This document shows positions 1-54,933 of a DNA stretch of 54,933 nucleotides, piece after piece. How positions within the stretch are numbered: position 1 is the stretch's first letter; every line of letters starts with the position of its first letter. Source of the DNA: Hormoscilla sp. Its GTDB lineage: Bacteria; Cyanobacteriota; Cyanobacteriia; Cyanobacteriales; Desertifilaceae. Made by a program: the position numbers and the translations under genes. The stretch lies in the NCBI GenBank assembly GCA_051439505.1, contig JBFRWI010000093.1, positions 1-54,933 on the forward strand, in the 5' to 3' direction. The notes under the pieces are model-generated. The model worked only from the letters and a program-made list of their open reading frames with translations, was not told where the DNA came from and did not search any database.

Positions 1-32
1 CTCTTGCATAAAATCCGGTAATTTCTGACCAA

Positions 33-41
33 TGTTAAAAT
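33..41 (+). promoter_or_regulatory. Extended -10 promoter element (TGn-TAAAAT) upstream of the HEARO-like RNA
   Basis: TGTTAAAAT lies about 7 nt before the first hairpin of the structured RNA. Confidence 0.4.
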
Positions 42-47
42 TATCTC

Positions 48-296
48 CCTCGGGAAGATGCAAGCGTGCAGGTCCAGGATCAGACCTACGTTAGGGGGGT
101 CATGACACCTAGGGGTGAGCGCCAGCCCGTAGCTCTGTCGTCTGGCTTTAAGGAACGGAACGAATGGATTTTGTAGGACCGCGTGAGTCAGATGTGAAAA
201 GCCCCTTTAACTTGACCGAGGCAAACTTTACCCCTTTTTAGGGAGAGCCGAAAGGCAGCAAAATAGTCACTGGCCACGCAGAAGAGTGGCTTTTTT
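48..296 (+). ncRNA. HEARO/omega-RNA-like structured RNA, stand-alone (no IscB ORF follows)
   Basis: Ordered motifs CTACGTT..GTCATGACACC..GCCAG..GCTCTGTCG..AAAAGC..TAAC..GAGGCAAACTTTACC. Pairings gttagggg(90-98)/cccctttaac(202-211) and tctggct(141-147)/agtcaga(186-192); GAAA tetraloop hairpin at 247-256. Confidence 0.7.
273..296 (+). terminator. Intrinsic terminator ending the HEARO-like RNA
   Basis: GCCAC-8 nt loop-GTGGC followed by TTTTTT. Confidence 0.6.
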
Positions 297-376
297 GCCT
301 CGCGGTCGGTGAGCGTCCCTGAACCGCGTCAACAGCCTATAGCACGGTATTTTCGGGAAATTACCAGTTTTTTAGT

Positions 377-1459
377 ATGCTGTACCATCCCTTACAGTCC
401 CTCAAGCAGGGACACTGGTTCAAGCTCATTTGCGGAGCCAGCTTCCAACACCGGACGGCTGTTAGAAGTCTCGTGTTAGCTTATGCCCTTGCCGGTGCTG
501 ACTGTATCGATCTGGCGGCTGACCCCGCTGTGGTGGCCGCAGCTCAAGATGCTCTTCAGGTGGCCCAGTCTCTCAGTCAGGCGGCTCAACAGCGGGGCTT
601 TGCCGGTTGTGCCAGTCCGCCCCTGTTAATGGTGAGTCTCAATGATGGTGAAGACCCTCATTTCCGCAAGGCAGAATTTAACCCTGCCGAATGTCCCTCG
701 GACTGCCCCCGTCCCTGCGAACGGGTTTGTCCAGCTTCTGCGATCGCATTTAACAAGGATAGCTTTTCCGGAGTTATAGACGGACGCTGTTATGGCTGCG
801 GTCGCTGTCTGCCCGCATGTCCCATTCAGCAGATATTTACTCGTTCTTATATATATACCCCCCAGCTCGTAGCGCCTTTATTGCTAGAAACAGGCATAGA
901 TGCGATCGAGATCCACACCCAGGTAGGACATATAGCAGATTTTCGCCGCATCTGGCAAGCAATAGCACCATTAGTAGACAAATTGCAGCTAGTAGCAATA
1001 AGCTGCCCAGATGGTGCTGACCTGATTGATTATTTGCAGTCATTATATGAAATAATCCAGCCCCTACCCTGTCAGTTAATCTGGCAAGCAGACGGGCGTC
1101 CTATGAGTGGCGATATCGGCGCGGGAACGACTCACGCCACAATTAAATTAGCTCAAAAAGTCCTAGCAGCAGAATTACCGGGCTATGTCCAGCTAGCAGG
1201 AGGAACTAACAACTACACCGTTAGCCTCCTGAAGTCAGCCGGACTCCGGTCTGAGGTTGCTGGAGTAGGCTACGGGAGCTATGCCCGCGTCTTACTATCG
1301 CCAATTATAGACCAGCTAGAAACAAGGCTGGAACAGAATTCTGAGTCACCACGCTTGGAATCATTGCCAGAACTACTCTGGCAAGCAGTGACCCTTGCTC
1401 ATTCATTAGTTGTGCAACTGAAATCGCCTATGAAAGTGCTTGAAACCTCCCATTTATAG
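377..1459 (+). CDS. ldpA: Circadian input Fe-S protein LdpA
   Basis: N-terminal WFKLICGAS, EDPHFRKAEF, two 4Fe-4S ferredoxin-type Cys clusters (CPSDCPRPCERVCP; CYGCGRCLPACP), DGRPMSGDIG. Confidence 0.92.
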   Translation: MLYHPLQSLKQGHWFKLICGASFQHRTAVRSLVLAYALAGADCIDLAADPAVVAAAQDALQVAQSLSQAAQQRGFAGCASPPLLMVSLNDGEDPHFRKAEFNPAECPSDCPRPCERVCPASAIAFNKDSFSGVIDGRCYGCGRCLPACPIQQIFTRSYIYTPQLVAPLLLETGIDAIEIHTQVGHIADFRRIWQAIAPLVDKLQLVAISCPDGADLIDYLQSLYEIIQPLPCQLIWQADGRPMSGDIGAGTTHATIKLAQKVLAAELPGYVQLAGGTNNYTVSLLKSAGLRSEVAGVGYGSYARVLLSPIIDQLETRLEQNSESPRLESLPELLWQAVTLAHSLVVQLKSPMKVLETSHL

Positions 1460-1532
1460 CACGGGGTAAGACTCTGTGCATCTACTTCCGCCTACCCTTT
1501 GCTGTCCCACAAAGTCAAGAGCTAACGTCAAT

Positions 1533-3419
1533 ATGGTGAATCTGAAAATTATCAACAGTTCCGATTTTTCGGGCCGTCCGCGGACCGAGCACCAGCTCTC
1601 AATTGCATCGCCAGAGGTTGCAGACATTACTGTCGAGCGCATGGAGATTACGGACAATCTGAATAAGTTGCTAGATATCCTGCCAGAGTCAATCCGGCAT
1701 CAGCTGGAGAATCACGCATCGCGGGATAGTTTGATTGAGGTGGTTTTGGATCTGGGCAGACGACCAGAAGCTCGATTTCCCACATCTGCGGAGTACATTG
1801 CCTCCGATGCGGTTAGCAGTGAAGACCTGCATTATTGCATTCAGAGAGTGGGAAGCTTTAGCGGTGATAACCGCGCTGGCATCGAACAAACTCTGCACCG
1901 GATCAGCGCTATTCGCAATCGCAAGGGCGAGATCATCGGTCTAACTTTGCGAGTTGGTCGAGCAGTCTTCGGGACCATTGGCATGATCCGCGACCTGGTA
2001 GAAACAGGTCAGTCTATTCTGATGCTGGGGCGTCCAGGGGTTGGTAAAACAACTGCCCTGCGAGAAATTGCCCGGGTCCTGGCCGATGAATTGAATAAGC
2101 GGGTGGTGATTATCGACACCTCTAATGAAATTGCTGGAGATGGTGATATTCCTCATCCTGCGATCGGTCGCGCCCGTCGGATGCAGGTTGCCCGCCCGGA
2201 ACTCCAGCATCAGGTGATGATTGAAGCGGTGGAAAACCACATGCCAGAAGTGATCGTGATTGATGAAATTGGTACGGAATTGGAAGCTCTGGCAGCTCGG
2301 ACGATCGCGGAACGGGGAGTGATGCTGGTGGGAACTGCTCACGGAAATCAGATCGAAAACCTGATTAAAAACCCTACCCTTTCTGACTTAGTGGGTGGCA
2401 TCCAGGCAGTAACTCTCGGAGATGAGGAGGCGAAACGTCGGCGTTCTCAGAAAACCGTGTTGGAGCGTAAGGCACCACCGACCTTTGAAATTGCGGTGGA
2501 AATGCTGGAACGGCAGCGTTGGGTGGTACACGAACGGGTGGCAGAAACGGTTGATAGTTTGCTGCGGGGCAATAAACCAAATCCCCAGGTGCGAACTGTG
2601 AGCGAAACGGGTAAAGTTGTGATTACTCACGCGCTCTCAACTGCCCCAACGGAAAGTATTGCTCCCCACTCCCAGGGGGGGTCTCTTGGGATAGCTAGTC
2701 GCACAAAAGAAGAGACGCCGCGCGTTCCTTTCCCAGGAGCAAATGGTTGGCGGGCATCTGGGCAGATGAAACCGGTGCCCCACGATCCATCGTTGTCTTC
2801 CGAGCAGATGTTCGAGCAGATGCTGGATGCATCTGCGATCGCACAAGACGATTTCTTTGCTCACACTTTACCAGACCAGACATCGGACATTCTAGCTCGC
2901 GGCCCGAATGGGGAAGATTGGCCCCTGCATGTTTATCCCTATGGCATTAGTCGTCACCAGTTGGAACAGGTGATCCGCACTCTGAAATTACCAGTAGTCT
3001 TGATCAAGGATATTGATAGTGCTGATGTAGTTTTGGCCCTGCGATCGCATGTGAAGAACCACACCAAGTTAAAGCAAATGGCCAAGTCCCGTCAGGTGCC
3101 CCTGCACACTCTCAAGTCCAATAACGTACACCAGATCGTCCGCGCCCTCAAGCGCTTGCTGGATATGGACGAGATGACGGCGGCATCAGTGGATCTGAAT
3201 CTATTTTCTGCCAGCGGTACCGATGACGAGATTGAAGCCCTGGAAGAAGCGCGACTGGCCGTCGAGCAAATCGTGATTCCCAAGGGACAACCGGTGGAAC
3301 TGCTACCCCGATCTGGGAAGGTGCGCAAGATGCAACACGAGTTAGTGGAACATTATCGGCTCAAGTCTAATAGTTTTGGTGAAGAGCCTAACCGGCGTCT
3401 GCGGATTTATCCGGCTTAG
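1533..3419 (+). CDS. Ycf45/SpoIIIAA-like AAA ATPase with C-terminal R3H domain (start uncertain: 1533 or 1641)
   Basis: Walker A GRPGVGKT, IDEIG Walker B, C-terminal RKMQH R3H motif ending EPNRRLRIYP. Confidence 0.88.
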   Translation: MVNLKIINSSDFSGRPRTEHQLSIASPEVADITVERMEITDNLNKLLDILPESIRHQLENHASRDSLIEVVLDLGRRPEARFPTSAEYIASDAVSSEDLHYCIQRVGSFSGDNRAGIEQTLHRISAIRNRKGEIIGLTLRVGRAVFGTIGMIRDLVETGQSILMLGRPGVGKTTALREIARVLADELNKRVVIIDTSNEIAGDGDIPHPAIGRARRMQVARPELQHQVMIEAVENHMPEVIVIDEIGTELEALAARTIAERGVMLVGTAHGNQIENLIKNPTLSDLVGGIQAVTLGDEEAKRRRSQKTVLERKAPPTFEIAVEMLERQRWVVHERVAETVDSLLRGNKPNPQVRTVSETGKVVITHALSTAPTESIAPHSQGGSLGIASRTKEETPRVPFPGANGWRASGQMKPVPHDPSLSSEQMFEQMLDASAIAQDDFFAHTLPDQTSDILARGPNGEDWPLHVYPYGISRHQLEQVIRTLKLPVVLIKDIDSADVVLALRSHVKNHTKLKQMAKSRQVPLHTLKSNNVHQIVRALKRLLDMDEMTAASVDLNLFSASGTDDEIEALEEARLAVEQIVIPKGQPVELLPRSGKVRKMQHELVEHYRLKSNSFGEEPNRRLRIYPA

Positions 3420-3429
3420 TCGCCCAGGG

Positions 3430-3490
3430 ATCCCCCCTAACCCCCCTTAGAAAGGGGGGGACCGGAAAGCCCCGCCTGGGCGGGGTTTAG
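3430..3490. repeat. GC-rich double-hairpin dispersed repeat, possibly acting as terminator
   Basis: CCCCCCTT-AGA-AAGGGGGG and AAGCCCCGCC-TG-GGCGGGGTTT hairpins just after the stop codon. Confidence 0.5.
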
Positions 3491-3544
3491 AGGTTTTATG
3501 GGGGGATGGTCTCTTTTTGGTGCGGCAAATTTATTTTAAATTTG

Positions 3545-3574
3545 TTGCCAAAATGCGAGACTTGGTGCTACAGT
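3545..3574 (+). promoter_or_regulatory. Putative sigma70 promoter of tRNA-Ser
   Basis: TTGCCA-18 bp-TACAGT with TG extension, about 36 bp upstream of the tRNA. Confidence 0.45.
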
Positions 3575-3610
3575 AATATTTTAGTGGCTGAAAATAATCA
3601 GACCCTCTCT

Positions 3611-3697
3611 GGAGAGGTGGCCGAGTGGTTGAAGGCGCAGCACTGGAAATGCTGTTTAGTGGTAACGCTAACGAGGGTTCGAATCCCTCCCTCTCCG
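3611..3697 (+). tRNA. trnS: tRNA-Ser(GGA)
   Basis: GGAGAGG/CCTCTCC acceptor stem, anticodon arm CAGCA-CTGGAAA-TGCTG, long variable arm, GGTTCGAATCC T-arm; CCA not encoded. Confidence 0.97.
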
Positions 3698-3760
3698 TTC
3701 TCCAGTCCAAGAAGCGACATCAGCGCTAGACGATGCCAGGCTATCTGCCGGCGATCGCTT

Positions 3761-4655
3761 GTAGGGTGGGCACCGCCCACCAGACAGGGCATCGGTCGGC
3801 GATCTGGTTGCGCCGGTGTACGGCGGTTGTTACATTTTACATCTTCACCGAGAATCTGTTGATGCCGTGCCCCTACAGGGTCTGACGGTTTATGGAGCGA
3901 TCGCATGTATTGGGCATAACCTGGCATGGGGCGATCGCATGTATGGAAAGAACGTATCGGGTAGGGGCGCAGCGTCAGCGTATCGGCAAATTAACGGCTT
4001 TACCCGAAAATTAGGTCTCGCCGTGCCCCGGTGGTTGATGAACGATCGCATGTATTGGGCATGACCTTACCTGGGGTGATCGCATGCATTTGCCGATCGC
4101 GTCCGGCCCGGGGCACGGCGCGATAAAATTGACTAATTTTTACGAAAAATTTATGATGCCGTGCCCCTACAGGGTCTGAGGGTTTATGGGGCGATCGCAT
4201 GTATGGGGCGTGACTGTTTATGGGGCGATCGCATGTATGTAACAAACGTATCTGGTAGGGGCACGGCATCGGCAAATTAACTGCTTTACCCGAAAATTAT
4301 ATCACGCCGTGCCCCGGTAGTTTATGAACGATCGCATTTATTGGGCCTGACTGTTTATGGGGCGATCGCATGCATTTGCCGATCGCGTCCGGCCCGGGGC
4401 ACGGCGCGATAAAATTGACTAATTTTTACGAAAAATTTATGATGCCGTGCCCCTACAGGGTCTGACGGTTTATGAAGCGATCGCATGTATTGGGCATAAC
4501 CGGGCATGGGGCGATCGCATGTATGGAAAGAACGTATCGGGTAGGGGCACAGGGTCGCGCGTATCGGCAAATTAACGGCTTTACCCGAAAATTAGGTCTC
4601 GTTGTGCCCCGGTGGTTGATGAACGATCGCATGTCTGAAGCGATCGCATGTATCG
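3761..4655. repeat. REP/BIME-like mosaic: about 3 copies of a ~290-bp unit
   Basis: GATGCCGTGCCCCTAC recurs at 3861, 4155 and 4441, with inverse GTAGGGGCAC/GC copies; multiple CGATCGCATG sub-repeats; GTAGGGTGGGCACCGCCCACC at 3761. Confidence 0.85.
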
Positions 4656-4758
4656 TCAAGGCGATCGCCTTTGAGTTACAGTTAGACGAGGCGACTGATG
4701 GCGTATTCAGAGTTCCCACTGGAGACCCCTGGAAACGAGGTGAACAAGGAAGCATGCA

Positions 4759-4860
4759 ATGGTACAAAATATTTCTAAACATTTAACTTTGTCTGAGTTT
4801 CTCAAGCTACCAGAAACTGAACCTGCTAGTGAGTATATTGATGGTAAAATTATACAGAGG
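4759..4860 (+). pseudogene. Uma2/DUF820 family endonuclease, N-terminal fragment only
   Basis: LTLSEFLKLPETEPASEYIDGKIIQ is the typical Uma2 N-terminus; similarity stops after about 33 codons. Confidence 0.75.
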
Positions 4861-5064
4861 TGCTTTGCTGACGGCGATCCATTCCGATCGCAGTGTTCGG
4901 ACTCGTACAGGAGATTCTCCAAAATAAAACATAGGGTTTCCCAAGCCCGATCGCCCTTATCCCAACCTATCTCATTATAGACTACCCGTAACGTAAGGTG
5001 GGCAGTACACACCCTACATTTTATTGTAAAATCTCCATAACCACAGCATTCCTGTAGCCAACCC

Positions 5065-6303
5065 ATGACCTATTACATCTCACCCCGCTTCCTCAACATA
5101 GTCTCCGTTCACCTCACCAAAAACTTTCTAGAACTTCCAGGAGTACGAGTGCCCCTCATTCTCGGCATACATGGGCGCAAAGGAGAGGGAAAAACTTTCC
5201 AATGCGAATTGGTTTTCGAGAAAATGGGAGTCGAAGCTATCCACATGTCAGCGGGAGAGTTAGAAAGTCCCGACGCCGGAGATCCTGCCCGCCTGATCCG
5301 CCTCCGCTATCGGGAAGCAGCAGAATTAATTAAAGTCCGGGGCAAAATGGCCGTCCTGATCGTTAATGATTTCGATGCAGGGGCAGGACGCATGGACCGA
5401 GGCACCCAATATACTGTCAATACCCAGCTAGTGCATGGCACTCTTATGAATATCGCCGACCACCCCACAGACGTGCAACTTCCTGGCAGTTATGACGCTA
5501 CCCCTCTCCATCGCGTCCCCATTATCATCACCGGCAACGACTTTTCTACCCTCTATGCACCCCTAATTCGCGACGGTCGCATGGCCAAATTTTACTGGGA
5601 ACCCGATCGGGAAGACAGACTCGGCATAGTCGGCGGCATATTTGCCGAAGACGGGTTATCTCCCCAGGAGATCGAACAACTGGTGGATACCTTCCCCAAA
5701 CAGGCCATCGACTTCTTTGGCGCCCTGCGATCGCGCCTTTGGGACGAACAGATCGTCGAGTTCATCCATAATGTAGGAATAGAGAAGGTTTCCGCATGCG
5801 TAGTCAACAGTGCCGACAAACCGCCAGAATTTCAAAAGCCAGATTTCAGCCTCCCAAGATTAATAGAATTTGGCCAGCAGATGGCCGGCGAACAGCAGCG
5901 GGTAGAGACCATGCAGCTATCGCGAGAGTATAACCAAAACCTGTACTTGGGCGATCGCGCGCCAGTTACCCCACCAGCACCACAACCGGAGACAACCCCG
6001 ACTCTCACCAGCAGCAATGGATCATTGCAGAGAACGGAACTCACTCCAGAAATAGTCCAACAGCTGCAACAGCTACTAGCCAGCGGTTATCACATAGGCA
6101 TAGAATACGCCGATCGACGGCGTTTCCGCACCGGTTCCTGGAAAAGCGCCCAATTAATTACCACCTCTACAGAGTCCGACGCCATCGAAACAGTCTCAAG
6201 CATCTTAGGAGAACATACCGGCGAATACGTGCGGATAATAGGCATCGACCCCAAAGCCAAGCGGCGAGTTGTCGAACAGATTATCCAACGTCCCGCCAGT
6301 TAG
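5065..6303 (+). CDS. rca: Rubisco activase-like AAA+ protein (Rca/ALC) with C-terminal RbcS-like domain
   Basis: PLILGIHGRKGEGKTFQ, TLYAPLIRDGRM, IDFFGALRSR; C-terminal EYADRRRFRTGSW...EYVRIIGIDPKAKRRV small-subunit-like domain. Confidence 0.92.
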   Translation: MTYYISPRFLNIVSVHLTKNFLELPGVRVPLILGIHGRKGEGKTFQCELVFEKMGVEAIHMSAGELESPDAGDPARLIRLRYREAAELIKVRGKMAVLIVNDFDAGAGRMDRGTQYTVNTQLVHGTLMNIADHPTDVQLPGSYDATPLHRVPIIITGNDFSTLYAPLIRDGRMAKFYWEPDREDRLGIVGGIFAEDGLSPQEIEQLVDTFPKQAIDFFGALRSRLWDEQIVEFIHNVGIEKVSACVVNSADKPPEFQKPDFSLPRLIEFGQQMAGEQQRVETMQLSREYNQNLYLGDRAPVTPPAPQPETTPTLTSSNGSLQRTELTPEIVQQLQQLLASGYHIGIEYADRRRFRTGSWKSAQLITTSTESDAIETVSSILGEHTGEYVRIIGIDPKAKRRVVEQIIQRPAS

Positions 6304-6374
6304 CACCGGCATTATTGAGGCCAAATTTTCAGAAAAGTAGCACAAAAAAGCAATTCCCATGTTATAGTAGAGAA

Positions 6375-6466
6375 GACCTGGACCCAGGCGGTGACAACGC
6401 CCAAACCTTGTCAGGACGGAAGTAGCAGCAATAAGGGATGCTTGTCGCAGGCGTGGACTCCGGGTC
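6375..6466 (+). ncRNA. ffs: SRP RNA (4.5S), variant copy 1
   Basis: Long hairpin GACCTGG...CCGGGTC with domain IV TCAGG-AC-GGAA-GT-AGCAGC; own promoter-like TAGCAC...TGTTATAGT upstream. Confidence 0.85.
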
Positions 6467-6573
6467 TCCTCTTACTCTCGAACCCATCGACCCCGGAGCG
6501 CTCGCCAATCGCGAGCCAAAAAAATTTCTCCAAAAGAAGCACAAAAAAGGCAGTCTCATGTTAAGGTAGAGAA

Positions 6574-6667
6574 GACCTGGACCCATGCGGTTACAACGCC
6601 CAAACCTTGTCAGGACCGGAAGGTAGCAGCAATACGGGATGCTTGTAGCAGGCGTGGACTCCGGGTC
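6574..6667 (+). ncRNA. ffs: SRP RNA (4.5S), canonical copy 2
   Basis: Canonical domain IV TCAGG-ACC-GGAA-GGT-AGCAGC inside the GACCTGG...CCGGGTC hairpin; duplicated promoter region upstream. Confidence 0.93.
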
Positions 6668-6693
6668 ACCTCTTGAAAGGAGCGACAGTCAGT

Positions 6694-7059
6694 ATGCCTG
6701 GTTTTGGAGATAAGGTAAAAAAAGCTTTTTACCTGGGAGTGGGGCTAGTTTCCTATGCGGGAGAGAAAGCGAGTGGCACCATAGGCGAACTGCAACAGCA
6801 AGCCCAAAAACTCGCTGATGAAATGGTAGAACGGGGAGAAATCACCGCAGAAGAAGCCCGTAAGCTAGTTGATGAGATGATTGCCAAGGCGCAGCAACAG
6901 GTACCGCCGAAGTCAAGCAAGAACGCAACTCCATCGGAACCTCGCAGGATAGAGATATCGGATGAAGATTCCCCCCAAGAGAATGATGAAAATGTGAACA
7001 ACCTACGCGATCAAGTCACAGAACTGCAAGAAGAACTCCGCCGTCTGCAGCATGACTAG
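6694..7059 (+). CDS. Phasin-like coiled-coil protein (conserved cyanobacterial)
   Basis: KAFYLGVGL...ADEMVERGEITAEEARKLVDEM pattern; ATG at 6694 after AAAGGAG. Confidence 0.7.
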   Translation: MPGFGDKVKKAFYLGVGLVSYAGEKASGTIGELQQQAQKLADEMVERGEITAEEARKLVDEMIAKAQQQVPPKSSKNATPSEPRRIEISDEDSPQENDENVNNLRDQVTELQEELRRLQHD

Positions 7060-7176
7060 GATCGCTCCAGCGAACGGGGACCGGCGATCGCACCCCCAGG
7101 CCACCAGAAAGTTCAACCCTGACAACTGACTGACTGTGGGCAGGGCCCACCGAACCCAACTGACAACTGACAACTT

Positions 7177-7593
7177 ATGGATGATTGGCAAAAAGATTTT
7201 TTTGGACTTCTCGAAGCGGTGACTAGCGAGGTAGAAAAGTTTTTTAGCGAAGTAACTGAAGAAGTCTCAGAGTTTGTAGATGCGTTAGCCGAAATTTCTG
7301 AGGAAATATCTCAAGAACTCCAGTCAGCCTTCGAGAGCGAGTTGAGCGAGTTGGAAGAATATATAAACGATCTAGTCGATCCGATCGTAGTTCTTTATAT
7401 AGAATTTGATGGGGAACCGTCCGAACCATACTACCCCGAAGGCGAAACGGGAGACCCTGTCCAGAACAGTCATCCAGCCTGCATAGGTTGTCGTCATTAC
7501 CACGGTCAAGTTTATGGCGGTAATATGTTCGTATGTGCCATGCATCCCTACGGTTGGGAATCAGAAAATTGTCCTGACTGGGAATCAAATTGA
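7177..7593 (+). CDS. Conserved hypothetical acidic protein with C-terminal Cys/His motif
   Basis: Acidic helical N-terminus; C-terminal CIGCRHYHG...CAMHPYG...CPDW. Confidence 0.75.
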   Translation: MDDWQKDFFGLLEAVTSEVEKFFSEVTEEVSEFVDALAEISEEISQELQSAFESELSELEEYINDLVDPIVVLYIEFDGEPSEPYYPEGETGDPVQNSHPACIGCRHYHGQVYGGNMFVCAMHPYGWESENCPDWESN

Positions 7594-7665
7594 GGCGTTA
7601 CACCAACTCGGGGATGATGGTTGGTAAAGGCTAATGGCTAATAGCTGATAGCTAATAGTAATATA

Positions 7666-8150
7666 GGCGTTGCACATTCTTGGGATGATGGTGATATTTT
7701 CCCTTTTTGCTAATTGCAGAGGACGAAGTCGCGCAGCGGAGGGGGCCCGGATCGTGCAGGAGCGCTATTGCTAATTGCTCTCTGGACAAAAAGCGACATC
7801 TTTCGACATAGCTCACTGGCAAGAATTGCTCATCAACAACCCTTATCATCCCATAATTGTGCAACCCCGTAATATATATCCAAATATGTTGCACATTTTT
7901 ACCGATGATAGCAGCCAATTGTTAAAATTTGCGCTCTGGCAGAGGACGAAGTCGCGCAGCGGAGGGGACCCGGAGCGTGCAGGAGCGCTATTGCTAATTA
8001 AAAAGAGGAAATCGATATTTATGACTACAAATGACGATTCTCTTGCCCGCCATTGACAATTAGCAATTAGCAATTAGCAGCCCTCATCATCCCGTCATTG
8101 TGCAACGCCCCAAATATAAATAGGCGTTGCACATTTTTACCGATGATAGC
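7666..8150. mobile_element. Tandem MITE-like elements with GGCGTTGCACA terminal inverted repeats
   Basis: TIR pairs 7666/7868 and 7886/8109, a third left end at 8123; shared ~60-bp internal segment (7716-7775 and 7939-7999); heptamer STRR tracts (CAATTAG, ACTACGA). Confidence 0.65.
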
Positions 8151-8460
8151 AGTCACTGGTTGCAAATTGCCGTTCCCAGGCGGGAGGCAGGGAAACTACG
8201 AACTACGAACTACGAACTACTTATTAGAGGGTCTCATGTCGGGTAATACTGGGGGTAAAAAAGATGCTCACTGGCCCGTTATGAGGTGGTGGTACTGTAG
8301 TCGATGGCCAACATTGCCCGATCGCCTGGTGGCAGAGGATCATATCCAGTAAATATGTAACACGCATATATGATAAATTGTAGTGAATAATATGGGTTTG
8401 GATAGCTCTTTTCCCAAGTTTTTCACATTCGGTTTGTAACTTAAAAAAAAGCAGCCTGGT

Positions 8461-9585
8461 ATGAATCCAGGGAAATATAGGAAATTAGCAAATATGACAA
8501 GTATCTGCGTGACAAAAAAAAATGACACATGTCCAAATCATCAATTAGAGGTATTGCCCTTGTCCGAGCAAGATGAAATAACCTCCCTCGTCAGTCACGA
8601 ACTGCGCACACCTCTGACCTCAATTCGCGGAGCGCTGGGTCTTTTGCTCAGTGGGAAGCTAGGCTCCCTATCTCCACAAGGTATGCGGATGCTGGAAATT
8701 GCCGTCAATAATACAGACCGCCTACTGCGTCTGACCAAAGCGATCGAGAAGGTCTCGAATGAAACAGCTAACTGCATGAGCGTTGTCTCCGCTGCGGCAA
8801 TGGATCGCTTACGCTTAGAAGCTGACCTGTCTGAAGCTATATCACGCCAAGAGTTTCAGCTTTTCTACCAACCGATAGTATCTCTAGAAACTAACAGGAT
8901 TACTGGTTTTGAAGCGTTGCTCAGGTGGCAGCATCCGGTGCGGGGTTTTGTTTCCCCAGCCGAGTTTATCCCTCTAGCAGAAAAAATGGGACTGATTAAC
9001 CAGCTGGGCCTGTGGGTTATGCGTCAAGCTTGCCACCAATTAAACTCCTGGCAGCAGCAATTTCCTTCTCAAGAGCCTCTGACGGTTAGTGTCAATTTAT
9101 CTAGCAAACAATTGTCGCAACCGGATTTGGTGAAGCAAATAAAACAGATTTTAGAGGAGACTAACCTGAGTAGCAGCAGCTTAAGGCTGGAAATCACTGA
9201 AAGTACCTTGATTTTAAATCCGGTAGCAGCTCTCGCCTCCCTCCGGGAACTGAAAAATTTCGGGATTCAGCTGTATATGGATGACTTTGGCACTGGTTAT
9301 TCATCATTGAGTCGTTTGCAAGATTTGCCCATTGACGTATTGAAGATTGACCGCTGCTTCGTGAGCCAGAAGAAATGGGATATGATCCGGGTAATCATGC
9401 TCCTGGCTTCCAGTTTGGGACTGCAAGTGATTGCCGAAGGTGTAGAAACGGTAGAAGAAGTCGCACATCTCCAACAGGCTGGATGCCAGTTGATGCAGGG
9501 AGACTTTTTCTCTCAGCCAGTCAACGCAATAGCGGCAAAAGCATTAATGGCAGCACCCAAGACTAGCCAGCAGTGCATGCACTGA
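8461..9585 (+). CDS. HisKA(DHp)-EAL c-di-GMP phosphodiesterase (start may be downstream)
   Basis: SHELRTPLTSIRGALGLL H-box directly followed by an EAL domain (YQPIV, FEALLRW, DDFGTGYSSL, AEGVET); no HATPase. Confidence 0.85.
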   Translation: MNPGKYRKLANMTSICVTKKNDTCPNHQLEVLPLSEQDEITSLVSHELRTPLTSIRGALGLLLSGKLGSLSPQGMRMLEIAVNNTDRLLRLTKAIEKVSNETANCMSVVSAAAMDRLRLEADLSEAISRQEFQLFYQPIVSLETNRITGFEALLRWQHPVRGFVSPAEFIPLAEKMGLINQLGLWVMRQACHQLNSWQQQFPSQEPLTVSVNLSSKQLSQPDLVKQIKQILEETNLSSSSLRLEITESTLILNPVAALASLRELKNFGIQLYMDDFGTGYSSLSRLQDLPIDVLKIDRCFVSQKKWDMIRVIMLLASSLGLQVIAEGVETVEEVAHLQQAGCQLMQGDFFSQPVNAIAAKALMAAPKTSQQCMH

Positions 9586-9864
9586 CTGTCAGCAATGATC
9601 TAGAGCGTCGGTCCATTAATAATGCGCCGACATTTTTGGCAATCCGCGATCCGACGGAAAATCGTTCTTCTGCTCGTTTCCCGCTGTTCACGCTCTGGCC
9701 CTGTGGGGTCTCGCTCCGGAGGCTCACAATTGTTACGATCGCTGCCAAATTTAGTACATGCACATTTTCTTGTTTTTGTCAAGGACTTCTACGCTTTCCG
9801 ACGCTCTAGGGATCTCCTAGGTTTATAGTGGCAAATATAATGAATTTCTAAAATTTGTGGAGAT

Positions 9865-10052
9865 AATTAATGGGTCTCCTTGGGTTTTGGTGATAAGTAA
9901 AGCTCATATATACGCCAAATCAAGGCTTGAGCGCCTTTTTAATCTTGGCAAATTGTATCTCAGGATACAATTTACACCAAAAACCCAGGGGAGCCTAATT
10001 AATTAAGGCTGAAACCCCTGATTTGGCGTGACGCTCGGCTTGACTTATCACC
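9865..10052. repeat. Interleaved inverted repeats (MITE-like) with a central palindrome
   Basis: 9865-9892 pairs with 9975-10004; GGTGATAAGT..ACGCCAAATCA (from 9889) pairs with TGATTTGGCGT..ACTTATCACC (to 10052); palindrome AAATTGTATC-TCAG-GATACAATTT. Confidence 0.6.
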
Positions 10053-10155
10053 CAGAGCCAAATTTAGTGGGAAAAATCTGCTTGTTCTTCCTATATTTTT
10101 CACATTCTATACCTAGACTGAGAAAGTGTAAGAGTTAGATAAGGAGTTGGCCAAG

Positions 10156-12195
10156 ATGAACAGCACATTACAGAGTCAGAAGTTAAGGCGCCAGATCAAT
10201 TGCACTCCGACGGTGGGAGCGAACGGGCCGATCGCTGTAGGGTTTGGGGGTGCTAGCTTAGAGGCACGCACTCATTTGGCCACAATTCAGGGGGCCCTGA
10301 GCCTTCTGCGTCGTGGGCGATTCGATCTTCAATCTAGTCAAGCTCAGCGTCTGATGGAAATTGCTACCGATAGTACAAACTGTTTGTTACATGGGAAGGA
10401 GGGGCTGTCCAACCAGCAACAACCGTCAATCAGCCGGTCCGAAGCACCTCAGGCGCAGTTGCAGCTGTACGGAGCGAGTAACAGCAAAAAACGCAAAAAG
10501 TCAATACGTATCCGTCGTATATGTAAGGGCTATGAGCAGGGTCAACAGTTGCAAGCAAGTGAAGCCCGCTTCCGCAATATCATCACTAACAGCGCCGATG
10601 GCATTTTCATTGTTGATAATCAGGGCCTGGTCAAATATGCTAACCCAGCAGCGGCATCTCTGTTTAACACCACAGCGGACGAACTTTTAGGCAAAACGCT
10701 GTTTGGGGAACTGGTGATGGAAGTCGATGAGGAAATAAACACTAGACCGATCTATAAGGTCGGACAGCCAGATTCTGGTCCGGCGCGGGTGGTGCAAACT
10801 CACGTGCAGCTGCTGCGGAGAGATGGCCGTACAGCAGTAGCAGAAATGCAGGTTGTAGAGACGGAATGGGAAGGTCATGTGGCAGTGGCATACCTAGTTT
10901 CCCTACGGGATATTACCGATCGCCTGCGAGCAGAAGAAGAGCGCGATCGCTTCTTTACCCTTTCCCTAGACATGCTCTGCATCGCTAATTTCGACGGTTA
11001 CTTCAAGCGGATCAATCCGGCCTGGGAAAAAACTCTAGGATATACAAAAGAAGAACTGTTCGCCCAACCATTTATCGAATTTGTCCATCCCGACGATCGG
11101 GCGGCTACCATTGCCGAAATTCAGAAGATTATCGCTGGTGTGGAGACAATTTCTTTTGAAAATCGCTACCGCTGCCAAGGAGGAGAATACCGATGGTTAC
11201 TCTGGAGCGCCACTTCATTCCCGGAGGAGCAATTGATTTACGCCACCGCTCGCGACATTACGGAGCGCAAACAGGTAGAAGTTGCACTGAGGCTCTCGGA
11301 AGCTAAAGAGCGCGATCGGGCGACACAGTTGTCAAAAACTATCGGTGAACTCAAGCAGACTCAAGGACAGCTAGTTCAGGCGGAAAAAATGTCCAGTATC
11401 GGACAGCTGGTAGCGGGGGTAGCTCACGAAATTAATAATCCTATCAACTTTATTCACGGCAATCTCGATCATGTCAACCAATACACTCAAGACCTGCTCG
11501 ACCTGCTGGAACTATACCAGCTGCAAGTTTCCGAGCCTAGTCCGGAGATTGCCGCCCTGAGAGAAGCGATCGATCTGGAGTTTTTGATGGCCGACTTGCC
11601 CAAAGTTTTAGACTCGATGCGCATGGGGACTGACCGAGTTCGGGAAATTGTGCGATCGTTGCGGAACTTCTCTCGCGTAGATCAAGCGGAGGTCAAGGCG
11701 GTTGACATTCATGAGGGCATAGATAACACGCTACTGATTTTACAGCATCGCCTCAAGGCATCAGGTGGAAAAAAACAGATTCAAGTTGTCAAGGAGTATG
11801 GTGACTTGCCTCCGGTGGAGTGCTATTCCGGACAACTGAATCAGGTATTTATGAATATTCTGAGTAATGCGATCGATGCTCTCGACTCAGCAAGAGATCA
11901 TCAACAACAGCCTAGCATTTGCATTGCTTCGGAAATGCTAGAGAATAACCATGTAGTCATCAGAATTGCTGACAATGGCTCGGGCATACCGCCGGAAATC
12001 TTAAACAGATTATTCGATCCATTTTTCACAACCAAACCTGTGGGCAAGGGGACCGGGTTAGGGTTGTCTATCAGTTACCAAATTGTGGTAGAAAAGCATG
12101 GCGGACTGTTGAAATGTCAATCTGAACCCGGTCAAGGGACTGAGTTTTGGGTAGAAATTCCGGTGCGGTGCTCTCATGTTACGAGGCCAAATTAG
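10156..12195 (+). CDS. PAS/PAC sensor histidine kinase
   Basis: Two PAS domains (DGIFIVD..YANPAA; VHPDDR..ENRYRC), H-box AHEINNP, HATPase ([25 protein letters not shown]); AAGGAG RBS before ATG 10156. Confidence 0.92.
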
Positions 12196-12572
12196 AGTTG
12201 CCACCCCAAAGCTGCCGCTATCTGATTGGCTAACATCACGGGATCGAAGGGTTTTGTCAGCACTGTTGTTACCCCCAACTGAGCATAGCGCAGCTGTTCA
12301 GCAGCCTGCACCTTAGCTGTTAAGAAAATCACGGGAATGTTTTTAGTGCTAGGGTTATTCTGTAGCTTTTGAAAGGTAGTGGGACCGTCCATGTCCGGCA
12401 TCATCACATCTAAAAGAATGGCATCAGGCTGTTGTGCTTCAGCTGTTGCCAACCCATCCCTACCAGAAGCTGCTGTCATTACCTCCCAACCGCTACTGAT
12501 TTCCAGGCTGAGTTGAGCGACTTCCCGAATATCGGCTTCGTCATCAATAACCAGAATTTGTTTTACCGTCAT
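12192..12572 (-). CDS. Single-domain response regulator (RcaF-like)
   Basis: ILVIDDE...LLDVMMPDMDG...FLTAK...KPFDP. Confidence 0.9.
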   Translation of the reverse strand: MTVKQILVIDDEADIREVAQLSLEISSGWEVMTAASGRDGLATAEAQQPDAILLDVMMPDMDGPTTFQKLQNNPSTKNIPVIFLTAKVQAAEQLRYAQLGVTTVLTKPFDPVMLANQIAAALGWQL

Positions 12573-12678
12573 ATTCCTATTTCTTGTACGTGGCTATTAT
12601 CTCATTATGTAGGCGTTTTGTCTTCTTGAGGTGGGGTAATAAATACAATCTCTATCAAGGGCAGATCGGTTTTGGTAA

Positions 12679-12876
12679 TTATGCTGGCAGAGTAAAACAG
12701 AAAGTGCTGCCCTCACCTCCAACGCTTTCAGCCCAAATGCGACCGCCATGCTGCTGTATAATCTGGCGACAGATGGCTAGGCCCAAACCAGTGCCTCCTT
12801 TTTCGCGGGAGTCGGAAGCATCAACTTGTTGGAAACGTCCAAAAATGGTCTCAAGTTTGTCAGCGGGAATGCCTCG
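12679..12876 (-). pseudogene. C-terminal HATPase remnant of a deleted sensor histidine kinase
   Basis: Minus strand reads [65 protein letters not shown]; in-frame stop 7 codons upstream and no start codon. Confidence 0.88.
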
Positions 12877-12949
12877 TGCTGCATTTAGATAATATCAATC
12901 AGTTGAAAATTGAAAATAGTTATAAATGTTCATTGGCGTTGCACATTTT

Positions 12950-15340
12950 TTAGTTAGCAGGCGCGATCGCTCCGGTCGCTCTTCCAGTAGCTTTAGCTTC
13001 ATGAAGGGCCCCATCGGCTGCTAGATAGAGGGAATGCAACGAGGTACCATTTTCCGGATATTCCGCGACGCCGGCACTGAAAGTCACCTGTAGCTGCTCG
13101 ATACCGGGAACCCGAAAAACTAAAGTCCGGAATATCTGCAAAACTTCATTGAGGCGAGTCGCCCCATCTAATTTAGTCATGCCATACATTCCCACCAGGA
13201 ACTCCTGACCGCCCCAGCGGGCAACTATATCCTCACTGCGAAAATGCTGTTGCAGGATTTTTCCTAAGCGCTGAAGCACCTGGTCCCCTACAATATGGCC
13301 GTACTGGTCGTTCACCCGCTTGAAATTGTCTAGATCTAGTATAGCCAAGCACAGTGGTTGATGATGGTGCTGACATAGATCCAGATATTGGTTCAACTGT
13401 TTGGTAGCGTTGCGGCGTGTGGCCACACCAGTCAGTTGATCGACTTCTTCCAGACGCAGTAACAGTCGGGTACGTTCGAGCCGGTTAAAGATGCGGGTGA
13501 CTAACTCTGGTTCTCTGACAGGTTTGCTAATATAATCATCTGCCCCCGCTTGATATATGCTATCGATAATTTTGCTGTCTCTGTGGGCCGTGATAAAAAT
13601 GATGGGGAGCCCACTCCAGGTACTATCATTGCGGACTATCTGGCACAGTTCAATGCCGTTGAAGTGGGGCATTTCCACATCCAGGATCAGCAGGTCTGGA
13701 TTGATCTTTTCTAAGGCTTGCCAAAACTGGCGGGGATCTGCGAGTGTATGTAATTGCACTCCATAAGGCTCAAGGAATTGCCGTAGTATTTTCAGCAGTA
13801 GCCGGTCATCATCTACCGCTAGCACTTTCGCTTCTGACTTGCCCGAAGCTTGCAGCACTTCCTCTACTACCTCAAATACCTCGGCAAACCATTTTACTGG
13901 CTTGGGTAAATAGCGCTTAGCACCCAAACGGACCACCGCCAACCGATTGCTCAACTCATCCTGCTGGGCCCAGCACAGCACTGGCATATCGGGAAATTGA
14001 GCGGTGAGCGTTTCTAGCAACACCAAACCCCGATCGATTGCCGGGTCCAGCAGCACAACATCAGGAATCTGAAGATCGATCGCAGCTTTTGCCTGGTTGG
14101 AGTCGCGAGCCACAACTAAGCGCATATGCCAATTTTCAGCTTCTTTGAGCAACCGAGAAGTTAGTTCAATATCGCCGTCCACCACTAACAGTATTGAGCT
14201 GAGATTATTTGTGTTTTTTGATTTGGATATTTCTGGGAACCATCCAGACGAATCAGGCCCCTTTTTCCCCTGGATTTCTTCACGCAGGAGTGCGATCGTA
14301 GCTTGCAGATCTTTCTGAAAATAATTTCGCTTGCTAGAAGCTAATTCAAGATGATGCAGGGCTAATTGTGAGGGCTCGTTTCCGCTAGCTATTAGCCTCG
14401 CCACTTCTTCTAACCAATCGTCGATCACCCGCGCCAGATGACCCGCCTCCTGGAAGCCAAACATTCCTAAAGAACCAACCAGCTTGTGAGCTTCGGTTTG
14501 CGCACTCTTGAGCAATTCGGACGTCAAGGTGCCTGTCTTTATAGCTACTGCTGCTTGTTCTAAGATCGATATGCGATCGAGAATTGGTTGCTTAAATTTC
14601 TGCCAAGCTTCAGCGACCGCCTGGTTTGTCGGAGCGATCGCACTTAAAGATTTAGTTTTTTTTCTATCTGTCAAAGGCTTGAGGCGATAGCCCAGACCGT
14701 AAACCGTTTCTATCACATCAGAGGTCCCAGCTTCTTTCAGCTTGCGCCGCAGCCCTTTGATATGAGCGCGGACTGTATCTTCTCCCGGAGGGTCTTCAAA
14801 GGACCAAAGATGTTCCATAATGGTGCTGCGGCTGAGGACGCGGCGGGGATGTCGCAGGAATAGCAATAACAAACTATATTCCTTCGGCGAGGGACTCAGG
14901 GGCACTCCCTTGTAACTACATTCACAGGTACTAGGATCCAGACGTAGATCTCCCCACTCTAGCACTGGCGCACCTGAAGCCTTCGGACGACGCAGCAAGG
15001 CCCGAATCCGCGCAAATAGTTCCTGGACCGTGCAGGGTTTGACCACATAATCATCAGCCCCTGCATCTAATCCCGCCACCTTATCAGCACTTTCTGCCTT
15101 GGCCGTCAACAGCAGAATCGGTCCGCTATAGCCGAATTGCCGTAACCGCCTACACAAGCTAATCCCGTCCAGCTTCGGGAGACTGACATCGAGCAACATC
15201 AAGTCATAGGTAAAAGCTTGGCCATAATCCCAACCCTCTTCCCCATCGCGAGCCACATCAACTACATAATGCTGTGCCGTCAAAGCTGCGCTCAGGGTTT
15301 GGGCTAGAGCGTCGTCATCCTCAACTAACAAAAGTCTCAT
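12950..15340 (-). CDS. Multidomain response regulator REC-wHTH-Hpt-REC-REC-GGDEF (RcaC-like)
   Basis: MRLLLVEDD REC, OmpR-type VRAHIKGLRRKL..ETVYGLGY, Hpt AHKLVGSLGMFG, two further RECs, GGDEF domain with GGQEF and RSED I-site. Confidence 0.88.
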   Translation of the reverse strand: MRLLLVEDDDALAQTLSAALTAQHYVVDVARDGEEGWDYGQAFTYDLMLLDVSLPKLDGISLCRRLRQFGYSGPILLLTAKAESADKVAGLDAGADDYVVKPCTVQELFARIRALLRRPKASGAPVLEWGDLRLDPSTCECSYKGVPLSPSPKEYSLLLLFLRHPRRVLSRSTIMEHLWSFEDPPGEDTVRAHIKGLRRKLKEAGTSDVIETVYGLGYRLKPLTDRKKTKSLSAIAPTNQAVAEAWQKFKQPILDRISILEQAAVAIKTGTLTSELLKSAQTEAHKLVGSLGMFGFQEAGHLARVIDDWLEEVARLIASGNEPSQLALHHLELASSKRNYFQKDLQATIALLREEIQGKKGPDSSGWFPEISKSKNTNNLSSILLVVDGDIELTSRLLKEAENWHMRLVVARDSNQAKAAIDLQIPDVVLLDPAIDRGLVLLETLTAQFPDMPVLCWAQQDELSNRLAVVRLGAKRYLPKPVKWFAEVFEVVEEVLQASGKSEAKVLAVDDDRLLLKILRQFLEPYGVQLHTLADPRQFWQALEKINPDLLILDVEMPHFNGIELCQIVRNDSTWSGLPIIFITAHRDSKIIDSIYQAGADDYISKPVREPELVTRIFNRLERTRLLLRLEEVDQLTGVATRRNATKQLNQYLDLCQHHHQPLCLAILDLDNFKRVNDQYGHIVGDQVLQRLGKILQQHFRSEDIVARWGGQEFLVGMYGMTKLDGATRLNEVLQIFRTLVFRVPGIEQLQVTFSAGVAEYPENGTSLHSLYLAADGALHEAKATGRATGAIAPAN

Positions 15341-15380
15341 AACCTTTGCTCAACGATCAATGCTCAATTACTAGCAAGAG

Positions 15381-16664
15381 CTATCTTGGTGGACGCCGCC
15401 GTTGCAGAAAATCAGGAATATCCAATCCGGGTTTGTTTTCCGGCTCCGTCGTCGGCCCTGGTTTGGTTTTTGTAACTGTGCGCGGTTCCACATTAGCTCC
15501 TCGCTCTCTGCTAACTGGTGGTGCTTGAACTTCACCAGTGAAGCCAGTAGCGATCACGGTAATTCTGACTTCACCCTCAACCCGGTCATCTATCACCGCA
15601 CCAAAAATAATATTGGCGTTCGGATCGACCGCTTCGTAAATCACCTCAGCTGCTGCATTCACCTCATGCAAAGTCAGGTCGCTACCGCCAGTAATGTTAA
15701 AAACAACACCTTTAGCACCAGAAATCGAGGTTTCCAGCAATGGGGAAGAAATTGCGGCATAAGCGGCCTCACTAGCTCGGGATTTGCCCGAACCGCCTCC
15801 GATCCCCATCAGGGCCGAGCCAGCATCTGCCATTACCGCTCGGATATCGGCAAAGTCTACATTAACTAGACCCGGGACTGTAATGATATCTGAAATTCCT
15901 TGCACCCCTTGGCGTAGAATGTCATCAGCCACGCGAAATGCTTCTTGGACTGGGGTCTGTTCTGAAATCGCCGATAATAGCTTATTGTTCGGGATGATAA
16001 TCAGGGTGTCTACCCGGCTTTTCAAGGCTTCAATACCTTCATCGGCTTGGTTCGTGCGACGCCGTCCCTCAAAGCTAAAGGGGCGAGTCACTACCCCCAC
16101 TGTCAATGCTCCCATTTCCTTTGCCACTTCCGCTACGATCGGGGCGGCACCGGTGCCCGTTCCACCTCCCATACCAGCCGTGATAAAAACTAGGTCTGCA
16201 CCTTCTAAGGCGATCGCCAGTTCTTCCCGAGATTCTTCAGCTGCCTTTTGACCGATAGCTGGATTTCCACCAGCCCCCAGTCCTCGGGTCAGCTTTTGTC
16301 CTATTTGCAGGCGTCTGGAGGCTGCTGAATGCACTAATGCTTGGGCATCGGTGTTGATTGTCCAAAATTCTACTCCAGCCACTTCGCTAGCGATCATGCG
16401 GTTGACAGCATTGCCGCCACCTCCGCCAACACCAATCACTTTGATTTTCGCTATGCTGCTGGGCACGATATTGTCATTTAATGGTTCTTCTGCAAACCCG
16501 CGACCATCCCGGGACGGTGCCATTTGAAATCCCGCATTCCGGAAGGGGTTGGCGGCGTCCACTGCCTTTGAATAGCTAGATTTATGTTCGCCATTGGAGC
16601 TGATGTTAGCAAGGGATGGCGAGGCCACTCCCACCGCAGGCTGAGTCTGATTAACAGGTGTCAT
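15381..16664 (-). CDS. ftsZ: Cell division protein FtsZ
   Basis: [24 protein letters not shown] tubulin motif, C-terminal LDIPDFL. Confidence 0.98.
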
Positions 16665-16827
16665 AGGCAATTAAGTAATTCTCCAGTCAATGACGCTGGT
16701 TATATTTAAGCAGCTAACTATGTTTATGTCACATGGTAGCCTTTTACCAAGGTAACAGCAGCCAAGAATAATCCCGACAGGGGGACAGGGGGACGCGGGT
16801 ACAGGGGGAGAGGGGATAATATGTATT

Positions 16828-17631
16828 CTATTTGACATTATCTGACTTCATTTGAATTGAAGGTGAGGCGGGATTGGTCAAGTCAATGTAGGCTATTTGG
16901 CTAGAATTTATCTGTGATGGCAGCTGCTGCATTTGAGCGAGAGTCAAAAGTTGAGTGGCAAACTGCGAGCTGTAAGAGCCCACATGAACTATCCCCAGCT
17001 CTGTGTTCAAAATCAAATTTCTGGGGTTTTGCCAATCAATTGTCAATATTTTCACTGGACAGCGGCTGATTGCTTGATACACTGCTTCCCAGTGAGCTTG
17101 ATATTGCTCTGGCGAACCAATGACGGTGAGGTCGGGTAATGGAAATGAACCGCTGACATTAGTATAGCTGTCTTTGGGCATCAATACACCCTGTGAATCT
17201 AGCAATCCTAGCACCTTTGACTGTCCTGACGAGTTAACGGCGAGAGCCACTGGCTCTCGTTCGAGGACCTCGATTATTAGCCTGGGTGGTAACAGATGGC
17301 GACTGACTGTTGCCCTGGCGATCGGGGCCGAGCCAGCGAGCGTTCTAGCAATATCTTGGGGTTGCAGGCTCCACAGGGATTGGGGATAATCGATCGGTAG
17401 CGCCAAGCGAATCGCCTCAACCGAAAGCAATTCATTGCCGACGATCTCCACCTGTTCGGGTTGACGGATCACCCAACCGGGCCGGGCGATCGCCCAGACG
17501 ACACCGCCAGCTATGCTGCTGACAGCTACCGTGCGCCAGATGGTCTGCAAAATTTTCCGACGCCTCTGTGATCGCAATTTTTGACGTCGATGAGCCAATT
17601 GAGCTTGAGATACCTCTTCGATGATTGTCAT
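16828..17631 (-). CDS. ftsQ: Cell division protein FtsQ/DivIB
   Basis: Basic N-terminus, one TM helix, POTRA domain, YIDLTNP C-terminus; directly upstream of ftsZ. Confidence 0.9.
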   Translation of the reverse strand: MTIIEEVSQAQLAHRRQKLRSQRRRKILQTIWRTVAVSSIAGGVVWAIARPGWVIRQPEQVEIVGNELLSVEAIRLALPIDYPQSLWSLQPQDIARTLAGSAPIARATVSRHLLPPRLIIEVLEREPVALAVNSSGQSKVLGLLDSQGVLMPKDSYTNVSGSFPLPDLTVIGSPEQYQAHWEAVYQAISRCPVKILTIDWQNPRNLILNTELGIVHVGSYSSQFATQLLTLAQMQQLPSQINSSQIAYIDLTNPASPSIQMKSDNVK

Positions 17632-17839
17632 CAATCCGCGCGGCCACTAGCTGAAGAACGAAAGGGAGTGAATTGCTCGCTCTCTGGAAAGAGAGCACTA
17701 TTATATATTATGATAGTAAGGGCAAAAATTGTATATTGAGATAGAAGGATGCTCCGCTCCATAAATTTCTAGCTCCTGCCCAGCCCTGCCCGATTTTAAG
17801 CTATCGTTGTAAGCAAACTAACAATAGCCCTGTATAGGT

Positions 17840-19621
17840 ATGAAAAAGTTTCTAGTTCTGTGCTTGTTTATATTGGGGCTGTCTATGGCCCTGTTAAACT
17901 TCAAAGGTCTGGCCCATACCGGAGAGTGGAGGTCGATCGTACTGGACTTTCGGGAAGATAAGGCGGGCCTGATAACCGACCAGGTGGGGGCGATCGCGTC
18001 AAAATACGGGGTTACTCCCAGATTAAACAGCGAGTTTTCAGATGCGGACAATGTCTATATCGTAGAGGGCGATCGGGCATTGCTCTCAGCCCTGAGAAGT
18101 TCCGAACTGAAGGATTACACCGAATACATCGAGCCTAACTATGTCTACGAGACTAGCTTGATACCCAACGATCCGGACTATCCCCAGCAGTGGAATCTTC
18201 GCAGCATTAACATTGAGCCCGCTTGGGATGAAACTAAGGGTGATGGGGTGACGGTGGCGGTGCTGGACACGGGCATCAGTAGGGTCCCCGACTTACAAGA
18301 CACCAAGTTCGTCCCAGGCTACGACTTTGTCAACGATCGCATCGAAGCAGACGATGATGTGGGTCACGGTACTCATGTTGCTGGTACTATCGCCCAAACC
18401 ACCAATAACGAGTATGGCGTGGCTGGCATCGCCCACGAAGCCAAACTCATGTCCCTCAAGGTGCTGTCTGCCAGTGGCAGTGGCACGGTGGCGGATATTG
18501 CCGAAGCGATCAAATTTGCTGCGGATAATCAGGCGAATATAATCAATATGAGCTTGGGTGGCGGTGGCGAAAGCCAATTGATGAAAGAGGCGATCGATTA
18601 TGCTCACCAAAAGGGGGTGACGATCGTGGCAGCAGCTGGCAACGAAAATCATAATGCCGCTAGCTACCCCGCCCGCTATCCCCATGTGATCGGCGTTGCG
18701 GCAAGCGGTCCAGCAGCGGAAAAAGCCCCCTACTCTAACTTTGGTGCTGGTGTGGATATCTCAGCCCCCGGTGGCGTACTCACAGAAGACAGCTCTAATG
18801 GTGGGATTCTCCAAAATACGATCGATCCAGAAACTGGCAAAGCAATTTTTGCTGCTTACCAGGGCACTAGCATGGCCTCTCCCCATGTTGCAGCTGTGGC
18901 AGCTTTGGTGAAATCATCTGGCGTAGAAAACCCTGATGAAATTCTAGAGATTCTCAAGCAGTCCTCCAGGAAAGTGGCAGAAGACCCACTTAACCACTTT
19001 GGCGCAGGTCATCTGGATGCTGCGGCTGCTGTTAAACTCGCCTTGCGAGGGCAAATTAATTTCCGGGATTTTTTCCGCTGGCTACGAGATAACGGCTATC
19101 TGAATCCTGGTTTCTGGATAGATGGCGGCGCGATCGCACTCTTGCCTAAGATTGCAATGGTATTGGGTTCCTATCTGCTAGCCTGGTTACTGCGGTATTA
19201 TTTCCCCTTCGGCTGGAGTTGGTCCCTGGCTACCGGTCTAGTTGCTGGCAGCAGTGGCCTATTCCCACTACGCGGCTTTTATCTGTTCGACCTGCCGCAA
19301 TGGCCGTTCCGGATGATGGGCAGTTCCATTCCCGAACTGGGTAACGCCGTTACTGGCAGCACTTTGTTAAACCCTCTGTTTGCTAGTATCCTCATCCCAG
19401 CGGTGCTGGTGCTGTTGCTGCTGGGACATCCTCGCTGGAAATGGTTTGCTATTGGCACAACTCTGGGGGTCGCTAGCTGTCTGGCGGTGAATGCTGTGGT
19501 AGACCCAGGCATGTTATGGTTGGGTGCTAGCATTCCAGCCCGTCTATTCTTGCTAGTGAATGCTCTGTTATGCTTTGCACTGGCCCGTTTAGCGGTGAAA
19601 GGAGAAGGAGAGCTAGCATGA
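17840..19621 (+). CDS. S8 subtilisin-like serine protease with C-terminal multi-TM domain
   Basis: Signal peptide; catalytic VAVLDTG, HGTHVAG, GTSMASPHVA; hydrophobic C-terminal helices. Confidence 0.92.
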   Translation: MKKFLVLCLFILGLSMALLNFKGLAHTGEWRSIVLDFREDKAGLITDQVGAIASKYGVTPRLNSEFSDADNVYIVEGDRALLSALRSSELKDYTEYIEPNYVYETSLIPNDPDYPQQWNLRSINIEPAWDETKGDGVTVAVLDTGISRVPDLQDTKFVPGYDFVNDRIEADDDVGHGTHVAGTIAQTTNNEYGVAGIAHEAKLMSLKVLSASGSGTVADIAEAIKFAADNQANIINMSLGGGGESQLMKEAIDYAHQKGVTIVAAAGNENHNAASYPARYPHVIGVAASGPAAEKAPYSNFGAGVDISAPGGVLTEDSSNGGILQNTIDPETGKAIFAAYQGTSMASPHVAAVAALVKSSGVENPDEILEILKQSSRKVAEDPLNHFGAGHLDAAAAVKLALRGQINFRDFFRWLRDNGYLNPGFWIDGGAIALLPKIAMVLGSYLLAWLLRYYFPFGWSWSLATGLVAGSSGLFPLRGFYLFDLPQWPFRMMGSSIPELGNAVTGSTLLNPLFASILIPAVLVLLLLGHPRWKWFAIGTTLGVASCLAVNAVVDPGMLWLGASIPARLFLLVNALLCFALARLAVKGEGELA

Positions 19622-19839
19622 GCATTAACGTCACTGGCAAGATCGAACGCAAAGGATTTGGTCCGGGTACTTGGGCTCTGGTAACTGATGAAACTACCTA
19701 TGAACTTAAAGATGCCCCGGCTGAGTTACGCCAAGCTGGACGAAAGGTCAAAGTTGAAGGTAAAGTGCGAGATGATGTCATGACTTTGGCTATGATTGGT
19801 CCGGTTCTGGAAGTTAACTCTTTTGAAATGTTGGAATAG
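19618..19839 (+). CDS. Small conserved hypothetical protein (OB-fold-like), coupled to the protease gene
   Basis: ATGA overlap with the S8 gene; GTWALV..TYEL..DDVMTLAMIGPVLEV. Confidence 0.75.
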   Translation: MSINVTGKIERKGFGPGTWALVTDETTYELKDAPAELRQAGRKVKVEGKVRDDVMTLAMIGPVLEVNSFEMLE

Positions 19840-19849
19840 TGCAATGCCC

Positions 19850-19881
19850 GAAACCAGGTTTCTCAAAGAAACCTGGTTTCT
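19850..19881. terminator. Hairpin repeat, possible terminator
   Basis: GAAACCAGGTTTCT-CAA-AGAAACCTGGTTTC immediately after the stop codon. Confidence 0.5.
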
Positions 19882-19966
19882 AGTCAAGCGAGGAACAGTC
19901 TTTGTGACAGCAATAACAATGATGCAGCTACTACAAACGTTATATTGCCGATTTTAACGTTTGTTG

Positions 19967-20371
19967 GTTTGGGCCGGTTAGACTAACGGATAACCAAAAT
20001 CAACGTATGTTTGGCCCGGTTAGACGTTATTCTCACCAAAATCAACGTATGTTTGGGCCGGTTAGACGTTATTCTCACCAAAATCAACGTATGTTTGGCC
20101 CGGTTAGACGTTATTCTCACCAAAATCAACGTATGTTTGGGCCGGTTAGACTAACGGATAACCAAAATCAACGTATGTTTGGGCTGGTTAGACTAACGGA
20201 TAACCAAAATCAACGTATGTTTGGGCCGGTTAGACTAACGGATAACCAAAATCAACGTATGTTTGGCCCGGTTAGACTAACGGATAACCAAAATTAACGT
20301 ATGTTTGGGCCGGTTAGACTAACGGATAACCAAAATCAACGTATGTTTGGGCCGGTTAGACTAACGGATAA
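19967..20371. repeat. 42-bp tandem repeat, about 9.6 copies, two unit variants
   Basis: Unit ATGTTTGG(G/C)CCGGTTAGAC-[TAACGGATAA or GTTATTCTCA]-CCAAAATCAACGT starting at 20007, 20049 ... 20343. Confidence 0.95.
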
Positions 20372-20992
20372 CTCAGACAAATGCAAGTCTTGTCCAAATA
20401 AACGCTCGTCGAACCCAGCCTCTACGCTCTCTATGACTCCAGTGGTGGGTCACAAATCGTGTTTTCGATGCATTAACACTACTTGTGACCGGATCTCATT
20501 GATTACCTCGCCGCATTAGTCGATTTTGGCATTTATGCTACGAGGTCTACTGTATAACTGGTCTTTATTTCTGCGTGAGTCCCTAATCCTGGTGCTTGCC
20601 TTGGTTAATAACAAGAGTGTGTTTGTATTAGTGATTGCTGGCTCAGCTGCGCTAGGCAGTGGACTCGGTCCCCTGTCGGTGTTGCTGTAGCACTGATGTG
20701 GCGGTTTGGATTCAATCTATCTGATGACATATTGGAAATCGTATCCGGTATGGTTGCTAGTGCTCTTGTATATTTAGTTGCTAGGCTTTTCGCTCTCAAC
20801 TAAGCAAAAGGCCAGAATCTTGAATAATTTAGTATCGGACTCCTAGATAATTTTACGGAATTACAAGTGTTTTCCGATGGCGAGGCAAATCAATTTGAAG
20901 TTTTATACTGTAACCTTCAATTCAGTAAGCAAAATACTTCGCTCATCAGACTTCATCATACTTTTTGAGGAGATAGAAGTCTCACGCTGAAG

Positions 20993-21045
20993 AAAAAAAC
21001 CCCAGTTGATAGGCTGGGGGAGATAAATCAGGATGCATCTACCAT
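20993..21045 (-). ncRNA. nsiR1: NsiR1-like sRNA copy (distal, variant)
   Basis: Minus strand GGTAGATGCATCCTGATTTATCTCCCCCAG...CTGGGG-T7; promoter hexamer is a one-mismatch DIF1 (21074-21079). Confidence 0.7.
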
Positions 21046-21155
21046 TCCTTTGTTCTCGGGTTTGCCACTACTATTCGGATAACTCGCGGTAGGGGAATTT
21101 TTTCGTTGCATAGAAGAGCAACTTTTGGGAGTGCTTGCATAGTAGATCGCAGAAC

Positions 21156-21207
21156 AAAAAACCCCAGCGGATGGGCTGGGGGAGATAAATCAGGGTGCAT
21201 CTACCAT
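21156..21207 (-). ncRNA. nsiR1: NsiR1-like sRNA copy
   Basis: GGTAGATGCACCCTGAT plus terminator hairpin and T-tract; TCCGGA at 21236-21241. Confidence 0.78.
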
Positions 21208-21317
21208 TCCTTTGTTCTCGGGTTTGCCACTACCATCCGGATAACTCGCGGTAGAGGAATTTTTTTCGCTGCATGTATAGCAACTTCTGGGAGTGCTTGC
21301 ATAGTAGATCGCCGAAC

Positions 21318-21370
21318 AAAAAAACCCCAGCGGATAGGCTGGGGGATATAAATCAGGGTGCATCTACCAT
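21318..21370 (-). ncRNA. nsiR1: NsiR1-like sRNA copy
   Basis: GGTAGATGCACCCTGAT plus CCCCAGC..GCTGGGG-T7; TCCGGA at 21399-21404. Confidence 0.78.
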
Positions 21371-21527
21371 TCCTTTGTTCTCGGGTTGGCCTCTACCATC
21401 CGGAGAAATTTCAGCTCGATGTCGGAGGGGTAGTACGTTCCCAGGCTCTGCCTGGGAACGAGGTGCTCCGGTGGAGACATCGAAGAAGAGCAACTTTACC
21501 GGAGCGATCGAGAGTCGATCGCCGAAC

Positions 21528-21580
21528 AAAAAAACCCCAGCGGATAGGCTGGGGGATATAAATCAGGGTGCATCTACCAT
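21528..21580 (-). ncRNA. nsiR1: NsiR1-like sRNA copy (proximal to hetF)
   Basis: Identical to the previous copy; TCCGGA at 21609-21614. Confidence 0.78.
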
Positions 21581-21867
21581 TCCTTTGTTCTCGGGTTGGC
21601 CTCTACCATCCGGATAATTTATGCTGGCGGTAGGGTAATTTTGGGGGGTGCATAGAAGAGCAACTTTTGGGAGTGCTAAAGAGTCTAATTACAATTTGGC
21701 AATCTTGTCACCGGGGGCATGGAAAATATTGGGTGCTTGGACTTTCCCTGAATCTCATGGGAAGGCGTAGAAATTGAGACTAAATCAAGCTGTCAGTTAT
21801 CAGTTGTCAATGCAAGCATGCAGCAGAAAGTCTCGATTTGAGAAGCAAACAGGAGTGCAGGTGAAGT

Positions 21868-24441
21868 GTGACTCAAGAATTTCATCTTTCTGTGACCCCA
21901 GTGGGAGCAGATACCTATTTAGTGCGGACGGAACAGGTGGCTCGTAACGTGCCACTGGCAGAAGAGCAAGTTGTCTGGCCAGTTGATAAGTGGTTAGAGC
22001 AGGCTCGTCAACTCTATTTAGATCCAATACAGGGCTTGCTAGAGACCCCTGTATTATCAGAGGAAGAACCCGCTCCCCCTGTACCCCCCGGGGGAGCACA
22101 ACCAGCTCATTTATTGTCTCTGGGTCAGCAGCTCTATAAGGCGTTGTTTCAGGGTACTATTCGGGATAGTTGGCTGAAAGCTGAAATGCGGGCCCAGGAC
22201 TGGGGGGAAAAGCTGCGGCTGCGGTTGGGACTGAAAACAACCGATCGCCGTTTAGCTCGCTTACCTTGGGAGGTGCTCCATGATGGCTCTCGCCCTCTTG
22301 CTACTGGCACGGATGTGGTGTTTTCTCGCTATCACCCGGTCCATGTTTCTTCTTTGAATGGCTATTGCGATCGCGAGTTATCGACGGAGCCCTTAAAGAT
22401 TTTAATGGCGCTCGCGGCCCCGAGCGATCGCCAAACTCTGGAGCTGGAACAGGAAGCCCGCAACCTGCAAGCGGAACTGCAAGTGGCGAATGGGGATGTC
22501 GAGCAAATTCAACTGACAATCTTAGTGCAAGCAGACCGGGAGCAATTGACCCAAGCCTTGGAACAAGGGAAATACGATGTTTTTCACTATGCGGGCCATA
22601 GTAACCTGGGTGTCTCTGGGGGAGAGATCTATCTGGTCAGTGGCAGAACTGGTCTGACGGAAAGGTTAAGTGGGGACGATCTGGCAGGGTTGCTAGTTAA
22701 CAATGGCATCCAAGTGGCGGTGTTTAATTCCTGCCGCAGTGCTGATGGGGTGGCCGAAAAGGGCGATCGCAATTTGGCAGAAACCCTAGTCTTGCGCGGT
22801 ATTCCGGGGGTGTTGGCCATGGCCGAACGCATTCCCGATCAAGTGGCCCTCACTCTCAGCCGGTTGCTTTACCGCAACCTCAAGCAGGGCTATCCCATTG
22901 ATTTGAGCCTGTCTCGTGCTCGACAGGGACTGATTTCTGCTTACGGTTCTCATCAGCTGTACTGGGCTTTGCCTATTCTTTACCTCCAGCCTGGGTTTGA
23001 TGGTTGCCTTACCTCCAACGGCACTCGGGAATGGGATTGTCTGTCTGCGGAAATCTTGCCCCCAGAAGCTAAAATCGACCATGGGACAACTCTGAGAAAT
23101 GACGATCGCTCCCTAGAACTTGGCTTATACCAGGAGGATGTCTCCGGCCACGTTCGTGATTTCCAAGCTGACAATAATTTCGGCTTGAACTTATATGGTC
23201 AAAAACAGATTAATGATGCGATCGGGGTCGATCTGCTCGCTGCCCAAGCTCATCGTAATTTTGCCGATGCCCACTATAACTTGGGGGTGGCTTTTTACGA
23301 ACAAGGACAGCTCGAACAGGCGATCGCCTCTTACCTGAAGGCGATCGAAATTAATCGGGACTTCGCTGATGCTTATAATAATTTGGGCATCGCTTTCTAT
23401 GAGCTGGGACGCCTTGATGAGGCGATCGCCGCTTACCAGCAGGCTCTTTTAATTGACCCCTTCCACGGTAATGCTAACTATAACTTGCATCTCGCTCGCA
23501 GGTCAGCAGGGCCACAAGTAGAAGCCGTGCCCACCGAGAGTTGGAAAGCTCAAGGGGAAAATGTGTCTGCGGATCTGGCGATCGAAAATAATAATTTATC
23601 GGCTCGTAATTTATCAATTGAGAGTAAATTTTTGAAATGGCTGTGTTTGGGCATGGGGGTAACCGCTGTCTTTTTGTTCTTCGGTTTGTTTCGCTGGCAG
23701 TCTAGCCCCCCGTTGGGAGAACTACTGCCCTACCTGGAGCCGCCAACTGCTTCGATGTCGAAGGAGACATCGAAGGCTAATTCTGATTCTGATAATGATA
23801 ATATAAATATCACCGATCGCGCGGCTCAACTTTTCCGTGAAGGCAAGATATCCGCTGGCTCAACTGAGGTGGAAAAACTCTTAGACTCAGGAGTGCTTAA
23901 CTTTGCCCAACAGGCCCTCGTTGCGGTGCCCAAAGACGAAATTAATCACCCCCGCATTAGTTATCTCCGGGGCCGACTGGCATGGCAGGAGATCCAACAA
24001 GGGAACGGCAACTACAGCTTGGACGATGTCCGACGTTTCTGGGAATGGGCTGCCAAACAGGAAGGAGATAATCCTATTTATTATAATGCTCTTGGTTTTG
24101 CTTATTATGCTCTTGGCGATCTGGATGCAGCTTACTCTAGCTGGCTCCAGGTACTGGGGTTGATTAAAAATTCCCAACTACCCGAGGGAGAACGGCAAGT
24201 TTGTGCTATTAATCAAGATGGACTGACTGCTTGTGCGGGGTTAGCTCTTGTGCTTTCCAAATCTGCTCAGAACCTGCCCCCTGACAAACAAGAGGTAATG
24301 ATCGCTCGGGCTCTATCTTTGCACCAGCAGGTTATCCAAGCGGATCCGAACAATTTTCAGCCCCTGGCCTTAGCTAAAAATAATTGGCTCTGGACCGAAA
24401 CCGCCATCGCTGATTGGCGATCGCTCTTCGAGGGAGAATGA
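21868..24441 (+). CDS. hetF: HetF-family CHAT (caspase-like) protease with TPRs and a TM segment
   Basis: GTG start; N-terminus TQEFHLSVTPVG..YLVRTEQVA..VPLAEE; catalytic HYAGH and FNSC; TPR motifs; TM helix WLCLGMGVTAVFLFFGLF. Confidence 0.85.
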   Translation: MTQEFHLSVTPVGADTYLVRTEQVARNVPLAEEQVVWPVDKWLEQARQLYLDPIQGLLETPVLSEEEPAPPVPPGGAQPAHLLSLGQQLYKALFQGTIRDSWLKAEMRAQDWGEKLRLRLGLKTTDRRLARLPWEVLHDGSRPLATGTDVVFSRYHPVHVSSLNGYCDRELSTEPLKILMALAAPSDRQTLELEQEARNLQAELQVANGDVEQIQLTILVQADREQLTQALEQGKYDVFHYAGHSNLGVSGGEIYLVSGRTGLTERLSGDDLAGLLVNNGIQVAVFNSCRSADGVAEKGDRNLAETLVLRGIPGVLAMAERIPDQVALTLSRLLYRNLKQGYPIDLSLSRARQGLISAYGSHQLYWALPILYLQPGFDGCLTSNGTREWDCLSAEILPPEAKIDHGTTLRNDDRSLELGLYQEDVSGHVRDFQADNNFGLNLYGQKQINDAIGVDLLAAQAHRNFADAHYNLGVAFYEQGQLEQAIASYLKAIEINRDFADAYNNLGIAFYELGRLDEAIAAYQQALLIDPFHGNANYNLHLARRSAGPQVEAVPTESWKAQGENVSADLAIENNNLSARNLSIESKFLKWLCLGMGVTAVFLFFGLFRWQSSPPLGELLPYLEPPTASMSKETSKANSDSDNDNINITDRAAQLFREGKISAGSTEVEKLLDSGVLNFAQQALVAVPKDEINHPRISYLRGRLAWQEIQQGNGNYSLDDVRRFWEWAAKQEGDNPIYYNALGFAYYALGDLDAAYSSWLQVLGLIKNSQLPEGERQVCAINQDGLTACAGLALVLSKSAQNLPPDKQEVMIARALSLHQQVIQADPNNFQPLALAKNNWLWTETAIADWRSLFEGE

Positions 24442-24616
24442 GAAGGATAATTTAAAATCTAAAATTTAGAACTGAGCAAGATTTAATTGCTCCATTGCTC
24501 CGCCCAAAAAGCGAAGGCACTCAGGGGCTAAAAATGCCGCAACAGATATAAAACTTGGCGTTACCAGACTGCTTGTGTTAGACTGAAGAGTCAAAGAGAC
24601 TGATGGGCTAAGGGTT

Positions 24617-25225
24617 ATGTCACGGGTCTACAGTACTGAGGAGTTAATCGAAATATTGGCCAGAGAGCGTCAAGCTTGCATGCAGGGAGAGCGCCTCAAT
24701 CTTAAGGCCAAAGCTTCTGGCAATCCTGCGATCGATTGCTTGCTAAACGTTGAGGGGCTGCAAAAGTTTACGGCCTATCAAGATTTTAAGGGGACGGTTC
24801 ACCGCTACCAGCGCGAACACCAAGTCTCGGGTATTGTCTGGCGTATGCTGCTTGTTAAGGGTAAGACTCTCCATTATCCGGTAGTCCACGAGCATCTGAT
24901 CGCTTTGCCAGGGGATCTGGAGATCCTGAAGGCCCATCAGGCGGAAGTGTTGGTATTCTGGCAAGAGGTGACGCCGGAAATGGAACTGTATTTGAGTCTT
25001 GGCAGCGGTAAGGACTACCGACCGATCGCGCCTGGGGAGGTAGAAGAACTTGCTGGCAGAACCCAATGGGCTAACCTTTGGAAATGGGAGAAGTCAGATT
25101 TTCTGGAAATGGTCTTGCAGTTGGGATGGGGAAAACCCTCTGAGGCGTCTTACCGACGGGGATGGCCCGCATCTGGTAGCGAGTACGTTCATGCTGTTAA
25201 ACCTGGTGCTCGTCCCATTTGTTAA
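24617..25225 (+). CDS. Conserved cyanobacterial hypothetical protein
   Basis: 202-aa ORF, YSTEELIEILARERQAC start, plausible codon usage. Confidence 0.75.
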   Translation: MSRVYSTEELIEILARERQACMQGERLNLKAKASGNPAIDCLLNVEGLQKFTAYQDFKGTVHRYQREHQVSGIVWRMLLVKGKTLHYPVVHEHLIALPGDLEILKAHQAEVLVFWQEVTPEMELYLSLGSGKDYRPIAPGEVEELAGRTQWANLWKWEKSDFLEMVLQLGWGKPSEASYRRGWPASGSEYVHAVKPGARPIC

Positions 25226-25274
25226 GATAGCTGGGGTGAGGAGATGAAGAGATGAGGGGAGAGATACCAGTTCA

Positions 25275-25775
25275 ATGAACCTCAATGATTTGAAAGAAGA
25301 GGTTAGCTGTGCCTATGTTAATTTGGTCGCATCCTTTGCGGGCTACTCATTTCAAAGAGCAGATAGACGATCGGATAACGACGGTATTGACGGAACCATT
25401 AAAGTGCCTAGATGGATAGAGTCAAGTCGTCCCCAGCTTGAGGTGCAGGTGAAATGCACTTCGAGAGATGTTGTTGAAGATGATTACATTCGCTATCCTC
25501 TCAAGGTGAAAAATTATGAATAATTGAGAGTAGAAGAGACTTTAATTCCTCAGATTTTGGTTTTGATTGTACTGCCAGAAAACGTCAGTGAATGGTTTCG
25601 TCAGTCTGAAGATGAGCAGATTATCAAGCTGAGCGCATACTGGTTATCGTTGCGCGGTTATCTACCGACCAAAAATAAATACACTGAGACAGTCTATTTA
25701 CCACGGACACAATTGTTTACTGTTAGCGAGATACAACAGATTATGCAGCGGATCGCAAGGGGAGAAAGGTTATGA
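25275..25775 (+). pseudogene. DUF4365-family (PD-(D/E)xK-like) protein interrupted by an in-frame TAA at 25521-25523
   Basis: DNDGIDG..LEVQVKCT..YPLKVKNYE*LR..PQILVLIVLP..AYWLSLRG; both halves are in the same frame. Confidence 0.8.
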
Positions 25776-26650
25776 AAGCAATTATCCGAGATGTTGATGT
25801 TCTCAATGCTATAGAACCGCCGCAGGTAGTTACATACCTGCAAGCTAATGGCTGGCATGAATATAGTAATAACGATCTGGCATCTACTTGGACTGATTCT
25901 GGAGAAAAATTAGAGGTGCTGTTACCTCTGAAACCTGAATTTACAGATTTCCATCGCCGCATGAGAGATGTTTTGGAGATTTTGGAATATGCGGAAGATC
26001 GATCGCAGTTAGAAATTATCAGTGATATTATTAATTATGATGCCGATGCGATCGCCTTGCGCGTACCTCCTCGTATTGCTGACAAAGGCAGAATTCCACT
26101 AGCAACCCATATTGAACTCATCCAATCTCTGAGAGATACCTTCCTCTGGGCAGCTTGTGCGACTATTAACAGACTTGCTTACTTTCGAGAACCCCCTTCC
26201 GAAGCCCTTGCCTATCTGGGTCAATTGCGACTCGGATTTTCTCCGCAATATCCTGCCTGCTTTGTTACTATTCTATCGCCAATTGATAGTGGTTATAGCA
26301 ATGGGAACATACCATTTTCTCGCCAAGTTGTCAATAGCTGGGTGCAAGCTTTGGAGGCGATCGCTTTGGCCGCAACTCAATCTCTTTCTACGGGGAATTT
26401 ATCGTCTTTTGTCGGCACGGAAGAACAGGGAGTTAGCGCTAATCTCTGCGCCGCAATTGCTCGGATATATGATATCATCGGCAATAGCAGCATCGAGATT
26501 GATTTGACTTGGTCGCCTATATTCCCCGTGGAAAAGCCCCGGCAAATTATTATCCCCGATCGGGCTTTGAGGGCGATCGCATCTATTGCCAGTCTGGGCA
26601 ATAATTTTCAGGAAAATTGGCAGCAAGAGTTGCATAAAGAGCTTGTCTAA
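25772..26650 (+). CDS. Hypothetical protein, partner of the DUF4365 gene
   Basis: ATGA overlap; YLQANGW..EVLLPL..DF..RM..LE N-terminus and GVSANLC motif. Confidence 0.75.
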   Translation: MKAIIRDVDVLNAIEPPQVVTYLQANGWHEYSNNDLASTWTDSGEKLEVLLPLKPEFTDFHRRMRDVLEILEYAEDRSQLEIISDIINYDADAIALRVPPRIADKGRIPLATHIELIQSLRDTFLWAACATINRLAYFREPPSEALAYLGQLRLGFSPQYPACFVTILSPIDSGYSNGNIPFSRQVVNSWVQALEAIALAATQSLSTGNLSSFVGTEEQGVSANLCAAIARIYDIIGNSSIEIDLTWSPIFPVEKPRQIIIPDRALRAIASIASLGNNFQENWQQELHKELV

Positions 26651-26699
26651 ATTTGCTACATGGGGTTCATATAAAAGGGTACACTGCACTTTTTTAATC

Positions 26700-26756
26700 T
26701 AGCCCGCGCAGGCGGGCTTTGTTCATGTAGCCGGACCCTTTAGGGTTCGGGCGGCG
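26700..26756. repeat. Double-hairpin REP-like element; related copy in inverted orientation at 48489-48545
   Basis: AGCCCGCGCAGGCGGGCT and GTAGCCGGACCCTTTAGGGTTCGG hairpins. Confidence 0.7.
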
Positions 26757-26775
26757 ATGCTACGCGAATTCCCAT

Positions 26776-27591
26776 TTACATTACCTCTAAACTCCCTTTG
26801 TTCACATTGACTTTATTGCCTGACAACTCGACCGTCGCAGAACCCTTCTTTAAGTTAATTGCTGAAGATGTTATTTCTACCACTGCTGCTGTTGTCTTAC
26901 TCATTTTTACTCCTGAGTCCGTTAACTGCACCTTAGCTTGATCCTTCTCTAGGTTGAACGCACTTTCCGTTAATTCCGCGATCGACTTGCTCTTCTTTAA
27001 TCCGATCTTGTCCTTAGTCATTTCTATTTCCACCTGCTTTTCCGCCAACTTGATGCTATCTTCCGCGATCGTCACTATCGATTCTTTTCCGTTCTTTAAC
27101 TCGATCTCTTTTTCCGTTAATTTTACCGTCGTCTTATTGTTATTGTTGATTTCAATTCCCTTGTCATTAAATAGCACCTTCAAGGGTTTATCTACCACCG
27201 GTTTCCCCACCTCCACTGACAGATATTTTTCCCCTTTGCTCAGACTCCTGATGGCGATCGTGACTCCGGAGGTCTTAAACACCTGACATTTCTCTGGTTC
27301 CCCCGCTACCGTGGCGTCAGCAGCTTTTTTAGGCATTTCTGTCGAGCCCCAGAAAAAACCAGTCCAAATCGGGCGATCTATATTGCCTCCCTCGAATTCT
27401 ACCCAGACATTCGATCCTTTCGGCGGGATGGCAAACATGCCAATATCTTTACCTGCGTAGGGGACGCAGGGTTCCGCCCAGAGGCGCTTGTCTCCCAAGA
27501 CTGATGGCACGCTCACTTCCAGGCGACCTCGTTTGTTTAGATCTTTCGTATCTGTAACTTTTCCCCGATATTTGCCAAATAAATTATTCAT
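26776..27591 (-). CDS. CIS spike, gp5/VgrG C-terminal part (OB-fold plus beta-helix), copy A
   Basis: FGKYRGKV..D...GRL.VSVP..WAEPCVPYAG..VWVEFEGG..PIWTG; repetitive beta-strand C-terminus. Confidence 0.88.
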   Translation of the reverse strand: MNNLFGKYRGKVTDTKDLNKRGRLEVSVPSVLGDKRLWAEPCVPYAGKDIGMFAIPPKGSNVWVEFEGGNIDRPIWTGFFWGSTEMPKKAADATVAGEPEKCQVFKTSGVTIAIRSLSKGEKYLSVEVGKPVVDKPLKVLFNDKGIEINNNNKTTVKLTEKEIELKNGKESIVTIAEDSIKLAEKQVEIEMTKDKIGLKKSKSIAELTESAFNLEKDQAKVQLTDSGVKMSKTTAAVVEITSSAINLKKGSATVELSGNKVNVNKGSLEVM

Positions 27592-28718
27592 GGTATCACT
27601 ACTGGAACAGTTGCTCCTAAACCTTCACGAGTCAAAGTGAAGCTCTGTTTATATTTTCCGATCTCTAACTTGTGGGTGACGCTTTTGACATAATAGAGGC
27701 CGTCGTAACTTGTGCCTACCCCTCGCAAACCCACTAAACCCCTAGCCCTCAGTAAACTACCATAATTCTTGGAATCCAGTTCTCCTTCGACTGTGACTAC
27801 TTGGTCTAGAGAAGTATCTGTGAGGGACTGGACCCGGGCTTTAGACTGGGACTGATCCGACCCCTGAGGTGAAAGCAAGCGCTTCCGCACTTTACTCTGC
27901 TTCAAGCCCGATGAGGTGGCCAGAGTCGGACGCTTGCTCTTGGAGGATTTTACCTCCTGAGACTTATTCTTTTTATGGTCCTGCAATTCTCCAGATGCCT
28001 CGCTAGCAGCTAGAGCGTCATACTGGAAGTTAATGGAGTCCACATTGGAGTGCCACCCCATATTTACCGATAGGGCTGATTGAGGTACCCCCAACTTCTC
28101 CGGCGGTCCCCAATAGGCCATGCTCGTACCCGGGGCTGGTCCCGGGGAAACATAAAACACATAGCCATTCCTCTCGGCCATCTCCTTAATATATTCTAGG
28201 TCTGTGCCGCGCTGGGTCGGAATATATTCTGTCGGTAAGGGGGGCTTGTCCCCGGAAGGGGGTATTACTTTGGGAATTATACCGTATTGAGCATACTGGG
28301 CAATGATTTTGTTGACGATCGTCGTTTGATTCTGGGATGGATGCTGGGCGATTTTTTCCTCCATATCCATCATCACGCTCACGTCTTCCCCTGTCGCTAT
28401 TATTGTTGAAGACACCCCTGGTTGAGTACTCGGTTGTATTTGTTGGTTGGTTATTATGCCATCGCTGAGCACGTGGGGTATGCCGTTGAATATTACCACC
28501 AGGATGACCCGGTTCAACTGCTTTAGCTCCTTGAGCAGGGGATAATCTAGATCTGACATCCCATTGCGATTTGCCGTAAAGCTCATCTGAAACCCCGATC
28601 GCCCGGTATCGCTGTTGGTTACTTCCACGCTCACTAGGGATTCCAGCAGCAATCTGGATGCTGGCACTGGCACTGTTTTGCCTATTAGTATAGTCAGTTG
28701 TACGCCCAGAAAGATCAT
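27588..28718 (-). CDS. CIS baseplate hub (gp27/late control D-like, VgrG N-terminal part)
   Basis: GEDVSVMMD, TDLEYIKEMAERNGYVFY, YDGLYYVKSVTH; ATGA overlap with the spike gene. Confidence 0.82.
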   Translation of the reverse strand: MIFLGVQLTILIGKTVPVPASRLLLESLVSVEVTNSDTGRSGFQMSFTANRNGMSDLDYPLLKELKQLNRVILVVIFNGIPHVLSDGIITNQQIQPSTQPGVSSTIIATGEDVSVMMDMEEKIAQHPSQNQTTIVNKIIAQYAQYGIIPKVIPPSGDKPPLPTEYIPTQRGTDLEYIKEMAERNGYVFYVSPGPAPGTSMAYWGPPEKLGVPQSALSVNMGWHSNVDSINFQYDALAASEASGELQDHKKNKSQEVKSSKSKRPTLATSSGLKQSKVRKRLLSPQGSDQSQSKARVQSLTDTSLDQVVTVEGELDSKNYGSLLRARGLVGLRGVGTSYDGLYYVKSVTHKLEIGKYKQSFTLTREGLGATVPVVIP

Positions 28719-28739
28719 TTTTTTGTTTGGGGCTAATTG

Positions 28740-29042
28740 TTAAAGAGTTCCCTGGATATATGGCTGCGGCACCCGGATCTGTTTCCCTGGGGTGGCTGTC
28801 AGATCGAAGGGGTTCATCGTGTTGTTCGCATCGCACAGCTGCCAGAACAGTTCTGGAGACCCGATGTACCTGCTGGCGATCGCGTCTGGCCGATCGCCCT
28901 CTGTTACTGTCACTTCTACCAGCAACTTCAGCTTTTCACTCTGGGGCAGAAACCGCCGGCGCTTATAGGCGACGATTTTCCCATCTGCCTCTGTAAAGTT
29001 GGCTGTCTCTAGATTGTAGTAACGGCTTGTTTCTGATATCAT
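28740..29042 (-). CDS. CIS LysM-like baseplate/tube-initiator protein
   Basis: SRY..VTEGDRPDAIASRYIGSPELFWQLCDAN..PG..IRVP. Confidence 0.82.
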   Translation of the reverse strand: MISETSRYYNLETANFTEADGKIVAYKRRRFLPQSEKLKLLVEVTVTEGDRPDAIASRYIGSPELFWQLCDANNTMNPFDLTATPGKQIRVPQPYIQGTL

Positions 29043-29068
29043 GGTTTTGCGCTCCCTGTACTTCCGGT

Positions 29069-29689
29069 CTATCCAGTCACCGTATTGGCAGTTTTCATGG
29101 CTGCCATCACTTCCTTCACGATCTGATGACCCATAAACATTGAACCACCTACGCTTAACAATTTCAATTCGCTATAGGTGAGCACTTGCATCTCTAGGCT
29201 AACTTCTGAGCGGATCGGATTCAGATTGACATCATATGCTTGTTCTTCTATGGACATACTCTCGATCCGCACCGGCACTATCCGCTTTATCCCCCACATA
29301 AACACCGTTAACGGCGGGCTTTTCGACATTATCTCTAGAGTTCCTGCTAGTATCATTGCTTCCTGAGCAATTACGTCCACGCTCATCGGATATATTAGTG
29401 TTTCTAAGGCGGCTAGCTGGGGGTGTATTCCCATACTGGTTGCCGTGCCATCTGCCTTTTCTAATTGATCCGTGGCATCTATTTCGATTTTCAGACTGAT
29501 TTTTTCTTCTGGTGGTTGGCTGATTTTCGTTCCCTCATTGTTTTCATAACCTGCTATCCTGGAAGTCAGACTCCGCGTCATTGTCTCTGGATTATATTGG
29601 AAAACAATCACCTTGGGTAGCGGTATCAAGGGGTCGATCGAGGCTATTGCCCCCTTCAGGGTACGCGGCGATCGGGGAAATGAACTCAT
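29069..29689 (-). CDS. CIS tube-initiator-like protein
   Basis: VIVFQYNPETMTR, EIDATDQLE, F.WG.KRIVPVRI..EE..D.NLNPIR..V. Confidence 0.8.
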   Translation of the reverse strand: MSSFPRSPRTLKGAIASIDPLIPLPKVIVFQYNPETMTRSLTSRIAGYENNEGTKISQPPEEKISLKIEIDATDQLEKADGTATSMGIHPQLAALETLIYPMSVDVIAQEAMILAGTLEIMSKSPPLTVFMWGIKRIVPVRIESMSIEEQAYDVNLNPIRSEVSLEMQVLTYSELKLLSVGGSMFMGHQIVKEVMAAMKTANTVTG

Positions 29690-30119
29690 TTTTTCGCTCG
29701 GGTAAGTTAACACCCAACCATTTTATCGGAATTCCCTTCAGTTCAAGTAACTTGTTACAAAATTTCGGAAATTGTTACAAAACGTTATACCTCTAACAAT
29801 GACATCAACCGGTAGTTGTCAAAGGCATGGATCGGGTAATTCCCCCACAGCAGATGTCAGGACTGGCGATATCCACTTCCAATAACTTGGACGAACAGAA
29901 ATTTTGGGTTAGATATTGACGAATCAGCTAGCAGGCTCTAATATATGGTCAGGATTTTTGGGTGGCGATCGCCGGCAGAAAGAGCGAGCAGATCCTATGG
30001 AAGTTAGTCAAGTATTTTGACGGCTTCGACAGATTACTGGTTAGGGAGACGGTGCCGAAAACAAAACAAAGGTTAGGCCACAAAAAATCATGGTGAGATA
30101 AAAAAATATTGCGATAATG

Positions 30120-30148
30120 TTGACAAGCAGATCTAGAGGCACTAAAAT
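30120..30148 (+). promoter_or_regulatory. Near-consensus sigma70 promoter for the rightward CIS operon
   Basis: TTGACA-17 bp-TAAAAT. Confidence 0.65.
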
Positions 30149-30266
30149 ATGGTTATCAGTTTTTAAGGGCGATCGCGCCCAGGAGCAAAAATACTTGTTT
30201 TTGGGCGACGGGTGTGGCCCCTTCGCCCATTGGTAGGATCCAAAACCGGTCAGGCGTTCGCCCGGC

Positions 30267-30546
30267 GCTGATTCCCGTTTTAATGGTGCTGATTCAGGGG
30301 AAATTAGAGCTAATTCCCGTTTTGGTGGTGCTGACTCCTGGGAATCAGAGCTGATTCCTGTCTCGGTAGTGCTGATTACTGTCCCGGTAAGGCTGATTAC
30401 TGGGAATCAAAGCTGATTCCCGTTTCGGTGGTGCTGACTCCTGGGAATCAGAGCTGATTCCCGTTTCGGTGGTGCTGACTCCTGGGAATCAAAGCTGATT
30501 CCCGTTTCGGTGGTGCTGATTACTGGGGAATCAAAGTCAATTCCCC
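30267..30546. repeat. ~41-bp tandem repeat (6-7 units) built from ~20-bp GCTGA(T/C)T sub-units
   Basis: GCTGATTCCCGTTTCGGTGGT-GCTGACTCCTGGGAATCA(G/A)A repeated. Confidence 0.9.
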
Positions 30547-30724
30547 ACCCGGTTGGGTGCAAATCTCCGATGGTACAATAGGCTATGGGCAAGACTTGTG
30601 AGATCTTTCCCACCCAGTAGCCAGCACAGATTACCGGTTAAGGAGACGGTGCTGACAACCTTGGGGCAGGCGATCCGCCCTAGGAACCTCCAACTTCCAG
30701 GTTGGGCAAAAAAAACAGCGTTAT

Positions 30725-31552
30725 ATGACAGAATATTTTGGCAAATATCGTGGTACAGTCAAAAATAATCAAGACCCCAACAAGCTGGGCCGACTGCAAG
30801 TAAGCGTGCCCTCGGTGCTGGACACGGATAACCAAAACTGGGCCCTGCCTTGCGTACCCTACGCGGGCAAAGATATAGGGATGTTTACAATCCCGCCAAA
30901 AGGGGCTAAGGTATGGGTAGAATTTGAGGGCGGCAATCGAGAACGCCCGATTTGGACCGGCTGTTTCTGGGGAGATAAGGAACTGCCTAAGGAGGCGGAG
31001 GTAGCTTACGAACAAAATAACGATCCAGCGGAGATTCAAGTTTTTAAGACGGAAGAACTCATTGTCATCATAAGTAGGCGAAAGCAAAAGGAAGGATTGA
31101 CCTTGGAAGTAAAAATGCCTAAAAAAGATAACCAGAATGAGAAAAGGTTACTCAAAGTGGTGTTAAATAAGGAGGGGATTGAAATCAAGAATGATAAGGA
31201 AACCCTGTTAAAAATGACAGAGGATCTGCTGGAGTTGAAAAATCTGGAAACGCTAGTGGATATAACCGCCAAGCAGATCCAGCTGAAGGAGAAGGAAAAG
31301 GGGGAGTTGAAGCTGGTGGCAGAGGGGATAGAATTGAAGAAAGAATCGTCTACGGCAAATTTTACTCAGGATGGCATTGATCTGAAGAACGGGAAGTCCC
31401 AGATGCAGTTGGCTTCATCTGGTATAAAAGTAAGTAACGATCAATCGGTTGTCGAAGTAGGATCGGCTATAGATCTAAAAGGTGGCGGGGGAGCAAAGAT
31501 AAATTTATCGGGGAAAGTCAAAGTTAATGATGGTAATCACGAAGTAATGTAA
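30725..31552 (+). CDS. CIS spike, gp5/VgrG C-terminal part, copy B
   Basis: YFGKYRGTV..DP..LGRLQVSVP..WALPCVPYAGKDIGMF..VWVEFEGG..PIWTG; paralogue of 26776-27591. Confidence 0.88.
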   Translation: MTEYFGKYRGTVKNNQDPNKLGRLQVSVPSVLDTDNQNWALPCVPYAGKDIGMFTIPPKGAKVWVEFEGGNRERPIWTGCFWGDKELPKEAEVAYEQNNDPAEIQVFKTEELIVIISRRKQKEGLTLEVKMPKKDNQNEKRLLKVVLNKEGIEIKNDKETLLKMTEDLLELKNLETLVDITAKQIQLKEKEKGELKLVAEGIELKKESSTANFTQDGIDLKNGKSQMQLASSGIKVSNDQSVVEVGSAIDLKGGGGAKINLSGKVKVNDGNHEVM

Positions 31553-31570
31553 AGGTTGTCCGATCGAAGA

Positions 31571-31939
31571 ATGAGTATGGAAATAGCATATCCTTTTCAC
31601 ATAGACGATCGCAAGCGAGTAGCAGAGGCGGACTGGTCGGAACATATCCGTCAGATGATCGAACAAGTGCTCTTCACCACCCCGGGAGAACGAGTTAACC
31701 GGCCAACATTTGGCTCCGGTCTCATGCAATTGATTTTTGCTCCCAATAGTCAAGACATGAATAGTGCGGTCGAGTTGATGGTACAAGGATCTTTGCAGGA
31801 GTGGTTAGGAGAACTGATTCAGGTAGAAAGCCTGGCGGTAGAGACAGAAGATACTAAGTTAAAGGTGACAGTTACATATATAATTAGACGCAATCAGCAA
31901 CGGGAAGTGGCCCAGTTCGAGCAAGGAGGGGCGCTATGA
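31571..31939 (+). CDS. GPW/gp25 family baseplate (sheath-initiator) protein
   Basis: HIRQMIEQVLFTTPGERVNRPTFGSGL. Confidence 0.92.
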   Translation: MSMEIAYPFHIDDRKRVAEADWSEHIRQMIEQVLFTTPGERVNRPTFGSGLMQLIFAPNSQDMNSAVELMVQGSLQEWLGELIQVESLAVETEDTKLKVTVTYIIRRNQQREVAQFEQGGAL

Positions 31940-34437
31940 GCGACGAATATATCGTCACAGACAGCCAATTCCGACATCAGCGACGGGTGGCCCTGAGTCA
32001 TCACCCCAGTCAGATAGGGCTTGATTATATTAAGGTCGAGTGGGTCGGGAATGATAATCACGAGTGGGATCTATGGGTCTATTTCGTGCCAGGGGCACCG
32101 GGCACAATTAAACAGGTGGCTCCCGCAACAGTCACTGCTAGCAATATCAGCATTACTAAAGGTGGAGCGGTCAGCAGGGATGTTGAGTTGCTCTGTCCGG
32201 GGCCGGAAGGAGCAGTCAACACAGAGGGAAACCTGCTGAAACTCAAGGTTAAGCATCAGTTAAAATCAGGGGAAAGCGAGGAACAGAGCAATTCTTATAT
32301 ATTAGAACTGATTAGTATAGACAAGGTAGATCGGTTCTTCAAGGAACTGAGTTTTGGATTCAGAAAACCTTATCAGATCACCACTAAAGTTGACCCCCAA
32401 CAGCAGCCGCCCGGGGAGTTGCAAGTTAGCGAGCCGATAGAGATTACCTATCTAGCAAAGGACTATAGCAGCTTTCGCCAAGTAATACTCGATCGCCTGT
32501 CGGTGGTGATGCCTCAATGGATAGAGCGCAATCCATCTGACATCGGCATTATGCTAACGGAAATATTGGCTTATGCTGCTGACAATGCTAGCTATTATCA
32601 GGATGCGGTGGCCACAGAAGCCTACCTGAGCAGGGCGAGACAACGGATTTCGATCCGTCGCCACTGTCGTCTGGTAGACTACGCTCTCCATGAAGGCTGC
32701 AATGCCCGGGTTTGGGTATATATAGAGTTCAACTTCGAGCAGCCGGAGGTGCTAGAAAAGAATACAAAGCTAGTCACTGGTGCATCAAACACCTTGCCGG
32801 TGCTCAATCCTGACTCCCGGGAGGCGGCTGAGGTGCTGGGAAAAAAAGGCGCAAAAATTTTTCAAACCCTACACGACCGAGAACTGCGATCGGAGCACAA
32901 TGAAATAGAATTTTATGCTTGGGGTGCTTCGGAGCTTTATCTGGAAAAAGGGGCCACGAAAGCAACATTGAAAGGGCGTTTCGAGCATTTGCAACCAGGA
33001 GACGTGCTGCTACTAGAAGAACTACAAAACCCCGAAACTGGTGAAGCTGGAAATCCCGATCGCCGTCAGGTGGTGCGCTTGACTAAGGTAGATCCCAAGC
33101 AGGAAGACCCCCTAGCAGGAAGATTTAAGAACCCGCCAGATTATACGGCACAGCCGCTAACGGAGATTGAATGGGATATTCAAGATGCCCTGACTTTCCC
33201 TCTGTGCGTCGCCAAGGCTATGTGCGGGGAAACGTCGGAGCCAATTAGCGTCGCTCGGGGTAATATCATACTGGCAGATCACGGGGAAAGTCAGCCGGAA
33301 GAGGAACTGCCAGAGGTGCCAGCATCGGGTGATTATCGTCCCCAACTGCAAGAAAGCGATCTCACCTATGGGGAAGTTTACAACCACGAACAGGCAAAAG
33401 CATCCTCGGCAGCAGAAATGATGCAGCAAGACCCCCAAGCAGCAGTACCCCTGTTGGAGTTGCGATCGTACTCTAGCACTAGCGAAGATTGGGAAACCTG
33501 GCATGTCCGACCCGACCTCTTGAATAGCGATCAGTTTGCTACGGATTTTGTGGTAGAAATGGATAACGATCGCATTGCTAACCTGCGCTTTGGAGATGGG
33601 GATCTGGGCAAGGTACCTTCGGTGGGGATGAAAATGCTAGCCAACTACCGCAGGGGAAACGGTGCTGCCGGGAATGTGGGCAGAGAGGCGATCGCCTACC
33701 TGCTTCCGAAAAATGGCGATCGCTACTCGGAACTGGTGGGAAAAATTAGCCTGGTGTCCAACCCCTTAGCCGCCCAGGGAGGCATAGACCCCGAACCCCT
33801 CGCGGAAGCCCGTCTGAACGCCCCCCAAGCTTTCCGCGTCCGTCAAAGCTGTGTCACCGAAGCGGACTATGTTGAGGTGATGGAACGTCACCCGGAGGTG
33901 CAAAGGGCAGCCGCTCAACTGCGCTGGACCGGAAGTTGGTATACCGTGTTTATTGCGGTCGATCGCTATGGGGGCAAAGCGCTTGACGATGAATTTAAAG
34001 AGGAATTGCGCGATTATATCATGCCATTCCGACTGATGGCTCACGACCTGGAGATTGTGGAACCGACCTTTGTTCCCCTAGATAGCTTGTTGCTGGTAGA
34101 AATAAAAGATGGTTATTTTCAGAGCAGTATCTTCCGCGAACTCGGAAATACCTTCAGTAACCAAGACTTGCCCGACGGCAAGCGCGGCTTTTTTCATCCA
34201 GATAACCTCAGCTTCGGTCAGCCAGTTTATCTGAGTCAAATTATCCAGCGAGCCATGGAAATTGCTGGGGTCTACCGAGTAGAGGCCAAACGCTTTCAGG
34301 TATGGGGTCGGACCCCCTTGGGAGAACTGGACGCCGGGATAATTACTACCGAGGCTTTGTCGATCGTGCAGGTGGATAATAACCCCTATACTCCGGAAAA
34401 TGGTTTATTAGAATTTGAACTAGAGGGTGGAATATGA
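31936..34437 (+). CDS. CIS baseplate wedge protein (baseplate J/gp6-like)
   Basis: YLAKDYSSFRQ..D.GIML.E.LAY..YYQDAVATEAYL; LRFGDG..G; YRRGNG..GNVG; VTEADY. Confidence 0.88.
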   Translation: MSDEYIVTDSQFRHQRRVALSHHPSQIGLDYIKVEWVGNDNHEWDLWVYFVPGAPGTIKQVAPATVTASNISITKGGAVSRDVELLCPGPEGAVNTEGNLLKLKVKHQLKSGESEEQSNSYILELISIDKVDRFFKELSFGFRKPYQITTKVDPQQQPPGELQVSEPIEITYLAKDYSSFRQVILDRLSVVMPQWIERNPSDIGIMLTEILAYAADNASYYQDAVATEAYLSRARQRISIRRHCRLVDYALHEGCNARVWVYIEFNFEQPEVLEKNTKLVTGASNTLPVLNPDSREAAEVLGKKGAKIFQTLHDRELRSEHNEIEFYAWGASELYLEKGATKATLKGRFEHLQPGDVLLLEELQNPETGEAGNPDRRQVVRLTKVDPKQEDPLAGRFKNPPDYTAQPLTEIEWDIQDALTFPLCVAKAMCGETSEPISVARGNIILADHGESQPEEELPEVPASGDYRPQLQESDLTYGEVYNHEQAKASSAAEMMQQDPQAAVPLLELRSYSSTSEDWETWHVRPDLLNSDQFATDFVVEMDNDRIANLRFGDGDLGKVPSVGMKMLANYRRGNGAAGNVGREAIAYLLPKNGDRYSELVGKISLVSNPLAAQGGIDPEPLAEARLNAPQAFRVRQSCVTEADYVEVMERHPEVQRAAAQLRWTGSWYTVFIAVDRYGGKALDDEFKEELRDYIMPFRLMAHDLEIVEPTFVPLDSLLLVEIKDGYFQSSIFRELGNTFSNQDLPDGKRGFFHPDNLSFGQPVYLSQIIQRAMEIAGVYRVEAKRFQVWGRTPLGELDAGIITTEALSIVQVDNNPYTPENGLLEFELEGGI

Positions 34438-37400
34438 CAAGCTCTACAGAAAACCAACCAGAAGAAATTTATAATCAGCCAGGGCTGCTCTCGTTATCCT
34501 ATCGCATTACTAGGCATGATGACAGCCTCAGGCGCATGCTGGCCCAGTTGCATACTCAGACAAGTCCCCCGGACGACAAGAAGGGCGATCGACCCCTGGC
34601 GAAACTGACCACAAGCCATCGCAATGACCCGGCGATCGCCCTTCTGGATGGTTGGGCGACGGTGATGGAGGTGCTGACTTTCTACCAAGAACGGATCGCT
34701 AATGAAGGCTTCGTGAATACGGCCACGGAACGACTCTCGGTACTGGAATTGAGTCGCACCGTCGGCTACGAACTGGACCCTGGAGTCGCTGCTAGTACCC
34801 ACCTGGCCTTTACGATCGAAGAGTCGGATGACGTGCCGGAAATTGTGATAGTGCCCGAGGGAGTGAGAGTTGAAAGCGTACCCATCGCCGATGAAGACCC
34901 TCAGATATTTGAGACCATTGAAACCTTGGAAATGCGGGGGGCCTGGAATATCCTGCAACCCTATTTCCCATCAGTCACCATCCCTCAAGAAATTGGGGAA
35001 GATACAGTAGAACTTAAGCTCTCGGGTACGGAGACAGAACTGGCAGAGGGGGACGCCCTGTTGGTAGTGGAAGAGCAAGTAGAACCCTATGAAAGTCGCT
35101 ATCTAACTCTACTTGCTGTCGAGCCTAACGATGAAGAGGATTACACCCTGGTTTCTTGGTCCGGTGGTTTGGGTTGGGAACCCCGCAGCGAGATCCAAGT
35201 ACACTCTTTACCGGAACAAGCGACTCTATTTGGTAGCGATGCCCCGGACTGGAATGAACTGAGTCCGGAAGAGAAACGCCTGTACGGTCACGACACCGGT
35301 GGTGTTTTTAGCTATATTAATACCACCGAATGGAAGTCAATTTCTACTGGCTTACTGAAGAACGCTGATGTCCGGGCTTTGGTGCGCGAGACCCACACTG
35401 GTAGTCTGTTTGTCGGGACTCATAACGGCATCTTTCGCTCTCGGGATGAGGGCAAAAATTGGGTGGAGATGAACAGGGGCTTGACAAATATTGACATATA
35501 CTCTCTGGCGGTGAATGAGAAAGGATACCTATTTGCAGGGGCCACAGAGGGTAATGTCTTTAGAAGCATTGACCTGGGAGAAAGTTGGGTAGAGATAGGC
35601 AGTGGCGGCGTTAGCATTGTTATTCAATATCAAGTTCCCAGTGTCGATTCACTCCAGAGTGCAGCGGATACACTCAAGGGTGCAGCAGATTCACTTGAGG
35701 GCGCAGCAGATTCACTTGATGGTGGAGAAGGTAATGCAGAAGAGATAATCAGGGGTGCAGAAACTACAACCCGGAATGCAGAAACTACAACCAGGGGTGC
35801 AGCAGCAACACTAGATACACTCCCGGGTGATGTAGAGGATTATGATGCATGGGTAGTCAAAAAAACGAAGTACATAGAAACAAGCTTGCCCAGCAGTATT
35901 ATCCGCTGTCTTGCTGTTTATGACAACATTATCTATGCTGGCACTGAATATGGTATCTTTGGTTCTCAAGATAGTGGTCGAAAATGGAAAGACCTGAATA
36001 AAGGAGACAATGAACCTCCGGAAGTGAGTGGTGATATTACTGAATTGAGTGGTCATATTGTCTATGCAATTGCGAGAATAGATCATCAGATATTTGTGGG
36101 AACAGATGGGGGTGTATTTTACTCCAACGCCGATAGCAATGGGTGGATCGACGGCCAGGGGTGGAATGACAATGGCATGAGCACGCAGATCGCCTATTCT
36201 TTAGTTGCGCTTCAGGAAGAACCTGGTTATTTATTTGCAGGGACAAAGGCAGGTGTATTTATCCGCACAATGGATGAGGGAACTTGGGTTCAGAAGAATA
36301 ATGGAGAGATGACAAGTGAAACCACTGTATATTCACTCAGTGTAGTGAGTAACGAAAGCAGCGAATATATATATGCAGGGACAAACCAGGGTGTATTTTA
36401 CTCCCAAGTTACCACCCCCGGTGATGCTGTGAATGTAACCTGGACGAAAATAAATAATGGATTGATAAATCGGGATATCCGTAGTATATTGGGATATGCT
36501 GATGGAGGTACGATCGCCTTGCTAGCAGGAAGTTGGTTCGATCGCCTGTATACGACGGAATGGCCTGGGTTCGAGCTTGCCGATCGCCAGGATATAGACT
36601 TGAATGGAACATATGAAAATATTTTAGCAGGCAGTTGGCTGGTACTGACCCATGACGATCGCTACGCGAAAAATCGCAGCCAGGCTTACAAGGTGAAGAG
36701 GGCGGCGACGGTTTTGGCCAATGATTTTGGGCAAAATGGGAAAATTACCCGCATTTATTTGGAAACAGGTGAGGGCCTGATAGACTTTGGGGGAGAAAAA
36801 TATCGAGAAACTGAGGTCAAGCTTGAAAGTGTTGCTTTAGAACTGTTCGAGGAAGTTATCCAGGAAGAACCGCCGGTTGAAGGAGACGAAATAGAATTAG
36901 ATAAAGTGGTGCCGGGACTGGAAGCGAAGCGGAAAATTATTATTAGTGGCAAGCAAATGCGGGTCAGGATACCTCCTATGGGCGGTGTCGTCCGCCAGTC
37001 CCTGTTGAGCGACAAAACTTGGGCCACCCTGGTTAATGACTTGACGAAGGATGGTCAGAAGGACTGGACCTATACTGATGTGAATGACTTGTTAGTCCAC
37101 AAGGAGAGTCACAGGGAAAAGATATTTGCCGGCACAGGAGGGGGGGTATTGACCCTGGAACTGGGAAGCGATATCTGGCTGGAACTGACAAGTATCCGCT
37201 CTGTTAAGTACTACGATGAAGGTGAAACCCGCTATATATTGGCAGGTACAGCAGCGGGAGTATTTCGATATGATGGGACTAGCTGGAGCCATATGAATAC
37301 GGGCTTGAAAAATACAGATGTGCGAGCGCTGGAAATATATGAAGACGTAGAAGGTAACATCAGCATCATAGCAGGCACGGGAGGGGGAGTATTTATATAT

Positions 37401-40400
37401 GATGACAAAAACGACAAAAGCTCCCAAAGCTGGCGTGAGATCGACAGGGGCTTGAAAAATACAGATGTGTGGGCCCTGGAGATATCAGATAGACATTACG
37501 TGTCCCGCCTCGTCCTATGGACATATATAGATGAGTGGGTACGTGGCGATCTCATCATATGGGCAGGTACAGGAGGGGGAGTATTTCGCTATGAAAACGA
37601 TCGCTGGGAATCAATGAATGATGAAAAATTGATTAATCTTGAGGTCCGGGATCTGCAGATGTATGAAAAATATGGCGAGCACATCATATTGGCAGGGACA
37701 GCCCGGGGGGTGTTTAAACATAATAACAGTAGCTGGTTCGAGCTAGAAAAGGGTTTAACTTCTAAAGATGTGCGGGCGATAAAAAGTTATCGAGAAAGTG
37801 GTATAGATTACATACTGGCAGGGACGGCAGAGGGAGTATTTAGACATAATGGCGGTAGCTGGATCGAGCTGGAAAACGGCTTGACTTCTAAAAATGTGCG
37901 CGTTCTCAAGATCGATGAAACGAGTGCCGATCGCACGATCTGGGCAGGGACAGCAGCAGGATTATTTGCATATAATGTCAGTAATGACAGTAATGACAGT
38001 GGCTGGCAGGAAGTGACAGGCTGGGAGAACGCCGATGTCCGCACGATCGCGATAGAGGAGAGTGAAACGGAAGGCGATCGCATCATCTTGGCGGGGACAG
38101 CTGGCGGAGTGGGGACAGGCGGCGGAGTATCGAGGCTAGGGAATGACAACAGGCAGGTACTTACTGCTGACTCCCCCGAGAATGTTAGCGCTGTGGAAAG
38201 TTATGCAGACAATGATAATATATACATATTGGCAGGAACAGAGTCGGGGATATTTCGCCGCCAAGTTGATGAAATCAAATGGGAGAAGTTCGATCGTGAT
38301 GGTTTGAGTAACGAGAAGGTCAAAGCCCTGGAGATTTATGCAGAAAAGGGCGATCGCTATCTGTTGGCAGGGACGGAAGGGGGCATATTTCGCCTAAATC
38401 TGGACGAGGCGAACGGGACATGGGAAGATATTACCCATGACTTGGCTAAGAAAGATGTCCTGGCTGTAGCAACTTATGCCGAAAGTGGAGTACGCACTAT
38501 ATTTGTGGGGACATCATTAGGAGATGTATTTAGCTTAAAGTCCGATAGCCAATCCTGGATTCAGTTTGATAATAGCCTGCCCAATGAAAGAGATGTTCAA
38601 TCTCTGGCAACCTATGAGTTAAGGGGCGATCGCTACCTGTTTGCCGGGACGGGGTCGGGAGTATTTCGCCTCCAGTTGGGGAAACATGCTTGGGAGGAGT
38701 ACAATCAGGACTTGACGGATCGAAATGCTTTGGCACTCGAGATCTATGACGATAGCGGCGATATCTCCCTCTTGGCAGGCACTAGCACCGGCTTATTCGG
38801 TCTGGATCTCAAAGACGTGACAGCAAGCTGGCGCCCGTTCTCTGATAGCTGGCCCCATGATGATAAAACAGTTCAGGACCTGAAAACTTACAACTACAAT
38901 GACTTGCGCTATATATTGATAGCGAACGGAACGGGAAGCATATTTACCCGAGACTATGGCGGGAATAGCTGGCAGGATATTCCCGATGAGGGGTTGACCA
39001 ATAGTGATGTGCGCAGTCTGAAAATTTATCAATACCAGAGCAATAACTACCTATTGGCAGGAACGGCAGGGGGCATATTTCGCCGAGAACTGGATGGCCA
39101 GACCTGGAACCGCTTCGATAATGGCTTGACCAATACTGATGTATACGCCCTGGAAAGGTATGAAAAGGATGAAGAGTTCCTATTGGCAGGGACCGCAGAA
39201 GATGTATGTCGTCGCCAGATGGGAGAAAAGAATTGGCAGAAGCTGGCCAGGGGATGGATAAATCGCCAAGTCCGCGCTCTCAAGATTTACGAACATGATA
39301 GCAAGCTCTATATCTTGGCAGGGACAGAGTCAGGGGTATTTTACCTGGAGTTGAACGGCGAAGAACAGTGGCACTCCCTCAATAATGATGATTCCTCCGA
39401 GCAGAGATTGCAGGATAAGGATGTGCGTACTCTCGATATTTACGAGCAAAATGGCCAGTCCTACATCTTGGCGGGGACAAAATCAGGAGTATTTAGCGGC
39501 TTGCTAGTGTCGGAGAATGGCAAAGACACGGCGATCTGGACGCCACAGAATCAATTATTGACGAATACTGATGTCTATAGCCTCGCTGTCTATACCGAAG
39601 CTGGCGAAACAACCCTGTTTGCAGGCACCAGGGGCGGCAATATCTATCGCTGGCACATAGACCGCCAAGACAGTAGCTGGGAACAAATGCGACAAGGTCT
39701 GGCAAATGATGTCCGGGCGATCGCGCTAAGTTCCCAAGGTCAAGTATTTATCGGCACTGGCAACCTCAGCATCTTAAAGGGAACGGAAAGCGTGGAAGGA
39801 ACTCAAATGCTGCCGGGAGACTCCCTATCTATCTTGCGGCGTCGCGAACTTACCGATGATGGCACCTTAAAAGAAGCAATGCCTTCGCGATCGGATGTGG
39901 ATCCAGGCAGTAAGGTGCATTGGGATCTGATCGATCGACTGGGGTTTAAGGGGGAGATTACCACGGCACCAGAGGAAATTATCCTGGAAGCTGCTACCGA
40001 AGCAGACAAAACTATCAGCGAGGTGGCATCCCTGCGGAATATAATTCACGGACAGATGGGTACCCAGCTCCAGCTTGAAGAACCCCTAATCAATAGCTAC
40101 GATCGCACGACAGTTACCATCAATGGCAATGTGGCCTTGGTCACCCACGGCGAGACCATATCCGATGAAGTGCTGGGTAGCGGTGATGGCAGCAAGATCA
40201 ACCAGGAATTCGTGCTGAAAAATCCGCCCTTAACCTACATCACTGCTGATACGGCCAGCGGCAGCGAAAGCACCCTGACCGTGCGGGTGGATGGTTTACT
40301 CTGGAAAGAAGTTTTCTCTCTGTACCAGTTGAAATCCGCCGAACAGTCCTACATGACGCGGATAGACGACGATGGCCAGACGCGCATTATCTTTGGCGAT

Positions 40401-41231
40401 GGTTACAGGGGGGCGCGACCGACAACTGGTCAGGAAAATATTACCGCTACCTACCGCAGTGGTCTGGGTCCGGACGGAGAAGTTGAAGCTAACACTATCA
40501 CCCTCGTGCAAACCGCTCCTTTAGGAGTAGTGGAGGTGACAAATCCCCAAGCAGCAACCGGTGCAGCTCCCCCAGAAACCCGGGCAGAAGCTCGCCACAA
40601 TGCTCCCCTCAACACCCTGTCTTTGGACCGCATTATTTCTTTGCGGGATTACGAATATTTTGTCGGTGGCTTCTCTGGCATTGGTAAGGCCCAAGCTGCG
40701 GAGCTGAAAACTCAGCAAGGTAACAGTATGGTCCAGGTGACGATCGCAGGTCGCAATGGTGACGAAGTTGCTCGGGACTCCAATCTTTATACTCAGATCG
40801 TAGAGGCTGTTGATGACGCTCGCGACCCCACTCTGCGGGCAGCAGCTAGTGGCTCGGCTTCTGAGTTCAGCCTTGACAGTTACCAGCTTCTTTTGTTTAA
40901 TATCGAAGCGAAACTCTGGATCAATTGGCAATATCTGGCCAGCGCTGTGATTCCGGAGGTGGAAAAGGCCCTCCAAGAGGAGTTTACCTTTGAAAAACGG
41001 GCCTTCGCTCAAGATGTAACGGCGGCGGAAATTGTCCAGTTGATTCAGTCAATTAATGGGGTTGACGGAGTAGATCTGGATGCGCTTTACTTAAAAGAAA
41101 GCGATCGACAGCTAAACCAAATCCTAGAAGCTCAGCCAGCTTACTGGGATGGTCTGGAGGTTCAACCAGCTGAACTGCTATTACTTAATCCGGCGGCTGG
41201 CAGTATAGATTTGCAGGAGGTGATTGTATGA
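34434..41231 (+). CDS. Giant baseplate J-like protein with large beta-propeller repeat insertions
   Basis: N-terminal DPAIALLD.WA..VLTFYQERIANEG, C-terminal FGDG..GARP..YRSG.G..ISLRDYE; more than 25 internal 'GL.N.DVR.L..ILAGT.GGVF' repeats. Confidence 0.85.
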   Translation: MTSSTENQPEEIYNQPGLLSLSYRITRHDDSLRRMLAQLHTQTSPPDDKKGDRPLAKLTTSHRNDPAIALLDGWATVMEVLTFYQERIANEGFVNTATERLSVLELSRTVGYELDPGVAASTHLAFTIEESDDVPEIVIVPEGVRVESVPIADEDPQIFETIETLEMRGAWNILQPYFPSVTIPQEIGEDTVELKLSGTETELAEGDALLVVEEQVEPYESRYLTLLAVEPNDEEDYTLVSWSGGLGWEPRSEIQVHSLPEQATLFGSDAPDWNELSPEEKRLYGHDTGGVFSYINTTEWKSISTGLLKNADVRALVRETHTGSLFVGTHNGIFRSRDEGKNWVEMNRGLTNIDIYSLAVNEKGYLFAGATEGNVFRSIDLGESWVEIGSGGVSIVIQYQVPSVDSLQSAADTLKGAADSLEGAADSLDGGEGNAEEIIRGAETTTRNAETTTRGAAATLDTLPGDVEDYDAWVVKKTKYIETSLPSSIIRCLAVYDNIIYAGTEYGIFGSQDSGRKWKDLNKGDNEPPEVSGDITELSGHIVYAIARIDHQIFVGTDGGVFYSNADSNGWIDGQGWNDNGMSTQIAYSLVALQEEPGYLFAGTKAGVFIRTMDEGTWVQKNNGEMTSETTVYSLSVVSNESSEYIYAGTNQGVFYSQVTTPGDAVNVTWTKINNGLINRDIRSILGYADGGTIALLAGSWFDRLYTTEWPGFELADRQDIDLNGTYENILAGSWLVLTHDDRYAKNRSQAYKVKRAATVLANDFGQNGKITRIYLETGEGLIDFGGEKYRETEVKLESVALELFEEVIQEEPPVEGDEIELDKVVPGLEAKRKIIISGKQMRVRIPPMGGVVRQSLLSDKTWATLVNDLTKDGQKDWTYTDVNDLLVHKESHREKIFAGTGGGVLTLELGSDIWLELTSIRSVKYYDEGETRYILAGTAAGVFRYDGTSWSHMNTGLKNTDVRALEIYEDVEGNISIIAGTGGGVFIYDDKNDKSSQSWREIDRGLKNTDVWALEISDRHYVSRLVLWTYIDEWVRGDLIIWAGTGGGVFRYENDRWESMNDEKLINLEVRDLQMYEKYGEHIILAGTARGVFKHNNSSWFELEKGLTSKDVRAIKSYRESGIDYILAGTAEGVFRHNGGSWIELENGLTSKNVRVLKIDETSADRTIWAGTAAGLFAYNVSNDSNDSGWQEVTGWENADVRTIAIEESETEGDRIILAGTAGGVGTGGGVSRLGNDNRQVLTADSPENVSAVESYADNDNIYILAGTESGIFRRQVDEIKWEKFDRDGLSNEKVKALEIYAEKGDRYLLAGTEGGIFRLNLDEANGTWEDITHDLAKKDVLAVATYAESGVRTIFVGTSLGDVFSLKSDSQSWIQFDNSLPNERDVQSLATYELRGDRYLFAGTGSGVFRLQLGKHAWEEYNQDLTDRNALALEIYDDSGDISLLAGTSTGLFGLDLKDVTASWRPFSDSWPHDDKTVQDLKTYNYNDLRYILIANGTGSIFTRDYGGNSWQDIPDEGLTNSDVRSLKIYQYQSNNYLLAGTAGGIFRRELDGQTWNRFDNGLTNTDVYALERYEKDEEFLLAGTAEDVCRRQMGEKNWQKLARGWINRQVRALKIYEHDSKLYILAGTESGVFYLELNGEEQWHSLNNDDSSEQRLQDKDVRTLDIYEQNGQSYILAGTKSGVFSGLLVSENGKDTAIWTPQNQLLTNTDVYSLAVYTEAGETTLFAGTRGGNIYRWHIDRQDSSWEQMRQGLANDVRAIALSSQGQVFIGTGNLSILKGTESVEGTQMLPGDSLSILRRRELTDDGTLKEAMPSRSDVDPGSKVHWDLIDRLGFKGEITTAPEEIILEAATEADKTISEVASLRNIIHGQMGTQLQLEEPLINSYDRTTVTINGNVALVTHGETISDEVLGSGDGSKINQEFVLKNPPLTYITADTASGSESTLTVRVDGLLWKEVFSLYQLKSAEQSYMTRIDDDGQTRIIFGDGYRGARPTTGQENITATYRSGLGPDGEVEANTITLVQTAPLGVVEVTNPQAATGAAPPETRAEARHNAPLNTLSLDRIISLRDYEYFVGGFSGIGKAQAAELKTQQGNSMVQVTIAGRNGDEVARDSNLYTQIVEAVDDARDPTLRAAASGSASEFSLDSYQLLLFNIEAKLWINWQYLASAVIPEVEKALQEEFTFEKRAFAQDVTAAEIVQLIQSINGVDGVDLDALYLKESDRQLNQILEAQPAYWDGLEVQPAELLLLNPAAGSIDLQEVIV

Positions 41232-43783
41232 ACCAGTCAACAGTAGTGACGGAGCGACTTTACAACCTTTTACCGGCTATCTACCGTCGGCAAGACTTCT
41301 TCCAAGGAGAACCCCTCCGGGCCTTGCTGGCGATCGTCGAGCAAGAACTGGGGGTCCTAGAAGCTGATATCAATAACCTGTACGAAAACTGGTTCATCGA
41401 AACCTGCGATATGTGGGTGATGCCCTATATTGCTGAATTGGTAGGCATATCTGACCTGAAGGACCCGGAGAAGATATTCCCAATTCAGCGCAGTCGCATT
41501 GGCAATACGATGCGCTACCGCCGCCACAAGGGCACTCCCAGAACCCTGGAACTGGTAATTGAGGACACGACGGGGTGGACAGTGCGGGTGGTGGAAATGT
41601 TTAAGTACGTACTGACCAGCCAATACATCCAACGCCCCCGCATCGAGGAGATGGCTAGCTTTACTCTGAGATCGGATGATGGGACTCAAAGTACGGAAGT
41701 GCTAGCGACGCGGGACTTTTTTGACACTAATGCTCATACGTTAGATATCCGGGCTTTTGATGTCAATAACATCAGATATAACCTCAAAAGTCTCAGTCTA
41801 TTTATCTGGCGTCTGGAAAGCTATCCGGTGAAGCGCAGTACCCCCTACTACCGGCAGCAACTGCCAATCCGGACGGCCCATCTCACAAACTGGCAAAGCA
41901 GCACCTATGAATACGAACATGCTGTTTTTGGCTTTGATACCGAACCAAGTCAGCGCAAACATACTCCGGTAATCACTCCCAGACCGATCGTCAGCCAAAG
42001 GGATTGCTATTACAAGTCTAAAATTAATCGAACGGATTGGTATTGCCAGCCGGCACTCTACCTCACGGGGTGCTATACTTTCCATCCCCTGGGTTACGAT
42101 ATGCCTCTGTTTAACCGTCCCCAAGCTAGAGAAAATATGTGGGAACATAAGTTGGACAGCAGGGAACTGCCGATGGTTATCAGTCATGAGGCTTTTCAAG
42201 AAGACTTGGGACCCTTCCAAACCGAATCTCCTCGGGAACCGGAGTGGGACGAGCGATTTATCAAAATATTTCAATTCAGCGATCGCGACGAGCAAAGATA
42301 TCCCAACGACTGGTTGCAGTATGATGATACGCAGAATAAGACTTTTAGTCTGGCAGAGACGGATAAAGAATATCGTCAGTCCGTTTCCCTGGAACTGGTA
42401 CCGGATCCCCAAGTGGAACGGCAGCCGGTGGAACTCAATAGCGATTACTATTATGGCCCCGATCGCAGCTTAGCTATATACATACGTATATGTAAAGGGA
42501 AAAAACGGCACCAAGTCTGTGAGTTTAAGCCAGTGCCCCCGGGAAATATAGAGGCGAAAAAATTAACTAATTGGGAATCGCCCTCAGCAGGTAAGATAGC
42601 AGTAGATGTGGAATTGGGACGGCTGATGTTCGCCCCCGGAGAAGACCCGGGTTGGGATAACGTACAGGTGAATTATAGTTACGGCTTTAGTGGGAATATG
42701 GGTGGCGGCCCTTATAACAGAAGCCAAACTCTGGCAAACTATACGGATAACGTGCGGTGGGTGGCAAGAAATATTCCTGAAGATGACCCGCAGTGGTATA
42801 CTGAGCTGGCAGATGCGATCGCGGACTGGCAGAATAGCGGAGAGGACCATGGAATTATCAGGATAATGGATAATAAAGCTTACTTTGGCGGGCGGCAGGC
42901 AGATATGCCAGTAGTGCCGGAACCGATAAGGATAAAATTAAGGGCATGCGATCGCTTGACAATCGAAGCAGGGAATGGTTATAATCCGAGTATCAATCCT
43001 CTGGGAGGCGATATAATTGTCATAGGAACAGAGGAGGAGGCGACTTTGCGACTAAATGGTTTGCTGTGCGGTGGTAGAATAGTGGTGGCAGGAAATGTCC
43101 GGCTGGAAGTGGACCACTGTACGATTAAGCCAAAGCGAGAATCAGAGCAAAAACAAGATAGTATTGTGGGAGTTGCCGAAAAGTCCTATAATATGAAAGT
43201 CCAGATTACCAACAGCATTGTGGGCAAGGTGGAACTACCGGCAGATAGCCAAGAGCTGGTGGTGCAGGACAGTATCATAGATGGAGAACCGGGATATGAA
43301 AAAGAGGCGATCGCCTATGGTGCAGGTAGCTACGGTCCGATAGCGAAGATCGAGCGATCGACAATTTTCGGTAGGGTATATAGTAAAGAGATGCTCCTGG
43401 GTTCGGAAACAATATTTAACTCACCGGCGATGGTTAGAGAAGAGGAAAATGGCGGTATGCGCTATAGCTACGCACCGGTAGGTTATAAGATAGAGGAAGA
43501 ATATGAATGTTACCCAATGCCAGAACGTTATGAGTGCCAGCCAGAGAAGAGCTTGCGATCGGGGGTAGTAAAACCGAGTTTTACATCGCGGCAGTACGCT
43601 CAACCGGGTTATGCTCAATTAAGCCTGGACTGTCCTCAAGAGATCGCATCGGGTGCGGGCAATGGGGGAGAAATGGGAGCGTTCAATAATTTGAAGCGAC
43701 CTCAGCGGGAGGCGAACCTAGAAGATAGCTTGGAAGAATACCTGCGCTTTGGTCTGGAAGTGAATAAGGTATACAAAAATTAA
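41228..43783 (+). CDS. CIS baseplate/tail protein (P2 gpI-like N-terminus)
   Basis: RLYNLLPAIYRRQD..LYENWFIETC..YRRHKGT; VDVELGRL; C-terminal GEMGAFN..LEEYLRFG. Confidence 0.8.
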   Translation: MNQSTVVTERLYNLLPAIYRRQDFFQGEPLRALLAIVEQELGVLEADINNLYENWFIETCDMWVMPYIAELVGISDLKDPEKIFPIQRSRIGNTMRYRRHKGTPRTLELVIEDTTGWTVRVVEMFKYVLTSQYIQRPRIEEMASFTLRSDDGTQSTEVLATRDFFDTNAHTLDIRAFDVNNIRYNLKSLSLFIWRLESYPVKRSTPYYRQQLPIRTAHLTNWQSSTYEYEHAVFGFDTEPSQRKHTPVITPRPIVSQRDCYYKSKINRTDWYCQPALYLTGCYTFHPLGYDMPLFNRPQARENMWEHKLDSRELPMVISHEAFQEDLGPFQTESPREPEWDERFIKIFQFSDRDEQRYPNDWLQYDDTQNKTFSLAETDKEYRQSVSLELVPDPQVERQPVELNSDYYYGPDRSLAIYIRICKGKKRHQVCEFKPVPPGNIEAKKLTNWESPSAGKIAVDVELGRLMFAPGEDPGWDNVQVNYSYGFSGNMGGGPYNRSQTLANYTDNVRWVARNIPEDDPQWYTELADAIADWQNSGEDHGIIRIMDNKAYFGGRQADMPVVPEPIRIKLRACDRLTIEAGNGYNPSINPLGGDIIVIGTEEEATLRLNGLLCGGRIVVAGNVRLEVDHCTIKPKRESEQKQDSIVGVAEKSYNMKVQITNSIVGKVELPADSQELVVQDSIIDGEPGYEKEAIAYGAGSYGPIAKIERSTIFGRVYSKEMLLGSETIFNSPAMVREEENGGMRYSYAPVGYKIEEEYECYPMPERYECQPEKSLRSGVVKPSFTSRQYAQPGYAQLSLDCPQEIASGAGNGGEMGAFNNLKRPQREANLEDSLEEYLRFGLEVNKVYKN

Positions 43784-43810
43784 CAAGAAGTAACAAGAAG
43801 TAACAAGAAG
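43781..43810 (+). repeat. 10-bp tandem repeat x3
   Basis: TAACAAGAAG x3 between the tail and fibre genes. Confidence 0.9.
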
Positions 43811-43825
43811 AGTGAGGAGAGAGTC

Positions 43826-46800
43826 ATGAAAGGTGATTATACCCGTTCGACGTTCGATGCAAGCAAGCCCTACAGCAGCGTCCGGCTACAGCAAGGCCGG
43901 GTACTATTAGATGCTGACTGGAACGAACAACAGGAGATAAATGAGTACCGGGAGACGACAACAAATAAGGAGATTATCGGGGACGGTGGGTCGGCGGAGT
44001 TGGAGAGCTTTAAGGTAAAGAGTATAACCGACGAAGAGATTATTGAGTTGGGGGAAGGGATATGTTATGTGGAAGGGATCCAGTGCGAACATAAGGCGTC
44101 GTCCGAGGAAGAAGTTCTGAGTTTGGAGGAGAACAAGACGGCTGGTGATTACCTAATATATCTAGAGGTATGGCAGCATCACAGGACGGCAATAGAAGAT
44201 GAAAATCTGCGGGAAAAGGCCCTAGGGGGACCGGATACAACGACGCGAACCCAGACTCACTGGCAGGTGAAGGGGTCGAAAATTGTAAGCAAACAGAAAT
44301 GGCTGAAAGAGTGGGAAGAGATTTTGTCGGCGAACTCACCAAAAGGAAAGCTAGAGGTTCAGAGTACGGCAGGAAGTCTTGGTAACGATCTTTACCGGGT
44401 AGAAATCCACAAGGTGAAGGGACAGGATGATGATGGAGGGGGACCTGTACCGGAAACAACGTTTAAGTGGGCTCGGAACAATGGGGCGATCGCGGCGCGA
44501 GTGGAGGCAATTACGACGGATGGGACGATAGTTACCATAAAGAGCAATCCGCAAGCGCAATTCGCTGGGGAAAATTGGATAGAGATAAATTCCGAAGAGA
44601 GAGAACTGGCGGGGTTACCAGGGTATTTTGCGAAGATCGATAGTGTAGAAGAAAATAATCGGCTGATTCTGAATGATGAGGATAATGAGTTAAAAGAATT
44701 AAGTCCCGAAGAAGCGCTGGATCCACAAAATCAAATCACAACGGCGCGACTTTGGGGGGATGAAGCAAAAAAAATCGCCAGCGATGATTCTATAGATGAT
44801 GGGTATATAACACTGGAGAAGGATCTAAAAATAAAGTTTGAGGATGACGAGGAGAAGTACAGGACGGGGGATTATTGGTTAATACCGACCCGCAGTCAAG
44901 AGGCAGTTGTGTGGGACGGTGATGGAGAAGAACCCCACGGGATTGACTATTACTACTGTCCTTTGGCGATCGCCCACTATAGCAGCACCGGCGGTTGGGA
45001 GGTGGTAAAGGATTGTCGGAAAGTTTTCCCAGCGCTGACGGAGGTGTTGCGGGAAACGGCGGTGACGAATGGTGATGAAGATACGATAGGTACGTCCTTG
45101 TCCCTGGGAGTTCACAGCTACAATGACTCCCGTCGCGCTAGCGATCCAGAAAAGGCAGAACATACAGACGATAAGCTGGACATTCAAGGTGGGAAGCAGC
45201 TGAAGTTGAATGTGGGCTATTGGCAGGATGAACTTGGTGGGGCTCTACCTGATGTGCCTGATGCAGCGATGAGCTTCTGCGTGAACGATCGGGAGGTGAT
45301 GAGCCTTGACAAAGATGAGTTGAGATTAGAAGAATCGGTCAGTATAAATAAAGGTCTGGCGGTAGCAGAGAATCTCACGGTGACTGGGACAAGTCACCTT
45401 CAGGGCGCAGTCAGTATAGGTGTGGATCCTCCAGAAGAGGCGATCGGGCTCAAGGTGAAGCCAGCGTTGGAGGTGCCCGAAGTTGGTGGTAGTGAGGTCG
45501 TGGGGCTGAAGTTAGAGCCGACTTTGACAGCGAGAAACTCAGGCGACCGGCTGACAGGCTTACATATTAAGCCGGATTTTAAAGAAAACCGTGCCAGTGA
45601 ACTTAAAAAGTATGGGTTGATAGTAGAAAAGGGGAAAGTAGGTATTGGTAGCGCTCTGAATGCCCAGGGAAATATCAGTATCGGGGTGGATGTGCGACCG
45701 GAAGTAATTGCCAAGGACGCCGGAGACAAGCTCGTCGGGTTACATATTAAGCCCAACTTTGACAACAGCTATCAAGGTCAGGTAGAGCGGTATGGGTTGA
45801 TGGTCGAAGAGGGGAAAGTTGGCATCGGAAGTCAAGCTCTGGCGAGGGAAGAGGACCAGGACAAGCTCAGGGTCGGGGTGGACGTGCAACCAAAAGTGAT
45901 TGCTAAAGATCCTGACGATCGGCTGGTAGGATTATATATTAAACCCGAATTCAAAGAATGCTGTGGGATAGATGACGGCGCGAAGTATGGGTTGATAGTA
46001 GAAGAGGGGAAAGTCGCGATCGGGCCTAAGAAAAATTCTGAGTACCCGGTGGAGATTGACGGTGAAGCATCGAGAGTCAAAAATTTGACGGTGACAGGAA
46101 CGCTGGAGGTTTACGGACAAGTAACACAGCACGCCGAGAAAGACGAGGCAGGGGATATATATCTGGGCCAGCAAAATGAAGATGGAGTGATAGTCCATGC
46201 AAGCTTGAGTACGGCTCATACATCGGATAAGCTGAAGGTGACTAGCCCCTTGGAGATCGAGCTAACCGATGTGACCGATACTGACAAGCAAGATTTTCTG
46301 TCGCTGTTTTCGACGAACGCCAGTGATGTTAATGGCAGGATAGTCTGGAAGAAGGGTACAGTAACAGAGCCTGGGGAAGAATACGCAGAAGAGGCTACAG
46401 AAGTAGCGGCTATTTATTCGACGGTAAAGGGAGACGGACGCGAAGGGGACTTAAGGTTTGGCACGAGTGATGGGACGCTGGCAGACCGGATGGTCATTAC
46501 AGCAGATGGTAAGGTAGGCATCGGAACTGATAGCCCGGGAACAAATCAGCTGAAAGTCACGGGGACTACGAGCCTAGAGGATCTGGTTGTCGAGAATGGG
46601 TTGACGGTAACAAATGGTGGGTTGATAGTAGAAAATGCCGATACCAATATGGAAAGCTTGGTACTCAGCGGTGCCGGTAATAGGCTTAACCCAACTCTGA
46701 AGGTTCCCGAGGGAAATGTATGTATAGGGGCAGAAGAAATTCCCAGGGAAAGGTTGCGGAATAACTTGTCCCCGAAGTTGTATGTAAAAGGCAATTTAGT

Positions 46801-48484
46801 CAGTTTTGATGCGGGGTTGAGCGTTTTTGGCTCAACTGATATAGAAACACTGACTGTAACGCCGGATCTGGCAGCATCTGGCGACGATCAAAGCCTGATA
46901 GCAGTAAAAATCGATCCAACATTCAATATAAAGAAGAACGGAGGGGATTACCAGAATGTAAAGCAGTTGGGACTGCATGTAGTCTCGGGAGATGTGGCGA
47001 TCGCCGCAGGGGGGATGGCGATCGGGTCCGACGATCCAGCAGGCAAAAGGCTGAATGTAACGGGTCAGACGCAGTTAAATGGCGATCTGACGGTAGCATC
47101 GGGAAATGTGGATATCGCTAGCGGTATGGAGATCGGGGGGACTCTGGATGTTACAGGTGACAGCACCCTGGTAAATGCGATCCTCTTGGGGACTCTGGGG
47201 GTTGAAGGTGACAGCACCCTGGTAAATGCGATCCTCTTGGGGACTCTGGGGGTTGAAGGCGACAGCACCCTGGTAAATGCGACCCTATCGGGGACTCTGG
47301 ATGTTACAGGTAACAGCACCCTCAGCAACTTGACGACCTCGGGCAAGGTGGCGATCGGGTCCGATGTGGTAGATGGAACCCACCAATTGAAAGTAACCGG
47401 TGGCACGACAACGGACACCCTGACAGTGACGGGTGGCACGACAACGGACACCCTGACAGTGACGGGTACCTTCAACCCAAGCAGCTTGACTACCGGGGGA
47501 AATGGGACGATCGGGGGAAATGCGGAGATCGGGGGAAATGCGACGATCGGGGGGACTCTGGAGGTTACAGGTGAGAGCACCCTCAGCAACCTGGCGGTCT
47601 CGGGGAATCTGACAGCAGCATCGGGGAATGTGGCGATCGATAGCGCGGCGGAGGGAGAAAGCGAGATAGTATTTCCATCGGCGACAAAGTCGAAAATTCA
47701 ATGGGAATCAAGTGGCAACGAAAGCGATTTTGCTTACATCTTCTACAAAGACCAAAGTAAGTACAGCCGAAGTCGGGCTGCGAATGTCGGGTCACAAGTT
47801 GATACTCAAGATGTAACGGATTACGATGCTTGCCGACGCTTATCAATAGGCATCGGCAATGAGACAAAAAACTATGAAAACCAGGATGCACTAGACATCC
47901 AAGGCGCATCATGTCTGACTTTAAATGTTGGTAAATGGGATCTGGAAACATCTGAGGAATTTGGCGATCAAACTAACGGAGGAGACCCTGTAGGGATCAG
48001 CTTCCGCGTCCACGACGAGCAAAAAATGTTAATTGCTCCGAATGGTGCTGTCGGCATTGGGAAGGTACCGGGAACTGCCACTGACCCTATTGTTGATGAA
48101 GTCAAACTAGACGTGGCAGGGAAGGTTAAAGCTAATGATGTCGAGCTAACAAGCGATGGGATGCTAAAAGAAAATATTCACACCCTAAAAGACGGACTTG
48201 GCAAGATCCTGGGATTGCGCGGGGTGACCTACAAATGGAAAGAGGAGGAAGCTGCTACCCAAGAAGCAACAGAAATAGGACTGGTGGCCCAAGAGGTAGA
48301 AGAGATATTCCCAGAACTGGTAAGCACGGACTCTCAGGGAATGAAGTCTCTCAGCTATTCTAAGCTCATTGCCCCCCTGATAGAAGCAGTTAAGGAGCAA
48401 CAGGGGCAAATTTTGGGACTGGTCCAGCAGGTTCAGCAGCAGCAAGCTCAAATCGAACAGTTGCAAGCTCTCAATAATGGATAA
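43826..48484 (+). CDS. DUF6519-type CIS tail-fibre protein with C-terminal peptidase S74-like intramolecular chaperone
   Basis: MKGDYTRSTF..QQGRVLLDADWNE, GGPDTTTR, GDYWLIPTR; GKVGIG fibre repeats; C-terminal SD..LKENI..LRGVTYKW..GLVAQEVE..LIEAVKE. Confidence 0.87.
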   Translation: MKGDYTRSTFDASKPYSSVRLQQGRVLLDADWNEQQEINEYRETTTNKEIIGDGGSAELESFKVKSITDEEIIELGEGICYVEGIQCEHKASSEEEVLSLEENKTAGDYLIYLEVWQHHRTAIEDENLREKALGGPDTTTRTQTHWQVKGSKIVSKQKWLKEWEEILSANSPKGKLEVQSTAGSLGNDLYRVEIHKVKGQDDDGGGPVPETTFKWARNNGAIAARVEAITTDGTIVTIKSNPQAQFAGENWIEINSEERELAGLPGYFAKIDSVEENNRLILNDEDNELKELSPEEALDPQNQITTARLWGDEAKKIASDDSIDDGYITLEKDLKIKFEDDEEKYRTGDYWLIPTRSQEAVVWDGDGEEPHGIDYYYCPLAIAHYSSTGGWEVVKDCRKVFPALTEVLRETAVTNGDEDTIGTSLSLGVHSYNDSRRASDPEKAEHTDDKLDIQGGKQLKLNVGYWQDELGGALPDVPDAAMSFCVNDREVMSLDKDELRLEESVSINKGLAVAENLTVTGTSHLQGAVSIGVDPPEEAIGLKVKPALEVPEVGGSEVVGLKLEPTLTARNSGDRLTGLHIKPDFKENRASELKKYGLIVEKGKVGIGSALNAQGNISIGVDVRPEVIAKDAGDKLVGLHIKPNFDNSYQGQVERYGLMVEEGKVGIGSQALAREEDQDKLRVGVDVQPKVIAKDPDDRLVGLYIKPEFKECCGIDDGAKYGLIVEEGKVAIGPKKNSEYPVEIDGEASRVKNLTVTGTLEVYGQVTQHAEKDEAGDIYLGQQNEDGVIVHASLSTAHTSDKLKVTSPLEIELTDVTDTDKQDFLSLFSTNASDVNGRIVWKKGTVTEPGEEYAEEATEVAAIYSTVKGDGREGDLRFGTSDGTLADRMVITADGKVGIGTDSPGTNQLKVTGTTSLEDLVVENGLTVTNGGLIVENADTNMESLVLSGAGNRLNPTLKVPEGNVCIGAEEIPRERLRNNLSPKLYVKGNLVSFDAGLSVFGSTDIETLTVTPDLAASGDDQSLIAVKIDPTFNIKKNGGDYQNVKQLGLHVVSGDVAIAAGGMAIGSDDPAGKRLNVTGQTQLNGDLTVASGNVDIASGMEIGGTLDVTGDSTLVNAILLGTLGVEGDSTLVNAILLGTLGVEGDSTLVNATLSGTLDVTGNSTLSNLTTSGKVAIGSDVVDGTHQLKVTGGTTTDTLTVTGGTTTDTLTVTGTFNPSSLTTGGNGTIGGNAEIGGNATIGGTLEVTGESTLSNLAVSGNLTAASGNVAIDSAAEGESEIVFPSATKSKIQWESSGNESDFAYIFYKDQSKYSRSRAANVGSQVDTQDVTDYDACRRLSIGIGNETKNYENQDALDIQGASCLTLNVGKWDLETSEEFGDQTNGGDPVGISFRVHDEQKMLIAPNGAVGIGKVPGTATDPIVDEVKLDVAGKVKANDVELTSDGMLKENIHTLKDGLGKILGLRGVTYKWKEEEAATQEATEIGLVAQEVEEIFPELVSTDSQGMKSLSYSKLIAPLIEAVKEQQGQILGLVQQVQQQQAQIEQLQALNNG

Positions 48485-48488
48485 TTAC

Positions 48489-48545
48489 CACCGCCCTACC
48501 CTAAAGGGTGGGGCTACAGATCCCTTCGCCCGCCTGCGCGGGCTA
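48489..48545. repeat. Double-hairpin REP-like element (inverse of 26700-26756)
   Basis: CCCTACCCTAAAGGGTGGGGCTAC and GCCCGCCTGCGCGGGCTA. Confidence 0.7.
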
Positions 48546-48610
48546 TTAGAAAAGTAAAATACTCCCGTCGGAAGCATCTAGGACGGGTCCACGATAACTA
48601 ACAAGCGTGA

Positions 48611-48835
48611 ATGATGAAAGAAAGATTAGAACGGCGCCTCAAAGCCCTCAAAGCCGAATTTGATGCCGGTCAAAAACTGCTAGCGGAGTACGAGACCAAA
48701 CAAGCGAGTCTGCGAGAAACATTACTGCGCATCAGCGGGGCCATTCAGGTGATCGAAGAAGAGTTGAACGAACTAACGCAAGAGGAAAATGGCAGTCAAC
48801 AGGTGGAAACGGAGGCGGTAGCAGTAGAAGGATGA
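48611..48835 (+). CDS. Small coiled-coil protein in the CIS locus
   Basis: 74 aa, heptad pattern, LRETLLRISGAIQVIEEEL. Confidence 0.78.
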   Translation: MMKERLERRLKALKAEFDAGQKLLAEYETKQASLRETLLRISGAIQVIEEELNELTQEENGSQQVETEAVAVEG

Positions 48836-49002
48836 CCTGCGGTGATATTTGTCGTCACGATATGCACCCAGGTTGGAGAATATCCCAGATATCGTCAATA
48901 AATATATCATTGGCAAATTAGCAGGAAGTCGAAGCGGACAGAAGCAGACAGCTGTAGTGTTTTTGTAGATGTAGAGAGTAAGGAAAAAAGGGAGTCATAA
49001 AA

Positions 49003-50601
49003 ATGCCAGTAACACCAACGTACCCAGGGGTTTATGTAGAAGAACTGCCTTCAGGAGTGCGCACTATTGTAGGTGTAGCAACATCAATCACAGCATTCAT
49101 CGGTCGGGCACTGCGGGGGCCGACCGATGAACCAGTGGTGATCAATAACTATGGAGAATATGAGCGCATATTTGGCGGGTTGTGGAATGAAAGTACCATG
49201 AGTTTCGCGGTGCGTGATTTCTACAGTAATGGCGGTGGTCAGGCGGTGATTGTCAGACTGTACAAAGCCAAAGGCGAAAAAAATCCCAAGGCAACTTTGA
49301 AGGCAGGTAAAGAAGATGACAATCAAATTGGGTTGGAAGCTGCAAACGAGGGAGAATGGGGGAACGAGCTGCGGGCGCGGGTAGACAGGGAGTTTCCCAA
49401 AAGTATTACAGACGAGAAAAAAGACGAAAAAGAGAAATTGTTCAATCTCTATATAAGAGACGGGGAGACAGGGGAAGTAGAAACATTTCTCAATGTATCG
49501 ATGAAATTGGGACACGCCCGACAGGTGGATAAGGTACTGGAAAATGGATCTCAGCTCGTGCGTTATCAAGGTACGATAACAGAAGACAGTGTGGTGCCAA
49601 CAGGAAATGATGATGAGTTGGATATCGCCGATAAGGATATGTGGGGAGATGAGCGATCGAATAAGGTAGAGAAAGAGGACGAAGCTTCAGATGGAAAGGC
49701 GATCACAGAAGCAGAATTCACGGGGTCAGGGAAGGAAGCTGACAAAGAGGGACTTTATGCCTTAGAGAATGCGGACCTGTTTAACCTGCTATGCATCCCG
49801 CCCTACGAACCAGGTGGGGATATAGATTCGGGCTTAATTAACAGCGCCTTGACATATTGCCTGAAGCGCCGGGCCATGATGATTATCGACTCCCCCAGTA
49901 CATGGACGAGCAAGAAGAGTGCGATAGACGGAATTGAGACACAGGTAGGAGACACCAGTGACAATGGGGCAATCTTCTTCCCGCGCCTGAAGATGCCGAA
50001 CCCCCTCAAGGAAAATCAAATTGAAGTGTTTGCGGCTTGCGGGGCCATAGCCGGAATATTCGCCCGCACTGATGCTTCCCGGGGAGTATGGAAAGCGCCA
50101 GCGGGTTTGGAAGCGGTAATCAAGGGAGCAATAGCCCTCAGCGTGCCTCTGACAGATCCTGAAAACGGGGAGTTGAACCCTCTGGGGATTAACTGCTTGC
50201 GATCGATGCCACCAGCAGGCAGGATAGTCTGGGGTTCGCGCACCCGGGTGGGGGACGACAGGCTGGCTTCGCAATGGAAATACATCCCGGTGCGCCGACT
50301 GGCGCTGTACATGCAAGAATCATTGTATCGGGGTACCCAATGGGCGGTATTTGAACCGAACGACGAACCCCTGTGGTCCCAGTTGCGACTGAATATCGGC
50401 TCCTTTATGGATAATCTCTTCAAGCAGGGAGCATTCCAAGGCAGTTCGGCCAGCGATGCTTACTTTGTCAAGTGCGACAAGGAAACCACGACCCAGTATG
50501 ATATCGATCGGGGGATAGTAAACATCGTCATCGGGTTTGCGCCCTTAAAGCCAGCAGAATTCGTGATTCTCAAGTTCCAACAAATCGCGGGACAATCTTA
50601 A
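49003..50601 (+). CDS. Contractile tail sheath protein
   Basis: TYPGVYVEE, RGVWKAPAG, LNPLGINC, WKYIPVRR, WAVFEPN, APLKPAEFV. Confidence 0.96.
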   Translation: MPVTPTYPGVYVEELPSGVRTIVGVATSITAFIGRALRGPTDEPVVINNYGEYERIFGGLWNESTMSFAVRDFYSNGGGQAVIVRLYKAKGEKNPKATLKAGKEDDNQIGLEAANEGEWGNELRARVDREFPKSITDEKKDEKEKLFNLYIRDGETGEVETFLNVSMKLGHARQVDKVLENGSQLVRYQGTITEDSVVPTGNDDELDIADKDMWGDERSNKVEKEDEASDGKAITEAEFTGSGKEADKEGLYALENADLFNLLCIPPYEPGGDIDSGLINSALTYCLKRRAMMIIDSPSTWTSKKSAIDGIETQVGDTSDNGAIFFPRLKMPNPLKENQIEVFAACGAIAGIFARTDASRGVWKAPAGLEAVIKGAIALSVPLTDPENGELNPLGINCLRSMPPAGRIVWGSRTRVGDDRLASQWKYIPVRRLALYMQESLYRGTQWAVFEPNDEPLWSQLRLNIGSFMDNLFKQGAFQGSSASDAYFVKCDKETTTQYDIDRGIVNIVIGFAPLKPAEFVILKFQQIAGQS

Positions 50602-50711
50602 AAAATCCAAAATTCAAAATTCAAAATTCAAAAAAGGGAAAGTAATTGATTCTTGGGTTTCAGCATTTGGACCCAGGCAATGTCAATGGGCGACAGCAAA
50701 AAGGAGGAAAA

Positions 50712-51236
50712 ATGGCTCAATTTTCAACGAATGCGGAACGGTTTGACCCCTACAAAAACTTCAAATTCCGGGTAAAATGGGATGGGAACTACGTAGCCGG
50801 AGTTAGCAAGGTGAGTGCCTTAAGTCGCACGACGGAGGTGGTAGAACATCGGACGGGGGGAGACCCCAGCAGTTCGCGGTTATCGCCGGGACAAACGAAG
50901 TACGAACCCATAACTTTAGAACGGGGGGTAACCCACGACCCAGCTTTTGAACAATGGGCGAATAAGGTCTGGAACTACGGTTCTGGTTTGGGATCGGAAG
51001 TGTCCCTGGCGGACTTCCGCAAGGATATCATTATCGAGGTGATGAACGAAGCGGGACAAGTGGCGATCGCCTACAAGGTATATCGCTGCTGGGTATCGGA
51101 GTTCCAAGCGCTGCCAGAATTGGATGCCAGCGGCAACGAGGTAGCAATTCAGAGCATTCAGCTGCAAAATGAAGGATGGGAACGTGACTATGCCGTGCCG
51201 GAACCGGAAGAACCAAATTTCACTGAACCCGAATAG
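50712..51236 (+). CDS. Tail tube protein (T4 gp19-like)
   Basis: AAGGAGG RBS; RFDPYKNFKFRV, ITLERGVT, LDASGNEVAI. Confidence 0.95.
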   Translation: MAQFSTNAERFDPYKNFKFRVKWDGNYVAGVSKVSALSRTTEVVEHRTGGDPSSSRLSPGQTKYEPITLERGVTHDPAFEQWANKVWNYGSGLGSEVSLADFRKDIIIEVMNEAGQVAIAYKVYRCWVSEFQALPELDASGNEVAIQSIQLQNEGWERDYAVPEPEEPNFTEPE

Positions 51237-51239
51237 ACA

Positions 51240-51974
51240 ATGCGGCCACTAACAGCTTCAGAACTAATTCGCAGCTGGGAAATAGGACAGAGTCAACATC
51301 CCCTAGACAGGGCGTTGACTCTTCTAAGTCTCGCTTGTCCGGAATATGAGATGGCATCACTGGCATCTCTGAGTATAGGACAGCGAGATGCCTATCTTTT
51401 AACTCTACGAGAAATAACCTTTGGAGAAAAGATGGATTGTTGGGGGGACTGTCCCGCCTGTAGCGAACGGTTGGAATTTAGCATGAAAACATCCCAGATG
51501 CGTTTAGTAGAATTGCAAGAACCGGCAGTAGCAGAATATCAAATCCAAGTCGGGTCCTGGGAATTGCTATATAGATTGCCGAATAGCTGGGACTTAGCTA
51601 CAATAGTGGGAATGAGAGATTATGAAAGGGCGGCGCGGCGACTGCGGCAAAGATGTCTGTTACAGGCCAGTTGCAAAGGAGAGGAGATCGAATATAACGA
51701 TCTGCCAGAAGAGGCGATCGGGGCCATGGTCGAGTCAATAGCAGCAGCGGACCCCCAGGCAGAAATATTGCTAGACTTAAATTGTCCGGCCTGCGGTCAC
51801 AGCTGGCAAGTAATGCTAGATATAGTTTGGTTTTTGTGGAAAGAAATCAGTGCTAAGGCCCAAAGGATCCTGCAAGAGGTCCACGTGTTAGCTAGGTTTT
51901 ATGGATGGCGAGAGGCTGATATTCTATCTATGAGTACGGTGCGACGACAGTATTATTTAAGTTTAGTAGGCTAA
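51240..51974 (+). CDS. CIS baseplate-assembly/chaperone-like protein with two CxxC motifs
   Basis: LSIGQRDA.LL.LR..FG, CPAC..CPACGH, EVHVLARFYGWREADIL. Confidence 0.78.
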   Translation: MRPLTASELIRSWEIGQSQHPLDRALTLLSLACPEYEMASLASLSIGQRDAYLLTLREITFGEKMDCWGDCPACSERLEFSMKTSQMRLVELQEPAVAEYQIQVGSWELLYRLPNSWDLATIVGMRDYERAARRLRQRCLLQASCKGEEIEYNDLPEEAIGAMVESIAAADPQAEILLDLNCPACGHSWQVMLDIVWFLWKEISAKAQRILQEVHVLARFYGWREADILSMSTVRRQYYLSLVG

Positions 51975-54361
51975 TGGCTGATTTATTTACTAGATTAGCA
52001 AAACGCACTCTGGGTTTAATGCCGGTAGTGGAACCGAGAATAGTCTCGCGGTTTGCCCAGGAAGAGGCGATGGCGAGTGAAAATGCTAATATAGAAATAC
52101 CGAGCTTGTTTTCCGGCGATCGGGGTTCATCTTTATCGCCAGTGCAGCCAGTTGCAGGGCAGCTGTGGCCAAGGGAGAGAGATGCTGCTGTTAAGGATAG
52201 GGCAGTGGGGGACGCCGACATTCCCGAGGAGAGAGGATATCCGGAGAGGGAAGAGGAGTCCATCACGAGAACAATTCTAGTGGAGATGGAGCAGGAATAC
52301 CCGGAAAAGCAGGAAGTAATCCCAGAAGGGTTAAGCATTTCGGAAGGAAGAAGGGAAGTTAGAGAAGCAGAGAGGGGAAAGTCCGAAAAAAAGCCGTTCG
52401 GCCTTGAAGAAGGGCCAAAAAAGCGGGAAGTTCAGGGGGAAAGAAGGGCAGTCCAGAGAGAATATGAAGGGAGAGAAAAAATAGGGTCAGTCGGGGTAGA
52501 GAAAGGGTCAGAAATGATCGGGTGGCAGAGGGAGGAGGCCAGAGGGATAGAAGAGTCAAGTGGGTCCAGAGGGGCGATCGCGGGGCAGAAAGGTGAGTCG
52601 GTAGAGAAGGTAAAAAAAGTAACAGAAGCAGAGAAAGAAGGGAGAGAAAGTCCAGGGGAGATATCCGAGGGAGGAGAAGAAAGGACTTCGTTGCAGGTGG
52701 AGATAGAGTCCAGAAGGTCCGAAGTGTTAAGGTCTCCTGGAGAAGAAAGGGCGATCGGGGAAAAAGTTGAAGTCGAGTGGGATAGAGAAAGAAGGGCGAT
52801 CGGGGAAAAAGTTGAAGTCGAGTGGGAGGGAGAAAAAGGAGAGAGGGAGAAAAAAGCAGTAGGAGTAGAGTGGGAAAGGAGGGAAAGGGATCCCAGAGAT
52901 AAGATAGGTCCTTCCAGAGAGGAAAAAAAGATAGCATCGGTAAGGGAGTCCTCGACTCAGAGGTCCAGATCCAACAGCGGGGAAGAAAGGGCGATCGGGC
53001 GTATTCGGGAGTCGGGAGAGTCGGAAAGTCCAGAGAAAACCCGTGTGGCAAGGACAGTAACAGCGGCGATCTTCTCAAGAAACCCAGAGAAGTCAAGGGA
53101 GTCGGTGGGGGAGATGACAGGGGACGATCGAGTGACTGAGGGTAAAACAGACTCTGGGAAAGTGAAGTCGCCAGGAGTAGAGAGAGTCTTCTCCTCAGAG
53201 AGTCCAGGTATTCGGGAAGTGCCATCTTCAGGTAGGATGGAAGAGACATGGTCTCGAAGGGAAGAAAGGTTGTTTCCAGAAGAGGAAAAAAGTGCGATCG
53301 GGCCTCAGTCAGGAAAGTTTTCCAGTGTCGAGAGGGAAAGTCCGCGAGTGCAAATGCCCTCAAGGGGACCGCAGGTGCTAGACTCCCAGAGTGCCTCGGA
53401 ATTTTCCACAGAGAAATATCCTTTAGGAGAGTCGAGAAGGGCGATCGCCTCGGGGTCAAGAGGGGAGTATGAAAATAGAGTAACTCAAGCAAAAGTGAGT
53501 GAGGGGAAAACAGACTTTCCTTTAGTGAAGTCCCCAGGAGTAGAGAACCTCAGATCCTCAGAGAGTCCAGGTATTCGGGAAGTGCCATCCTCAGGTAGGA
53601 TGGAAGAGACATGGTCTCCAAGAGAAGAAAGGTTTTTTACTCAAGAGGAAAAAAGTGCGATCGGGCCTCAGTCAGTCAAGTTGTCCAGTGTCGAGAGGGA
53701 AAGTCCGCTTCCATCAGTGCAAATGAACTCTAGAGGATCGCAGGTGCTAGACTCGAAGAGGAATGAGGAATTTTCAACAGAGAACTTTCCTTTAGGAGAG
53801 TCGAGAAGGGCGATCGCATCGGGGCCAAGAGTGGAGTATGAAAATAGGGTAACTCCAGCAGATGAACCCAAAAGAGAATCTCTAAGTAGTATTCCCCTGG
53901 TGAAAGGGGAAAAGCAGGTATCATCCCAGAGTAGGGCCCGATCGGCAAGTAGCATTTCAGGAGAAGAGAGTGGCACAGTGGGCCGAGTTGCCGAGCGATC
54001 GCATAATGTTGATGAGTCTCCAGAGATAACATTAGAGGTTCCAATAGCAGAGGGAAAGAGGGACTGGGAAGAGAACAACCAGGTGGGAAGAGAGCAAATA
54101 ATCAGTCAAAGGGAAGAGAGGGGAAGAGAAATTGAGATCGCAGAAAAGGGCGAGTTACAATTATTAGATTCGAGGCGATCTCCACCAGAGAAAGCATCCG
54201 TGGAATCGACGATCGAGGTAACCATAGGTAAGATAGAGGTGCGGGGAACAAAACCAGCGGTAAAACCAGTTCAGCAATCTCGTCGGATGCAGTCAACCGG
54301 TTCGAGTCCGAGGCTTTCTTTGGATGAATATCTAAAACAGCGCAATGGAGGTAAGAGATGA
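51974..54361 (+). CDS. CIS-associated low-complexity (E/S/R/G-rich) protein
   Basis: Ordered-looking ends (MADLFTRLA..VEPRIVSRF; IEVTIGKIEVR..LSLDEYL) around a repetitive, probably disordered core. Confidence 0.75.
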   Translation: MADLFTRLAKRTLGLMPVVEPRIVSRFAQEEAMASENANIEIPSLFSGDRGSSLSPVQPVAGQLWPRERDAAVKDRAVGDADIPEERGYPEREEESITRTILVEMEQEYPEKQEVIPEGLSISEGRREVREAERGKSEKKPFGLEEGPKKREVQGERRAVQREYEGREKIGSVGVEKGSEMIGWQREEARGIEESSGSRGAIAGQKGESVEKVKKVTEAEKEGRESPGEISEGGEERTSLQVEIESRRSEVLRSPGEERAIGEKVEVEWDRERRAIGEKVEVEWEGEKGEREKKAVGVEWERRERDPRDKIGPSREEKKIASVRESSTQRSRSNSGEERAIGRIRESGESESPEKTRVARTVTAAIFSRNPEKSRESVGEMTGDDRVTEGKTDSGKVKSPGVERVFSSESPGIREVPSSGRMEETWSRREERLFPEEEKSAIGPQSGKFSSVERESPRVQMPSRGPQVLDSQSASEFSTEKYPLGESRRAIASGSRGEYENRVTQAKVSEGKTDFPLVKSPGVENLRSSESPGIREVPSSGRMEETWSPREERFFTQEEKSAIGPQSVKLSSVERESPLPSVQMNSRGSQVLDSKRNEEFSTENFPLGESRRAIASGPRVEYENRVTPADEPKRESLSSIPLVKGEKQVSSQSRARSASSISGEESGTVGRVAERSHNVDESPEITLEVPIAEGKRDWEENNQVGREQIISQREERGREIEIAEKGELQLLDSRRSPPEKASVESTIEVTIGKIEVRGTKPAVKPVQQSRRMQSTGSSPRLSLDEYLKQRNGGKR

Positions 54362-54933
54362 GTAGATCGCAGGCGATCGCTGGGGTGACGATCATGCTAG
54401 ATTTCCTAATTACGGAGGGAGTAATCCAAGAATTAGGCACCGGTCAGTTGGAAACAGTAACAACTAAACATCTAGACAAGGCACAGGACGGAGGGTTGGA
54501 GAATAACCAGATTAACATATTTCTTTTCCAAACGAGGCCCAATAGCGCGTGGCGCAACTTAGATATGCCGACGGTAAAATCGGGGGAAACAGGGAAAGCC
54601 CCATTAGCATTAAATCTATATTATTTGATCACGGCTTACGGCAGAGATAACGAAGATATAGAAAGCCATAATCTGCTGGGGATAGCGATGCGGGTATTGC
54701 ACGACCATCCTTTGATCAGAAGTAAGGATATCAACAGGGCCATAAACAGCGACACGTTGCCGGCTTATAAAAAGAAGATCCTGCAAAAGAGCGACCTAGA
54801 AAATCAAGTAGACAAAATCGGCGTAACGCCTACTACCTTATCCTTAGAAGAGATATCGAAGCTATGGGGTACATTTAAGACTGAATATCGCATTTCCGCA
54901 GCTTATGAAGTTTCGGTCGTATTGATAGAAAGC
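54358..54933 (+). CDS. DUF4255/Pvc16-like cap (tail terminator) protein, truncated by the window end
   Basis: ATGA overlap; MSRSQAIAGVT..INIFLFQ..N.AWRN..PLALNLYYLITAYG..LLG.AMRVLHDHP..SLEEISKLW..YRISAAYEVSVVLI. Confidence 0.88.
   Translation, partial: MSRSQAIAGVTIMLDFLITEGVIQELGTGQLETVTTKHLDKAQDGGLENNQINIFLFQTRPNSAWRNLDMPTVKSGETGKAPLALNLYYLITAYGRDNEDIESHNLLGIAMRVLHDHPLIRSKDINRAINSDTLPAYKKKILQKSDLENQVDKIGVTPTTLSLEEISKLWGTFKTEYRISAAYEVSVVLIES

Follow-up and report, generated by a model that had tools for sequence, protein, structure and literature searches.

Ends of a Protein-Less Omega-RNA Miniature in Hormoscilla ldpA Suggest Movement of an IscB System by an IS607-Type Serine Recombinase

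An omega-RNA element within the start of ldpA

The first few hundred bases of the window (the whole stretch of 54,933 nucleotides of Hormoscilla sp. analysed here, which begins with base 1 of contig C93) carry an omega-RNA scaffold at ldpA, and the question arises whether this RNA is a gene in its own right or part of something mobile and, in the latter case, which enzyme would move it. An earlier note had proposed a self-contained transcription unit with its own promoter and terminator. A covariance search with the HEARO model RF02033 bore out the scaffold itself, with a match at window 65-231 of 73.4 bits (E 1.6e-14), though this score lies under the gathering cut-off of 83 and the first 52 positions of the model were unmatched. 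There were 14 HEARO matches genome-wide, one sister copy scoring 84.9 bits. The folding energy of the whole RNA was no better than that of shuffled sequences (z -1.3; -0.03 in a second run). The note was also right that the locus has no iscB gene, the ORF listing showing none and giving LdpA as the next ORF, and that a GNRA hairpin is present. We compared the locus with full-length copies on contigs C2 and C41, in which the omega-RNA precedes iscB. The features are as follows.

1..379 (+): miniature non-autonomous IscB-derived element with omega-RNA only and no protein (sharp ends in multiple copies)
1..2 (+): CT core dinucleotide on the omega-RNA side, with which the scaffold begins (junction comparison)
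1..66 (+): guide-adaptor (first) stem, 1-9 pairing with 58-66, with one extra base at 65-66 here (covariation)
15..45 (+): repeats spaced about 10 bp, the first CCGG 12 nt from the core, the third being the TGTTAAAAT variant; in register with the family-A IS607 TnpB end, which they resemble on the opposite strand (end comparison)
65..231 (+): HEARO/omega-RNA core scaffold (RF02033, 73.4 bits)
241-245 (+): relic of the iscB ribosome-binding site (comparison with C2 and C41)
247-256 (+): GNRA hairpin GCC-GAAA-GGC, where the iscB start codon would stand (sequence; comparison with C2 and C41)
258-267 (+): relic of iscB codons 1-4, without the ATG (comparison with C2 and C41)
273..296 (+): intrinsic-terminator-like hairpin GCCAC/GTGGC with T6 (scan; in miniatures only)
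349..379 (+): other element end, hairpin-free, with two repeats in inverse orientation to those of the left end, 12 nt separating the outer repeat from the core
377..1459 (+): ldpA, its frame open from the ATG that the element supplies (ORF listing, Pfam name, congener comparison)
380..382 (+): target trinucleotide CTG, that is, the second CT core plus G; ldpA codon 4 and predicted TAM (18/18 right junctions, empty sites)

The unit boundaries of the earlier note (33-296) proved wrong, as the mobile element occupies 1-379, is followed by the target CTG, and has its scaffold stem from base 1. The genome contains 23 copies of the left end, for which 22 left flanks are available, all different and with no fixed base, and 18 copies of the right end, whose junctions have only CTG in common (18/18); the element ends are sharp and the flanks random apart from CTG. 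Two copies, on C2 and C41, contain an intact iscB (421 aa, open frame, catalytic motifs) whose product matches NF040563 at 478 bits and whose closest named records are from Hormoscilla (87-93%) and Arthrospira platensis (78%). The remaining 16 right ends belong to miniatures, which stand in mixed orientation relative to host genes; with the CTG counted in, assembled miniatures are 357-449 bp long, as against 1551 bp for a full iscB copy. A metagenome contig (L139) holds a separately derived 350-bp miniature without the terminator. Small hairpin insertions of 20-45 nt were seen inside the miniatures on C43, C203 and C113 (L008, L009 and L029); they resemble the small dispersed repeats of cyanobacteria. 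The left flank on C193 and the right flank on C41 appear to be the halves of an alpha/beta-hydrolase-like frame split at CTG by an iscB-bearing copy.

LdpA is a clock-input protein. Its native GTG start and codons 2-3, which precede the element, were found at the terminus of contig C6, and this flank is 87-92% identical to the DNA upstream in congeners, where ldpA starts with an uninterrupted GTG ACT TAT CTG TAC in 4/4 genomes. From this precise empty site and the match of the C6 flank, we place the element between ldpA codons 3 and 4, that is, inside the start of ldpA and not upstream of the gene as had been noted. Its last three bases (377-379) supply an in-frame ATG for ldpA. The right junction is bridged in DNA run X1, which possibly represents the source sample, and the empty ldpA site is present in run X16. 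The synteny comparison showed no positional conservation, the element being absent from ldpA in all four congeners. Together with the 22 different left flanks, this is the pattern that the earlier note had itself named as refuting its reading. The omega-RNA is part of a selfish miniature and not a domesticated stand-alone gene.

Elsewhere in the window, tandem matches to bacterial small SRP RNA were found at 6375-6469 and 6574-6670 on the plus strand (47.6 and 61.2 bits), and a single match to the CRISPR direct repeat DR28, which barely passes the cut-off, at 26700-26723 on the minus strand. Four NsiR1 matches lie about 160-210 nt apart at 20991-21579 on the minus strand; NsiR1 is known from heterocyst-forming cyanobacteria and would be unexpected in this lineage. 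Repeated units at 3890-4600, between a tRNA (3611-3697) and the Rubisco-activase gene, give near-identical short ORFs.

Element ends and candidate transposases

According to the accessible text of PMC6188088, IS607 elements combine an imperfect subterminal inverted repeat and short phased repeats with a dinucleotide that recurs at both junctions and in the target, and the same end features are given in the accessible part of 10.1101/2023.11.20.567912. The element described here has CT at each junction and imperfect inverted repeats in its ends. Distant IscB relatives have a GTCA...hairpin left end and a right end composed of a hairpin and an ATGA-like motif, and the closest relatives show repeats of about 10 bp in place of these hairpin ends; the usual 5' transposon-end stem, suspected earlier to be remodelled, is indeed replaced. 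Single-stranded DNA folding of the 80 nt after iscB gave a median of -7.0 kcal/mol for repeat-ended elements (n = 28) as compared with -15.1 kcal/mol for Y1-type elements (n = 20), with overlapping ranges. No strong subterminal hairpin was found in the window ends (-3.2 kcal/mol for 340-382 and -0.6 kcal/mol for 1-42), nor was a 4-5-nt target of the GTGR/ATGA type without repeated bases, only CTG being fixed.

The cores were compared at 26 loci from genus g195 and G496 genomes, 25 of which have iscB. All 25 iscB loci showed the same core at both junctions (17 CT/CTG and 8 CA/CAG); 20 of these loci were parsed by script and the other five by inspection, and there are four pairs of loci with a common flank. 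The 2-bp core is also found in the empty site, and most cores differ from the usual GG. A further type starts at CC in 6/6 copies and has 10-bp repeats; no second right end of this type was found, and its TAM is accordingly read from single junctions. Four IscB elements (L049, L050, L187 and L196) have ends that show neither the Y1 type nor the repeats with CCGG, and L049, which stands among Y1-type proteins, could represent a separate end change.

The likeness to IS607 extends to the sequence of one family, here called family A, a transposon of about 1.8 kb with a serine TnpA (NF033518) and TnpB that occurs in this genome, its congeners and g195 genomes. An end profile built only from 50 omega ends of IscB elements was used to search 69 IS607 loci (230 kb, with some loci present twice). 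Its best matches, on the opposite strand, fell on the family-A TnpB end (E 1.7e-5, 6e-4 and 2.5e-3), as compared with 0.044 for reversed loci, 0.14 for Y1-type IscB ends and 0.09 for 10 Y1 transposase loci. A profile of the iscB 3' end performed more weakly, its best match (E 2e-3) being also at the TnpB end of family A. The left end of the window equals the TnpB end of one such element (L211) at 19 of 27 terminal bases without gaps. When the end sequence itself was searched, 26 sites were found, of which 21 are the element's own ends, one is a family-A end and four are other sites. In the same orientation, the core of family A in the genus is TG and that of the window element AG. The other IS607 families in this genome (C151 and C125/C170) were rejected as partners, as their ends differ.

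Both family-A tnpA copies are broken in this 93%-complete assembly, by a stop on C213 and into two pieces on C1; genome G002 has five intact copies. No serine tnpA was present at any of 122 iscB loci (1.5-2.5 kb per locus). An autonomous copy with the same left end was found neither in this genome nor among solo left-end remnants in congeners, in 10 metagenome matches (four unrelated), or in 400 phylum genomes, where 64 others matched the left end at 1-3 mismatches; the 29 of these that were examined had no iscB, tnpA or tnpB. A circle joint (right end to left end) was not seen in the contigs of four runs, contigs being prone to drop rare forms. Solo left ends of 18-27 bases (L082-L087) occur in congeners and, in this genome, on C77, and that of L082 abuts the right end of a family-A element. 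Three loci (L276 in G537, L249 and L255) have ends of the type seen in the ldpA element and, after them, HEARO-like sequence with no IscB match, and possibly represent an IsrB-like or decayed element.

Judging from the ends, an IS607-type vehicle for IscB is probable, and they suggest that this IscB system is moved by an IS607 serine recombinase and not by its known kind of transposase. An ordinary IS200/IS605 (Y1) miniature, of the PATE or stand-alone omega-RNA kind, with diverged ends and moved by the Y1 TnpA of this genome, appears unlikely. In its favour, the IscB elements described in the accessible parts of PMC4810608 and the Meers preprint (10.1101/2023.03.14.532601) are all of Y1 type, ORF-less omega-RNA elements are known from the latter, and an intact IS200 Y1 transposase is present in this genome; however, the subterminal hairpins are lacking, the ends differ from the GTCA...hairpin and ATGA-type ends of the Y1 relatives, the 2-bp core co-varies at both junctions, and the end profile matches IS607 and did no better than E 0.09 in the 10 Y1 loci. 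We also consider it improbable that the same miniature is moved by another enzyme, either a DDE transposase with a 2-bp duplication or an IS110/IS1111 recombinase acting at the CT core. The CT at both junctions and the imperfect inverted repeats in the ends would suit such enzymes, and IS110 elements have a CT core; the inverted repeats, however, start 12 nt inside and not at the termini, only three target bases are fixed whereas IS110-type bridge-RNA targets are long, and the ends resemble IS607 family A.

First stem, TAM and transcription

In the IS607-type reading, the transposon end also forms the beginning of the omega-RNA. The scaffold core opens with TGCAG, and the bases immediately preceding it pair with bases 2-7. 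This first-stem pairing was kept in 169 of 186 cells (31 distinct strand pairs from 62 elements), with compensatory changes, as compared with 66 and 59 cells when the register was slid and no more than 142 when rows were shuffled, the shuffle test being inflated by related rows. Stem position 2 was paired in 31/31 variants, as T-A, A-T or C-G, and the folding centroid pairs 5-9 with 58-62. Since the first stem starts at the element edge, the guide should be the upstream host flank, outside the window, and the segment 48-70, suggested earlier as a possible guide, is the 3' strand of that stem and not a guide. A target search with 48-67 found no site outside the elements at up to two mismatches; shorter pieces gave three and two sites, at chance level. 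The third base of the left end was never G in 28/28 CT/CA variants, which is what a CTG/CAG TAM that leaves occupied sites uncut would predict.

A quick tree of 61 IscBs contained a branch of 32 rows without Y1-type members (support 82). In a reduced tree of 33 of the 61 IscBs, from which near-copies and rows with unclassified ends were left out and which was midpoint-rooted, the 15 repeat-ended IscBs formed one branch (97) nested among cyanobacterial Y1-ended ones. Between eight CA-type and 10 CT-type IscBs, the identity equalled that within the groups up to alignment column 350 and fell to 0.42 in columns 401-435, and all 15 fixed differences lie in columns 380-422. The IscB of this genome has the CT-type tail. 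The C terminus is the TAM-interacting domain of IscB according to the accessible text of PMC9755519; because the solved IscB structures gave no alignment over the C-terminal tail, this role is assigned to the tail only tentatively. By these comparisons, the C-terminal domain of IscB appears to change with the target, CTG versus CAG, and as the CA type is a single clade, the domain change would be one event.

As to transcription, the earlier note had claimed an extended -10 and a terminator. The sequence of the former, TGTTAAAAT, is present at 33-41; however, no sigma-70 site was called there, it occurs in only 7 of 23 left ends, and the C2 copy with iscB lacks it. What was proposed as a promoter is a minority variant within the end repeats. 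The terminator hairpin with its T6 stood up better: the scan alone was not significant (one found, 0.8 expected), and the stem is intact in 15/16 miniature copies while the loop shows eight variants. All 15 genome-wide matches to the terminator pattern lie inside miniatures; the terminator is a gain of the miniatures and is probably functional. In the host flank, 57 nt upstream, there is a sigma-70-like site (one found versus 0.8 expected) whose hexamers and spacing are kept in the four congeners.

In runs X15 and X19, the element is covered from base 1 to about 270 by RNA contigs that come from related strains, contigs being unable to show starts, ends or levels. Their depth drops past about 300, from 1516 to 30 in X15 and from 33 to 0.4 in X19, while the DNA run X1 continues, and the X15 depth at base 38 came entirely from sequences without the -10 variant; given that depth in contigs is an unreliable measure and that the strains are not the same, these are weak hints only. 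A domesticated RNA forming a unit of its own, driven by its own promoter, guided by the internal segment 48-70 and regulating either ldpA or some fixed target, is very improbable and largely refuted, for although TGTTAAAAT and the terminator conserved in miniatures would fit it, the copies are dispersed at 22 left flanks, the ldpA of congeners lacks the element, the -10 variant is in the minority, and 48-70 is a stem with no target found.

Proposed cycle and relation to known systems

Taken together, these data make it likely, on the evidence of sequence comparison, that the locus is a protein-less miniature of an IscB/omega-RNA transposon with IS607-type ends, moved and maintained as follows. 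A serine TnpA encoded elsewhere would bind the 10-bp-spaced repeats, excise a circle via the 2-bp core and integrate it at CTG. One copy inserted between ldpA codons 3 and 4. The host ldpA promoter about 57 nt upstream would transcribe the flank and the scaffold, and the terminator would end the RNA near 296; it would thereby reduce ldpA transcription, while the last ATG of the element would keep the frame open. Use in trans by IscB, raised in the earlier note, is possible given the two intact iscB copies found in the genome, and IscB from these copies may bind the RNA, with the host flank as guide and CTG as TAM. With this guide and TAM, only the empty ldpA allele (flank-CTG) would be cut, since the occupied site reads flank-CTC and would be spared, and repair would copy the element back.

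We lean, by a little, towards a wider scenario in which a cyanobacterial IscB clade switched from Y1 to IS607 ends; the core would then serve both as the start of the omega-RNA stem and as the start of a three-base TAM (CTG, CAG and probably a CC type), the last approximately 45 residues of IscB would re-tune the TAM to the core, and terminator-bearing miniatures would use both enzymes in trans and overwrite empty alleles, here that of ldpA.

The miniature as such is of a known kind, because stand-alone omega-RNAs acting in trans (PMC10691335) and ORF-less omega-RNA elements with their trans use (Meers preprint, 10.1101/2023.03.14.532601) are already described in the accessible parts of these sources. 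As in the HEARO/IscB omega-RNAs (RF02033) and stand-alone omega-RNAs covered by the accessible text of PMC10691335, there is a scaffold core with a predicted 5' guide from flanking DNA, and there is no protein in the element and an IscB elsewhere in the genome. Unlike known HEARO/omega-RNAs, the first stem here is built from a non-Y1 transposon end, and the miniatures have their own terminator. With the ISC/PATE elements, as far as the accessible parts of PMC4810608 and the Meers preprint (10.1101/2023.03.14.532601) describe them, our elements share non-autonomous IscB-only and ORF-less forms, termini in common with an oppositely oriented TnpB element and a target motif adjoining the iscB 3' end. 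They differ in having no hairpin ends, in a CTG/CAG target in place of GTGR or ATGA, and in that the TnpB partner with common ends carries a serine TnpA (NF033518). In its accessible text, PMC4810608 tied ISC to Y1 by termini common with an oppositely oriented TnpB element, an argument that the likeness to the family-A end mirrors. The 2-bp core at both junctions is shared with IS607, IS1535 and ISC1926 (PMC6188088, accessible text) and CboIStron (10.1101/2023.11.20.567912, accessible part), as are, with the IS607 family, short phased direct repeats, an imperfect subterminal inverted repeat and low target specificity. In contrast to that family, the elements have IscB/HEARO in place of TnpB, no tnpA in cis, and cores AG and TG (in IS orientation) besides the usual GG.

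The searched literature, which consisted mostly of sources outside subscription papers and supplements, yielded no description of an IscB with IS607 ends; its accessible texts pair IscB only with Y1 transposases, and the accessible part of PMC9956272 makes no link between IscB and IS607. IS607-type IscBs were probably missed because surveys sought tnpA in the neighbourhood, and these elements have none. For TnpB, Y1 as well as serine transposases are documented as partners; for IscB, to our knowledge, Y1 only. If our reading is true, the missing combination of IscB and a serine transposase is filled, and this Cas9 ancestor can change its vehicle, rebuilding the first stem of its RNA from the new transposon end. 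It further predicts 420-aa IscBs with short CTG/CAG TAMs, including a natural IscB pair differing almost only in the TAM-reading tail, which would be useful for compact editors.

Follow-up and report, generated by a model that had tools for sequence, protein, structure and literature searches.

Tandem copies of the sRNA NsiR1 lie upstream of hetF in the heterocyst-forming Nostoc (Anabaena) sp. PCC 7120. Can the same arrangement exist in a filament that makes no heterocysts, and if so, what holds the RNA constant there? The question is raised by a 54,933-nt stretch of Hormoscilla sp. DNA (contig JBFRWI010000093.1; hereafter the window), in which a sequence-only reading had recognized a putative NsiR1 array upstream of and opposite to a hetF homologue. 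That reading took the host to be non-heterocystous and proposed that the module predates heterocysts. Here we evaluate these claims computationally, in the window and across related genomes.

Four NsiR1 genes upstream of hetF

Recomputing the spacing of the four direct repeats gave the periods originally described (162, 163 and 210 bp, start to start), with 81–100% identity to the reference copy over 108 nt. All four match the full Rfam NsiR1 model (RF02399, gathering score 39 bits) on the minus strand, at 50.4–56.0 bits (E 5e-7 to 2e-8); none of 14 control genomes gave a match at or above the cut-off. Each copy has the 5′ motif, G/C hairpin and T-tract attributed to it, and one unit is longer (210 bp) because it carries a short dispersed element of ∼25–28 nt (Table 1). 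ORFs of 114 and 96 aa overlie the repeats and were not taken as genes. That the four repeats are separate NsiR1 genes is secure, membership resting on sequence, promoter and synteny. Copy 4, judged from its sequence, is probably weakened.

Two features lie beyond the original description, the first being a TCCGGA-N17-AGAA promoter for each copy. In copies 1–3 (3/4), an exact TCCGGA at −35 is separated by 17 nt from AGAA. The published σHetZ consensus is TCCGGA-N16-17-TGNA, with a −10 box that may begin with A (PMC13342950 and its supplement), and the array promoters, one per copy, fit it. Across hetF loci of the order, TCCGGA or TCCTGA occurs at about −35 in 93 of 105 hetF-upstream NsiR1 copies.

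The second feature is a set of seven more RF02399 matches at two other loci, which brings the genome total to 11 matches at three loci, nine of them above the cut-off. Five of the seven lie upstream of a ribD-like gene (C228:7032-7968), where a sixth, degenerate copy can be seen by eye and TCCGGA precedes each copy; the other two are upstream of a deoC-like gene (C43:22753-22934). A degenerate copy lacking the DIF1 box was also noted upstream of an argJ-like gene (C144:5401-5455). These ribD, deoC and argJ labels are presumptive, taken from reading the translations with no family search.

Table 1. Positions of the array, its promoters and the hetF region in the window
Feature	Position	Strand	Remarks
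nsiR1 copy 4, one seed change	20991..21044	-	RF02399 50.4 bits
Promoter, copy 4 (distal)	21045..21079	-	-35 hexamer TCCGAA, one mismatch
nsiR1 copy 3	21153..21206	-	RF02399 53.1 bits
Predicted σHetZ promoter, copy 3	21207..21241	-	TCCGGA-N17-AGAA
nsiR1 copy 2, identical to copy 1	21316..21369	-	RF02399 56.0 bits
Predicted σHetZ promoter, copy 2	21370..21404	-	TCCGGA-N17-AGAA
Short dispersed repeat inside 210-bp unit	21436..21463		~25-28 nt; at least 9 other genome sites
nsiR1 copy 1 (nearest hetF)	21526..21579	-	RF02399 56.0 bits; 5′ end 289 nt upstream of hetF GTG
Predicted σHetZ (DIF1) promoter, copy 1	21580..21614	-	TCCGGA at -35, 17-nt spacer, AGAA
hetF ribosome-binding region, weak seed complementarity	21850..21860	+	-14.1 kcal/mol; about top 2% of 4906 start windows
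hetF, 857 aa	21868..24441	+	CHAT protease and TPR domains

The neighbouring gene is indeed a hetF homologue. Its product combines CHAT and TPR domains, has the His/Cys motifs at residues about 240 and 286, and gives the single match in the genome to NF045509 (HetF; E 6e-228, 759 bits, below the equivalog cut-off of 1200). "Immediately" upstream, as the array had been placed, amounts to 289 nt between the hetF GTG and the 5′ end of the nearest NsiR1 copy, and an NsiR1 copy inside the hetF 5′ UTR would require a leader longer than this.

The host had been judged non-heterocystous partly from an N-terminal FtsZ string, which is present in the sequence. Over its N-terminal 391 aa, HetF shares 84–90% identity with four Hormoscilla records and no more than 68% with any of the other 76 loci returned. 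In a HetF tree, the host genome, the same-genus genome G148 and the Hormoscilla records form one clade (support 99), adjoining Desertifilum and outside family f6; the backbone of this tree is poorly resolved, and it omits 32 named loci (nearly all Microcoleus-like) and a few with frame or coverage problems. We took f6 as the heterocyst-forming family because PfaA/HglE is above the cut-off in 7/7 members, and hepA, hglA and four hetP-family genes were found in both members tested. The host genome (93.4% complete, 0.35% contaminated) gave nothing above the cut-off for nifH, hepA, pfaD/hglA, PfaA/hglE or hetP. nifD was not found in any of five same-genus genomes, with the host included in the nifD-negative calls. 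The hetP family (NF037966) had no matches in the host, G148 or G004, versus four in each of two f6 genomes. The tandem arrangement does resemble the Nostoc array (PMC4030482), as would be expected if the contig came from a heterocyst-forming cyanobacterium and were an ordinary Nostocales locus; the identity and placement of HetF, the missing hep, hgl, nif and hetP genes and the low contamination effectively refute such a source. These data support the earlier view of the host, as a non-heterocystous, non-fixing filament of the Hormoscilla clade. Hormoscilla has been described as a filamentous sponge symbiont placed beside Roseofilum and Desertifilum (PMC6520454), and no nitrogenase was reported for sponge-derived genome bins (PMC7313196).

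The genome nevertheless has hetR, hetZ (above the cut-off), a hetZ paralogue, an unsplit patU directly downstream of hetZ, and hetF. A patX-like ORF of 102 aa (C140:8399-8707) with two RGSGR motifs and an upstream TCCTGA lies directly upstream of hetR.

Distribution of NsiR1 and its linkage to hetF

Of the genomes sampled, 151 each from the order and the class, 94 and 90, respectively, carry NsiR1 above the cut-off. Its occurrence closely follows that of the HetZ family (order: 93 both, 1 NsiR1 only, 0 HetZ only, 57 neither; class: 90, 1, 1 and 59), with the reservation that these counts include relatives and hence non-independent genomes. The fit is looser for hetR (84 both, 10 NsiR1 only, 3 hetR only) and hetF (79, 15 and 1), and NsiR1 does not track nifH (30 both, 64 NsiR1 only, 22 nifH only). 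All six genomes of family f33 (G033, G063, G087, G107, G125, G142) have 3–6 NsiR1 copies and one HetZ-family gene that scores below the cut-off, with no match to hetR or hetF; the minimal partner that NsiR1 requires may be the paralogue σHetZ′.

To quantify linkage, we searched a model built from 32 NsiR1 copies against 81 hetF loci from 80 genomes of the order, and against 80 named loci that overlap this set. An NsiR1 copy lies upstream of hetF at 38 of the 81 loci, none is found within at least 1 kb at 41, and two loci are too short to tell (79 informative). The 38 linked loci comprise six in f6, one on a probable contaminant contig, and 31 in eight other families. The contig in question (G083:C255, L172) carries a second hetF with NsiR1 copies that groups with f6, in a genome that is 6% contaminated. 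Among named loci, 16/76 are linked, including those of Hormoscilla, Desertifilum, Coleofasciculus, Pantanalinema, Halomicronema and a Leptolyngbyaceae record; no hetF-linked NsiR1 was found at named Microcoleus, Lyngbya, Limnoraphis, Baaleninema or Geitlerinema loci. Orientation is uniform, with 105/105 copies upstream of hetF pointing away from it.

Because the hetF–NsiR1 layout is widespread outside the heterocyst formers, a pre-heterocyst origin is likely; by parsimony, the simplest reading is that the divergent layout predates heterocysts and was later lost in places. The proposal of an ancient module is supported as regards the layout, found in eight families other than f6, and not as regards the array itself. 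On the hetF side, the four other Hormoscilla records have 1, 1, 1 and 2 copies and Desertifilum has one, versus four here, and therefore the ancestral unit was probably single. On these copy numbers the four-copy array is a recent expansion, parallel to and independent of the Nostoc array.

The finding of NsiR1 in a non-heterocystous host is correct and was largely anticipated by earlier publications. Of the 89 genomes in PMC4734099 (Table S3), 38 have a homologue, 27 of these genomes being heterocystous and 11 not, and PMC8400943 notes NsiR1 in Limnospira (RNA162 of Limnospira indica). These records establish that the RNA family reaches beyond heterocyst formers and, in the passages and table row consulted, consist of presence calls only, without promoter, synteny or target analysis. 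What is newly added here is the hetF synteny across families and the expansion of the array.

Seed conservation and candidate targets

Of 109 NsiR1 copies, 73 share an identical stretch of 18 nt at the 5′ end, whereas the hairpin/terminator varies, with some compensatory changes. One explanation of the locus is that the copies act only in cis, repressing an overlapping hetF leader in the manner of Nostoc NsiR1.1, any match to patU being incidental. The invariant antisense orientation is consistent with this, as are the retention of the layout at 38/79 informative loci in nine families and the reported repression of hetF by NsiR1.1 (PMC9045159, PMC12288457). A cis pair, however, would work with any sequence, which leaves the near-invariant seed unexplained. 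Given 41/79 unlinked loci and 15 NsiR1-positive genomes with no hetF match, hetF cannot hold the seed constant. The nearest copy also lies at inconstant distances from hetF (−289 here, about −180 in 4/6 linked f6 loci, −928 or −1765 in some genomes), and in folding models, blocking the copy-1 stretch left the hetF ribosome-binding site (RBS) open. In Anabaena, moreover, removing the nsiR1.1 −10 box barely altered transcriptional hetF-gfp fusions (bioRxiv 2020.09.09.290692). We consider a purely cis-acting array unlikely. Some other constraint must hold the seed, since the HetP family, which contains the known trans target, is missing from the host, G148 and G004.

We assessed seed pairing in five regions: the hetF RBS, the pex leader, the hetZ upstream region, the hetZ–patU junction and the starts of hetP-family genes. 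Of the five, the junction was the most striking. For the junction we used 83 hetZ loci, namely the best-scoring matches plus 20 picked by hand for family coverage; the sample is therefore non-random, and kin within it are non-independent. The junction reads as a σHetZ promoter in 76/83 loci (absent in 7/83), with a −10 box that mostly overlaps the patU start codon, and by its coordinates in the supplement of PMC13342950 it is the known PpatU5. Where the −10 box overlaps the patU start, the promoter spacer is also the patU ribosome-binding region. Pairing of the seed with the junction beats 99% of equally long windows in the same hetZ gene in 39/76 loci (14/24 families), and at least 196 of 200 shuffled seeds in 47/76 loci (18/24 families); the site is weak in 37/76 loci. 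Four-fold degenerate third positions within it are conserved at 0.96, 0.77, 0.66 and 0.66, compared to a median of 0.42 across 118 hetZ columns, the most conserved of which reaches 0.68. The junction motif does not occur in the spacers of 95 NsiR1 promoters.

Part of this pairing is a by-product of the Shine–Dalgarno (SD) sequence. Indeed, the whole junction match could reflect the overlap of SD, promoter spacer and HetZ-tail codons, with the seed held instead by protein binding (e.g. PatR/Alr1700) or by targets outside our set. PatR binds NsiR1 by CLIP-seq (PMC11797042), the boxes of the junction promoter are more conserved than its spacer, and f33 keeps NsiR1 with only a sub-cut-off HetZ-family gene. 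Nor did we find compensatory change between seed and site: f19 has a site mismatch and canonical seeds in the hetF-linked copies examined. Against mere overlap, the bases between SD and start are, at synonymous positions, more conserved than any hetZ column, and the match is retained in 6 of the 14 junctions where HetZ is no longer encoded (weak in 8/14), after a displacement of ∼70 nt (G003) and after loss of the −35 box (G128). We regard this combination of a protein-held seed and an incidental match as rather improbable.

Only the hetZ–patU co-transcript could be the target, because the site lies upstream of where PpatU5 transcripts begin. From the σHetZ promoter at the junction, transcription would in several families begin ∼11 nt inside patU, beside an in-frame Met5, a possible leaderless start; in other families the patU start has moved ∼19 nt downstream, such that the junction promoter serves full-length PatU.

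In the host itself the patU site is not significant, since its 8-bp core (−10.8 kcal/mol, as in G148) is matched by ∼9% of host start windows. A value of −17.7 is reached by only 0.18% of these windows. In most members of Hormoscilla's family the site has likewise decayed to the 8-bp core. It is the comparison across genomes that suggests patU as a previously unreported target candidate of NsiR1. No NsiR1–patU pairing is described in the literature searched, which includes PMC9045159 (no occurrence of "patU"); outside that set, Ionescu 2010, Mitschke 2011, Brenes-Alvarez 2020 or their supplements may already list patU as a predicted target or treat non-heterocystous copies.

In the host, the best conserved seed match is the pex leader (−25.1 kcal/mol). 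This pairing occurs in 8/8 leaders of Hormoscilla's family, f1 (0/100 shuffles), in 6/28 other NsiR1-positive genomes (at most 2/100 shuffles) and in 0/6 NsiR1-negative genomes. We rejected pex as a general NsiR1 target, as only those 6/28 genomes outside f1 show the pairing. A target scan of the host genome, run over 5229 and 6043 start regions from crude gene calls, returned mostly dispersed repeats and mis-called starts at the top, where pex also appeared, with hetF, hetR, hetZ, patU, ftsZ and ftsQ ranking from 303rd to 4741st of 5229.

Pairing at the hetF RBS is weak in Hormoscilla, f13, f38, f5 and f21 and absent in most other families. In the same duplex test, 4/8 hetP-family starts (the family of the validated target alr3234) reached −16.6 to −18.6. 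The RBS motif AGGAGTGCA, complementary to the NsiR1 seed with one bulge, is common to hetP-family starts (L219, L220) and to hetF of f1, f5, f13 and f38. The hetZ upstream region pairs moderately with the seed, probably within coding sequence. A possible anti-SD switch in the hetF leader was also considered and rejected: the element is largely confined to f1 and missing in two Hormoscilla records, and constrained folding gave no closing of the RBS.

Could the locus simply be a relic in a symbiont-type genome, its genes real and no longer functional, and the array a neutral tandem duplication? Copy number does vary among close relatives (1, 1, 1, 2 and 4), copy 4 has changes in both promoter and seed, and the patU site of Hormoscilla has decayed. 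Yet the hetF-linked copy, with TCCGGA at −35, is retained in all four other Hormoscilla records, the host keeps 11 NsiR1 matches at three loci together with open reading frames for hetZ, patU, hetR and hetF, and the pex-leader match is preserved in 8/8 family members tested. We consider a relic very improbable.

Proposed circuit, related systems and the rest of the window

In Anabaena, DIF1 promoters are read by σHetZ, which PatU3 inhibits (PMC13342950; PMC7377430); PatU3, which also inhibits division, is in turn degraded by the divisome protease HetF (PMC9457339; bioRxiv 2020.09.09.290692). NsiR1 blocks translation at start regions, its validated trans target being alr3234 of the hetP family (PMC9045159). 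With this background, we lean towards an explanation in which an ancient σHetZ–PatU–HetF module includes NsiR1 as a silencer of patU, with hetF as a second target and a recent expansion in dosage.

The array provides four sRNA genes of ∼54 nt, each with its own predicted σHetZ promoter and intrinsic terminator. The genes of the module are present in this non-fixing filament, and the module itself would be older than heterocysts. By analogy with Anabaena, active σHetZ would lead to production of NsiR1, whose unstructured 5′ 18 nt would pair with purine-rich, SD-containing start regions and block translation. Conservation suggests that the oldest trans target may be the RBS of patU, the anti-σHetZ gene, on the hetZ–patU co-transcript. 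This would create a positive loop, in which σHetZ activates NsiR1, NsiR1 represses PatU and PatU inhibits σHetZ. hetF, repression of which has been shown in Nostoc, would be the second target here, in cis via the leader or weakly at the RBS. In Hormoscilla's family the patU site would have mostly decayed to its core, leaving the pex leader as the best-pairing partner, and the four copies would represent a recent gain in dosage from one ancestral copy. The likely output would be control of cell division or cell state along the filament, not nitrogen fixation, a role in division or patterning being suggested by Anabaena genetics. The more specific proposal that NsiR1 is the RNA arm of an ancient σHetZ–PatU switch, its seed held by pairing with the patU RBS and hetF, the hetP family and pex being further or later targets, we offer tentatively, at slightly less than even confidence. 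Repression of hetF and repression of patU would shift PatU oppositely; the combination could produce a pulse, but it is also a weakness of the scheme. NsiR1 is characteristically a ∼60-nt RNA that depends on HetR/HetZ and is induced by nitrogen step-down; for the host, two RNA-library runs (5–7% of words) yielded, at 80% likeness, only contigs of relatives, none more than 95% alike, from which strand and ends are not readable.

How does this locus compare with known systems? The array of PCC 7120 shares the 5′ sequence, the terminator, one DIF1 promoter per copy at −35 (PMC9045159, PMC4030482) and tandem copies that point away from hetF. It differs in copy number (4 here versus 12, independently expanded), unit length (162–210 bp versus about 135) and position of the nearest copy (−289 versus about −180), and the hairpin is shorter here (54-nt RNA). 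Unlike in PCC 7120, nif, hep, hgl and the hetP family (including alr3234) are missing from the host, which has two further NsiR1 clusters, upstream of the ribD-like and deoC-like genes. Heterocyst-specific expression cannot serve to define NsiR1 here because no heterocyst-envelope or nif genes were found in the host; such expression characterizes the Nostoc copies rather than the NsiR1 sequence family.

With the σHetZ–PatU3 circuit (PMC13342950) and HetF–PatU3 proteolysis (PMC9457339), the host shares hetZ and its paralogue as well as patU, hetR, hetF and a patX-like gene, together with promoters that fit the consensus and a junction promoter at the PpatU5 position. PatU is one fused ORF in the host. 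The main text of PMC13342950 contains neither "nsiR" nor "sRNA" and describes no NsiR1 input on patU translation; in its supplement, nsiR1 appears only as a σHetZ promoter and ChIP peak.

What hetR, hetZ–patU and patX do in heterocyst-less filaments is recognized as an open question (PMC11298460). At this locus the sRNA layer of the hetR/hetZ–patU circuit is intact in a non-fixing host, and a 70-nt NsiR1 promoter is a ready single-cell reporter of σHetZ activity in such filaments. As this promoter marks single cells in Anabaena, it could, if our explanation is true, reveal a hidden patterned cell state in heterocyst-less filaments. Should the patU site prove real, the core heterocyst circuit described in 2026 (PMC13342950) gains a feedback loop that it has lacked, and the reporter systems published for Nostoc PCC 7120 allow an immediate test; otherwise, what stands is a well-supported but modest extension of the range of a known RNA.

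Several other features of the window deserve mention. About 600 bp from the NsiR1 array, positions 19967–20372 hold 9.7 copies of a 42-bp unit (93% matches) that is unique in the genome, and a 286-bp tandem repeat (2.7 copies, 3860–4634) lies downstream of a tRNA gene. One CRISPR-DR28 match (26700–26723) is barely above the cut-off (E 0.005) and probably due to chance. Tandem matches to the bacterial small SRP RNA occur at 6375–6469 and 6574–6670 (47.6 and 61.2 bits), and such a duplicated ffs gene is unusual. Finally, positions 25772–54933 are occupied by a contractile-injection-system cluster with VgrG-like, baseplate, sheath and tube genes; it also encodes a baseplate/beta-propeller fusion of 2265 aa and a DUF6519 protein of 1552 aa that carries an S74 chaperone domain, and a tract of 41–42-bp repeats (30267–30536) lies within this region.
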